Of a stretch of DNA of 64,000 nt, positions 1 to 64,000 are shown in pieces (position 1 is the stretch's first letter; each line of letters begins with the position of its first letter). Made by a program: the position numbers and the translations under genes. The DNA lies in contig NC_135251.1 in the NCBI RefSeq assembly GCF_964204865.1, positions 6,634,001-6,698,000 of the forward strand, given 5' to 3'. This DNA is from Styela clava (Eukaryota). The notes below the pieces were generated by a model. That model ran no database searches. It was given only the letters and a program-made list of their open reading frames with translations, and was not told the origin of the DNA.

Positions 1-1569
1 ATATGGTCGAAATTTTCCCTGATCGAATTGACGGATATATTAAGGCAAAAAAATGATCTTGAATTTTGCCAGATTTGCAACAGAGTGAGAGAAGGAAAGC
101 AAACTCAAAATGACATTGACTTCTTTAACAAGAAACTTCACACAGTATGTCAGCAGGAAGATACTATTTGTACACTGCTTTTTAAAGAAAATGCATTTGT
201 CGATCAGTATAATGCCCAAAAATTAGCATCACTTGATAGTGAAGTTGTAGAGTTTTTTTCAGTTGATGTTTCAGCAGATACTATGGAGAAGTGTGACATA
301 CCTTCTTCCTTGCCTCTTTCTAGAACAGCAGGTCTTTCCAGATGTCTTCAACTAAAGGTTGGTTGTCCAGTTATGGTCACATGCAATGTTGATACCAAAT
401 GTGGTCTTACAAACGGAGTACGGGGAGTCGTGCAACATTTAGAAAATACTAACAGTATGGTCGTGTGGGTAAAATTTGATGATCCAGCTGTCGGAAATAC
501 TATTCGAAATAAAACCCGTTTGCAGAGGCCAGACAACTTCTCTGTGCCTATTGTGCATTTGAAATGCAATTTTTTATACAAGAAAAAAACTGTAAGTCGT
601 CGACAAATACCATTACGTTTGTGTTTTGCTTTGACAGTTCATAAAGCGCAGGGGCAGACACTTGATGGGGCAATCATATCGATGGATGGTAAGAGACGCA
701 CAGTTGAAAATGGTCTTTTTTATGTTGCGATAACCAGAATAAGATCAAGCAATCATTTGCACTTAAAGAATTTCAACGAAAGTTACATCAGAATCAGTGC
801 ACAAGTGTCACAAGAAATGAAAAGACTTCGGAGCAAACTATATGATTATTGTGAAACACCATTACGAATAAAGACACACAAAAAAGAAATTTCAATTTCA
901 TACTTGAATATCTCATCTCTTAGAAAACACATTAATGATTTGAAATCTGACTTCAATTTATTAGATTCAACAGTTCTATGCATTGCAGAAACCTGGCTTA
1001 GGCCATCGGATTCTGGTCCAAATTACTACTTGGAAAATTTCAACATCTTAGAAAGACTTGATGGACTTATTCAGACAAATGGAAAAGGATTGCTTCTTTA
1101 TTCAAAAAGTAATATCAGATATTCAATATACAACTCTGGAAATGACGCAATTCAGTGGATCATGGCCAATATAGATGATCTAATTTGCTGTTTCGTATAT
1201 TTCCCACCAGGAACTGCTTTGTATATGATGTCTGATTCGTTCTTATCATGGTTCAATTCTCAAACAGTACCGGATTTAATCATTGGTGATTTCAACAAGT
1301 CAACTGCAGAAATGGAAGTGTTATCATCAAAATACTCCTTGCTGTGTTTGACAGAAAGCAAGACTACTAGAGGTTCAAGGGATATCGATCACATTTTCTG
1401 GAGGAAATCTGATCACATGTCAGTATCTGCACAAGTTTACAATGTGTTCTACTCTGATCATGATGCAGTTTCAGTGCGTGTGGAAAAAAGGGAAAACTCA
1501 ATGCTTCTTTGCAATGTGGAACTACCAACAGGTAAGGATAATATGATCTCTGATACAGAAGTATTTTAA
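1..1569 (+). CDS. Helitron/Helentron Rep-helicase C-terminal part: Pif1-family SF1 helicase fused to an APE/EEP endonuclease (5'-partial)
   Basis: Frame is open from base 1 (IWSKFSLIELTDILRQ). Helicase motifs LTxxxRQ, LKVGCPVMVTCNVDT..GLTNG, QIPLRLCFALTVHKAQGQTL and GLFYVAITR are followed by EEP motifs YLNISSL, IAETWL, IIGDFN, IDHIF and YSDH. A helicase+endonuclease fusion is diagnostic of Helentron-type Helitrons. Confidence 0.88.
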   Translation: MWSKFSLIELTDILRQKNDLEFCQICNRVREGKQTQNDIDFFNKKLHTVCQQEDTICTLLFKENAFVDQYNAQKLASLDSEVVEFFSVDVSADTMEKCDIPSSLPLSRTAGLSRCLQLKVGCPVMVTCNVDTKCGLTNGVRGVVQHLENTNSMVVWVKFDDPAVGNTIRNKTRLQRPDNFSVPIVHLKCNFLYKKKTVSRRQIPLRLCFALTVHKAQGQTLDGAIISMDGKRRTVENGLFYVAITRIRSSNHLHLKNFNESYIRISAQVSQEMKRLRSKLYDYCETPLRIKTHKKEISISYLNISSLRKHINDLKSDFNLLDSTVLCIAETWLRPSDSGPNYYLENFNILERLDGLIQTNGKGLLLYSKSNIRYSIYNSGNDAIQWIMANIDDLICCFVYFPPGTALYMMSDSFLSWFNSQTVPDLIIGDFNKSTAEMEVLSSKYSLLCLTESKTTRGSRDIDHIFWRKSDHMSVSAQVYNVFYSDHDAVSVRVEKRENSMLLCNVELPTGKDNMISDTEVF

Positions 1570-2499
1570 ATGTGTTTTTTTCATATTGTTGAGGAAAATA
1601 AAATGACACTGTTGCAACGAGAAATATACTTTTGTCATCTCACACATAAAACCCAACCTTTATATGTGACAATCTCATCTAATAAATGTAAAGTATTATT
1701 TGGCAGTGAGAAATTTTTTTTTTATTTTTTTTTATCAAAATCAAACTATACCCCAGTTTGTCTTATGTATTGTGTACATTTTTTATGATGCTGTAATCTG
1801 TTCAGTTTTATCAAATATAATTTATTATTATTCACTTCATTTTAAAATCAATACATTGTTATTTGCAGATGTGATAATTTGATAGCTGCTGAGCGTGAAA
1901 CCATTCCTACAATTGTGAGCTGATGTGAAGAACCCCACCACCAAACATTTAAGCTTGAAATTCTCATTAGAGTTAGCTCGTCAAGTGCAATATTTTTCAT
2001 GTTATATGTGTGAGAGCTATTATTGACATATTCTAATAAGTGGGAGTGGAGAATGTACTAGCATTGTCAATGTCTGATACTTTTCATGGTTTGAATACAA
2101 TGTCTTCAGTCTCATATTAAACTTTGAGTTATAACACCAATGGTCCTTACCAATGAACAACTTCATAAAACATGCTGTTTTCGTGAGTCCGGTTTTGAAT
2201 GATTGAGTTCGTTTAAATTTATAGTGTAACATCAAAAACTGGCTGATGTAAGTATCGCTGGATTTATTTCAAAGACACTTATGACAGATGATTTTTCTGT
2301 GGGTAATCTGATCATATGTCAGCATCTGCACAAGTTTATAATGTCCTCTACTATTTTAATGAGTCAATGACGTAGGTATGTGCCAAATCATATCAAGTTT
2401 ATTCACATGTTTACTCTTACTGCATTTGCAGTCAAATTAACTTATTTCATTTTTTTGTACGCTTGCACAGCTGCAATGTTTATGCTCATCTTTTAGCCT

Positions 2500-3774
2500 T
2501 TTTTCATTACAGTTCTGCGGTAAACAACATCAATATGCTAATAAAGAAGCATTACAATCTTTCCAATAGTGTTCAACATGTTATGAATTATGGTGGTCGC
2601 GGTTTCATCAATGCGAAAAATATTTGCCGGTTTAACAGCGTGATGCAATTATTGCAAATAGTTTTCGTGTCCATATATTTGAGCATTGCTCTCTTGTTTC
2701 TCTTTGGATTGTGACAATGTCACTCGCCTCGTCATCGCAGCGTCTTCTTTTTCTTTTGCTTCTTTTGCTGCTGACTGTAGACGATGCAGAATGGTCATGA
2801 CAGGAAGTTTCACTTTCAATATATGAAGTGTATGGAAGCGCACCCCCTAGGAACAAATATTGGTTTTTTGCTATTATCAGAGAAAAAAAAAGGCAGGTTA
2901 AATTTCATTGTGTAATTAGGGCACAATATAAAATTATACATACCAGTGCCTTGGTCTTCATGTTCTGCAAACGCAAATGGTTGCGAAGATGCAATTATTG
3001 GACCTGTAAAATCAAAATAGGTATTGATAAGGGTTATATGTCGTTAGCAGCAATAGTGATTAACTGATTAAAGGTACATGACTTACTTGATGATCCTTCG
3101 TACGTGTCACCTGATTTGACTTGAGAAATTTGCATCGAAAGTGAGGATGTTTCAGCATGACCTAAGAAAATAAATCATATGCTCAATAATCATTGATATG
3201 CTACAATATTTTTTGTATAACGTATTTTTGAAATTTCAACATACAAAGCCAGTTTTCGATTGCTGCAGCACCTGGTATGCCCTCAACTGACTCATTTCCC
3301 ATAAGGGCTATTATCCTGTAGTCCATCTCTGTAGGTGGTTTTGCAGTAATTGTACCTCCTCCAGTTTTTTTTAAATCTTTCCTGTACAAAGAGACCCTCT
3401 TTTTGGCATTCGACTCCATGTCGTACCACTTGTGTTCTATCTGGCTATCGGTTCTAATACTCCCTGTAATATTGACTGAATTCACCTATGAAGAAAATAG
3501 TAAATATATGATAAATGATAATAAATTTGATTAAAAGCTCTGCTATCCTGCAATTGCACTTTCAACGTATCAATAACTGTGATCTACATTAGCAACTTTT
3601 GGCATTTGTACACACCTTGTTCGAAATATCTCTCCATGCTGCTCTTTTGGTTTGTGTAGTAACACTCTGAGAGTAAGCCCCAAAACTTGTTCACGGTGTT
3701 GTGAAACCCCAGAAACTAGTGCCTCAATCTCATCAGGTGAAAAGCACGTTTGCCCTTTTCGTTTTCACTGACAT
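2500..3774 (-). pseudogene. Multi-exon Myb/SANT-like DNA-binding protein (Myb_DNA-bind_5/MSANTD/NAIF1-like, Harbinger accessory type), frameshifted
   Basis: ATG at 3774. GT-AG exons at about 3616-3774, 3245-3485, 3087-3161, 2944-3003 and 2846 downward. Peptide FSPDEIEALVSGV..KRAAWRDISNK|VNSV..RTDSQIEHKWYDMESNAKK..LKKTGGG is the typical signature. Exon 1 needs two frameshifts; the 3' boundary is approximate. Confidence 0.72.
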
Positions 3775-4307
3775 AGTAATTACGGTATGGTACCTTATAT
3801 ACTAGTTACACTCGATAATCTGCAAGATGAAAATAACATTAAAGTTGAAGCGACCGCTCTTACTGCAATATATACCTACTCTGATGGAATCATATACTGT
3901 TTCACTGCAATACTTGAATACAGCTACACGGACTAACTCAAAGCTGCAATTAGGTATGGTACGGTACTAACATCAAAACGGTACTTTGGAAACTCACTCA
4001 TTTTATTGTATTCATTCCATGTATCCGTCAGTCTAGATTACGGCGCTGCTATATGAACAAAACGCAGGCTGCAAAAAAGAAAGTAGCGATACACGCTCGA
4101 CCCGATGGCGGCGATAACTGATACGGCTGAGTGACCAGTCAGTGAATTTTGTTCAACTGCGAACGAGCGTAAGATTTTGAGAGTATACATTAACCGTGCG
4201 TCAAGTGCTAACGAGGTCTTTGGTGAATCGCATTTAACGAGATTTCGCTATCACGATTCTGAGAGACACAGTTACGAGATCGTAAACCCGACTTTTTACG
4301 AAGTTTA

Positions 4308-5032
4308 GTGAATGGCGCCCCAGGAAAAGCCTCCGTTGAAATCAATAAATTTGTGGTGCTGAAAGGTATTGAAACAAACCTTCGCTTTTTTAAACCAAAT
4401 CTTATTCATAGTAATATATTAGGGAAAATCGGGTCCTTTGTAGAAATTAAAGTATTACATACCGGAAACCTGAAAATTGAGTGCGCAAATGAAAAGCAAG
4501 TGAAAATTCTTTTAGAATTTGAACCCTTAGGAAACAGCAAAATATTCCAGTCGAAACAGAGTTATTTCAGTAAAACAATCTGGTTCGTGGGGTAATAAGT
4601 GACATCTGTGATGATTTGAGTAATCAAAAAACTCTTGAATCACTGTCTGGACAACAAGTTGTTTATGTCAGGCGCTTGCAGAAAACAAATAATAGACTGG
4701 CTAAGAGTAGATCCGTACTCTTGCAGTTTGATACCCATATTTTGCTTTCGTTAGTTAAAATAGCCATCTTAACTTTCGAACGATAATTTATAATCCTCCA
4801 CCAACTCGTTGTTTTAATTACCACCGATACGGTCACCTAGAAACATTTTGCAGAAGTGCCTTGCACTGTGCACGAAGTGAAGGACATCATAAATATGAAG
4901 CATGCAACAGTAGCATCAAATGCCCAAATTGCAGAAGAAATCACAATGCAGGGTATAGGGGTTGCCCAAAATATAAACTGGAAACAAAAATTTAGTCGAT
5001 TTTGGCACAACAAAAAATATAATATTCTACAG
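4308..5032 (+). pseudogene. LINE ORF1 (gag-like) with three degenerate zinc knuckles
   Basis: Reads GNLKIEC..Q, then PPPTRCFNYHRYGHLETFC..HCARSEGHHKYEAC..KCPNCRRNHNAGYRGCP (4795-4970). Resumes after the MITE TSD at 9848 (FMAFIAEVIQNTI). Confidence 0.8.
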
Positions 5033-5834
5033 CAGGGTGTGCAACCTTTTTTACAGGCGGGCCAAATACAAGTAACTCGGTGTAGCCGTGGGCCGCACCT
5101 AGAAACTCTATCTACGAAAGCATCTGGATACAAAACATTTGTAGTTTTTATTCGGTATTTCTCTGTTATTTTTTTTATTATTTTTTTTTTTTAAGAATTT
5201 TCTACTTGCAAAGCGGTTTTCGTAATTGGAAAAAATGCATGTAAATGCATTAATCCGTTCTAAGCCCCTACAAAACCGGACATAATATTTGACTAGGCTA
5301 TGCGAGTACCTGGAGGACGGCGGTCAGAGGAGGTGAGAGGAGGCGTTAAAAGTAGAAATCTAACAGAGAACTTATTGTACAAAAATGAGCTCACGCACAT
5401 GATATTAGACCTTACTCGTTTTACTTTACAGTTTTAATTAGTCATTTTTCAATTTCATTTTTTTAGTTTTAACTGTTACGCGTATCATCGTCTTTTCGAC
5501 TGAAAGTGAGTGAGACTTATTGTACGTACCCGCGGGAAACAAACGGTAAGATGGCAGATATTTGATTGGAGTGTGGCAGCTGCCACTTACTTTAATTTTT
5601 ATATTGCTCACGACACCATTCGTTGATTCAGAAAAGCGCAAATACCCGATTCCCAGATTCCCATCTGCCAATGGAACAGAATTAAAGCCGGAAAACTTCT
5701 CTTATTTTGCGAGTCGACACTGATTTAAATATTTCATGTCAGCTGTTAAAATGCTATTTTTTATTATAAATTAATACCGTTAACTTACATTGAACAATAT
5801 TGTCATCAACGACGCCGCGATATATACTAAATAC

Positions 5835-8800
5835 CAGTGGCGTCGCGTGGTCATTTTGACAACCGGGGCAAGCTACTGCGGGACCAAGACACCCCCATCT
5901 ACGGGGACAGGATGAGCGCTGTAAGTTCTCCCATCATTTTATGAGTATAAAAATCATTCCATCGGTAACAACCAATCGGCAAAAGCGACAATTTTTAACG
6001 ATAAAAAAGTGTCTTTAAAACCGGTCCAAGTCAAGGGATTAATAAATATAGACATAGTTTATTTTGAAACCTCTTTCAAAAGGAAAGGCAATATTTACCC
6101 AGATAAATACAATGACATATTAACAGAAACTTCGGGAAAGCAGACAAAACCTAAAATAAGGTTTAAAACGTTACTATGAAGAAAGGAAAGGTATGCAAAG
6201 ATAAGGACATGCGTCGCTCACTCATAGATATATATGCTGCTAGACTTCTACTGCTTGAACATATATGCAACACGCCGCGGTTTCTTGGAAGCAAAATGCT
6301 CAATAACGCGCTGATTAAAGTCATGCATCCCAGAAATAACGTCTCTGTGAATGGATAAAACAGCCAAGGAATTTAATCTATCTTGCTTCATTGTGTTTCT
6401 GAGATACGTTTTAATACGCTTCAGCGTGCTGAATGTTCGCTCTGCGTCGTCGGAAGAAATAGGCGTCGTCAAAATGATGTCCAGAAATTTTGCAGACGCC
6501 GCAAATGTAGTTACTGGAGTGTTATCTATGAGGAACCCATAGAGCGCGCAAGTTGATGTGATGTTCAAAAAAGTTTGATTGGTGTATATACATCGCAATT
6601 CATTTTCCAATTTACCCACGTTTATCATGGGGTAAAATTTGGAGACAGTAGCCAACAAATGGATGGGAAATTGACGTGCAAATTGTGAAAAATTTTTGGG
6701 GTTCATCAAAGAGAACGCGGCAAGGTGTTCAGTGCGCAGACGATCGCCTATTTGATTCACCAGAATGTCACAGCATTCCATTGCAGACAAAATCAAACGC
6801 TGCGTTGTTTGCCCGCGGCGTAAAGAAGCACTCCATGTGTCGTCGTATTTTATTGTTTCCCGGATACGAGATACAACATCGCAGAAGTCTGAAATACACG
6901 ACTGCACAGACGCTCCATCCATTAGCCTTGACTGCAATGCGCCGTATATTACATCCAAGTGATAGAATGTTGTGGAGAAAAAAGCGAGAAAAAATGAAAA
7001 CTCACCATCTTCTAGCAGACGCTTTAGACCTGCGCCTCCCTCACAGAGCGTTCGTTCCAAACCGGAGAGCTCTGAATGCCATTGAAACACTCAATGAGCT
7101 CAGACCTAATTTCGGACACGCCCTGCACCACGCGTGATTGAAAGTTCCAACGTGTTGGTGCACAAGCTGGGAGACGGCGGCTACCTATCTGGCGAAGGAG
7201 GTCAGAGCGCTTCGGCGAAACGGAAACAAAAAATGAAGAAAACCCCGAAACATTTGCAAAAAATATACGGACTAGAGGGGTATCAAGACACATATTTTTA
7301 ATAACGAGGTTAAATTGGTGTGCATAACAATGTAAAAAATGCGCATGAGGAAAATCTTCTTTTATATAAACTTGAACATCATGTTTCGACCCACTCATGA
7401 CTGCCGTGCCGTCATAAGTTTGAGCTATCAATTTTGACTTCGCGTTGTAAGGCTGTAACACTTCTTTCAGTACAGCCGATATCCCGCAAGCCGTGCGTTC
7501 AACGATTGGTACAAAGCTGTGAAATCTCTCGGTAGGTTTACCATCTTTCACAAACCGAAAAATCAAAGCCAGTTGGGAAACGCACGTGATGTCAGTTGTC
7601 TCGTCAGACTGAATCAAAAGGAACTGGCAATTCTCAATTTCCAGAGCCAAATGTTGTAAATAAATTTTATACATTGAGTCGAGCAAATCATTTTGGATAT
7701 CCTTAGATGTCCCTTTCGAAACAGTTGCGGCATCAAGATGATCTCTCATTACTGTATCTAGGAATGCGGTGTATTCCACCATATCCAAAAATACCACTCT
7801 ATTAGAAGAGCCAGCCCGTTCATCGTGCCCACGGAGGGACAGCTCGTGACAACCAATGAACATCAAAACATCCATCAATCGACCGAGAACATGGCGGTTT
7901 TTCTCGACGTTTTGGTTGTGCCGACGAATAGAAACCGCGCGTGCTTCATCCAACTGTGCTGCAATATTAACATTTCCGAATGTTCGGTATTTTACTGCAT
8001 TGTCCAGATGCTCCATAGAAGATTGATGATCCCTGACACGCTCGGAAAGATGTTTAAGATCTCTAAAACCAAATTTTCACCAACGTGAGTCACGGGCGGT
8101 AGCAAAAAGTAGGCAATAAAAACAAAAAAGTGCAATTTTGTCGTCGCTGTAACACAACCATTCGTGTTTTTTATACCACGTTTCTGCGCAGAATGTACGC
8201 CGACGCTTTCCTCCGTCATGGGATTGTTCCAATGAACAATTTTTTGGTTGATAAGGCCCAAGACGTTGTACCTCTAATTTTTGTTCCAGCGGTAGCTGCG
8301 AAAACGGAGTGCAAAGCAGTGCATCAACCTTATTCATTATGAGGTCTAAGGCTAAGAAATGCGAAGCCGGAAAGAAGTGAGGAGCTCAAAAGAAATGTGG
8401 AAAATCGAAAGCAAATGGACTAAAGGTCTCTAACTGATTCAAATAGCAAAACAAGCGACAAAAACGAAGGCGAGGAAACTATCAACTCTTCAACCAACCA
8501 ACGAACGACAAGGAATGCGTGAATATGTCAACACGTTGTTGTAAGAAACGTCGGCATTGTGTCGTCATAATTTCGGGGCTAGCCCCGATCGGCCCCGATG
8601 ATTCAGTAAAAGAAACATGAAACAAACGAGACAAACGCGGCGAGTGGAAGATAAAAGAGAGAATACGATATACAATGAGCAACCGGGGCAAAATCGGCGT
8701 CGCCCCGTCGACGTTCGGCGAAGGCTTTGCGAGCAAAAAATGAGAATATGGCTAGTGTAGACAGTCTGTGCAACCGATATTGAGGTATTTTTCTAATATT

Positions 8801-8860
8801 TTTTATTATACCGAAAAAACAACCGGGGCCCCGGTTGGCCCTATTGACGCGCCGCCACTG
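5835..8860 (-). mobile_element. Full-length hAT DNA transposon (3026 bp)
   Basis: 14-bp TIR CAGTGGCGTCGCGT / ACGCGCCGCCACTG with one mismatch. Perfect 8-bp TSD CTAAATAC (5827-5834, 8861-8868). Repeated subterminal AACCGGGGC words. Confidence 0.95.
6248..8337 (-). pseudogene. hAT transposase (ZMYM1-like: TTF zinc finger, DUF4371, RNase-H-like core, hATC dimerisation), split by about 2 frameshifts
   Basis: Motifs WYKKHEWLCYS..LFCFYCLLF, LRGHDE, SKDIQNDLL, DETTDIT, QTYDG, HCYAHQFNL, PTRW and AERTFSTLKRIKTYLRNTMKQDRLNSLAVLSIH across ORFs 8077-8337, 7024-8016 and 6248-7090. Confidence 0.93.
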
Positions 8861-10129
8861 CTAAATACTATTTAAGATCTATTTTATACACTCTAAATTG
8901 CAAGAAATGGAAATATTTTCCCTTATGTTCGGTCACTAACGAAATGGAAGGACGGAAACAATTAATTACAAACTATCTCGACAAAATTGAAATAAACGAT
9001 AATAATTGTAAAATATTTTAAACCAAAAACATCCTCACTGCAATAATCACTTCAAAACAGCGCTAATTGAAATCCTATCACGCCAACTGCAATTTACTGT
9101 CACGCCGCACACGAACGTCTTCGATTACAATAAAAAATGAAATAATTGTGAAATGTTTTAAATCGAAACGTTTACAGCGGCGCTGGGATATGTGAGCCAT
9201 ATTCGATATTTTTACAAACACGAAAAACGACACGATATTTGAATAAAAAAATCAAATTGAACATCCATGCGTACAAGCACTGCATTGAATTAACCTAAAA
9301 TTAACAAATGTCACTAAACGCGTTACTTGTTTTCAGCCTTTCGTATGTAGAAAATCTTACTTAAGTTGGTTAGTTAGTCTTAGTTGATTAGTAATATTTT
9401 TTGTATCCAGATACTTTTGTTCCTACTGTAGATGCAAGCACAAAAAATTGTTTCTTTTTGTTACTGATATTACAGCATTTTTCGGGGTCGTGGCAGAAAT
9501 GTTCTGGGAAAAAGCAAAAAAATTCTCAAGAAAACTGCTATTTAAATTTATTGTCACGTCTACTTTAAAACGAATTCAGTGTGTAAGAAACACGCTTTTG
9601 TAACATTGTGTCGTTTCCAACGGGATCTTTCCAGCTTTTTGCTAATACGACAGAGGCACCCGGGTACTAGTTTAGGCCTCGCGACTCAAGGAGATTGAAA
9701 TTACTTGCTAGTTTCAGATTAAATAAACTAAAATCTCGTTTACCGGGCACATCTTTTAAAATCGGCACTTCTCCGCGGGCCGCACAATTGTTTTTTGCGG
9801 GCTGCGTTAGGACCGAAGGCCGCAGTTTGCACACCCCTGTTCTAAAGCAAGCAAGTCAAGTCCTTATCATGAGCCTTTATCTCAGCCACACAAAAATTAC
9901 TCATGTATTCATCATGAGGCATATAAATCGATGCCTAGAATACAGCAACAAACAAACTTGCTAATCAACTTTGAACCTTTGCTTTTTATGGCTTTCATCG
10001 CTGAAGTTATTCAAAATACTATTGCCACTCAATCCAAGGGATAGCAAGCAGATATTTTTCAGATAATATCATTGTCTGCAGAACATAAATTGAAGAAGTA
10101 TTTCAAAGAATTCAGTATGTTTTGAATCA

Positions 10130-12698
10130 AATGTATAATGATAGGGAGTTGCATTGAAAAAGTTTGAACTCATTCACACGGCCAACAAATCAATTCCTAA
10201 ATCTAAAGTTAGAATTATGTAATGATCAGTTTCATGGTGGACAGAGGACTTCGCAAAGACCATTCGACTCAGAAAAGCAGCGTATATAAAAATGAAGAGG
10301 ACATTTCACGAAACTTATATTATCTACTTCAAAAGGATGAAAGCCAATGCTTGGAAAATAATATCAGAAGACTCGATTAACTCGCCAACCACGTTTTCAA
10401 AAGGGGTACACGCATTTACAAATTCCCCACTAAATTACAATATTCCTAGGCTTATGGATCAACATGATGCTTCTGTCACAAGTGATTATGTAGAGGCAAA
10501 TCTACTGGGGTCTACATTTCAAACCATAAGCAGTACTGAAAATTATAATAATCAGTTTTTGGATAGAAAACGAAACATCAAATAATAAATTTGGACGTCA
10601 ACTATAAGAACTCGCTGAATGTTGTGTTTACTATGCACGAATTAAAAATGTGCTCCATTCCCGTAAAAGTACAGCGCGTGTCCAGAATCAAATAGGTTAT
10701 CCTAGGATTTTTAATTTACCACAAGGTATACTTTCTACTTTGTTACAGCTTTTTAACCGATCGTGGGTCAAAGGACGCATGCGGAAGGCGTGGCAGCATT
10801 CGATTGTGGTACCGCTACTCAAATTAAGAAAGAAGCACCACTCGTCGTCATCTTGGCCAACAAGTTGAAATAGTTTCTTGACAGGTTTAATTCACTAAAC
10901 CCAATCTGGCTTCAGGTCAAATAGATCAACATTGGACAATATTATCAGGCTGCACGATGACATATACAGGGCTCTTTCAAGTAAGCGACACGTTATTGCA
11001 GTTTTTATTGATATTGAAAAAGCTTACGATATGGTTTGGCGTGAAGGACTGATTTATAAACCTCATAACATTGGCATAAATGATCGAATCTTATCATATA
11101 TAAAGTCATTTTTATCAAACCGATCTTTCCGAGTACTAGTTGGATCTACTTATTCTAACAGTTTTAAATCGAGAAATGGGATTGTTCAAGGTAGTGAAAT
11201 AAATTCATCGTGATTCATCCAATCATGATGAATAATCCCCCAAAAAATCAACAAACTTATATTGGTTATGCAAATGACATTAAATCAAATCAGTTCGTGG
11301 TGTCAAGCGTTGGGATTTAACATCTCAATGACAAATTCGTGTGCTGTATTATTTTCCAGATCACGTAAATCTCCACCATTACATCTCAACATTGGAGTTA
11401 ACGGTAAATCCGAGTATAAATACCTTGGTAGTATATTCGGCAATTCGTTGAAATACAAATCTCATGTAGAACTTTCAACACACAAATGTGATAAAAGATT
11501 AACTCTGTTGAGACTTTTAAACGATTAACTCTGTTGAGACTATTGACAGGCACAACATGGGGAGCTTCCAAAAAAACTTTGCTTAAATTATACAGGGTCT
11601 CAATACTTTCAACAATTGAATACGGAAGCTTATTATTTTGCACCAAAGTATGTAATTGGAAAAATATCGCTCATACAAAATAAATTTCTCCGTATTTGCT
11701 GTGGCGGTTTTCCTAGCACTCCGACCTGCTGCCTAAATGTTTCCTGTAGAAAGATTCCTTTTAAATTTCGTCACCGACAGGCGTGCATGAGATATAAGTG
11801 CAAAATTTTATCGATTACGCAATATCCGAAAACCAACATCATAGAACAAACATGTCACGAGCTTTACCCAAACTCGCCCTTGTTTCAAATCTTCAACATG
11901 CTAATCACATCGGATGTTTTCAAGCAAATTTCATCAGTCACCGCCTTGCGAAATGGAACTTACAAATATTGATGTGTCGCTTGCTAATATTACCTCGTAA
12001 ACAGATCCCTTACCTATAGCATGTGATGAATATATTACCGAGAATTACGGTCAATACTTCTTAATTTACATGAATGGATCAAAGACGGATTCGGGATGTA
12101 GTTCTTCCTTTTGTAACCTAAAAAAGTATTTCAAAACTTTTATATTTGACAAAATGCTAAGTTCGTTCATAACCGAACTTTATGCTGTTTACAGAGCTTT
12201 GCGTCTGGATAGTTTCACATCGACCGTCACAAATTTTGATTTCAACCGTATGTCTGGGTCTTTTACAGGAATGAAGTAAAACTTACTCTGTGAGTCATAT
12301 GTTGTTGTTTAAAATTAAGACTGTTCTATCTTCTCTTAGGAGGCAAAATATTTGCGTAGATTTCGCGTGGATCCCAGGACATGTGGGAATTGCTGGCAAC
12401 AAAAAAGGCAGATAAACTAGCAAAAGAAGCAACAACTCAAGAAAGTAGTTTAACATCAGTTATCAAACTCTCGATAAACGCAGCAAAGTCAATTATCAAT
12501 ACAAAGTGCGAAATGGAATGGAATAACTATTATATCACACTAGAAAAAGATCTACAGTTCAAATTATTTTTCCCGTCTGTTAAAGATCGCGACTACAAAC
12601 AGACCACTGACGGTTGAACTATCATCTTCATAAAATTGGACTCCACCTCAATGGACTTTGCGACCCTTGCCTGGAGAACGAACTGTCGAACATTTAAA
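10130..12698 (+). pseudogene. LINE ORF2 fragments: reverse transcriptase and RNase H (APE domain apparently deleted)
   Basis: Motifs WQHSIVVPLLK, QSGFRSNRSTLDNII, AVFIDIEKAYDMVW, GIVQGS, YKYLG, YMNGSK and WIPGHVGIAGNKKADKLAK, with many stops and frameshifts. Confidence 0.88.
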
Positions 12699-13180
12699 AT
12701 TTTTTTTTACTTTGAGTACTTTTATTTCGGTACTGCGCCAGTAACCCTGGCCTCCCCCACGCAGGGGTGCTAAAACAGTATTTATAAAAAAATAAATACA
12801 AATGAGATTTAATCTAAATAAGGAATAAATTGAACATGTAATGAAAATAACACGCCAATATGAAAGTATATAATGCGGCTTATCTAACTGGGCCAGCCCT
12901 CCAAAGAAATGGGAAATAAATGTAGGATGCTCTTCGAATGGCTCGCGATCTCGCGGATATATAATTGGAGTGTAACATTTGAATCAACGCCAGCCGCGGC
13001 CATCTCACCGAGCAAAACCACACAGAAAACAACAACAAACCAAAAATAACGAAAAACAAGTTTGCTGCGAAGGGCTGGCCAGCTCGGCAATGGGTTCCAA
13101 AGATGAAAACTACTGTATAACAGGTACCACTCGCCTTTTACTATCAACCAAATTAAGTTATGAGAAGATTTAAAGTGGTC
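12699..13180 (-). mobile_element. Possible separate 3' fragment of a polyadenylated retroelement
   Basis: Minus-strand AATAAA followed by an A-tract at ~12699-12726, a GC-rich hairpin just upstream, and a CR1/L2-like HLWNPLPS peptide in ORF 12884-13147. It truncates the I-group LINE. Weak. Confidence 0.3.
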
Positions 13181-13590
13181 GGAAAAATAAATAAATAAAT
13201 AAAAGACAATTGATCAAAATTATAACAAGTTGACATATGATAAATCTGCAAATTGAAACTGGGATAATGGAGGCGAGCGATATAAAACTAATATATATAT
13301 GTATGGCATATTGCCGAACGTGAATTTGTGGAAGCAAGTGGTGGGGATGGGGGAAGGAATTAATTTCAACCAGACAACTTTAAAGCCACTGGATCAGTGG
13401 AGTTATTTTAGTGAGCAAAGGGCTCAAACTACTTCGGGAAACCGCTAGTGGGAATCAACCGGGTGATTATGACCAATCGAATTATGAAACAATCACTCAA
13501 TCTCATAAACACATATCATACACACACTAAGAAAAAAGAAGAACATAAAGAAAGAGTAGAATGCAGTGTCGGAAAAGAGGGTGAATCAGA

Positions 13591-16500
13591 TTAGCCGAGA
13601 CTGTCAGGAAGTCCACACCAAGCCCTCCAGACGCGTTGGAAACCCCGGATGAAGTTCCTAACGCAATTCCGGGAGACCGCCGTAGCGTCGGCTCCGATCA
13701 CACATAAAGCACGAAAAGCAGTCTGGTTTCCAACGGCGTAACTGCCGAGAGAACCAACCACAAATGCGTGCAACTCCACCACTTCGCCAGAGGCAAGAGC
13801 AATAGAGCGACATAACTCCTCATACTTCAAGTGCTTCTAACGGGCGTCATCCAATGGGGCCTCACCGTTGTCAAATGGACACACCACATACAGTACTACA
13901 ACCCGATTCGTCCCGATTTCCTCGATAATCAAATCGGGCCGCAGCATCTCAGCTGTTCTAGCGGTGTGCTCCCGACAAACTACGTCGACATCGCCCCTAG
14001 AAATACTGGCTGGGGGTAGGTGAGTCAAGATATCTTCCTGCACCAAATCGTGTCGCTCCTTGATGGTATTCATGACTGGACGACAGTGATTCAGCCCATG
14101 AGAAAGAGTCTCGTTTGCGTACCACACTTACTACAAGTCGCCCGTGGTTCCGCATATGCCTTAAACCGTCCACGAACGAATCGCAGCGGCAGAAGATTTA
14201 ATCGAGCTTTCAAAACCCACGAAATCTGAAACTGAGCGAGAGAGACAGACGTGCAGAGAAAGTTGTTTGAGCAACCAATCCGTGAATGATAGGAAACTGT
14301 CTTCCCCTGGTCCCGAAGCTCGCCCCATCTTCTCAACCAACGGTTATTGGACACGTGGTGCAGCACCCGAGGTATCTCTTGCCGCTCTCGATCAGGAGAT
14401 TGGTAGTGGTGACCGTGAAGTTCTCCTTCGCAGTGACAGCACAGCAAACAACGACACGGCGACTCATGGGCCACACGAGCCAATGCGCCGTTCATCTGGC
14501 TCAGAGGAGTGAGAAAGTCGATTACCAGGGCCTGCGTCGCCTTCTGGATTCGATAAAACCTCGCCACAGCCGAGCACGAGCAACCAAACGGGCTATAGTC
14601 GGAAGAATTCAAGGCCCTAAACTCATGGGTAACCCGAAATATGTCCGCTTCACGGGCAATTTTCGGGACGCCCTGACTCCCGACCGCAGTCGTGTAATGA
14701 AAAAATGGCTGACAAGTCCGGACTGGTAACCGAAAACGGTTCTCATCAGACAACGGATGCTCGCGTCCAGCCGCTCGAGGTCGCGCCGACGAAAATACCA
14801 AATCCGTAACTGGAAGAAGGGCTTAGGCAGAACAAACCTCTTCAGCGCCAACAGTTTTTGAAACGGAGTGAGCTCAGAAGCAAAGAGCCTCCGGAAAGAT
14901 TTTAAAATTTGGTTTAAAAACTCACTCCGTCCGACGATCCGGTATCCCATATCCTTGCCAATGTATCTCTAGAAGTCATCCCGGCTGAGAACAGCAACCC
15001 CACCGCCGTTGAGATGGAAAGGCTCACTGTCCGCGACCATCGTGCCTCCCAAACGAACCAATGCAAGAACAGGACATTTGGATGGTTTGAATTGCATTCC
15101 GGACCATTGGGTAAACTCGTCACATATTGAGAGTTGCGACTCCAACTGTTACCGCAACGACGCACGCAGAGCAAAATCGTCTGCGTAGCCCTGGTCGTTG
15201 ACGGTCACATCCGGCGCATATCGTAACTGGTAACCAACGTCCGGCAAACTCTTGACGCCCCGGAGAAGAACTTCCATCATCATATTAAAAATGCTTGCTG
15301 AGAGAAGGTATCCTTGACGGACTCCTCTACCAGAAATAATAGGGGACGTGTCACCATCCATAGTTTGAATGGTGAACACGTTATCCCTGTAAACGTCGGC
15401 AATTGTTTCCAACATGTACCCCGGTGCACAATAATGTAGCAGGACTTTGAGAATGACACCATGCCCTACCGATCCAAAAGCATTACGGATGTCAAGCCAC
15501 GCCACATAAAGATTACACTTATGTTTCTTGGCATCCGCAATGACCGAATCAAGCATGAAAACATGCTCGAAGACGCCTTCGGAAGAAACGAAGCCATTCT
15601 GTTCCGGAGAAATCACTTTCCCCTAGCTGCCCAAAACTGAAGGCGACGTGCAATCACGGCTGCATAAATTTTATACAGCGTGCGGCAGATTGCGATGGGT
15701 CTCCAGTTCCCGACGTCATTCATATTGCCCTTAAGGTCCTTAGGAACAGGAATTATTCTAGAGAAACGCCATGCTCTTAAAATACGTCGGGAACCCCTGC
15801 GGATTTCAAAGAGCTTGGAGAGAATTTCACCCCGTTGGTCAATGATTTTCCAAAATTCATAGGTGAGCCCATCTGGTCCCGGGAAAGTGCCAGACCGAAA
15901 AAAACTGCCGCCGCACTGACAGCCACGTCCTCCTCTACCACCCCTCAACTGAAGACCGAACCCCGGCCGATGACCGCGTTCGCCGTCCAATTAGTTTGAT
16001 TTGGCCCGTTTCTGGGCTGAACGGTTTGGGGGCAGGCGTTCGGCATTCTGGAAATTAGAGGCACCGGTAAACCAAAGTTCAAACTGCCCTCAAGATGGAC
16101 GAACGCCTCGCCTGGTGAGAACATCAAGACAATTCATCCACAAAGCGGGACAGTTTTTAACGCAGATCCTCCAGGTTTAGAACACCCAAAAAACGCACCC
16201 TCCTGAGCAGGGGCGGACACCCGGGGGGGCGAGGGGCGGTCTCCCCCCCCAATAATTTCGTAAAAAAAATTAATACATGTTGTTTCCGCCTTATAAAATT
16301 ATCATTTTCGAAAAGTACGATAGTCAAGCGCAATCAAACGATTAATAGTTACCGATATTATAACTGTTTTCTTACAATAATGTGGACCAAGAGCGCCTTG
16401 GAGCACCTAACATTTTCGTGAAACATGCGCGCCCGCACGGGTAATACTCCGTCTTCAAACGCACCGCCGATCACGCGCCACGGTTTTGCACAACTAATTA

Positions 16501-19500
16501 ATTTTTGTACAATTTGATATGATTTTCTCATTGTCAAAATCTTTCAATAGTGTTATTGTTGGCACTTGCGAGAGAAGTGAAAGAGGCAAACTGTGTTTCA
16601 TTACAACAATTAATTATTATCGCTGAAAAATTAACTAGATCTAAAGTTGTTATAAACAATTTTCACCGCTGGACGTATCTTTTCACGTTATGGATTTCGT
16701 GCAAGGCCCAGCATAATTTGCGGGCAAAGATCAAAGCATTTACTATGTCGAAAAGTTGAAAAGCGGAAATATGAAATACTAAAAACAAAACTGAAAACAA
16801 TATAAGTTTTGTTGAGGCCCGCGACAGTCTATAAACGCTTTTCTAGGCATCGAAAATCGCAAAATTTCGTGTGCCTACGGCACAAATTATGTTTGCTTGA
16901 CCTTTAAAAACATTTCGTCACTAAAATCAAAACACGGTCAATTGTGAGCGGGATTCGCTTTTTTATCCATTACTTGTAAATTGACGTCGAAAATTTTCGT
17001 GTTAACATTAAACAAAGCTGGGAACGCGACTTTTCCCCGGTTTGTGATGATATATAAGATAATTAAAGTATATTCGATCACTTTTTGTATTTATTTATGC
17101 ATTTTTATTGTACTGAAATAACTTTTACTACGTGAGAATTGACAGAAAATTTACGGCTTTTTCGAAAGGTTTCATCTTTAAAAATAATCGGAGTGACAAC
17201 ATTGCGATTGAGCGGAGCCAGTGTGACAAGTACATCTCAAATTTATCGAATTCGCAAAATAGCAAAAATACGGATCAAAACAATACATAAACGGGCAGTT
17301 TACCTCACACTGTTATGTTTGCGGATTGCCGTCGTATTTTAGAGTGGCTCTTGTTTTGTCGACTCAACCGCAGTTTAAATTGAAGACAATTAAATTAATA
17401 AATCAAGACATTTTGAATATGCCCTCATCGGTCTTTGATTGATTAGTTTGCACAAGTGAAAAATCATTTTTCGTTGATAAAATTGGCTCTTTTAACAAGT
17501 GGCGCAATCACGGCGACTGTTCCGCGTGGATTTCGAGGCGGTGAATTTGTATTTTTGATTTACTAGTATATTTTATAATTATTTTCATTGTATGAATTAA
17601 AATTGACTATATGGGATTTTATATCAGATATCGAGATTTTTTTAACGGCGATAACGAGTTCGGAAGATTGCAAAAATAGGTATCAAAATTAAATACATCA
17701 GGCAGCTTATGTCATATTTTTATGTCCACATATCGCCGTGGTACTTTAGTTTAGTAATATTTTTATTTTGACGTAAGAAGTCGCAACCGCGAGTTACGTT
17801 GCACACTATTAAATTAATATATAAGTACATTTTAGAATCTCGTGGCTGTCATGGATCGACAGAAAAATCATTATACGCTTAAATAGGCGGCTCTTTTAAC
17901 GAGCGCGTAATCGCGGTGCTTGTTGCAGATGGCAATGGGAAGTTTCTGAACTTGTGCCTGTTTATTTTCGTATTAAATTATAAATAAATACCCTGCAAAG
18001 TCATTGCGTGAATCCTGAATGTAATTTCGAGTTCAAATGATGATTTAATAAATCGGCAATAATGGCAATTCTACTAGTCCAATGATAATTCCTTGGTCAA
18101 ATTTAGGAAAAAAATTCGCACAATGGCTTGTTACCTTGTTTTGCATTTCTAATTTCACAAAACGGCGTTAGTGCGCTTTATGCAGAACTAGGAATTGAAA
18201 CAATAACCTAATACGACTTCTCAAATTTGTTATTTTCTGTTTTTTAGCGAGAGCCGTGGGCTAATTCTCGCGGAATTCTAGAAATTGGTTCAGTGACGCG
18301 CAAGTTCCGTGTCCGAGCAAAGCAGCCTAGGTACTCGATATATGAGTAGCAAAATGACATTCTAATACTTAGAGAATGACATCGACAGGTTATTGTTACG
18401 TGACGATACGCGGCGCGGTGTTTTTCGGTAGGCGATCCAAGTTCGCCCCCCCAAAATTATGGAAAGTGTCCGCCCCTGCGAGTCCTGAGGAGATGAACTC
18501 TGGCGATCATCCGGCGCAGAAATTAAGCTCTGATGTGTCATGGCTAGCGTGGGGGTTAGGAGTGGCTGAATTAATAATTCTTGCATGACCACGGGCTCGA
18601 GCTCAACCACGAGAATAGGTGAGGTCGGATTCGAGACCGCAGATACGACAACATCAGATCTTGAGTGACGTAGTCCGTTGAAATCACGGCCAACAGGACC
18701 GGAATTTTTCGCCGACTCCCCAATCTCAATTACTCAGGGCTTTGGGGCGGCGGAGGTACTACAGTGAATAAGTGTGGATCAGGTTCGGGTCGGGTGGAAG
18801 CTTTGTTTCATGCCGTACGCAGCCACGACATAAACGACTGCCTTTCGGAGTCCCCATTGACATATTGGCGCACTGGCATGGAGGCGCGTTTAGGCAAAAA
18901 TTCCTTTATTGGAGGTCGGATTTGACTGGGGGGAGGAGTCTTTACGGCCATAGGAAGGGGAAGAGGTTTTACTTTATGGGAAGGAGGTTCTGGTGTAGCC
19001 AGCTTCAACGGGTTCAGTCGGGGCGAAACGGGCAAAGATGAAGAGGAAGCATAAAAGATGAAAGATTTTTTCTTACGATTCAAATTTGGAGGTAGAATAG
19101 GTTTTTGAATCCGGGGAGGATAAAGATGGGGTGATGTTTTTAGAATGTGGAAAATGGAAATTATTGATTTAGGTGAAGATGAGGAAGCAGGAGAAATAGG
19201 AAGGGAGCCTGGAAAAGAAGTTGCGGCAGAAGATAAGAAAATGTTGGATGCAGATTGCTCCGGTATGGGAGAAACTCGATGATCGAGCTTAAGAGCCCGA
19301 CTCGGCCAACGAGAACCCTAAGATTGGAACAGGTGACAATCGGAGAGGGGTACGGGGACCCAATTGCTCGAGTGGCGAGAGAGAGAGCGCCCGGGGCGGC
19401 AGGTAATCCAATGGGATTTTACAGGTATGAGGTTTTTTTGATCCCTGCATTATCACCTAGAACACCTGCCGCACACCGGATTCAGCAAAAGTTTTGCTCG

Positions 19501-20038
19501 CGTGAGCCGGTGTACATTCAGAAAATGTTTTTACAGCGATCTTAATTTGCTGTACCGGTGAACTCTTTCACGACACTCGGGCAGTGGGCAAAGAAAAAAG
19601 GTAACTGTGCCATTGTATAAGAGGGGGATGGAGGTTTTAGCCGTAGTAATAGGAATCACCACTCCAAACTCGCCATCAAGGGGAACAGTTTTTCTCTTTA
19701 TGTACACGTCTAAAAGGGCACGTCTAAAATGGGACCCTGAACGAGAGAATTAAAATCGGATGAGCAAATGGGACACACGATCCGTGGACGAGACATTCCT
19801 TTCCCCTTGCAACAAAATAACGAGTCAATGACGGGGAGGTTGAATTATATTTCTCGCAACGAGTGCAAAAGAAGTTTATTATTCCGGAACGCCGGTGCAT
19901 AACGTTCCAGTGCTTTAGTAAAAGAGTCGGGAAGGCAAATTTAAGTTTACATGACTTGTAGGGGCAAGAATATGTGCCCACGGATCGCTCATCTACAAGA
20001 ACAATCAAGGGAGGATCAGAAGTTGAACCACTTGCCAT
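13591..20038 (-). pseudogene. RLE-type retrotransposon polyprotein (zinc finger, RT, CCHC, PD-(D/E)xK endonuclease), frameshifted
   Basis: Motifs YSCPYKSCKLKF..LLKHWNVMH, FPGPDGL, WRPIAICRTLYKIYA, ISPEQNGF..EGVFEH, WLDIRNAFGSV, GVRQG, YADD, CSKC..ETLSHGLNHC..RHDLV, RPDLI and KYEEL. Confidence 0.9.
16208..18478. mobile_element. Non-autonomous hAT-like DNA element (2.27 kb) inserted in the retrotransposon ORF
   Basis: Perfect 13-bp TIR CAGGGGCGGACAC / GTGTCCGCCCCTG. TSD CTCCTGAG on the left and C(GAG)TCCTGAG on the right. Diverged internal ~410-bp duplication (17.27-17.53 kb vs 17.68-17.92 kb). No transposase. Confidence 0.85.
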
Positions 20039-20956
20039 GACTGATCTGGATAATAGTAAAATAATGTAAACAAACGAGAATAGAGCAATGCGAACAGATA
20101 ACTGATCTGAACTAAACTGCCTTAATTTACCTTATTATAACAATTGTCAAAGGGCAAATCAGTCTAGGTCTTTTAATGCGCACAAAGAACAAAAAATGTA
20201 CAGAGCTCAAATTGAGCTTTCTTTGATGGAACCGCAAATGCTTGAAAACCAAGCCTGCTGAGTAGCTAATTGGTGTGTTTAGCGTTCTTCAGATTCCTAT
20301 TGAAGTTGAGCGTCAGCAGGCCCAGAATTCGACATTCAAAGCTACCTCGATGTTCGCCCAAGGCAATGAGTTGCACAGCGCTGTCAGGGCAAGAAGTTGA
20401 AAATTCCCACTAAGGCTCCTCGGCACGCTTCCGATGCTCACAACTTCCACCTTGTGGAGTCTTCACTCCCTGGGCTAAAGATGTAAATTTGCCATCGGCA
20501 TCATCTGCTGGTATTCAACATATAGATAGATATTTTATATTTCCTACCAGCACTTGTATTATTGATGTTACACAGCTGACGGCAACCCAGAAAGACTTTG
20601 TTATTCTTATGGCGATTCTTATGGCTGTTTGGCGTTGGGTTTCAAAGGGGGCTATTGTAGATTATGATTTTCTCGGAATCAACGACTTGGTTGGGTGGAT
20701 GTAAATAAAATTCCACGACAGTTGAAACAAATCTCAACGACGGCGGAGCACGTGGTGTTTTCACTCGACGACGATGATTAGGGTCGGAAAAGTTGGCGTT
20801 ATTATTTGATCGAAAACTTCGCCAAGTCGGAGTTGTTGTTGTTTTTTTCAATGACGGCTACCTTTATAGTTTGTTATTCCTTGCAGTTAGTATTCCAATA
20901 GGACAAGAGATGGTATTCTCATAATCTTGATTTCCAGTACAGAGGTATTGTATTGC

Positions 20957-20992
20957 ACTACTCTTGATATAACTTGAACGCCGAGAAGCGAT
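20957..20992 (-). ncRNA. U2 snRNA 5' fragment (nt ~1-37), degenerate
   Basis: Minus strand reads ATCGCTTCTCGGCgttcaagtta-tATCAAGaGTAGT vs U2 ATCGCTTCTCGGCCTTTTGGCTAAGATCAAGTGTAGT. The first 13 nt are identical and ~29/37 match by eye; it ends at the branch-point-recognition sequence. Confidence 0.7.
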
Positions 20993-23542
20993 AACGACAA
21001 GGAGCATCGAAAACACGCCCGCACTCCACGACGTCCGGCGTACACTGCCTAACAATACATGGGTCCATAATCGTCAAGCGCGTTTTATCCCCAGTGACAT
21101 ACATAGTGACTAGCGTGTGTGATGATAAACCTATGAACGTTCATTTCAGCCGTCTCAAACCGAGTAAAGGAAATTTGATAGGACCACCAATGGATACATT
21201 GTTTTGCATAATCATCACATTAGCCCAGATCCCGAACTAGTTGAATTCTATTTTTAATTCTTGTTTAAAGAGAACATGACAAAATCGCCGCGTCAGAAGT
21301 AGGAATATTTCGTTTCACATTTCATTTTGATGTTGATCCCCAAATTAGAGCTAGCCTTTGGTAGGACATGACCTTTTTAAAGTTTAAATTTCGTCTGGTG
21401 TGTTATTTGAATATGTAATATTAACCAAGTTTTCCTGACATTAAACGACGGCGATTTTTTTTTACTGTAATACGATTTGTGTAATTTTTTTCACGAGTGT
21501 TGTGAATTTTAATTCATGAGTCAATTTATATATGGGAAAAGCACTAGATCCACTGTTTTGTCATATATATTAGATTACAATTTCCCATAATTTTGAGGGC
21601 GATTTAGAATTTCAAGAATGATCGTATGATGAAAAAATGGATGCAATAGCAATAGTCAATATAATGCAATAGTCGATATAGTGATGATGATGATAATTCA
21701 TAAATGTGAATTTTTGAAGAAAAATGTACATAACACGAGAATTAATACTGGTAAAATGTATTTATATGCGGCACAATATCTGACACGACAATTGCATGTG
21801 TTTGCGAAACTTTAACAATGCTTGTATTGCGCGATATTGTAAGGTAAGATAAATCAATATACTTATAAGTGAAATATATTTTATACAATATGTTATTCTT
21901 CTAGTTTATAACAAATTATGTTTCAATCCTATTGAAATACGATTCCCACATAGTTTTGAAGAGAGGATTTGTATATTTGAAAACAATCCATAACAATTTG
22001 ACCGGTCTGCAATATGTATTGGTTACCTCAATGACACGTGAATGAAGATTAATTTTACATATTTTCAAAAGTGTATACTAAAAACAAACAGAGTGGAAAC
22101 TGCTGTCTCACAACTATTTCAATGGGGCCATCTCGAGCAAACAAAACACATCATGCATTGACCAAGCGTAATCTGAATAGATTTTATTATATTTCATGCT
22201 TAGTAAAAAAACAGTATGATATAGTTAATCATTAACAAGTTTTATGTAACTGATCTGAGCAATACATTGTACGAGTACCTTTATTATGTGACAACTTTTA
22301 CTAATAGGGTATAGCACAATTTTCAGGTTGCATTTTTTAGATTTGTCGAAGGCAATGGTTATACTTGACACTTAGATGAAGTATTCTCGATTTTTTTGAG
22401 GAATCCCAGGTATCAAGATATAAAATAATATATATATATATATATTCAGGAAAATATTGTGTATAAGACAACAGTTTTATTTATTGAATACGAAGTAAAT
22501 CTAATTATAGAAATGAACGTTAACTGAGATGTTGAGCTGATACGCTCTATCATATCTAAAAATGAATAATTCAATTCAATTTAGTTTTCAGTTTTTTGTC
22601 AGTTTGCCCATAAATTCGTAAATGTTTATAGCTGTGCTAGCCTTTCTATTAATTTTGTGTAAGTACTTGTGTGTGTTTTCATATACAAATGATATTTACT
22701 TCTGATGCTTTGTTTTATCATTTTTGCATTTCAACACATTTTATGAATATGGTATTTCGAATATTGAAGTCAGTAGTAGCATTTTGGATTACCGGATATT
22801 TATGCATGGACTTAAGAGCGAAATTGAAGGCGAATACATAACATGGCAACGCAATAACATGGTGCTAGAACTTTATTTGCTGGTAATGTAAAACAACTAT
22901 CTCGCTCTTTTGTTGGATAATTTCATTAAAAAGGTTTTCAATTCTTTTTTTTAAATAATTTCTTGACAATCACACAACATCAAATTTTGTCTTTTTCTTG
23001 TTAAGTTATTACTCTTTTTGAAAAATTATAATTTAGACTTTTAGAAAGTATATATTCTCAGTGATAATGAAGCAGGAAGGTCAGCTATAGATTGAGAATA
23101 GAATTTTATTATAAGTTCATGCACAATTGCCTTGAAGTATGTTATTTAAAAAAATTGAATGAAAAAAATGGGCAACTGTCATGGTCAAAAAATAATGCTA
23201 AATTTCATTCTCTAAATATGTCTTTGTAAAGAAAAAATATCGATCCTATGATCATAAATTTATGAATTGAACAACATTTTGCTTCCCAAAAAATCAGACA
23301 AAATATACGGTCTCAGTCGTCAACAATATATTTAATATAAATGAGTTTTTTGCTGATGGCAATATAATAAAGAAAAACAAAACATGGCATTGTAATTGAA
23401 ATTGATATATTTCTTCGATTGGGAATAAGGTAATTGAATTTTGTTATTTTTATATTCAACTATTTAACACTTATGTGCAGTTATGGTGCTTTGTTATTTG
23501 GTATTTGCAAAATATTTTTAATATAGAAATATTTTGATAAAT

Positions 23543-23657
23543 TGGTGCTTTCGTAATAGGTGTACCAAGATGACACACTACCTGAACATAGTATGTGTTC
23601 CAGGATAGGGTTATTAGGTTGTGCGCCAACTTCGATTACATACTACGGGAGCGCCGT
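23543..23657. mobile_element. Small degenerate MITE with TTAGGG-like internal words
   Basis: Imperfect terminal inverted repeats GGTGCTTTCGTAAT / ACTACGGGAGCGCC. Absent from the paralogous positions (~31290, ~38050). Confidence 0.5.
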
Positions 23658-25543
23658 AAAAGTTGAGTCAAACTGAGCAGTCTTATTCAACACTATTCTT
23701 GATTAATAGGTATATTAGAAATTGTATATACCTACCCACATTTTTGAATAATTTACATCTTGTAAATTTTAACATTTGATTTGAAATTAAATAAAATTAT
23801 ACGTCACCACTTGAAATAATCGAAGTCGATCAAAATTAAAATGGATTAACAAATTTGTGTCAATTTATTAGTTAATAGGAAATTTTTAAATTTGAAATGT
23901 TGTGAGTTTTAAGTTAAATATTTACAAGCTTTGTTGGTTTGAACAATAAAAGCAGTTTTATTTAAGAGCATTTATTAAACAGTTTCAAGTGTCAAAGTTA
24001 AAACTACTCCTATATTCAGTAGATAAGACAAGCAAAGTTGCGTATACCACAAAGATTTGTCATATTCGTACATCATTGCTGAACTAGGCAGAATACATAG
24101 TACATTATTTGAACCAGTAGTTAAATTAAACTTTTAAATGAAAAATTCCTGTGTTTGAGCTTTGTACTTCCCTTAGTAATAAATTTATTTTCTAAATCTC
24201 GTAAATGTTCAGTTGTTTAATTTTGAATTTTATCATATAATTATATCATTTGTATTCAATCTATTATAGATGAAACTATAGTAAACAATTCACTAACCAG
24301 TATTGTAGTAAGCGGATATTTCAAAGTGTTTTAATTTTATACTCAAGGCAATTTGGCAATTTTAAAATTTTAAAGAATGGTAATGAGGTTATATCATAAT
24401 GTTCTATCTGGAATCAACAGTGTAATGGCTACACAAAAGACCGCGGTTGTCAGTAATGTGCTTTTACCAGGCCTGGTCATTTATCAAAAATATGCTCCCA
24501 ATGATTGTTAGGTAACCAGAACCAGAATATATTGAACAATAATTTTGATAAATATTCGATTTTATTATTCATAACTTTATGCCAAATACCTACTATTTAG
24601 CAAACTATTTATCCATTCCAGTAAACATATTTTAAAATTATGGTATTTTAATAATATTTGAAATATGATTTGTAGCTTAGGTCTTGGGTATATTCAATGT
24701 TTGATATCAATGCGTGACTGTTGCTAAATACTCATTTTACAAATCGATACTTGGGTTTTAAAGCCGTGCTAGTCGCGATAAATCGCGTTTGCATGAGAAG
24801 AGTTTGTTCAGCAATACTTACTCGGCGATGTGTAAGGAATTACGTTACAATTTTCTTAGACAAAAAAATTATGCTTCTATTTTGCTGAAAACGTTTACTC
24901 GACTTAAAAAATGCCCGATTAGTTTTACCGGTACGCCGGTCACGTTACAATTGTATGTATTAACGTGTTATGTCACAATGTAATCGTAAACAAGACGTCC
25001 ACCTTCCATCACGTCGACTTGCGCGCTTAGTTAGGCTAACAGGAAAGTAAGTTTGGACAAGTCTATTTGCTTAAAAATTCTGTTTAAGTATTGGTCAAAG
25101 AGCCATAAAAATGTTCTAGCCGTTTGAATCTTCATGGCTCTGTAAAAATGGATTATTTGCTATGGCCAAATTTAAAAGCAAAAAAGGACTGGACGGAACC
25201 TAGATTTAATTGTTTTTCAAATCGGGCACACACATCGCATTAACATTTGTAGAATAATTTGTTCAAAGCTAACTTTTTTTTACAAGTGTGCCGCAAATAT
25301 TTTTGTATTTGCTTAGTGCGCCGCGAGCAAAAAAATGTTTGAGAATCACTGCTTGGCTTTTGATTTTGCAGATAGATATTACCAACAATAAATCTGATAT
25401 TTGATAAATACATTCACCCATATTACTTATGGTCATGTAATTCCAATCTATTTAAAATAGACCAAACAATCAATACTTTGGATGAACCTTGAACTCATTT
25501 TTATTTCTCCATCTACTGAAGAACAATGTTTCAACCTAATGTA

Positions 25544-26365
25544 TCGTCACGCAAATACTGAATTGCGTAAGTCATTTTTAGCAGTTTTGAGAAAAACGTA
25601 AAAAACTTCCTAATGATATTGTCATGCCATTGAGAGTCAATAATTTGCCATGGTTCAATTTTTTGATCGTAGCCGGATTTAAGTTAATTTGTATGACGCA
25701 GTTAAGTGACGTCATAATGGCGCACTGTGACTTAGGCAGAAATGTGTCTACGACTTGGGGACATACGCAATTTTGCAACTTTACTATACGCACCAGTACT
25801 GAAAATAAACATTTCAAAAACGAATGTAATTCTCAGTATCTACAATGTCTAATCCCCAAAATAGCTAATCTGTTTTAAATATATTATTTTTTATGTTTGA
25901 AAATATATATTTCATCAATATTACACGCTCTGCACACCCACCGAAATAAGTCTAAGATTAAATAAAAAGGATAAAACAGCAATGCACCCAATATAAAAGC
26001 CAACCAAGGTGAATTGGACTCGGACAGTGAATATCACAAGTACACGCCTTCCTATACTGCAGTATAAATTCAAATTAATACGCGCTAAGCTAGAACCTGA
26101 GATGCAAAAATTCAAAAATACTTCGCCGAGGTAAATTTACCTTTGTGACGTCACAATAGTCCTGCGGTAACAATGATAATTCATTATGACAAAACAATTG
26201 CACAAATTTGCATGTCATACTGAATTTCCATTTTTATGGGTTTCGGAATTCTTAAAATAAAGTTAACAGACAGGTGCGCAGCATTACATAAATACCTATT
26301 TTATAAAAAAAAAAAACTCAAAATCGCCAAAAATGACTTACGCAATTCGGGTATTAGCCTGACGA
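25544..26365. mobile_element. MITE with ~37-bp TIRs and TA TSD (Tc1/mariner-like)
   Basis: Ends TA|TCGTCACGCAAATACTGAATTGCGTAAGTCATTTTT and AAAAATGACTTACGCAATTCGGGTATTAGCCTGACGA|TA. Empty TA-rich site in the paralog at ~32825. Confidence 0.88.
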
Positions 26366-27456
26366 TATATTTTTGAAGTTTCCTGAGCTGTAATAACATT
26401 TAATAATGCTATGGTGATTTATTGTATGTTTATACCAAATAACCTATTTACGATCCATTGACCGACCTTGATATTAAATCAATTAAATGGTATATAGTGA
26501 GTGAGATGTTTTTGTCAAAAATAGAGAACGTATGGAATAACGTAGTGTCAGTAACTGCCGATATATCAAAAAGTTTAAACTTCAAACTTTTAGAGTATAC
26601 GCCGGACGATGGCGCTGTGGTGTCACCTCAAATTCGTCATGTATTATTCGATTCGCTCATTATCGGGGCATCCGCCTTTTTTTAACAATTCCAAAATAAA
26701 AATCGACGAAAACGATCATTTAGCAATTTTTCTTTTTTAAATGAATTACTTTCCAAAAATATACGTAGGAATTTAAAATGTAAAAACCAATTAACTTTTT
26801 TTCACAATACAATCGTTTAATCTACTAACCAATTCGAAGACAGCGTATTATTGAATTCCAATTTGTCGAATCAATCAATACATTTGTTTGTAAAGTAGTT
26901 TGTCTAAAGAAGAATCAGAAATAATTTTCAAATTGAATCTTCAATCCTGCTCACGGTAATGTCAACAATAATAATATGTTCAAGTAACAAAAAAACAAAC
27001 AAACGCGAAAAAGTCAAATATGGCAAAACAAACAGTTCCTTGCCTAAAAAATTGCGGTACCAGATATAATTCTTCCATTTAGATATAGTTCATTTGTTTG
27101 TATGAAAACTTAGAGGCAGAGTTTAAAAAGCTTTGTTTCGTTATTATTTGTATTTAAATTGCTTGTTTTGCGATCTTTGTACTTGCTTCATTTTTACTAT
27201 TTCAAAATATGTTCTAAATATCTTTGATTGTCCTACTTAAAACTACTTTTTCATTTACCAGAGCAAGAAGTGAAAAAAAATTCAATTTTCTAATATGAAC
27301 TTACTCCCTATTTGATAGTCGTTATTTCATCCATCTTTAGTGATAATCGTCGAAGACAATCTTTTAAAATTTTCTGAGAATGTTCTGATATTTTGGCTAA
27401 TTGTGCTTATATTATATTTATATTTTATATTAATCTAAATTATGTTTGTTCTAACT

Positions 27457-28454
27457 CAGGCCTGCACAACATACGGCCCGCGGGCCGCATGCGGCCCGCT
27501 AGATACTTCGGTGCGGCCCGCAGGTGATTTGGAAACACGCCACTTCTCGGGTCTAACAATCAAAGCCGGCATTGTTATGCAAGCGCGCCGCTACTCGGAT
27601 CATATTCGAAATCGTGAGATTTAGGTTTTGCACTAGTTTCAATAAATATCAAACTTTGTATGAAATTGGTGTGCCCTTCGCGACCCCTAAAATTCGTCGC
27701 TCGACCCCTCGCCCCCCAGTTTGGGAAACCCTGATTTAGATATCTCAGTATTCAGACTGAATCACGTTTAAAACAATATCGGTATACAATCTCACACCCA
27801 TTAGTGCATATTAGCAACCTATTAATAATTTATTATTTTACATTATTTTTTAATAGCAGTTTATGAAACTGAAGTTTATTTTTTGATTCAAATTTAGAAC
27901 CTAAAAAACAATTTCTTCATTTATGAATGGTGCAGGAATTCTCGCACAAAAGATTTTGCTCTTTACTGTAAAACTTCAAATAAATTGGAGCAGATTTTGT
28001 TGAAAAATCTAATTTAACAGACAGAAATATCCAATAAGGGTAGATATGACTAAATAAATTGTCATACATATATTTGGGACGTTTTTACAAAACTGAACCT
28101 GAGTAAAATATTTTCCTGCAGTCAGTTTTTTACTGCAACACGCAATACCTAATTCTAATAAAAAAGAAATATTGGAAAATGAAGGGTGGGTTTTCAAGGT
28201 AGATGAACCACTAAATACATATTTGTCATTTCATATGCTAAAATACGCTACCTTGTTTTTACCCAAGAAAATAAGATTTTTCATCTTTTTAAGCTCCCCA
28301 GTAATGAAAATGTTTCATTAAATTCAATTGTTTCACAATATTATTTTGATATGTAGTTCATCTTGTGAAATATGTATGTGGCAAAGTTTGCGGCCCGCCG
28401 GGCCTTCGGATTTATGCTTGCGGCCCTCGTGGTAATTTGAGTTGTGCAGGCCTG
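27457..28454. mobile_element. hAT-type MITE (998 bp)
   Basis: Perfect 14-bp TIR CAGGCCTGCACAAC. Perfect 8-bp TSD TTCTAACT (27449-27456, 28455-28462). Empty site at ~33890. Contains the end of another MITE at ~27680-27733. Confidence 0.95.
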
Positions 28455-29831
28455 TTCTAACTGAAATCCGTAGAGAAATTATTAGCTACATGGAATATCC
28501 GGTCTTTAACGTAATAAAAACCTAAAAATTCATAAAGATTGTTAAGTAATGAGAATGGATAGGAAAAAAAATCACAATACATTACAAACAAAAATCGTAA
28601 AATAACTTTTCGCTTCAATTATTCATATTCTTTATCTGAAAGATTCAAAATTATAAAACAAAGCACCACATTTCAAATAAACGGTGTCTAATTGTTGTAG
28701 CGGAAATATAGAAATTCTATTAAATTTTCCTATCAATCTTTCAAGCGTAAAAGTGAAAAGCCTATATAAAACACTTCAGTGTCATATAAAATATAAAAAA
28801 ATAAGGCTTCTGTTATTTTATGTAATCCTACTTATAATATTTATGGTGGTAATCAATTTAAACTTTTATGAATTTGCTTCTATTTTAACCCAAATCAGTG
28901 AATCATTCTGAATGAACTATATCCTGTGAAATTCAAAAGTTGTCTTAGCAGTCCAAGTCGTTTTCAATAATTGTTACGTGAAATATAGTATTAGTGAATG
29001 TACCGTCAGTTCATGGCGCTATAGCGTGGTCTTTAGTCCATGTTTCTCTAAATTTGGGTGAAAGGTTTTCGATAACAATAAATTTGGACCCCCTTCATTG
29101 TAAACCGATATCCTGAAAATATCTCGATTCATTAGAAATCTCCAATCGAGACTTCGCAACAATAATGTTTCAGTAACTGTATTCTTTGGCATGCCATGAA
29201 GCACGGAAAATATTAGCATGAATCGCTTACGTTAAACGTACGAACGACACAATTTCCGATAATTGTTGTTATTGATTATTGGTATTATTTTCAATTTAGC
29301 ACTAAGTGTCTGTTTTAAAATGGCACCTTTCACTCTCCCAAAATGTACCAAGACAATTATGCGGCTCCATTTTCTTATGAGCTCCTATTTACAAGTATTT
29401 ACGAAAATTTGCAATAATATCAAAATTATAACAAAAGCGTCATGTTTGTTTTGGTACGTTTTTACAGCGTCATAGTTAAAAAAAAATACACTACTTGAAT
29501 TTTTCAGTATTTAAAACTTTACCAATAAAAACTCGCTCTTGTCGCTGAATCATGTCACTGAAACAATAAGATTGTAATTTCAGCACTAGGTGACAACAGA
29601 GTGCTATTCGATTATGTCTCTTATGGGTTGTAACCTAATGACCTCATAAATTATAATAATTTAGGAATAAAACCTTGAAACATGTTTGGAGTAGATAAAA
29701 CTATTTGCTCATACTTAAGATTTAAAAGGAAAAGAATGTCATATGTCTGCAGTTTTGGCTTCACTTGTTTGGTGCCACAGTAAACGCATTATCATGTATG
29801 TCAACGTTCAATCGTTTTAATTTATTACAAC

Positions 29832-32800
29832 AAATTTGATTTCATGGGTAAATTTATATATGTGTATAGCACTAGATTCACCGATTCGTCATCTTTTTTA
29901 GATAAAAATTTCACATAATTTTGAGGGTGATTTAGAAGGATAAGCATGCGTTATTTTTGTGTTAGTGTTACCTTAGTCCGTTATCAACAATTTTGTGTTC
30001 AGCGTGACCAGGAGCGCATGGCCTTTTGAGGAAGGGACTGTTTTTGTTTTTTCTTTGTTATTGTGAAATAAGGAATTAATGCTTTTCTTTCTTATTATTG
30101 TCGTCGAACGTGAAGGCTCGAGGTTATCGTTTGCCACTTTCAGGCTGGGACCAGACAGACTTGCGTTGTGGTAGGGAAACACCTGCTTTTGCGTAATTGT
30201 CTGCTGTGTCACTTCAAGTTAATTTATACCTAATAATTGGATGGCGTATTCTTGATTTTGGGAGAAATCTGATGTAATAATATATAAAATAATAAAAACA
30301 TATATATTTATTAGGAAAATATTGTGTATAAAACAACAGCTTTATTTATTGAACGAAATAAACTTGAGTTTAAAAATTAACGTTGAGCTGAGATGTTGAC
30401 TTGATAAGCTCAATCATATTTATCTAAAAATGAATAAATCAATTCATTTTAGTTTTTCGTCAGTTGGCCCTTAAATTCGTAAATGTTTATAGCAGTAATA
30501 GCCTTTCTATTAATTTTGTGTAATTTCTTGTGTTGCTAATTTAAATGATATTTAATATATGATGCTTCTTGTTTATCATTTAAGCATTACAATACATATT
30601 ATGAATATGGCATTTTGAATATTGAATGTTTTTTTGGGTACATTTGTAATATTCTGCGAGTTTTGAACAAGCTTTTATGCAGGAAGACTCGTACAAATTG
30701 GAACTTTCACAGTGGAAATATTATTATAATTTTGAGATCAATTTGCAATTAGTAGTTGCGTTTTAGTTTACCGGATATTTACGCATGGATTTAAGAGCGC
30801 AATAAAAACTAAATACATAGCAAGACAACGCAATAACAAGGTGCTCAATGTTTGCTGGTAATGTGAAATACCTATTTAGGTTTATCTCTCTCTTTTATCT
30901 CTTATATTTACTATTATTGGCTCCTTCTTGATAGGTTGTTGCCATTTTCAAAAAAATTATAGTTTAGAATTTTAGAAAGCATATATGCTCAAGTGATTTC
31001 GAAGCAAGAAGGCCAGATTGATAATAGAAGTGCATGCACAATTGCCTTGAAATGAGCTATTTAAAATATTTATGATTATCATGTTTCGTTTATAGCCAAT
31101 GAATAAGTTTTTATTAGATAGCTACCAGAGAATCTAATTATTTATTAAAAGTGTGACAATACTCGCCGTAGTCAAAAAATTGACATTAAACTTTATCTAT
31201 AAATAAGTCTTTGGAAAGGATCGGAAATTTAGCAATTTTGTTTAACGGCAATTCAATATTGTGCTTTTCAAAAAACTTTTGATATAGAAAAGTCTAGTCA
31301 AACTGACAGATTGGTTTAACATTATTCTTGATTAATACGATCTTGCTATATTGTAAAATGTATACCCCTGCCCACATCTTTAAATAATTAACATCTTGTA
31401 AATTTAATCATTTGTTTTGAAATTAGCACGTTAAAAATCTCACGTTACCATTTGAAATATTCAAACTCATGTAACATTAAAATGGATTAACAATTAACAA
31501 ATTTATGTCAATTTATTAGTGAACAGGAAACTTTTAGATCTTAAATGTTGGACTTTTGTGTTTAATATTTAATATTGCTAGTTTTTTAAGCTTTATTGGC
31601 TTGCACAGCAGAAGAAATTTTATTTTAAAAGTGTTTTTTAACATCATCGAGTGTTAAAATTACTTTTATATAAGTTTCCTTATACCACAGAGTTTAGTCA
31701 TATTTGTACAGCATTGCTGAACTAGGCAGAATACATTGTACATTATTTGAACCAGTAGTTGAATTTAACTTTTGAATAAAAATTTCCTGTGTTTGAGCTT
31801 TGTACTTCCTTTGGTAATAAATTTATTTTCCAAGTCTCGTAATTGTTCAATAGTTTCATTTTTATTATATAATTATATCAATTGTATTCACATTAGTATA
31901 GGAAAAAACTGTAGTAAGCAATTCACTTTACATTTTTGTAACAAGCGGATTTTGGAGTGTTTTTTAAAATTATGGTATTTTTATATTATTTGAAATATGA
32001 TTTGTAGCTTTGGATATTTAATGTTTGATATCAGTGTTTGGAATGTTTGAAATTCATTTCAATATACAAAGCAAAATGTAAAAAGAAGTTGCAAGTGAAG
32101 TTTAAACTAATATGCATGACTGGTGCTAAAATATTCATTTTACAAATTGATACTTGGGTTGTTAAGCCGTGCTAGTTCAGTTTTCTTAGACAAAAAATAT
32201 TGCTCCTATATTGCTGAAAACGTTTACTCGAACTAAATAGGCCGATGCGTTTCACCGCTAAGCCGGTCACGTTATAATGGTATTATTATGTTCTAATGTA
32301 ATTGTAAACTAGACGTCCACCTTCCATCATGTCGACTTGCGCGTTTAGTTAAGCTAACAGAAAAGTAAGTTTGGACGAGTCTATCATCTTACAAATTCAA
32401 TTCAATCATCGGTTCAAAAGCCATAAAAATACTCTAGCTATTTGCATCATTATGGCCTTGTAAAAACGGATTATATGCTATGGCTGAAATTAAAACCCAA
32501 AAAGGTGAGCGAAAGAACCTCGTTTTAATTGTTTTTTTTAAACCTTTTTTAGAACAAATAATTTGTTTAAAGCTTACTTTTCTTACAAGTGTGCCGCAAT
32601 TTTTTTTTTTTGGCTTAGTGCGCCGCGAGCAAAAACAGTTTGAAAACCATTACTTGACTTTCGATTTTATTTATAAGATGCAGCTAGATATTACCAACAT
32701 AAATCTGGATTTTGATAAATACCGTCACCCATAATACTTATGATCATATAAACAATCAATCCTTTGAATAAACTTTTTAATCCTTTTCATTTTTCCATCT

Positions 32801-35647
32801 ACTGAAAAACAATAATTCAACCTATATATATTTTTTTAACTTGGTTGTAAGCTGTAGTAGCATTATATAATGCTATGGTGAAATATTGTATGTTTAAACC
32901 AATTGCCTTTCCGACCTTGATATTAAATCAATAAGATGGTATATAGTAAGTGATATGTTTTTGTCAAAAAAAATAAAATGAATAGGTAACGTATAGTCAG
33001 AAACTGCAAATTTATTTAAAAAGTTTAAACTTCAAGCTTAAGAGTATACGCCAGACGATGGCGCTGTGGTTTCACCTAAAATTGGTCATGTTTATTTTGA
33101 TTTTCACGTCTCGGGGATCCGCCTTTATTTAGCAATTTAGAAATAAAAACCAAAGAAAACGATCATTTCGCAACTTTTCTTTTTTAAATGAAGTACTTTC
33201 CAAAAATACATGTAAGAATTTAAAATTTAAAAATCAATTAATTTTTTTCACAATACAATCGTTTAATCTACTAACCAATTCGAAGACAGCGTATTATTGA
33301 ATTCCAATTTGTCGAATCAATACATTTGTTTGTAAAGTAGTTTTTCTAAAGAAGAATCAGAAATGTTTTTCAAATTGAATCTTCAATCCTGCTCACGGTA
33401 ATGTCAACAATAATATGTTCAAGTAACAAAAAAACAAACAAACGCGAAAAAGTCAAATATGGCAAAACAAACAGTTCCTTGCTTGAAAAATTGCGGTATC
33501 AGATATAGTTCTTCCATTTTAGATATAGTTTATTTGTTTGTATGAAAACTTAGAGGCAGAGTTTAAAAAGCGTTGTTTCGTTATTATTTGTATTTAAATT
33601 GCTTGTTTTGCGATCTTTGTACTTGCATCATTTTTACTATTTCAAAATATGTTCTAAATATCTTTGATTGTCCTACTTAAAACTACTTTTTTATTTACCA
33701 GAGCAAGAAGTGAAATAAAATTCAATTTTCTAATATAAACTTACTCCTTATTTGATAGTCGTTATTTCATCAATCTTTAGTTATAATCGTCGAAGACAAT
33801 CTTTTAAAATTTTCTGAGAATGTTCTGATATTTTGGCTATTTGTGCTTATATTATATTTATATTTTATATTTAATCTAAATTATGTTTCTTCTAACTGAA
33901 ATCCGTAGAGAAATTATTAGCTACATAAAATATCCGGTCTTTAACGTAATAAAAACCTAAAAATTCATAAAGATTGTTAAGTAACGAGAATGGATAGAAA
34001 AAAATGACAATACATTAGAAACAAAAATCGTAAAATAACTTTTCGCTTCAATTATTCATTTTTTTTATCTCAAAGATTCAAAATTTTAAAACAAAGCACC
34101 ACATTTCAAATTTTGTAAAGGGGAAATTATGAACAATTATTCAGATGGATATATACTTGCGATTTAAAAAATGTTATTCCGAAAACACGTGATAAACATT
34201 CGAGTAGACGGTTTTAACCCGTGTCAGTCGCGATGTGTTTGCATAAGATAAGTTTGTTTTACCAAGCTTAAATTTGGTGATAAGTATGATTAATGATGTT
34301 TGTTAACTGTGTGAATAACAGGGTCGTCTATTGTGCGAAATCGTGGAACTTTTCAGATTGCAATAATTATCTGGAATCGAAACTTTTAATAACATCTTCC
34401 TATATACACATTGTAATGTTTTTATATTTTTGACACAAAATTTCTTGCACATAGTTAAAATTTGTGCCTAATAATTTAAATAAATTGGGTCGAATTGTTG
34501 TAGCGGAAATATAGGAATTCTATTAAATTTTCCTATTAATCTTTCAAGCGTAAAAGTGAAAAGCCTGTATAAAACACTTCAGTGTCATATAAAATATAAA
34601 AAAATAAGGCTCCTGTTATTTTATGTAATCCTACTTATAATATTTATGGTGGTAATCAATTTAAACTTTTATGAACTTGCTTCTCAACCCAAATCAGTGA
34701 ATCATTCTGAATGAACTATATCCTGTGAAATTCAAAAGTTGTCTTAGCAGTCTAAGTCGTTTTCAATAATTGTCACGTGAAACATAGTATTAGTGAATGT
34801 ACTCGTCAGTTCATGGCGCTATAGCGTGGTCTTTAATCCATGGTTCGCTTAATTTGGGTGAAAGCTTTTCGATAACAATAAATTTGGACCCCCTTCATTG
34901 TAAACCGATATCCTGAAAATATCTCGATTCATTTGAAATCTCCAATCGAGACTTCGCAACAATAACGTTTCAGTAACTGTATTCTTTGGCATGCCATGAA
35001 GCACGGAAAATATTAGCATGAATCGCTTACGTTAAACGTACGAACCACACAATTTCCGATAATTGTTGTTACTGATTATTGTTATTATTTTCAATTTAGC
35101 ACTAAGTGTCTGTTTTAAAATGGCACCTTTCACTATCCCAAAATGTAAAGGACCAAAATGTACCAAGACAATTATGCGGCTTCATTTTCTTATGAGCTCC
35201 TATTTACAAGTATTTACGAAAATTTGCAATAATATTCAAATTATAACAAAAGCGTCATGTTTGTTTTGGTAAGTTTTTACAGCGTCAGAGTTGAAAAAAA
35301 AATACACTACTTGAATTTTTCAGTATTTAAAACTTTACAAATAAAAACTCGCTCTTGTCGCTGAATCATGTCACTGAAACAATAAGATTGTAATTTCAGC
35401 ACTAGGTGACAACAGAGTGCTATTCGATTATGTCTCTTATGGGTTGTAACCTAATGACCTCATAAATTATAATAATTTAGGAATAAAACCTTGAAACATG
35501 TTTGGAGTAGATAAAACTATTTGCTCATACTTAAGTTTTAAAAAGAAAAGAATGTCATATGTCTGCAGTTTTGGCGTCACTTGTTTGGTGCCACAGTAAA
35601 CGCATTATCATGTATGTCAACGTTCAATCGTTTTAATTTATTACAAC
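29832..35647 (+). repeat. Tandem segmental duplication, copy 2
   Basis: High identity to copy 3 over 29.83-32.33 kb, with ~0.93 kb missing at ~30225, and to copy 1 over 32.85-35.65 kb. Confidence 0.92.
29966..30213. mobile_element. Possible solo-LTR-like insert (second copy at 35781-36038)
   Basis: GC-richer ~250-bp segment bounded by TGTTAC..GTCACA in the 35781-36038 copy; not seen in copy 1. No clean TSD. Confidence 0.3.
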
Positions 35648-38600
35648 GAATTTGATTTTATGGGTAAATTTATATATGTGTATAGCACTAGATTCACCGA
35701 TTCGTCATTTCTTTTAAATAAAAATTTCACATAATTTTGAGGTTGATTTAGAAGGATAAGCATGCGTTATTTTTGTGTTGTGTTACCTTAGTCTGTTCCC
35801 CCTGTTATCAACAATTTTTGTGTTCAGCGTTACCAGGAGCGCATGGCCTCTTGAGGGAGGGACTGTTTTTGTTTTTTCTTTGTTATTGTGAAATAAGGAA
35901 TTAATGCTTTTCTTTCCTATTATTGCCGTCGAAAGTGAAGGCTCGAGGTTATCGTTCGCCACTTTCAGGCTGGGACCAGACAGACTTGCGTTGTGGTAGG
36001 TAAACACCTGCTTTGGCGTAATTGTCTGCTGTGTCACATTAAGTTAATTTATGTTGTAAATATGTTAAATTCGCAGTCTAAACTAATAGACTTCTAATTT
36101 TTAGCGTAGATTACGTTTTAAAATAAATGAATAATTTGAGACATATTCGGGTGTAAATAAATATAAAGATAAAGGAAAAAACCATGATATATTTATGATC
36201 CAGGTATCTCACGTTGTTGAATAGCGGATTTTTTAATGCCATTGAAACATCAAGCAGAGTGTATTGTTTATATTTCTTGTTTAATTTTTCAAAAACGTTA
36301 ACTTGACATCTTCAATTTATAAAGTCATAAAAAAGTGGTTGCAATACCGGGAAAATGTATTTAGGAGCGGCACAATATCTGACACGACAAATGTATGTAT
36401 TCGCGAATCATTAACAATGCTTTTGTATATATTGCGCGATAATATAACGTGGAATGAATCAATATTCTTATAAGTGAAATATATTTTAGAGTTTAGACGA
36501 TATATCATTCTCCTAGTCTATCAAAATTTTTGTTTTAATAATATCGAAATATGATTCCCTCATAGTTTCGGAGAGAAGATTCGTATATTTGGAAACAATC
36601 CATAACAATTTGACAGGTCTGCAATAGGAATTGGTTACTTCAATGAAAAGTGAATAAAGATTAATAATTTTACATATTTTCAAAAGTGCTTATCAAAAAC
36701 AAACAGAGTGGAAACTGCTGTCTCACGAACATTTCAATGGGACGATCTCGTCAAAACATAAACACATCATGCATTGACCAAGCGTAATCTCTATCGATTT
36801 TATTATAGTTTACGCGTGGTAACAATATATAAAACAATATGATATATTTAATCATTAACAAATTTTATGTCACTGATCGGAGCAATACATTGTACGAGTA
36901 ACTTTAATATATCGCTCTACTGTTACTAATATGGTATAGCACAATTGTCAGGTTGCATTTTTTAGATTTGTCAAAGGCAATGATTATACCTAATAATTAG
37001 ATGGCGTATTCTTGATTTTGGGAGAAATCTGATGTATTAATATATAAAATAATAAAAACATATATATTTATTAGGAAAAATATTGTGTATAAGACAACAG
37101 CTTTGTTTATTGAACGAAATAAACTTGATTTTAAAAATTAACGTTAAGCTGAGATGTTGACCTGATAAGCTCAATCATATTCAACTAAAAATGAATAAAT
37201 CAATACATTTTAGTTTTTCGTCAGTTGGCCCTTAAATTCGTAAATGTTTATAGCAGTAATACCCTTTCTATTAATTTTGTGTAATTTCTTGTGTTGCTAC
37301 TTTAAATGATAATTAATATCTGATGCTTCTTGTTTATCATTTAAGTATTACAATACATATTATGAATATGCCATTTTGAATATTGAATGTTTTTTTTTGG
37401 TTGCATTTGTAATATTCTGCGAGTTTTGAACAGGCTTTTATGCAGGAAGACTCAACAAATTGGAACTTTCACAGTGGAAATATTATTATAATTTTGAGAT
37501 CAATTGGAAATTAGTAGTTGCGTTTTGGATTACCGGATATTTACGCATGGATTTAAGAGCGCAATAAAAACTAAATACATAGCAAGACAACGCAATAACA
37601 AGGTGCTCAATGTTTGCTGGTAATGTAAAATAACTATTTAGGTTTATCTCTCTCTTTTATTGGATAATTAATATTTTTGGCTCCTTCTTGTTAGGTTGTT
37701 ACTTTTTTCAAAAAAAATATAATTTAGAATTTTAAAAAGCATATATATATGCTCAAGTGATTTCGAAGCAAGAAGGCCAGATTGATAATAGAAGTGCATG
37801 CACAATTGCCTTGAAATGAGCTATTTAAAATATTTATAATTATCATGTTTCGTTTATAGCCAATGAATAAGTTTTTATTCGATAGCTACCAGAGAATCTA
37901 AATATTTATTAAAAGTGTGACAATACTCGTCGTGGTCAAAAAATTGACGTTAAATTTGATCTATAAATAAGTCTTTGGAAAGAATCGGAAATTTAGCAAT
38001 TTTGTTCAACGGCAATTAAATATTGTGCTTTTCAAAAAACTTTTGATATAGAAAAGTCTAGTCAAACTGACAGATTGGTTTAACATTATTCTTGAATAAT
38101 ACGATCTTGCTATATTGTAAAATGTATATCTCTTGTCACATTTTTAAATAATTAACATATTGTAAATTTAAACATTTGTTTTGAAATTTAAAATCTCACG
38201 TTACCATTTGAAATATTCAAACTCATGTAACATTAAAATGGATTAACAATTAACAAATTTATGTCAATTTATTAGTGAACAGGAAACTTTTAGATCTGAA
38301 ATGTTGGACTTTTGTGTTTAATATTTAATATTGCTAGTTTTATAGGCTTTATTGGCTTGCACAGCAGAAGAAATTTTATTTTAAAAGTGTTTTTTAACAT
38401 CATCAAGTGTTAAAATTACTCTTATATAAGTTTCCTTATACCACAGAGTTTAGTCATATTTGTACAGCATTGCTGAACTAGGCAGAATACATTGTAAATT
38501 ATTTGAACCAGTAGTTGAATTTAACTTTTGAATAAAAATTTCCTGTGTTTGAGCTTTGTACTTCCTTTGGTAGTAAATTTATTTTCTAAGTCTCGTAATT

Positions 38601-39995
38601 GTTCAATAGTTTCATTTTTATTATATAATTATATCAATTGTATTCACATTAGTATAGGAAAAACTATAGTAAGCAATTCACTTACAATTTTTGTAATAAG
38701 CGGAGATTTTGGAGTGTTTTTCAAAATTATGGTATTTTTATATTATATGAAAAATGATTTGTAGCTTTGGATATTTAATGTTTGATATCAGTGTTTGGAA
38801 TGTTTGAAATTCATTTCAATACACAAAGCAAAATGCAAAAAGAAGTTGCAAATGAAGTTCAAACTAATATGCATGATTGGTGCTAAAATATTCATTTTAC
38901 AAATTGATACTTGGGTTGTTAAGCCGTGCTAGTTCAGTTTTCTTAGACAAAAAATATTGCTCCTATATTGCTGAAAACGTTTACTCGAACTAAATAGGTC
39001 GATGCGTTTCACCGCTAAGCCGGTCACGTTATAATGGTATTATTATGTTCTAATGTAATTGTAAACAAGACGTCCACCTGGCAAAATTTTTTACCCCCGG
39101 TCCCAAATCTTTGCCCACCCTTGCATTAACCAATTAAAACTCATGTCAAACACTATTGATCGCTCATAACAATGATGTCGCCGCTAGTCGCCTTCAAAAA
39201 CTATATATTCTTTTTGGAATACACGTGAACATTAGCGCAATACTTTTGAGTCTTCGATTCGCGTAAAATAGAAACATGCTCTGGATCAACCTAGGGGAGA
39301 ATTTATTAATACCTCATTAAAATCGACTTTATTACGTGCAATCTTTTCCCTAAAGAGGGAGCAATGGAAAACATGGAAAATGTTAGAATTTTTACATGCA
39401 CTACTGAATTGCAATCAGATGTATTGACGAGTGGCATCTACCATTTGCGCACACGACATAATAAGAAGTATTCGGAATTATGTAGAAGCATTGTAGTCAG
39501 AAGCTTTTTATTTTTCATATTGGCATGTAAGAATTTCGGAATAGCCGCCTAGAATTAACAGTGGTATGAGCTACGACGTATGTTTGTGAGCGCACGTTGC
39601 TGTAGCATGGTCAAAAATAGTGTTTTTCTGCTTTTCCATTATGATGTCACGAGCTCGACAGATTCGATTCGAGTCCTTGACCTATTACTCTGATTCGTCA
39701 AATCTCAATCTGTAATGCCGGACTCGTCCCATCCCTACCTTCCACACGTCGACTTGCGCGCTTAGTTAGGCTAACAGGAAAGTAAGCTTGGTAATTGCTT
39801 AAAAATTCTGTTCAATCTTCAGTTAAAGAGCCATAAAAATGTTCTAGCCGTTTGCAGTTTCATGGCTCTGTAAAAACGTATTATTTTCTATGGCCAAACT
39901 TAAAAGCAAAAAAGGGCGGGACGGAATCTCAATTTAAAAATCGGGCACACACATCGCATTAACATTTGCAGAATAATTTGTTCAAAGCTAACTTC
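35648..39995 (+). repeat. Tandem segmental duplication, copy 3 (partial)
   Basis: Collinear with copies 1 and 2 up to ~39995, interrupted by an insert at ~39080-39737. Confidence 0.9.
39080..39737. mobile_element. Composite insert of MITE end fragments
   Basis: Splits GTCCACCT|TCCACACGTCGAC, which is intact at 24997 and 45007. Contains two different MITE-like right ends (TTTGCCCACCCTTG at ~39110-39123; GACTCGTCCCATCCCTA at ~39721-39737) with no matching left ends. Confidence 0.55.
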
Positions 39996-41702
39996 TTCTA
40001 GCTAGCTTCTTGTCATCATGACCTTCTACTCATTTATAATTATTTTCGAAACTTTGCAATAATATTCACATGAAACAAGAGTTATGTTTCTTTATGGAAA
40101 TTTCAGTTCTAATTTTACTAGAACTTTAAAATTGTAATTTCAGCACTAGGGGACAACAGATTGCTATTCGATTGCATCTCCTATAGGCTGTAACTACAGT
40201 GACCTCATAAATTATAAAACATAAAATAGGACCTTTAAATATGTTTGAAGTAGATAAAATTATTTGCTCATAAAAGGCAAAAGAATGTCCGACGTCTGCA
40301 GTTTTGGCTGTCCTTGTTTGTAGAGTAAACGCATATATATGTCGGCGTTTTATCGCTTCAACTTAATTTATTGCAACGTTTGCGAAAGTAAGCCCTCCCT
40401 GCTTTGTAGTTAAACATTTTCTTGTTAGTTACGTTAGATAACAAACTGGTATGGTGACGCAATATCTTTTAAATATATCAATTTTATTGCAGATGTACTG
40501 AGAAATGGATCCGAGAATATTAAAGTATAACATTTTTATAGATTTGTACATAATAGTCCTAGTCATAGTCAATTTTTTTTCTTCATCCATTAAAAACGAA
40601 CATGCGAAATAGAAAAATAAATAAAATTCAACACCCATTTTTACTGGGGAAGGGAAGCCACGAGGAACCAAAACTGGTTATCGAGCAGCGACACCCAAGA
40701 TACGCCCTCGTAAACATCCCATTTCATTTTTTCAGCAACACAATAATTTTTTCGTGTTGTTAAATCCTAATAAATTGGCTTATTTTTTTTAACTGAAAAT
40801 TCATATTTAAAAGTCGTTTAACTGCAGGGATTAAACAGCTTTTAAACACGGTTTTATTTTATTGAAATATAAATATTTAAAAGGAAGTATAGCGTAATTA
40901 AAAATAACGATGAGTCTAAGAATTATTAATATTTATACTCGATTTTTACTTTATATAAACCTGTTACTCTATGAGGGAAACTTTGACGGATTTATTAACT
41001 CATTTTCCAATTTCAAGTTGATGTAACAGTTGAAAATATTTAAAATAATAATCAAGTGCGAAATTGTAATTGTTGATGTTTATTCTAGGCGATGGCGCTG
41101 GATGGTAAATTTCGTTTTTAAGATGAGAGCCGATAAGACCATATTAATGAACACTCGGTTACGAACGAAAATCTGAAAATGCAGCTATATATTAAAAAAC
41201 CTAGTATTTAGGCGTTGCAATAATGCATTTTTGTTGAATGTTTGTTTCCACAATAAATTGACACGCCATGAATCATGCAAAAGATACGAATCTAGCAACT
41301 TTCATTTCTAATGTTTATAACATATAAATGTTACTTTGAAGCCGTTCGAACGCGTAGTTTAGGATGATGCCTCGTAAATGTTATTTCCGAACAAACACTA
41401 CAAACAAAAGAAAGAGAGAACACTTGTCAAAACTTATATAATAAAATATTCAAATTAAAAACGACTAAAAGGAACTTTGAAAAAATATATTTTGTGAAAT
41501 TTAACTAGAGAGTCCTACGCTGCAACAGTACTTCATTGTGATTAATCGCAAAGTGAATTACCTTTAGGTAACAGTACATGTATATATTTAATGAAACTTG
41601 AAAGAGTGAATAGCTTCTAAATCTTGTGTCTCTTTTAATCACGCGAATAAAAGTATTTTGTAAAATTGGATTCGTTACTGTATAAGGATTTGTTATACGT
41701 TT

Positions 41703-43288
41703 ATTATTATTATTATAATATTATTTTAATGGTGCTTATAACTGGCTTAGTTTTGTGCACCAGGACTGTGATATTAAGCGTTTGGTGCTCAAATGCTTCG
41801 ACCCGTTACGAGGACGTATTCTATAACAAATGATATAATTCTGGGGTTTGTTAGCAAATTGATAATATTCACGGGGCCTATATTCAGTTCTTTGCAATGA
41901 TTAAGTAAAATTGATCTTGGGAAGTTATAACGGGGACAATTCAATATTAAATGTTCGACGGTTTCGTTTTCCGTGCAGGTGTCGCAAAATCCACTTCCGT
42001 GGAGTCCAATTTTATGAAGATGAAAGTTCAGACGACAGTGGCCTGTTTGTAGTCTGAACAATAGTATTTCATATTTTCTAGATAATTTGCAGTAATTATG
42101 TACTTTAATCGATGGGAAGAATAATTTGAAATGTTGAGCTTTTTCTAGTGTGATATAATAGTTATTCCATTCCATTTCGCACTTCGCATTAATAATTGAC
42201 TTTGCTTCGTTTTTCGAGAAATTGATGACAGACGTTAAAATACTTCCGTCCATTGTTGCTTCTTTTCTAGTTTGTCTGCACTTTCGTTGCCAGCAATTCC
42301 AACATGTCCTGGGATCCACACGAAATCTACGAAAATATTTTGGTTCCTGAGGGAAGATAGAATAGTTTTAATTTTAAAAAACAACATATGATTAACAAAG
42401 TAAATTTTACTTAATCCTTGTAAAAGGCTCAGACAATCGGTCAAAATTAAAACACGTGACGGCCGATGCAAAGTTATCCAAAGCAATGCTCTGTACACGG
42501 CATAAAGTTCAGTTGTAAACGAACTTAATTTTTTGTCAAGTGTAAAAGATTTGGAGACGTCATACTTTAAAATACAAAATGATGAACCACATCCTGTATC
42601 CGTCTTTGATCCGTCCGTATAAATTAACAAGTATTGACTGTAATTCTCAGTAATATATTCATCACATATTAGTTTACTTATAGGTAACGGATCTGTTTTC
42701 GAAATAATATTCGCGAGCGACACATCAATATTTGGAAGTTCCATTTCCAAGGAGGTGACTGAAGAGGGGGTACACGGTTAACCGAAATTTGCTTGAAAAC
42801 ATCCGATGTGGTTAGCATGTTGAAGGTTTGAAACAAGGGTGACTTCGGGTAAAGCTCGTGCCATGTTTGTTCTATTATGTTTCTATTCGGATATTGCGTA
42901 ATCGATAAAATTTTGCTCTTATATCTCATGCAAGCCTGTCGGTGACGAAATTTAATCGGAATCTCTCTACAGGTAACATTTAGGCAGCAGATCGGGGTGC
43001 TGGGCAAAGCACCACAGCAAATACGAAGAGATTTATTTTGTAACAGCGATATTTTCCTAATTACATACTTTGGTGCAAAATAATAAGCTTCTATTCCGTA
43101 TTCAATTATTGACCGTATTAATACCCTGTATAATTTAAGCAAAGTTTCTCGGGAAGCTCCCCATGTTGTGCCTGTCAAAAGTCTCAACAGATTTAATCTT
43201 TTATCACATTTGTGTGTTACATGTTCTACATGAGCTTTATACTTCAATTTGTTGTCGAATATAACGCCAAGGTATTTATACTCAGATT
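41703..43288 (-). mobile_element. 5'-truncated I-group LINE (RT C-terminus, RNase H, CCHC) with (TAA)n tail
   Basis: Motifs YKYLGVIFD, YTDGSK, ELYAV, TDCLS, WIPGHVGIAGNESADKL and CDTC..ETVEHLILNCP. 14-bp TSD TTTGTTATACGTTT (41689-41702, 43289-43302). Empty site in the paralog at ~54496-54526. Confidence 0.95.
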
Positions 43289-43779
43289 TTTGTTATACGT
43301 TTGATGAAGCTAAGAACACATTCTACGCTCGTATGTTGACGCGAACTCTTATTTGGTAAAGTAATTAATCAAATGCTAAACAATCGAACCACATAATTTT
43401 TGACCATTTTTTTCATAATTCAGTCAATAATTAGTTTTATATTTGTCAATTTATCACCAACTGTCTGTTTTAGAGAGGCAACTTTCACATTTCAAATTTA
43501 TAAAGAATAAAATGTACCAAAACAATTATGGGGCTCATGTCATTATATAAACTCTTTTTAACGAGTATTTTTAAAAATTTGCAATAATATTTACATTAAC
43601 AAGAGCATCATGTTAGTTTTGGTAATTTCTTACAGCATCAGAGTACCAAAATATACAGTACTTGAAAACGAAAAACCAGATGCTGTTATATGTTTCGGAA
43701 TTCCTATTTGCAAAGTATTTGTAACCTTACAACTATAAAATCGCTGTTGTCGCTCAATACTTTTATTAGAACTATAAAA

Positions 43780-46617
43780 TTGTAATTTCAGCACTAGGTG
43801 ACAACAGAAAGCTATTCGGTTACGTCTCTCATGGGTTGTAAATATAATGACCTCATAAATTATAAAACTTTAAAATTAAGATTTTTAAATATGTTCGAAA
43901 TAGATAAACTTGTTTGCTCTTAAAAGGAAAAGAATGTCATATGTCTGCCCGTTTGTCGCCATTTGTTTGAAAAGTAAACACATATTTATGTCGATGTTTA
44001 ATCGCTTCAACGCTTATTGCAACGTTTGCGAACGCGAACGTCAGCAATTTCTTTCAAATTATAGTAGATAATAAATTGGTGTGGTGACGCAATATTTTTT
44101 AAATGTGTCAAACTTGAAGTAGATCGACTGAAAAAAGCTTTTGTGAATATTTAAGTATGAGCTTTTCATAGGTTTGTATGCATTTATAACAATCTCCTAA
44201 ATATCCTATTTCATTTTTATTCAGCAACACGTTCTTGCACGTTGTGAACATTTTTTCTTAGAAATCCTAATAAATTGGCCGATTTGTTGAACGAAATAGA
44301 TCCAAAGTGTAGGAAATAAATTTTAAAAATTATTTTGGCGCATAGATTAAACAGCCTATGAAAAACAGTTTAGTTTCATTGAAATATAAATATTTAAAAT
44401 GTACCAAGGGCGATATCAAACATAACGATGGGTCTAAGAATGTTCGAATTATTTATATTTATATTCAATTTTTATTTGATAGCAACTTGTTTGTACATAA
44501 GAAAACTTAGCAAATCAATTTGACAAAACTGATAATAATTTATTTTCTTGTATTAGTTTTCCGGTATGAGATGCAAACTTGGAACAAATATCTTTGCGCT
44601 CACGTCAGAACAAAAGCATGTCAAGGACGATATATTTTCTTATATAAAAGAATCACTGGTTTGGTTGACAATGTAAATCAAATGAAACAAAGTAAAATAT
44701 ATTTCTCGTAAGCACATACTTGTCACTTTATTTGTGTTGTTTAGGTCAGATATTTGTCAGTTCTCTTGCATGGCATATGGCATTTATGAGTCCCGGTACA
44801 CATACAAACAGTATTGGCGTAAAACCGTATGTTACTTCTAAATACTTCTAAATATAGTGGTAACTTGTAGTACATGAAATTCTATGCCCTGCAAGAAGTA
44901 TTACCAAAAATATTTTATATGCAGGTCTTGACGCATTTGTTGTTTTGTTATTTTATCTATTAATTGAGCTTGAATTGTTATGTCACAATGTAATCGTAAA
45001 CAAGACGTCCACCCTTCCACACGTCGACTTGCGCGCTTAGTTAGGCTAACAGGAAAGTAAGTTTGGACAAGTTTATTTGCTTAAAAATTCTTTTCAATCA
45101 TCGGTCAAAGAGCCATAAATATGTTCTAGCCGTTTGAATCTTCATGGCTCTGTAAAAACGGATTATTTGCTATGGCCAAATTTAAAAGCAAAAAGGGCGG
45201 GACGGAACCTCAATTCAATTGTTTTTTAAATTGGGCACACACATCGCATTAACATTTGCAGAACAATTTGTTCAAATCCAACTTTTTCTAGCTAGCTTCT
45301 TGTCATCATAACCTTTTATTCATTTATAGTTATTTTCGAAAATTTGCAATAATACTCACATGAAACAAGAGTTATGTTTCTTTTTGGAAATTTCAGTTCT
45401 ACTTTCACTAGAACTTTAAAATTGTGATTTCAGCACTAGGGGACGACAGATTGCTATTCGATTGCATCTACTATAGGCTGTAACTACAGTGACCTCCTAA
45501 AATATAAAACATAAAATAGGACCTTTAAATATGTTTGAAGTAGATAAAATTATTTGCTCTTAAAAGGAAAAGTATGTCATATGTCTGCCCTTTTAGCGCC
45601 ATTTGTTTGAAAAGTAAACACATATTTATGTCGATATTCAATCGCTTCAACCTAATTTATTGCAACGTTTGCAAACGCGAACGTCTAGCAATTTCTTATA
45701 AATTATAGTAGATAATAAATTGGTGTGGTGACGCAATATTTTTTAAATGTGTCAAACTTGAAGTAGATCGACTGAAAAAAGCTTTTGTGAATATTCATTT
45801 ATAAGCTTTTCATAGATTTGAATGCATTTGTAACAATCTCCTAAATATCCTATTTCATTTTTATTCAGCAACACGTTCTTGCACGTTGTGAACATTTTTT
45901 CTTAGAAATCCTAATAAATTGGCCGATTTGTTGAACCAAATAGATCCAAGTGTAGGAAATAAATTTTAAAAATTATTTGGCGCATAGATTAAACAGCTTT
46001 AACAGAAAAACAGTTTAGTTTTATTGGAATATAAATATTTAAAATGTACCAAGGGCGATATCAAAAATAACGATGGGTCTAAGAATGTTTGAATTATTTA
46101 TATTTATATTCAAGTTTTACTTTATAGCAACTTGTTTGTACATAAGAAAACTTAGCAAATTAATTTCACAAAACTAATAATAATTTATTTTCTTGTGTTA
46201 GTTTTCCGGTATGAGATGCAAACTTTGAACAAATATCTTTGCGCTAACGTCAGAACAAAGGCATGCCAAGGACGCTATTTATTCTTATATAAAAGAATCA
46301 CTGGTTTGGGTAACAATGTAAATTAAATGAAACAAAGTAAAATATATTTCTTTTAAGCACATACTTGTTACTTTATTTGTGTTGTTTAGGTCAGATATTT
46401 GTCAGTTCTCTCGCATGACATATGGCATTTATGAGTCCCGGTTCACATACAAACAGTACTGGCGTAAAAACGTATGTTACTTCTAAATACTTCTAAATAT
46501 AGTGGTAACTTGTAGTACATGAAATTCTATGCCTTGCAAGAAGTGTTACCACAAATATTTTCTATGCAGGTCTTGACGCACTCATTGTTTTGTATTTTTA
46601 TCTATTAATTGCGCTTG
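43780..46617 (+). repeat. Tandem duplication with ~1.64-kb period (43.8-44.97 kb vs 45.42-46.62 kb); 45.0-45.67 kb also matches 39.74-40.38 kb
   Basis: Long near-identical stretches, e.g. TTCTAAATACTTCTAAATATAGTGGTAACTTGTAGTACATG at ~44836 and ~46481. Confidence 0.9.
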
Positions 46618-46893
46618 ACAAAGTGCCTTATTGTAAAACGCTACTGCGGAAGAGTTTTATATATGCTGTGACAGTACTAGATCGCAGCTTCACGGGTGTT
46701 GGTGTCTACCATGAGTATAGTCGGAAACAAATTGATTTGTTATCTGGTGTCAATGCACATTCGTGAAGTAAGCAATACAGTATTGTAAGACTCATGCCTT
46801 GTTTCCGCTCACTATACTTATTTTCTCATTCACATCAAGATTACAACATTGTGCTACTGTGTCCCATTTTTTGTTCGACACAATTTTGATGTC
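46200..46893 (-). pseudogene. Possible decayed death-fold domain coding exon
   Basis: After an AG acceptor: DIKIVSNKKWDTVAQCCNLDVNEKISIVSGN-(frameshift)-GMSLTILYCLLHEC, later IASLACLCSDVSAKIFVQSLHLIPE. Pattern recognised by eye only; many stops. Confidence 0.2.
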
Positions 46894-47809
46894 CTAATAT
46901 GCTAATAAAAAGTTATTCGAAGGATAATTTATTTGTAATACTTAAGTTTCAAGAAGTAAAAAAATCTCTGACGTTTGTGGCAATTGCCTGCACATTAAAC
47001 GAGTCGTTAAGTCGCACGAAGAAAAATGATTTTTCTGGTATTTGGTTATTACTGAGCCACGATCGGTAATAGGATAGTTATACTTACTCAGTGGTAATAT
47101 TAAATGAATAGTTATGAACACAGTATTACTTGAGAAAAATCACAATGAAATATTATTATTTGCAAGTTATAGACGTTTGTCATCAATTAATGTTAACAGG
47201 TAATGTTTCAAACACAGAAGTTATCGATCTTATAATCCAAATTGAACTTTGGGAAATTAAAATTGTAATGTAATAAAGAATTATTTTATGTTTAACCAAA
47301 TATTTCATTGTGGACTTATTTGAGTAATATTTAAAAATTAACGAGGTGTACAATTTCAAATTTGACAATAAAGTGCATGAATTACCTCGTTTTTTCAAAG
47401 ACAGCGAAATTTGTAATAATGAATAAATTAGCCAATTGTAACAGACTGCAATGACGCAGGTCAACGGACACTATTAATATTTGTAAACTAGGAAAGTTAA
47501 ATATTTTATCTGACCAACTGAAGAATGAGTCACCCTCAATGTACTCTTTTTCTTTGATTCACGTTGATCACATTTAACATTGAATATTTTTGTATTTTAC
47601 AATTTATAATAAATGTTTTTAATTTAAATCAGATTATTGTCTCATGGCAAAATGAGTAAAAATAAAGATACTAAATTAATAATGTGCTTTAATTTTAAAT
47701 TATTCACATTTGTCCTTATTAAAATTTAATTGAGACGCAGTTAATAACATATTTTAAATAACAATAGAGTTTGAATAAAATAAAAGAATTTATTTGTTTT
47801 AAAATTCAA

Positions 47810-50800
47810 CTGTTTATCACTTTTACATAGTTATGGTGCTTTGCAGCCAGCAGAATATTTTTTAGATAGAAAATATTAGTCAAACTGAGCATAATGGTTT
47901 TAAAAAATTCTTTACCAGGACGATCTTAATATTGAAAATGATATAGACCCATCCGTATTTTTTTAATATTCACATATTGAACATTTATAAATTTGTTTGA
48001 TTTGTTTTAAAAATTCAAAGTGAAGCAAAATTAAAATGGATTTAAATATTTGTGGAAATTTACTTGTAAATAGCAATTTTAAGTTTAATATTTAATAGCA
48101 ACATGTTGCTCAAACATTACTCGTGCGTTAACCTGTGATTAGCTCATGACTTTGTTCATAAAGAACCGGTAGATATAACCGACGTAAAAAGAATATGTAA
48201 AAAATCAAACTCACTCTTAATATTTATGGTCATGTAATTTTCACCTATTCAGAATGGTTGAACTAAGCATTATTTTAGGTTTCTTTTAACATTTTCATCT
48301 ACTATCCATTCAATCTAATATATATATATATATATATTTTGAACTTTGTTAAGCTGTAGTAACCATTGACCTATTTTAATATTGAATCACATAGATGGAT
48401 TATGGTTTTAGCAATGGCTTTGTTAAAAATAGAGAATGCATAGACTATCGCAGTGTCAGTTACTGCGAATTAACCAAGAAGATTAAAATTGAAACTATAG
48501 AGTATATGACAGATGATGGCGCTCTGGTGTCAAATAAAATTGGTCATGTTTATTTTCCTTCGTACGTCTTGGGGACCAGCCTTTCTTTAGTTATTTGGGA
48601 ATATTAGCTAACGAAAACGATCGCTTTGCAATATTCCTTCATAAATGAAGTATTTTTCAGAGATATATGAAAGAATTCCAGACATCGCTAAACTATTTTT
48701 GCTATAAAACCGTTGATTATACTAACTAAATCAATTCGGACACTTACGTCATGTTAGATTTCAATTTGATAAATTAATCATTAAATATTTTTGAGGTAAT
48801 TTTCTTGAGAACAATCAGAAATGTTTTTTCAAATCGTATCCTCGATCCTGTTTTCGGTAATGTCAATAATATTATGTCCAAGTATCCAAAAACCAAACAA
48901 AGACGGAAAATTCGAATGATGCAAAACAAAACAGTTTCTTGCTATAGGTATACTAAAACGAATGTAGTCACTAGATTTGATTCTTCAATTTCTGATATAG
49001 TACAATAATTTGTAAAGCAGCTTAAAGGCAGAGTTTAAAAATGGTGTTTCAGTTATTAATTATATTTGAATTGCTTGTTTTACGATCTATGTACTCGCTT
49101 CGCGTACAATATTTAAAAATATCAATGTAGTTTTAGTTAAAATAACTCTTCTTCACTACTTTGATTGTCCAACTCAAAACTAATAAAAAATAAAAGTACA
49201 AAAAAGTAGAGCAAAAAATACAAAGTTTTTCAAATTGCTAATTAGTTATTGTCTGATGTTTGTGCTTCCATCTTTATTTTATGTTCAAAATTCCTATCAT
49301 ATGACTTGAGACAATTTCTTGAAATATTTTGAAAATGTTATGATATTTTATTGAATTATACTAAAATAAATTTTTATATGTTGTATTTATTTTGAGTTGT
49401 ATTTGTTTCACCTGGAATTCATGGAGCAATTATTATGTACACAGAATATAAAGTCTGTAACGTAATATAAACTCATTCAACAAGTTTCGTTTCGTAACGG
49501 AAATGGGAAATAGATTAAAAACAAAAATCCTACTAAATACTTTTTCGCTTGATATATTCATAATTTTTATCTAAAATGTTCAAAATTATTTAACACTAAA
49601 TTTCAAATTTAAGAAGGGTAATTCATAAACAATTCTACACATGATATATAACTGCGAGTTTCTTAATGTTACACGAATAACAAAATTTTATTACGAAAAT
49701 AATGGATATACATTCATTTTTACAAATTGAGTAGTCAGTTGCGTATTGTTTGCATAAGATAAATTTGTTTTACAAAACCTAAATTTGGTGATAAGTATGA
49801 TTAATGCTGTTTGCTTATGGTGTGAAAAACAGGTCGTCGAGCAAATCGTTGTAATTTTCCGACGTTTGCTTTATCCCTTTTTTCATTTTATGCGTAATAT
49901 TTTTCCCTGTTTTTTTTCTCTGCTTTGTATATATACGATAATATACTTTCCATATTATGCACAGATGAAATTTCTCAGATTAAAAATTCGAAACTTCAGC
50001 AAATTACATCGTTTTGCTAACGCCGGTTGTGCTCTATTTATCCTCGTCATGAGAATATACCTGGTGGCAATCATTCGCTAAACAGGTCGTCTGTTGTTCA
50101 AAATCTTGAAAATTTTAAAATTGCAATGAAATTCATTATACCCTCGTAACTAAACATTGGAATTTTATTAACAACACAATATTTTTTTGAACGTGGTTGA
50201 AGTTTGTACTAAAAAATGTAAAAAAATAAAACGCTGAACTGGAAATAATCGGAATAATATGATATTTTTATGAATTCATTTAGCGCAGAAAGCGCAGAAT
50301 GTGTACAGCTAATAAAAACCATTACAGATTAATGAAAAATATAAATGAATTGAGCCCTCTGTAGTTCCGCTTAGTATTGATAATAACAATGATTTATGAT
50401 ATTCAACTCATAATACTTGTTCGTCTTTTATGGCAAATTATTAAATTGGTTTGAATGTACTTATCATTATAAATATATTCTCCCATATTAGTTTCCCAGC
50501 ATTGCAGTGTCATAAAATCTGAAAGTTGACCTCTTAGTTCAAGTCGTTTACAATATTTGTCACTGACGACATGGTATTGCATGGCAGTTGATGGATACGT
50601 TAGTCGATGGCGCCATGGCGTGTTTTTTAGGAAGTTTCGCTGAACTGTAATGAAAGTCTTTTAATCAATTAAATAAGAACCAATGAATACTAACGAATAT
50701 TAAAAATTGAGCGACTTAACATAAAAGTGACATGTCATGAATGTATGAAGAAGCTTTTGCCAGTCAGGGATTTCCGGGAAAAGTACGAATTACACACAAT

Positions 50801-53800
50801 TATTTCAGATGAAAACCTTTCGATAAGACTATATTAATGAACATGTGATTACGATAAAAATAGGGATATATAATCAAAACCCTAGTATTTAGGCGTTGCG
50901 ACACTGCCTTTTTGCTCAATGTCTTTTTAACAAAAAGTGACACCTCATGAATCATGGAAAAGCTAAGGAATCTTGAATTTTTTATCCCTTATTTTTATAA
51001 CATATAAATGTTACTTGTAAACCGTTTGTGCTCGTAGTTTAAGATGATGCCTCGTAAATGTGATTTTTTCTCAAACAATTTTTCTCAAACAATTTTTTTC
51101 CTCGTGAATGTGGTTCGAACAAAAAATACGAAGAAAAACAGGGAAGAATACTTGTGAAAATTTATGTAATAAAATAATTAAGTTAAAAACGACTAAAAGG
51201 TACTTTGGAAAAATATATTTGGTCGAATTAAACTCTGAAGAGTCCAACGCTGCAACAGGAATCGTTAATGCTCATTGTGATTAATCGCGAATCGCTTTAG
51301 TCAAGCGTTCATGTTCGTTTCGGTAATTTCTTATAGCTTCTGAGTTACACAAAAAAATACACAACACTTGAAAACGAAAAACCAGATGTCGTTAAATGTT
51401 TCTGAATTTTAATTTGCAAAGTATTTTGATATCTCGAGTCAAACGTACATTTTATTAATCGGTCAATTTCATAATTACTTATCACAAAATGTCTGTTGAA
51501 AAACCTCAACACTTTATCAACAGAAAGTCAGTGTCAAGACATTTATGCTGCTTCACGTCATTTTATACTATTTATTTGAAAAAATGTTTTTGAATTTTTT
51601 CAGAAATAGAATCTATTATAGGATTTCAATCAATTTATTTTATGAATAATTTTAATATTAATCCGGCATCCGGCCCGCGGAGTAGTATAATCTGTAGTAT
51701 AATTATAATTGAACAAAATATTTGAGGAAATAAGGAATTCCATGAGGAAATAAATTTATATTCTATTTGGGAGATGTATAACGGCTTGATTTTTATTATA
51801 AAAAGTATCTTTTCAACTTTCTAAAAATACATGCGGCCCGCCAATCACTCGCAACCCTCAATTTTGGCCCGCGAGCGACAAAAACTTGCCGACCCCTGAC
51901 GTATATTTTAGTGGAAAACATTTGAATCTTACAATATCTAATACCACTTCTATTCGTTGAACACGAAATTGAATTTATCTCGTTAGATAATCAAAGGGGA
52001 ATAGAATTTCAGACCAAAATACACTAGCGTACAGGGATAATAGTCATTCTACTACAAGTTGCTCAAACAATACGCATATGTTAGTGTAATCACATTATTT
52101 AACATACTTTACTTTTATCACCTTAGCTTGTGATTTTATTCATAAAATGCAGCTATTTGATTAATATAAAATGTGAATTTTGAAAAAAAATAATTCATGT
52201 AATTAATGTAATTAATTAATTCATAAATCCACCTATTTAAAATAGACCAACCAAACAATACTTTGGGTAAACTGTGGATTCAGTTTCATATTCTCATCTA
52301 CTGAAAAACAAATTTAAATTAATATATATTTTTGAACTTTGATAAATTATTGAATTATTTTGAATGTACTGTTCATTATATAAGTATATTCTCCCATATA
52401 AGTTTCTCGACATTGCAGTGTCATAAATCTACAAGTTGACCATTCAGTTCAAGTCGTTCACAGTATTTGTCACGTGCGACATGGTATTAGTTGATGTATA
52501 CGTCACTTGAAGGCATGGGGTATTCTTTAGTAGGTTTTGCTGGTTTCTGATGAATATATTTTGATCAATCAAAAAAGAACCATTGTATACTAAGGAAACT
52601 CAAAAACGTAGTGTCCTAGCAACAAAGTGACATGTCATGAATTCCCAAAAAGCTTTGGCGAATCATGAACTTTTTATGTCAACAGTACGAACCACAACAT
52701 TTTTTTTTCATAATTCAGTCAATAATTAGTTATATATTTTTCAATTCATCACCAACTGTCTTTTTTAGAAAGGCAACTTTCACATTTCAAATTTATAAAG
52801 AGTAAAATGTACCAAGACAATTATGGGGCTCATGTCATTATAAACTCCTATTTACAAGTATTTTTGAAAATTTGCAATAATATTTACTTTATAACAAGAG
52901 CGTTATGTTTGTTTTGGTAATTTGTTACAGTGTCGGAGATAAAAACAATTACACAGTACTTGAAAACAAAACCAGATGTCGTCAAATTAATCAAAATTTT
53001 CATCTTCGAAGTGTTTGGAATATCACAAATTATATTCGCACTTGTCGCTAAATCATGCTACCAGAACTATAAAATTTTGATTTCAGCAGTAGGTGACAAC
53101 AGAGTGCTATTTGATTACGTCTCTTATAGACTGTAGCCGGTAACTACAATGACATCATGAATTATAATAATTTAAAAATAGGACCTTGAAATATGTATAA
53201 AGTAGATAAAATTATTTGCTCATCAAAGGAAAAGAATGTCATATGTTTGCAATTTTGGCGACACTTGTTTGGGGAGTAAACGCACATTTATGTCGACGTT
53301 TAATCGCTTCAATCTAATTTATTGCAACGTTTTTGAAAGTAGGCCATACTTCGTAGTCTAACAATTTCTTGTAAATTACAAAAAATAACAAAATTGATAT
53401 AGTGACGCAATATTAGTTGAATACGTCTCAATCTTGAAGTAGATCGACTGAGAAATGGTTTGGAAAGTATTTAAAATAAGATTTTTATAGATTTGTATGT
53501 GATACGCCCTTGTAAACGTCCCATTTCATTTTTTCAGCAATACAATAATTCTTGCGTGTCGTGGAAAACTTTTCTTTCAAATCCCAATAAATTGGCCGAT
53601 TTGTGGAACAAAAAAAATCATATTTTAAAACTTTTTTTAATGCAGGGATATAAAGTAATTTAACTGTACCAATGACGTAAACCAACGTAACGATGCATCT
53701 AAGAATTTGGAAAATGTTTATATTTAAACTCAATTTTTATTTTAAATCGACATGTTTTCTATATAAGAAAACTTAGATGAAACTAGGATGCATTTATTTT

Positions 53801-56200
53801 TCCGTATTACTTTTTCGGTATCGCAGTGTTGCGCAATTTTAAGCTGATGTAACAGTTGATGACATTCAAAATAATAATTACGTGCGTAATGGTAATTGAT
53901 GATGTATATGTCAGGCGATGGCACTGAATGGTACATTTCGTTCATTTTAGATGTAAGTCCTCCGATTATACTATATTAATGAACACGTGGTTACGAACTA
54001 AATCTAAAAATACAGATATATATTCAAAAACCTAGTATTTAAGCGTGGCGATAATGCCATTTTGCTCAAAGTCTTTTTAAAAAAAAAATGGCACGCTATA
54101 GATCGTGGAAAAGCTGCGGAATCTCTAGTCTTCCATGTCTAATGTTTATATCATATAAATGTTACTTGTAAACCGTTTGTGCTCGTAGTTTAAGATGATG
54201 CCTCGTAAATGTGATTCGAACAAACAATACGAACAAAAACACGGGAGAACACTTGTGGAAACTCATTTAATCAAATAATTAATTTAAATACGAAAAAAAT
54301 AGTACTTTGGAAAATATAATTCGTCGAATTTGACTAGAGAGTCCTACGCTGCAACAGGAATCGTAAATACTCATTGTAATTAATCGCAAAGTAATTATTG
54401 TAAGTTGAAAGGTGAAAAGCCTCTAAATTGTGTGTCTTCTTCAATCACGCAGATGGAAGTATTTTGTAAATCTGAATTCGTTACTATACGATGATTTGTT
54501 ATAGGTTTAAAAGAGCTAAGAACACATTTTTATAATTTTTAATTGATCACTAAGTGTCTGTTTTAGAACGGCAACATTCACGTTTTTAAATTTATAAGAA
54601 TTAAAATGTACCAAGACAATTATAGGGCTCATGTCATTATATAAACTCTAATTTACGAGTATTCTTGTAAATTTACAATCATATTTACATTATAACAAGA
54701 GCATCATGTTTGTTTTGGTAATTTCTTACAATGTCTGAGTTGAAAAAAACACACACAGCAATTGAAAACGAAAAACCAGGTGCCGTTAGATGTTTCGGAA
54801 TTTTAATTTGCAAAGTATTTGGAACCTTACAGATACGCCCACACGGATTTCGTTCAATACTTTCACTAGAACTATAAAATTGTAATTTCAGCACTAGGTG
54901 ACAACAGAGTGCAACTCGATTACTTCTCTTATGGGCTGTAACTACAATGGCCTCATAAATTATAAAACTTCAAAGTTGAGATTTTGAAATATGTTTGTTG
55001 AAGTAGATTTTATCAGGCATGTAGGAACCCTTCGGCGGGCAGCGGGTTGGACGACCGTGCGTTATATAGATCCACGCAATCATTTAAATTTTTTTTATCC
55101 ATTCTTTTCGAATTGATGTATCTCAGATAAATTACACCAAATAAAAACGTCGTGTTAATTGTTAAAATTAATTTAAAATACCGTTATCTAAAAATACGAC
55201 GTTTTTTAATAATTCAATATTTTACTTTTGCAAGGAGTTGTTATGTATAAACTAGATTCAAATGCGATTCAAAATAGTTTTTCTGATAACTTATAGGCTA
55301 TATTTAACAAAGTTCAAAAATTGAATTTTTTTTTTGATCCATATCAATTCCCTTGACGCCTTTGACAATTGAAAAATCAAAATTAGATCAAATACCCTTT
55401 CTTTTGACATTGATATTTTTGATTAATTGCACAGAAATTACCAGATCTCACTAACTTTCGTTCGTAATCAAATTTTTTATGTGAACTAAAATCACCTTAA
55501 ATATTATTTGAAAAAATCTAACTGAAATAAACTTAAAGAGAGAGGCATTTAATTAAGAAAGTTTTATCATAAAACAAGTCAACGGGAACTCCAACTTGTA
55601 TAATTTTGATACACATATCTGAATCTTCGTTTTATTCAGCAACAAATAGAAATACCAACTTAAAGAGATTAAAAAAGTTTGTTTATTTAAATGTAATTGA
55701 TGCATTTTCTAGAGTATGTTTTTCAGCAGTGCACTTATCTTAGCTAGGTTAATTAAACTTGTAATATATGTTGTCGCTCAAAACAACCAAGAGAAAAAAA
55801 TATTCAGACGTTGTGCTATTTGGTTTTAGCTAATATGATTTGTAACAGCACTGGCGTCGTAAATTATAACAATTTAATAATAAGACCTTTAAATGTTTGG
55901 AATCGATAAAATTATTTGCTCATACTTAAGTTTCAAACGGAAAAGAATGGCATACGTCTGCTGTTTTGGCGCCACTTGTTTGAACAGTAAACGCATAGTC
56001 ATGCTGACATTTAATCGTTTTAACTTATTTTATTGTAACGTATGTCGAATCAAGCCCTTTGTAGTCTCACAGTTTCTTGTCTACGTATATAAACGTATTT
56101 AAAATACGTGTGGTGACGCAATATTTTTTAAATCTAGCATACTTGAATTGAATCAACGGAGAAATGAAATGAGAAATACAATAATAATAGCTTTTTATAA
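47810..56200 (+). repeat. Older, more diverged and shuffled copies of the same array modules
   Basis: 47.8-50.8 kb aligns with parts of copy 2 (mainly 32.7-35.05 kb). 50.45-50.79 kb matches 52.36-52.70 kb. 52.7-53.3 kb matches 43.39-44.0 and 54.52-55.0 kb. 53.3-54.52 kb matches 40.37-41.70 kb and in part 50.8-51.3 kb. Confidence 0.85.
51660..51898. mobile_element. Truncated hAT-type MITE (right end only)
   Basis: GCGGCCCG/TGGCCCGC subterminal words and terminus TTGCCGACCCCTG; no left TIR found. Confidence 0.6.
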
Positions 56201-59200
56201 ATACATCATTCTTTAGCTACTTTAAGTTTGACATGAGTAAACATTTGTATTGTTTTTGGTTCAAATAGGAATCGAGTAGTGTTAGGTTTCCGTCATTTTT
56301 AAATGACGTTTAAAGGCAATTGAATGCTATAATAGAATAAATGCATTACCTGTTGTTTATAAAACACATTTGAAAAAAATATATAAAGAAATCTTGAAAC
56401 ATGAGATAAACATAAAAAGGAAGTTATGAAAAAAATGCTCACAGATAAAAAAAGGTGTAGATAAATATATTTGTATATTGGAATAATAGATTCTCATTTT
56501 TTTGCCAAAGTGACATATGCCATAACGTTCTTCTTAACAAAGATGTACCAATCGATATCTTATTATATCTTGGTAAATATAATTTGCATTGACAAGGTTT
56601 GTTGAAAAAGCCATGAAATGCATATTAGGTTTATGTATTTTACTTCGACGTTTCCTAGTGTTGCAGTTTGGCTCAATTTTAAAATAAATTTAATATCAGC
56701 CTATTGTCCAACTTCAGAAATGTATCTACAACTTCGTCTGATATGGGTTTATAGTCAACGAAGAAACACGCTCAGGTGTCCAAGTAATTGACAAATACAC
56801 CATGCACACAAGTCAATTTTAGTTAATAAAACTTGTCTATATTCTAACAAAATCATGAGTTTGAAATAAATTTTAAGATAATATTAAATTCTTGTATTTT
56901 ACGTCTGGTGTTCAATTGTAGTGAATAAGGTGACCACTCGACCGACCTATCGCTTTCTGCTGATTAGCCTTTTTTTTAAATCGTACTCTCAACCAGTCAA
57001 GGGCGTGATTTGATATGTGGGGGTCGCCCATTCTCGCTGAAATCACTAATCAACTCAATCAATATTTCTACGTCTTTAAAATGATGCCCATCATTTTTTC
57101 AGCACCGCCACATATCGTTCAATATCCACCGCTTGATTTTCGCTTTCAAACCAATATTTCCCATGTATGTCCCAGTAATAAAATATTTGGAAATTGCTGC
57201 CCAAATATTTTTTCGGAAGTGTAGTTTCCACGAAATTAATATATTAACATACCCAACCAACAGGAAGTGCAATTCAGCAGAAAACACAATGGGTGACTGA
57301 CAATGTTGCGCAGAAGATACAGGTCTGTCTCATATGGGTATTGGACCATATCCTTGAGAGAACATAACTTTTGTGCAAAACGATACATATACGAACAATA
57401 AAAATAATAACAAACAATCATGCACAAACAGAAGTTCAATTGTTAACAAAATAAAATAATTTACTTCATTTACATTTCATTACATTTCCATTACAGAAGT
57501 AATTTGAAAATTTATGGAATCCATATTTTTTGGTTAACCTCTACCCTCATTCATTTATATTATTTTTCATTGTAATGTAACGAATATTTCAATACACACT
57601 TTATACAAGAAAAAAATGGATCACTGCTGTCAAAAAAATAACGACATGATATGAAATGCGAAGAACAAATTTTCGCCTAATAAGCAATTCGACTAGCCGT
57701 TATCTCCTTTTAACGAACCAGTGACGATTTATGACATTTGCAAATGACATCACTTACCCCAGTAAATTTGAAACTTTTTCATGCTATATGCCATATTTAA
57801 TTTAAGTTTACTCGTGCGATATTTTGATTAAACTAAAATGAAACATCTCCTGATACTTATTCTATATTTTAGGGCAATAGACTTCAACTATGACGTAATT
57901 TTTATTTCAAATTTTCAATGCTAGCTTATGTTTAAGCTCCTATATTAATGTTTTATTTGTATTGCTCAATGGCGTTAATGATATAAGCTTAACTCTGATT
58001 TTAAACTTTTTTAAAATCTTGTTGTCTAACTGAGATATTATATAACTGACAATAATTTGCAGGATGGCTCACTTGATGTACAGGCAAATTCATTAGACTA
58101 TTTATTTTCAATTCTTCTCACGAATAAAAAATTATTCATTGCTAACAGACTAACTATACACATATAAATATTTTTAGAACAAGTGTTTGATTAATTTTTA
58201 ATGATTCTCGTTATTTTAAATTAAAATATTTGCAACAGATTGGTGTTATGCTGCTTATGACAATGATTTGAATTTCAAAAATTCATTTTTTTTTGTTATA
58301 AAATCTGCATTAAAGCATGTTGTGTGTGTGAGACGAGGTTTGGTCGGGGGTTTTGTTTTGGAGGTCGACAGGACCGGCTCGACAGGACCGGGCCGATAGT
58401 CAGCATCTTTAGAAACTACATACCTATTCTGTTGCAGGTAATATTAAACTAATATTTTTGAAAAAGTAGCCTGAAATGTTTTTATGTAAAATTATCTCCA
58501 TTAAATGAAATCAGGTTATTCTGTGCTAACCTTGTGACCGATAGGTTATTGTAATCGTAAGAGACAAACACAATTGAAAATTCATATATAATATAAAATT
58601 ACGTCAACTAAATAAACATGACATTTTGAGTCAAGCTACCGCTCGTTATATCTATAGTAAACGAAGCACACTATATAATATATATTGAAATATAATTCAT
58701 TGTTGAACATTAGATGGCAACACTGAAATTCTTTGCAATCTCTTTTGTGATATCAAATTTGTGGAAAAAAAAATATATCAAATTTGTGACGTCAGTATAG
58801 GTAATAACTTCATAGTAAGACCATAAATTATGTTTAAAGTAGATTAATTTGTTTGTCATACTTAAGTTTCAACGGGTAGAGAATTTGTTTCAAGAGGTAA
58901 ATAGTCTGGAACGGGACAATTGTTTGAACACTTAATGGGTCTTTCAATTTGTAGCAACATTTCAAATGATATGTTTCAAGTTTGTAAATTGGCATAAATT
59001 ATATGTAGAGTCAATTTCTTATCTTTCATGTAGATAACATTTTTTTTATTTCATGTCATAATTATACAAATAATATCAATCGTCGCCATTATCGCCGCAT
59101 TGTAAAGCGTAACGATATGCACATGCTACAAGTTTCAAATAATATAAAATATTACGTCCTTGATTTTCAGCAATATATTTGTATAGTAAAAACTAGAAAT

Positions 59201-60120
59201 AATAATGCGTAGAAAACTATAAAACACGGAAAAACCGAAGCTGATTCATGATGTTTGCGCATTGTTGAGTAAACATTTCAAACCCTACTTCCCGATGATT
59301 GGGTTATTGAATGTTAAATCCTGCAAACTTCAAAAAGATGACAGTTGTGAGCTATACCAATTTAGAATTGAGTTTGTGTTATTGATAGGCATCTGATGTA
59401 GATGTTCAGAAAAAAAAATTAGTTTCACCTATTATAGACCAAAAATTACTTGCATAACTCTTCATTTTATTTTTTCAGTTTTCAGTCATTTTTTTAGAAA
59501 AATAGGCTTTTGACGTTTTTTTTCTAACGTACTCAGGATAGTTTGCTTGAAGTTAATTGATGCATGTTTAGGATTCCGACTTTGTCCCAGCGCACTTTGA
59601 GTTCAATTCTGTGAATAACCTACTGTTGTCCTTTATTGTCAGATGAGGTATTTACAAAAGTTGAAAAAAGTGGGGATGTGTTACCTCAAATGTTATTCTA
59701 CACTTCACTCACTTAAAATTCTGCTATTTTATTATTTCTCTATATTTTGAATTCATCAATTCCATTTTTTTAAAGATGAAACTTTTAAACGTATTTGAAA
59801 TAGATGAAATTGTTTGCTAATATTCAAGTTATATGAGGTTCATCATGTCATATGTCGGCAGTTTTCTGTTGGAAAAAATCCTTGAGAAGTGTTCGAATTC
59901 TGTGCCAAAAAATACATTTATTCAATTGAATGGTGGTATAAAATCTTTATACTAAATTAATCATATTTCGATGCTTCAACAGTCTGGAGATGAATTAATA
60001 AGTAAGCGACTACGTATACGCGGTAAGCTTTTCAAATGTACTTCTGAGAAATATTTTAGAGCGTATACTGCTGATACTGCTTTTTATTATAAATATTAAT
60101 GAATAATCTGTAGTTTATAT

Positions 60121-61897
60121 CAGGGCTTCCCAAACTTTTGAGCTCGCGGCCCCTTTCAATATAATAAAATTTTCCGCGGCCCTTGTTCGCGCTAATAATG
60201 CTAAACAGCTCAAAATATGCATTTTTGATGTTTTATTGACACAGCTAATTCTCAACTTTTAGTAGGCCTACTCAATTACAAAAACAAGCACATACTTATT
60301 CAGATTAACGTTACGCAATTATTCAGTGTAATGGGTGCGAATACTTTTTGCTGCATAGCAAGTCCAGCCTTGGCTCAATGTTTGTTTATGCAGGCCTAAA
60401 TGATGAATTACGGATGTCTGGCCACCGACGGCATGGTCTTTTTCCGGAATTGTTCACTGTTATTGATCAAACTTAGCATAAGACAGCGGTTTGTGTGCCG
60501 CCAAATTATCATGGAAAAAACTCATGGCGCACCTACACGAAAAATATGCTGCCTGATAATAAAACACAATTTTTGTCATCGTTAATATGTACTTATCTTA
60601 TCTCTGCCTGGTTTTTCTTCAAAATGCTAAAAAAATCATCCATGTTCAGCAAATGAATAATTTGCAGCCTACGAAATTGCAGCATGTAGGATACCCGACG
60701 TAACAGAGCGTACTTAACATAGAACAGTAAAATGAAATTGATTCGTATATACATCATTGGCAACAATGAGAAACAATAAAACATTTGGAATAAATAAAAT
60801 ATGTAACATATTTCGAGGCGCACTTAGCAAATCGCCCTCGGTAACCGCTAGCTTAACGATTATTAAAGCCGGCATTGATTATGCAAGCCCACGCAAATCG
60901 GGTCTTTCGATCAGAATATGCATTGTTATACAAGCGCAGTGATTCTACTGTGTTTTCCCGAAAATAAAACCAAGCCTGAATTTTAGAAGTTATTTTAATA
61001 TAAGCTCTTCCCTTTAAAAAAGACTTAGTCGATAGCGCAATTTTTTTTTTACCTAATTCCGTGGAAGTGCGTCGTTTCAATTTTGCTAGGACGTCGCAAA
61101 ATTTCGTGATTCGTGAACTTTTCAAACAACACATATCTTCTACTTTTACAGAAAAACGGGAATACTATATCGATCTTACCTGTGATGGTGTTACAAAAAA
61201 AAAGTTTAATTCTGAAAATCCGTTTTTCTGTAGATAAAGATTATTTTTCTTGGTTTCAAAATCGTTGCGGGCTCCTATCCCTATTGCGATTTCGTTTTTA
61301 CAGACTTTCTACCAAGGCCCGTCAAATATGATTTCACTCAATGTCGTTATGTTTTGTTTGTTTCTTCATATGAATTTCATCGCAAAAAAAAGTCTTTTAT
61401 TGAAGAGTATCAATACCTATTTTTACTGGTAGTCGTAACTTGAGCATATTTTGGAAGGGCGTCACAATACAATGAAGTTCGAGAACCACTACGTCCTAGT
61501 CGATAGCAAGAAATTTATACTCAGGAAAACTCTTTCTACATTTTCAATGGTTAATAATCTATATGTAGCAGTTATTTTAAATGAAGACGTGCTATTTATA
61601 AGTAATGGAAATCGGTATTCATATTTGGCATATTAAAAAATCTCGTTATTCTCTACATCACTCTAAAATAAGCCCTAGTGTTATTTTTGAAATAAAATTG
61701 AAGACACTGCCTTATTTACACAGTATGATAATGTGTTCATTAGGAGTCGTGAAATTTTTGTTTCACATTTTTTTTAATAATTGTATTTCGAATCAAGAGT
61801 CTGAAAAAGTACAATAGATATAGTACTTTGTGTAAAATTGATGTTCTCTTTGCGGCCCCTAAAATTCGTTTCGCGGCCCCTAGTTTGGGAAGCCCTG
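60121..61897. mobile_element. Non-autonomous hAT (Charlie-like) element, 1777 bp
   Basis: Perfect 16-bp TIR CAGGGCTTCCCAAACT. Perfect 8-bp TSD GTTTATAT (60113-60120, 61898-61905). Possible transposase remnant (LSWKK..THGAP) near 60.5 kb. Confidence 0.93.
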
Positions 61898-63505
61898 GTT
61901 TATATTATATTGTGATATATACTGTGTGCGTACATAATGCATAAGGAAGTTAAGAAGTGATACTGGTTTTAAAAGTATTGTGAGTGTTAAAGAGAGCTAC
62001 ACAATTATTTGAAGTAATTTGATCTATAACTGTTGAATTTATTTTACGCCGAGTTATAGCATTTTGATGTCAATTACTAGAAATAATGTAAAATTCCACC
62101 ATTCAAAAGCACGGAACATTTAATTCTAAGTCAAGATTAAAAGCTTTTTACAACAACAAAAAAATACTAATTTATCATACCATGAATCATTTGCTAAACT
62201 AAACTAGGTCAAACTCTTATAACATTTTGTCGCTTAATATAATCACGGAAATCAGTTTTCAACCCTTGGTAACAGCAATTTGATATTCGATTATGCTGAT
62301 TTAACTCGATTAACGCTGATGTCATAAAATTATACAAATTTATGATTGGGGCCTTGAAATATGTTTGAAGTAGATAAAATTATTTGCTCATACTTAGGCT
62401 TTAAAACGAGAAGAATGCCATACGTCAGCAGTTTTGGCCTAACTTAGTTGAACAGTAAACACATAGTTAGATCGGATTTATGCGTTTCATGCATGGCGAT
62501 GTAAATTCCGATGGTCAAATATTTTACGAATCTACCAAACTTAAATTGAAACAAACAATATTATTTTATTTTGATAATAAAAGCTATTACGCATTCGTTT
62601 TATCAAAACTATTGCATCGTTTCCCAAGTGTGTAGCCGCGAACCCCAACTAACCCCTTTTCTTTCTAATGTTAACAAACAAACAAAAAAATTTCCTCATC
62701 ATACATAGCAGGTTTTCATCGTATGACACGCGTTTTAGATCCCGAAGACTCCAACTAAAAAAAAAGTTCTCCGGCCTCCGCTCGGACAAATCCCTTTTCT
62801 TTACATTCAAAATTTCTCGGCAACGCCCCTGTCGTTATATATGTAGAATTATTACACGTGGAAAGCTGTGCGGAATGAAAAATATTATAAATTCATGCTG
62901 ATGTTCTATGCTCATCAAATGCTTATGTTACATTTTTGATTCAATATACCAAAATGTAATTTTTTCCTATATGAATCCAAAATTTGTTTGCAGCAGACAA
63001 TTTTGTTTGTTCAATAAGGTCCAGAGACTGGTAAACAATTTATTTAGAAACCCATACTATTGCATTTAAAATAAACACAAATATATTCGATGTAAAATAG
63101 GGAAACACAAAATACTTTTTTATTTTGAGGTTATTGTTTTTGTACATTGGTAGCCTATTTTATATATGAATGACCTTGAAATATAATCATCTTCACTGAA
63201 GATGAATGCTAAAAAATTTGAAACATTTAAATTCGATACAGATAAACACTTTTGAAATAAAAGAACGTTTTGACTTCAAGAAGAACAGAAAATGCAATGA
63301 TTTATTGTGAACTTGAAATGAATTGTTTGATGTGTAGAAATTATTTTTGTTGTGTTTCTCATCTGCATATGCGGTGATTATAAATGTGCTAATTTGTTGA
63401 ATGAAAATTTTGGTTCACATTGCTGCCAATTCATTTTATTTCTGGCTCTCATATTTCATGCTCTCTTTTCAGATTATTTTTTCATGACTTTTTAACATAG
63501 TAATT

Positions 63506-63749
63506 ATGGCAAACGTGGATTTGTCTACATACCGCATTAGAATCGGTCTATTTCGAGGCGGTTGTAGAACTAAAGAGAAGGGGACACCGATTTCCACTTT
63601 ACAACTCTCGGATTATTCAACGGGACTGTCATTAGCAATTCGAACAGTCGTGTTTGCATTGCTTGCTGTTCACGGAATTGAAAAGAACCCGGGGCCGAGA
63701 TCATCGGATCAAAATAGTGTAAATGAAGGATCTAGTGTTGACCCAGAAA
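63506..63749 (+). CDS. Probable first coding exon of a gene whose N-terminal leader ends in a 2A-like motif (GIEKNPG/P); continues beyond the window
   Basis: Acceptor CTCTCTTTTCAG (63461-63472), ATG at 63506, MANVDLSTYRIRIGLF..RTVVFALLAVHGIEKNPGP, and donor GAAA|GTGAGT at 63749/63750 (phase 1). The unspliced frame runs to 63841. Confidence 0.7.
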
Positions 63750-63938
63750 GTGAGTTCACTTCTTACGTTAAAAATAAATATGCAACACGGAAGTTCAGTT
63801 CATTTTCAAAACCGCGATATCTAAAGATTTACGGATATTAGTTCAGATCGTTTTATTTGTCTTATATTGTATATAAATGCCAACTTTTCTGCACAAATTT
63901 TTCGATTCACTTTTGCAACCTTTGACTAAAGAGCTAAT

Positions 63939-64000
63939 CAGGGGCCTCAAACTCAATTTACCTAGCGGCGACCATTGGATGCAGAGACTGGGTAGGTCTG
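63939..64000. mobile_element. Left end of a hAT-type MITE (runs off the window)
   Basis: CAGGGGCCTCAAACTC terminus, similar to the other CAGGG MITEs in this window. Confidence 0.5.

What the first reader, a model, noticed from the sequence alone, without database searches (positions are those of the whole stretch)
63461..63760. Splice-bounded exon encoding a 2A-like ('StopGo') leader: candidate domesticated ribosomal-skipping module on a host gene
Seen: acceptor, ATG, a 63-aa leader (MANVDLSTYRIRIGLF.., hydrophobic LSLAIRTVVFALLAVH), GIEKNPGP at 63674-63697, an S/acidic linker, then a strong GTGAGT donor. Established: D(V/I)ExNPG|P causes peptide-bond skipping. Such motifs occur at the N-termini of APE-type non-LTR ORFs and of some invertebrate NLR proteins, where a hydrophobic 2A can also act as a signal sequence. 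Inference: no LINE ORF1/APE sequence follows and the segment is bounded by splice sites, so it looks like a retroelement-type leader exonised onto a cellular gene, possibly giving two differently targeted products. Caveat: the canonical D is G here, so activity is not guaranteed.
Basis: partly seen in the sequence, partly recalled or inferred. Interest (0 to 1): 0.75.

Follow-up and report, generated by a model that had tools for sequence, protein, structure and literature searches.

The report
Retrotransposon-type 2A leader on NLR gene
The first coding exon of an expressed sea-squirt immune-receptor (NLR) gene encodes a 64-residue leader ending in a ribosome-skipping "2A" motif, and the whole leader resembles the leaders of jumping-gene (LINE) ORF1 proteins of other marine animals.

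Summary
The ATG (63506), the 63-residue leader, GIEKNPGP (63674-63697), the acidic linker and the GT donor (63749/63750) are all there. Spliced contigs from 4 runs in 3 studies join the donor in frame to death-domain exons. No joint enters 63473.

The genome is Styela clava. The gene is RefSeq LOC120336611: leader, three Death-like domains, NACHT.

G-I-E-x-N-P-G-P occurs exactly 10 times in the 377-Mb genome, always in this leader; the control gave 0, and canonical D(V/I)ExNPGP occurs 0 times. Six leaders sit upstream of the six most similar NACHT exons, and three sit upstream of three IRE1-like kinase genes.

The leader is under purifying selection. G at the "D" position is a published functional variant.

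The whole leader, including a second N-terminal block, matches the N-termini of proteins from other animals. Their bodies are LINE-1 ORF1p-like. Resident S. clava LINE ORF1s lack it.

Verdict: this is a retroelement-type StopGo leader captured as a 5' exon by immune-type genes, a new variant of the sea-urchin 2A-NLR kind. Skipping activity is untested.

The parts
63461..63472 (+).
   Evidence: No joint or loose end here in 4 of 4 runs. The AG is not conserved in paralogs L004 and L005.
63480..63505 (+). Minimal transcribed 5' leader (5'UTR). It holds a 3-codon mini-uORF (ATG ACT TTT TAA, 63484-63495) and a TTAACATAGT box conserved in paralogs L001-L006
   Evidence: Contig X2 record 8 starts at L015:1480.
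63506..63749 (+). Coding part of the leader exon (81 codons + 1 base, phase 1): first coding exon of Styela clava LOC120336611
   Evidence: The N-terminus of public model P0001 is identical.
63506..63574 (+). N-terminal conserved block MANVDLSTYRIRIGLFRGGCRTK (residues 1-23), shared with LINE ORF1p leaders
   Evidence: Invariant T8 Y9 R12 I13 G14 F16 G18 G19 K23 in 9 aligned paralogs. An HMM of this block alone, built from 46 external proteins, scores the window's leader 34.6 bits (range over the 9 complete leaders 29.7-37.8), against 10.5 bits for the best unrelated ORF.
63626..63670 (+). Hydrophobic helix-like segment LSLAIRTVVFALLAV (residues 41-55): upstream context of the 2A core and candidate signal or anchor
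   Evidence: Mean Kyte-Doolittle 2.3 over 15 residues. L43 A44 I45 F50 L52 L53 A54 are invariant.
63674..63697 (+). StopGo/2A core octapeptide GIEKNPG|P; the predicted skipped bond lies between codons 63 (G) and 64 (P)
   Evidence: One of exactly 10 genome-wide matches, control 0. G57 I58 E59 N61 P62 G63 P64 are invariant. It fits the expanded core (D/G/C/N)(V/I)ExNPGP.
63698..63749 (+). Ser/acidic linker RSSDQNSVNEGSSVDPE; with Pro64 it would form the N-terminus of the downstream product (PRSSDQ...)
   Evidence: 1 basic and 4 acidic residues.
63750..63755 (+). 5' splice donor GTGAGT. Intron 1 is 1,243 bases and ends outside the window at L015:2992
   Evidence: Joint 1749>2993 in 4 of 4 runs. 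A donor GT in phase 1 is conserved in all 10 paralogs.

Best explanation
This is the first coding exon of an expressed Styela clava NLR-type gene (LOC120336611). The protein has a leader, three Death-like domains, NACHT with NOD2-type winged helix, and a C-terminal repeat region.

The exon encodes a 64-residue module with three parts:
- a basic N-terminal block (TYRxRIGxFxGG);
- a hydrophobic helix;
- a StopGo core, GIEKNPG|P.

Inferred mechanism: while the helix and core lie in the ribosomal exit tunnel, the Gly63-Pro64 bond is skipped. This releases a 63-residue leader peptide, and the receptor is made as a separate cytosolic protein beginning PRSSDQ. The fraction that is not skipped keeps a hydrophobic N-terminal leader, which could send it to membranes or the secretory pathway or lower its yield. 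That matches what was shown for sea-urchin NLR 2A leaders.

The module was most likely captured from the 5' end of a LINE ORF1 gene. It now serves as a portable phase-1 5' exon on two gene families: 6 NLR loci and 3 IRE1-like kinase loci.

Shown: the exon, its splicing, the reading frame, the family, selection, and homology to LINE ORF1p leaders. Inferred: skipping activity, targeting, and the direction of capture.
For: Gene and splicing
- Sequence and coordinates.
- One 965-base contig (X2 record 8) links the leader exon through later exons. Five GT..AG joints recur in 4 of 4 runs from 3 studies.
- Frame arithmetic agrees with public model P0001, which reads ...DPE-M-SAITELD across the first junction.
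- Downstream exons: Pfam Death at E 0.009-0.037 on three separate exons, NACHT 1.3e-19, NOD2_WH 3.7e-5. On P0001: Death 9.9e-11, NACHT 5.9e-19.

Family in the genome
- 10 leader copies.
- The GIExNPGP pattern has 10 hits, all in leaders, and 0 in the control.
- The six best NACHT paralogs (100, 72, 71, 71, 70 and 50% identity) lie 4.5-10 kb downstream of six leaders on the same strand.
- Three kinase bodies (96, 80 and 73% identity to P0065, against 38% or less for any other genomic match) lie 4.6-8 kb downstream of the other three leaders.
- Donor phase 1 is conserved in 10 of 10 copies.

Selection
- dN/dS is 0.15-0.38 among the diverged NLR-type leaders.
- In codons 43-64, dN is 0.02-0.18 while dS runs from 0.19 to saturated.
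- Core codons differ synonymously between copies.

Core motif
- G at p12 is as prevalent as D in RNA viruses, and D12G variants are cited as functional (PMC12846837, section 9).
- A picornavirus 2A ending ...YGIEKNPGP is listed in PMC11512398.

Retroelement homology
- The leader profile finds 60 proteins at E <= 1e-3 among 1.84 billion. Four are S. clava genes. Most of the rest match at their own N-terminus.
- 46 of 55 carry the N-block as well.
- A profile of 16 of them hits LINE-1 ORF1p structures 2ykp/2yko at E 3e-15 over coiled coil, RRM and CTD.
- An HMM of three resident S. clava LINE ORF1s hits the post-2A bodies of 14 of 48 external proteins. Each of these ORF1s is followed by an ORF2-like frame; the one scanned (L034) has Exo_endo_phos at 1.5e-9.
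- Named sources are Ptychodera flava and Dreissena polymorpha, with many copies on different contigs.
Against: - No experiment shows skipping for this sequence. Upstream context matters, and chimeric or variant contexts are often inactive (PMC12846837 and PMC12338488, passages read).
- His (Gln in one copy) precedes the core. Published L-rich motifs have A/S/C/G-G there.
- Pfam itself finds no L1 ORF1 family in the external proteins, only coiled-coil noise. The ORF1 assignment rests on the PDB profile search and on the S. clava ORF1 HMM.
- The external proteins were found with the Styela profile, so the N-block test is partly circular.
- No leader-bearing LINE exists in S. clava itself: over 100 ORF1 matches begin at profile position 65 or later. 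No donor element is therefore identified, and the direction of transfer is inferred from distribution only.
- The runs are labelled 'RNA?' by guess. Their RNA nature is inferred from the GT..AG joints.
Confidence: 0.7

Rival explanations
1. The leader is an ordinary N-terminal signal or membrane-anchor peptide, or a regulatory nascent peptide that lowers protein yield. It causes no productive peptide-bond skipping, and the NPGP core is conserved for another reason.
For: - A hydrophobic segment of 15 residues (mean KD 2.3) is preceded by a net basic N-terminal part.
- The preprint PMC13405545 (passages) reports that most 2A-like peptides of death-domain proteins fell in a 'reduced abundance' class rather than clean skipping.
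- The H/Q at p11 is unusual.
Against: - The seven non-x positions of the octapeptide are invariant in all aligned copies, across two gene families whose synonymous sites are saturated. A plain signal peptide is not expected to hold a core this strictly.
- The octapeptide fits the experimentally supported expanded core.
- The leader has 2 Leu between -19 and -10, below the 3 or more that the preprint links with reduction.
Confidence: 0.17
2. The resemblance to LINE ORF1p leaders is convergence, or the transfer went the other way: a LINE lineage picked up a host leader exon.
For: - Roulston et al. 2016 (PMC4981915, discussion passage) consider polyphyly of short 2A sequences feasible.
- No leader-bearing LINE is present in the S. 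clava genome.
Against: - The similarity covers about 65 residues in two separate blocks with the same spacing, at the extreme N-terminus in both.
- E-values are significant against 1.84 billion proteins.
- Leader-bearing ORF1-like proteins occur in at least a hemichordate and a bivalve, in many copies. Host-gene use was found only in S. clava: 4 of 60 hits.
Confidence: 0.1
3. The exon is a dead LINE fragment or a chance ORF included in a gene model by mistake.
For: The window is rich in transposon remnants.
Against: - Spliced in frame in 4 of 4 runs.
- dN/dS well below 1.
- Conserved donor phase in 10 of 10 copies.
- No ORF1 body, APE or RT follows.
Confidence: 0.02

Closest known systems
SpNLR2A: N-terminal 2A-like signal sequences of Strongylocentrotus purpuratus DEATH-NACHT-LRR proteins (Roulston et al. 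2016, PMC4981915; passages read)
   Same: A 2A-type core at the very N-terminus of a Death-NACHT innate-immune receptor of a marine deuterostome, with a hydrophobic upstream part. Dual outcome: the skipped product is cytosolic and the unskipped product is signal-targeted.
   Different: - The sea-urchin leaders are 26 residues with canonical GDVExNPGP. This one is 63 residues before the bond.
- It has G at p12, H at p11 and an extra conserved N-terminal block.
- It lies on its own exon, is shared with IRE1-like kinase genes, and is in a tunicate.
- Sequence homology to SpNLR2A was not tested.
N-terminal 2A-like peptides of LINE ORF1p-like proteins (coiled coil-RRM-CTD), reported in a limpet and ticks in preprint PMC13405545 (passages read)
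   Same: The whole leader (N-block, helix, core) aligns with the N-termini of such proteins. The 2A precedes the coiled coil there, just as it precedes the first domain here.
   Different: Here no ORF1 body or ORF2 follows. An intron and host immune domains follow instead. The taxa I could name are a hemichordate and a bivalve.
2A-like sequences at the N-terminus of ORF2p of APE-type non-LTR elements: Rex1, Crack, L2, CR1, Ingi (Odon et al. 2013, PMC3708506; passages read)
   Same: A retroelement-borne N-terminal StopGo module in marine invertebrates.
   Different: Those sit on ORF2p or single-ORF elements and were sought with GD(V/I)ExNPGP. The present relatives are ORF1p leaders. No tunicate element is listed in the passages read.
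Viral StopGo/2A peptides with G at p12: class B of Rao et al. 2025 (PMC12338488), L-rich 'motif 5' of PMC12846837
   Same: A core G(V/I)ExNPGP. A Leu-rich upstream stretch ending in xG with the G at p12.
   Different: No Trp at position -16, which defines class B: this leader has V16 and F15. It is an N-terminal leader of a cellular gene, not an internal polyprotein site.

Membership tests
StopGo/2A peptide | Core octapeptide (D/G/C/N)(V/I)ExNPGP | tested here: met
   GIEKNPGP at 63674-63697. The expanded core is defined in PMC12846837, section 9.
StopGo/2A peptide | Suitable upstream context (hydrophobic or Leu-rich helix in the 10-20 residues before the core) | tested here: inconclusive
   LAIRTVVFALLAVH is hydrophobic and conserved and resembles the L-rich motifs. 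H at p11 is atypical. Only an assay can decide.
StopGo/2A peptide | Open reading frame continues after the Pro, so that a downstream product is made | tested here: met
   The frame runs on through the linker and is spliced in frame to the Death-domain exons.
StopGo/2A peptide | Peptide-bond skipping between Gly and Pro | not testable with these tools
   Needs a translation assay or N-terminal proteomics.
Class B 2A peptides (Rao et al. 2025) | Invariant Trp about 16 residues before the terminal Pro | tested here: not met
   Position 16 is Val and position 15 is Phe (definition read).
2A-NLR leaders of the sea-urchin type | 2A-like sequence at the N-terminus of a Death-NACHT(-LRR) protein | tested here: met
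   - Exon-by-exon Pfam: Death x3 (E 0.009-0.037), NACHT 1.3e-19.
- P0001: Death 9.9e-11, NACHT 5.9e-19.
- Paralog P0004 has an LRR-like C-terminal repeat array by eye. Pfam LRR was not reported.
2A-NLR leaders of the sea-urchin type | Short (26-residue) leader predicted to be a cleavable signal peptide | tested here: not met
   The leader has 63 residues and its hydrophobic segment starts at residue 41. No signal-peptide predictor was available.
LINE (non-LTR retrotransposon) copy | Leader followed by an ORF1 body (coiled coil-RRM-CTD) and an ORF2 with APE and RT | tested here: not met
   Downstream frames hold Death-like and NACHT exons. No ORF1, APE or RT lies in 40 kb on the + strand. A resident LINE shows ORF1 followed by an APE-bearing ORF2 for comparison.
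LINE ORF1p N-terminal leader (as a sequence module) | Significant similarity over N-block, helix and core to leaders of ORF1p-like proteins | tested here: met
   - E 3e-7 to 1e-3 against 1.84 billion proteins.
- 29.7-37.8 bits for the N-block alone on the 9 complete leaders.
- external profile A2 hits the 10 leaders at E 2e-17 to 2e-10.
- ORF1p nature of the externals.
NLR (NACHT-LRR receptor) | NACHT NTPase with P-loop, plus winged helix | tested here: met
   GKAGSGKT in L013:267-1478. NACHT 1.3e-19 and NOD2_WH 3.7e-5.

The most novel reading that the evidence does not exclude
A LINE ORF1 StopGo leader was domesticated in a chordate lineage as a mobile 5' exon. It was then shuffled onto two unrelated classes of intracellular immune or stress sensors: Death-NACHT NLRs and IRE1-like kinases.

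In this reading the ratio of skipped to fused product acts as a switch. It would set the location or dose of the sensors, and it might respond to the state of the translation machinery during infection or retroelement activity. It would also be the first case in which the origin of a cellular 2A can be traced by homology, not just by the short motif.
Probability: 0.3. Interest if true: 0.8.

Novelty: new variant of a known kind. Interest (0 to 1): 0.6.

Why it matters
StopGo/2A is described as rare or absent in cellular genes (PMC12846837, passages). For the one studied case, the sea-urchin NLRs, the authors called speculation about origin fruitless because the sequences are so short (PMC4981915).

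This leader is long enough (two conserved blocks, about 65 residues) to show homology with LINE ORF1p leaders. That makes the origin question testable.

- It extends cellular 2A use to a tunicate, among the closest invertebrate relatives of vertebrates.
- The same exon heads two different sensor families, which is a clean example of exon shuffling of a recoding module.
- It offers a natural G-at-p12, H-at-p11 context to assay.

Tried and rejected
- **Canonical motif.** The D(V/I)ExNPGP pattern has 0 hits in the genome. The looser (V/I/M)ExNPGP pattern gives 13 hits, 10 of them in the family. Of the 3 others, only C14 (TSGFVELNPGP, in an 86-residue frame) looks 2A-like, and none shows a long ORF. 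So a resident canonical 2A-LINE as donor is rejected.
- **Pfam on 10 external leader-bearing proteins, then on all 16 of alignment A2 at E up to 10.** Only coiled-coil families came up and no L1 ORF1 family. I therefore tested the ORF1 assignment in two other ways.
- **Pfam on the leader exon alone.** 0 families.
- **KEN/RNase domain of the IRE1-like kinases.** Not detected by Pfam at E up to 1. Only the kinase domain and best PDB hits to IRE1 support the 'IRE1-like' label, so no RNase claim is made.
- **Rfam on the 6-kb gene start.** 0 matches.
- **Class B 2A membership.** Rejected, because there is no Trp at -16.
- **Intact LINE insertion or chance ORF.** Rejected (see rival explanations).
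- **Earlier notes of this scan.** Nothing near the place. By words, only two notes on other immune-type genes of the same genome.
- **Literature.**
  - A search for the octapeptide strings found one paper, a picornavirus table.
  - A search combining Styela clava, 2A-like, NACHT, NOD-like receptor and ascidian, requiring at least 2 of the 5 terms (2,493 papers, 20 listed), listed no paper holding both 'Styela clava' and '2A-like'.
  - 'Styela' and 'tunicat' have 0 occurrences in the main text of preprint PMC13405545.
  - Supplementary tables of that preprint and of PMC12338488 were not opened because supplements are closed. They may list S. clava proteins, so 'not in print' holds only for the main texts searched.
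- **Not done.**
  - No structure prediction or fold search.
  - No search of the joined spliced model. I searched exon by exon and worked out frames by arithmetic.
  - The only multi-exon proteins used are the public models that or one search returned (P0001, P0003, P0004, P0065), scanned as returned.
Full report
**1. The observation**

Reading the window confirms the following:
- an ATG at 63506;
- an open frame MANVDLSTYRIRIGLFRGGCRTKEKGTPISTLQLSDYSTGLSLAIRTVVFALLAVHGIEKNPGP...;
- GIEKNPGP at 63674-63697;
- a Ser/acidic tail (RSSDQNSVNEGSSVDPE);
- GTGAGT at 63750.

The hydrophobic stretch is residues 41-55 (mean Kyte-Doolittle 2.3). It is preceded by a net basic part with 6 K+R against 3 D+E.

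The motif is not a chance match. A back-translated pattern for G-I-E-x-N-P-G-P has exactly 10 matches in the 377-Mb genome, all in copies of this leader. The reversed control pattern has none.

**2. Transcription and splicing**

The sequencing-run index found nine runs holding 6-14% of the words of a 4.7-kb stretch. That is the share expected of exons only.

I laid the contigs of four of them (X1, X2, X4, X6; three studies) on C2:6696001-6702000 (L015; window coordinate = L015 + 62000). Five joints each appear in all four runs:

| Joint (L015) | Note |
|---|---|
| 3189>3570 | |
| 3660>4616 | |
| 4809>5248 | |
| 5327>5478 | |

- All five read GT..AG. For 1749>2993 and 3660>4616 the GT..AG placement is given for X1, and the other three runs place the same joint 1-2 bases to the left.
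- A loose end after 5668 reads on into the next exon.
- One 965-base contig (X2 record 8) runs from 63480 through the later exons. Pieces covering four of them are listed, and the fifth falls in an unlisted gap of the record.
- X1 and X4 contigs over the leader are 99-100% identical to the window.
- Exon 1 has 244 coding bases (phase 1). Exon 2 starts at L011:1993, which keeps the frame of the Death-like ORF L011:1974-2192.
- The runs are only guessed to be RNA. The GT..AG joints are what argue for RNA.

The proposed acceptor at 63472/63473 is not supported.
- There is no joint or loose end there in any of the 4 runs.
- Contigs begin 7-31 bases downstream of it.
- X2 has low-depth contigs at 63069-63443.
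- Paralogs L004 and L005 have TAT in place of CAG.

**3. What the exon belongs to**

Each was searched on its own.
- Three Death-like pieces: E 0.037, 0.0094 and 0.015.
- A 404-residue NACHT exon at L013:267-1478: NACHT 1.3e-19, NOD2_WH 3.7e-5, P-loop GKAGSGKT.

The profile search returned a public model, P0001 (1118 residues). It starts with the identical leader, reads ...DPE-M-SAITELD across the first junction, and carries Death (9.9e-11) and NACHT (5.9e-19).

Its record is XP_077966284.1, 'uncharacterized protein LOC120336611 isoform X2 [Styela clava]'. So the genome is the ascidian Styela clava, and the gene is annotated but unnamed. No ORF1, APE or RT lies downstream.

**4. The family**

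The genome holds 10 leader copies, 9 on contig C2 and one on C4. In an alignment of 9 of them (L003 repeats L002), T8 Y9 R12 I13 G14 F16 G18 G19 K23 L43 A44 I45 F50 L52 L53 A54 G57 I58 E59 N61 P62 G63 P64 are invariant. The residue before the core is H in 8 of the 9 aligned copies and Q in one. A donor GT in phase 1 follows in 10 of 10.

- The six best matches to the NACHT exon (100, 72, 71, 71, 70 and 50% identity; the next is 39%) lie 4.5-10 kb downstream of leaders L001, L002, L006, L005, L004 and L010, on the same strand.
- L003 is a second copy of the L002 leader, 7 kb upstream of it.
- The other three leaders (L007-L009) each lie 4.6-8 kb upstream of a kinase body that matches P0065 at 96, 80 and 73% identity. 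Every other match to P0065 in the genome is 38% or less.
- Their public models are XP_039254884.1 'ire1-like' and XP_077966058.1. Both have a Pkinase domain (about 1e-30), and IRE1 is the best solved relative (2e-19). Pfam found no KEN/RNase domain.

**5. Selection**

- Among the diverged NLR-type leaders, dN/dS is 0.15-0.38. The two nearly identical pairs (L004/L005, L007/L008) differ at only 3-4 sites and give uninformative ratios.
- Between NLR-type and kinase-type leaders, synonymous sites are saturated while dN is 0.27-0.37.
- In codons 43-64, dN is 0.02-0.18 against dS from 0.19 to above 2. These figures leave out the two nearly identical pairs, which have no synonymous difference in this stretch.
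- The core codons differ synonymously at six positions among the copies. The only amino-acid change is at the free x position (K>R).

The peptide, not just the DNA, is conserved.

**6. Is the core a plausible StopGo site?**

PMC12846837, section 9 (read in full) states:
- functional D12G variants had been confirmed earlier;
- in RNA viruses, p12 = G accounts for 1,207 of 1,557 one-off variants, against 908 exact D matches;
- the core is therefore expanded to (D/G/C/N)(V/I)ExNPGP.

A passage of the same paper describes an L-rich upstream motif that ends in (A/G/S)G with the G at p12. A picornavirus 2A ending ...YGIEKNPGP is tabulated in PMC11512398.

The leader is not class B of Rao et al., because it has no Trp at -16. 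Activity depends on upstream context and remains untested.

**7. Relatives elsewhere**

A profile of the nine leader exons (A1) was run against 1.84 billion representative proteins. It gave 60 hits at E <= 1e-3.
- Four hits (E 1e-39 to 6e-35) are the S. clava models.
- One (P0005) is a low-complexity repeat protein without a core and is probably spurious.
- Two (P0028, P0045) are multi-2A polyproteins.
- Most of the rest match profile positions 4-70 at their own residues about 3-70.

Their leaders read MG(V/I)D(L/I)xx(Y/W)RxRIGxF...(S)L(A/C)IRxxLFxLLAxxG(V/I)ExNPGP.
- 46 of 55 carry the N-terminal block. The nine without it are P0008, P0009, P0012, P0028, P0034, P0041, P0045, P0055 and P0057; some are truncated and some have variant residues.
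- An HMM of that 24-residue block alone, built only from the 46 external proteins, scores the nine complete S. clava leaders 29.7-37.8 bits and the truncated C4 copy 13.5 bits. The best unrelated ORF among 4,807 scores 10.5 bits.
- This test is partly circular, since the externals were found with the Styela profile. The library-wide E-values are the independent statistic.

**8. The external proteins are LINE ORF1 proteins**

- Pfam gave only coiled-coil noise.
- A profile of 16 of the longer external proteins (213 residues or more; A2) hits LINE-1 ORF1p structures 2ykp/2yko at E 3e-15 over coiled coil, RRM and CTD. It also hits 2ldy at 4e-10 and 2w7a at 3e-7.
- Run against the S. clava genome, A2 finds 124 matches. 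More than 100 are ORF1 bodies matching profile positions 65-278. Only the 10 host leaders match positions 3-72, at E 2e-17 to 2e-10.
- In the six fetched loci, the resident ORF1 frame is followed by an ORF2-like frame. The one scanned (L034) has an APE domain (Exo_endo_phos 1.5e-9). The full-length ORF1 frames (L032-L034) show plain N-termini without a leader.
- An HMM built from three of these resident ORF1s is independent of any leader. It hits the post-2A bodies of 14 of 48 external proteins at E 3.5e-15 to 4.5e-4. The misses are mostly short fragments.
- Named sources are Ptychodera flava (a hemichordate, four cluster members on four chromosomes, annotated 'tropomyosin-like') and Dreissena polymorpha (a bivalve). 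One entry sits in a bacterial MAG and is probably host contamination. Two clusters have 9-10 members on different large contigs.

**9. Explanation**

The best reading is that a LINE ORF1 leader module was captured as a 5' exon and kept under selection on two families of intracellular sensor genes.

By analogy with the sea-urchin SpNLR2A work (PMC4981915, passages), skipping at Gly63|Pro64 would give a free 63-residue hydrophobic peptide and a cytosolic receptor starting with Pro. The unskipped fraction would carry an N-terminal hydrophobic leader.

The preprint PMC13405545 (passages) offers a variant. It reports that many eukaryotic 2A-like peptides of death-domain proteins lower protein abundance, which would act as a dose limiter for death-fold proteins.

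The direction LINE to host is inferred from distribution: many taxa and many copies on one side, one species on the other. The steps from conservation to activity are inference.

**10. What is known and what is new**

Known:
- 2A-like leaders on sea-urchin NLRs.
- 2A-like peptides in death-domain proteins of 'four unrelated marine species', and on ORF1p-like proteins of a limpet and ticks.
- The RefSeq gene model itself.

Not found in the main texts I searched:
- any tunicate case;
- the two-block 64-residue leader;
- its demonstrable homology between host genes and LINE ORF1p;
- its presence on IRE1-like kinases.

Supplementary tables were closed and may list these proteins.

I class this as a new variant of a known kind, of moderate to high interest for recoding and comparative immunology.

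Noticed in passing
G000:C2:7074554-7084147, 7115785-7123815, 7151213-7158954 (minus strand; leaders = L007, L009, L008): Three tandem genes carry the same 2A leader exon on an IRE1-like protein kinase body (public models XP_039254884.1 and XP_077966058.1). IRE1 is the best PDB relative, but Pfam detects no KEN/RNase domain.
   Followed up: partly
L015:3801-4400 (= G000:C2:6699801-6700400, inside the intron between L015:3660 and 4616): Very deep contigs in all four runs (summed word depth up to 2,358), with loose ends at 3828, 3928 and 4178. This looks like a repeat that is transcribed from many places. Rfam finds nothing there.
   Followed up: partly
window 63484-63495: A three-codon mini-uORF (ATG ACT TTT TAA) lies 10 bases before the main ATG and inside the shortest observed transcript. 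The ATG is kept in paralogs L004 and L005 but not in L002 or L006.
   Followed up: no
L002 and L003 (G000:C2:8875710-8875952 and 8882833-8883075, minus strand): Two copies of the leader exon lie 7.1 kb apart; their 198-residue open frames and the flanking bases compared are identical. Only one NACHT exon lies downstream (8867770-8868945). They may be alternative first exons or a recent local duplication.
   Followed up: no
L027:3893-4150 (G000:C14, around 9613966): A solitary 2A-like string ...TSGFVELNPGP... in an 86-residue open frame, with F at the D/G position. It is the only other 2A-looking site found in the genome.
   Followed up: partly
window 28-1569 (+): A 513-residue ORF with a Pif1 2B domain, a UvrD-like helicase C-terminus and an Exo_endo_phos endonuclease. 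This looks like a Helitron/Helentron-type transposon protein.
   Followed up: no
window 6248-8016 (-), 15149-15616 (-), 41789-43247 (-): Transposon remnants: a hAT transposase (DUF4371 + hAT dimerisation domain), a reverse-transcriptase fragment, and RNase H + zf-RVT fragments.
   Followed up: no
L034:1246-2238 (resident S. clava LINE ORF1): The ORF1 of the resident LINE family matches the Baculovirus FP protein domains (Baculo_FP_2nd 1.3e-11, Baculo_FP 0.0019). It also matches the L1-ORF1p-like profile A2.
   Followed up: no
P0021 and P0049 (external proteins): Leader-bearing LINE ORF1-like proteins are annotated in public records as 'tropomyosin Tod p 1.0102-like' (Ptychodera flava) and as a protein of a 'Sedimenticola sp.' MAG. 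These are probably a misannotation and animal-host contamination, respectively.
   Followed up: no
G000, table: The genome holds at least 103 NACHT-exon matches in clusters (C5 0.9-1.5 Mb, C8, C10, C1 31-32 Mb and others). Only the six closest to this gene are paired with the 2A leader.
   Followed up: partly
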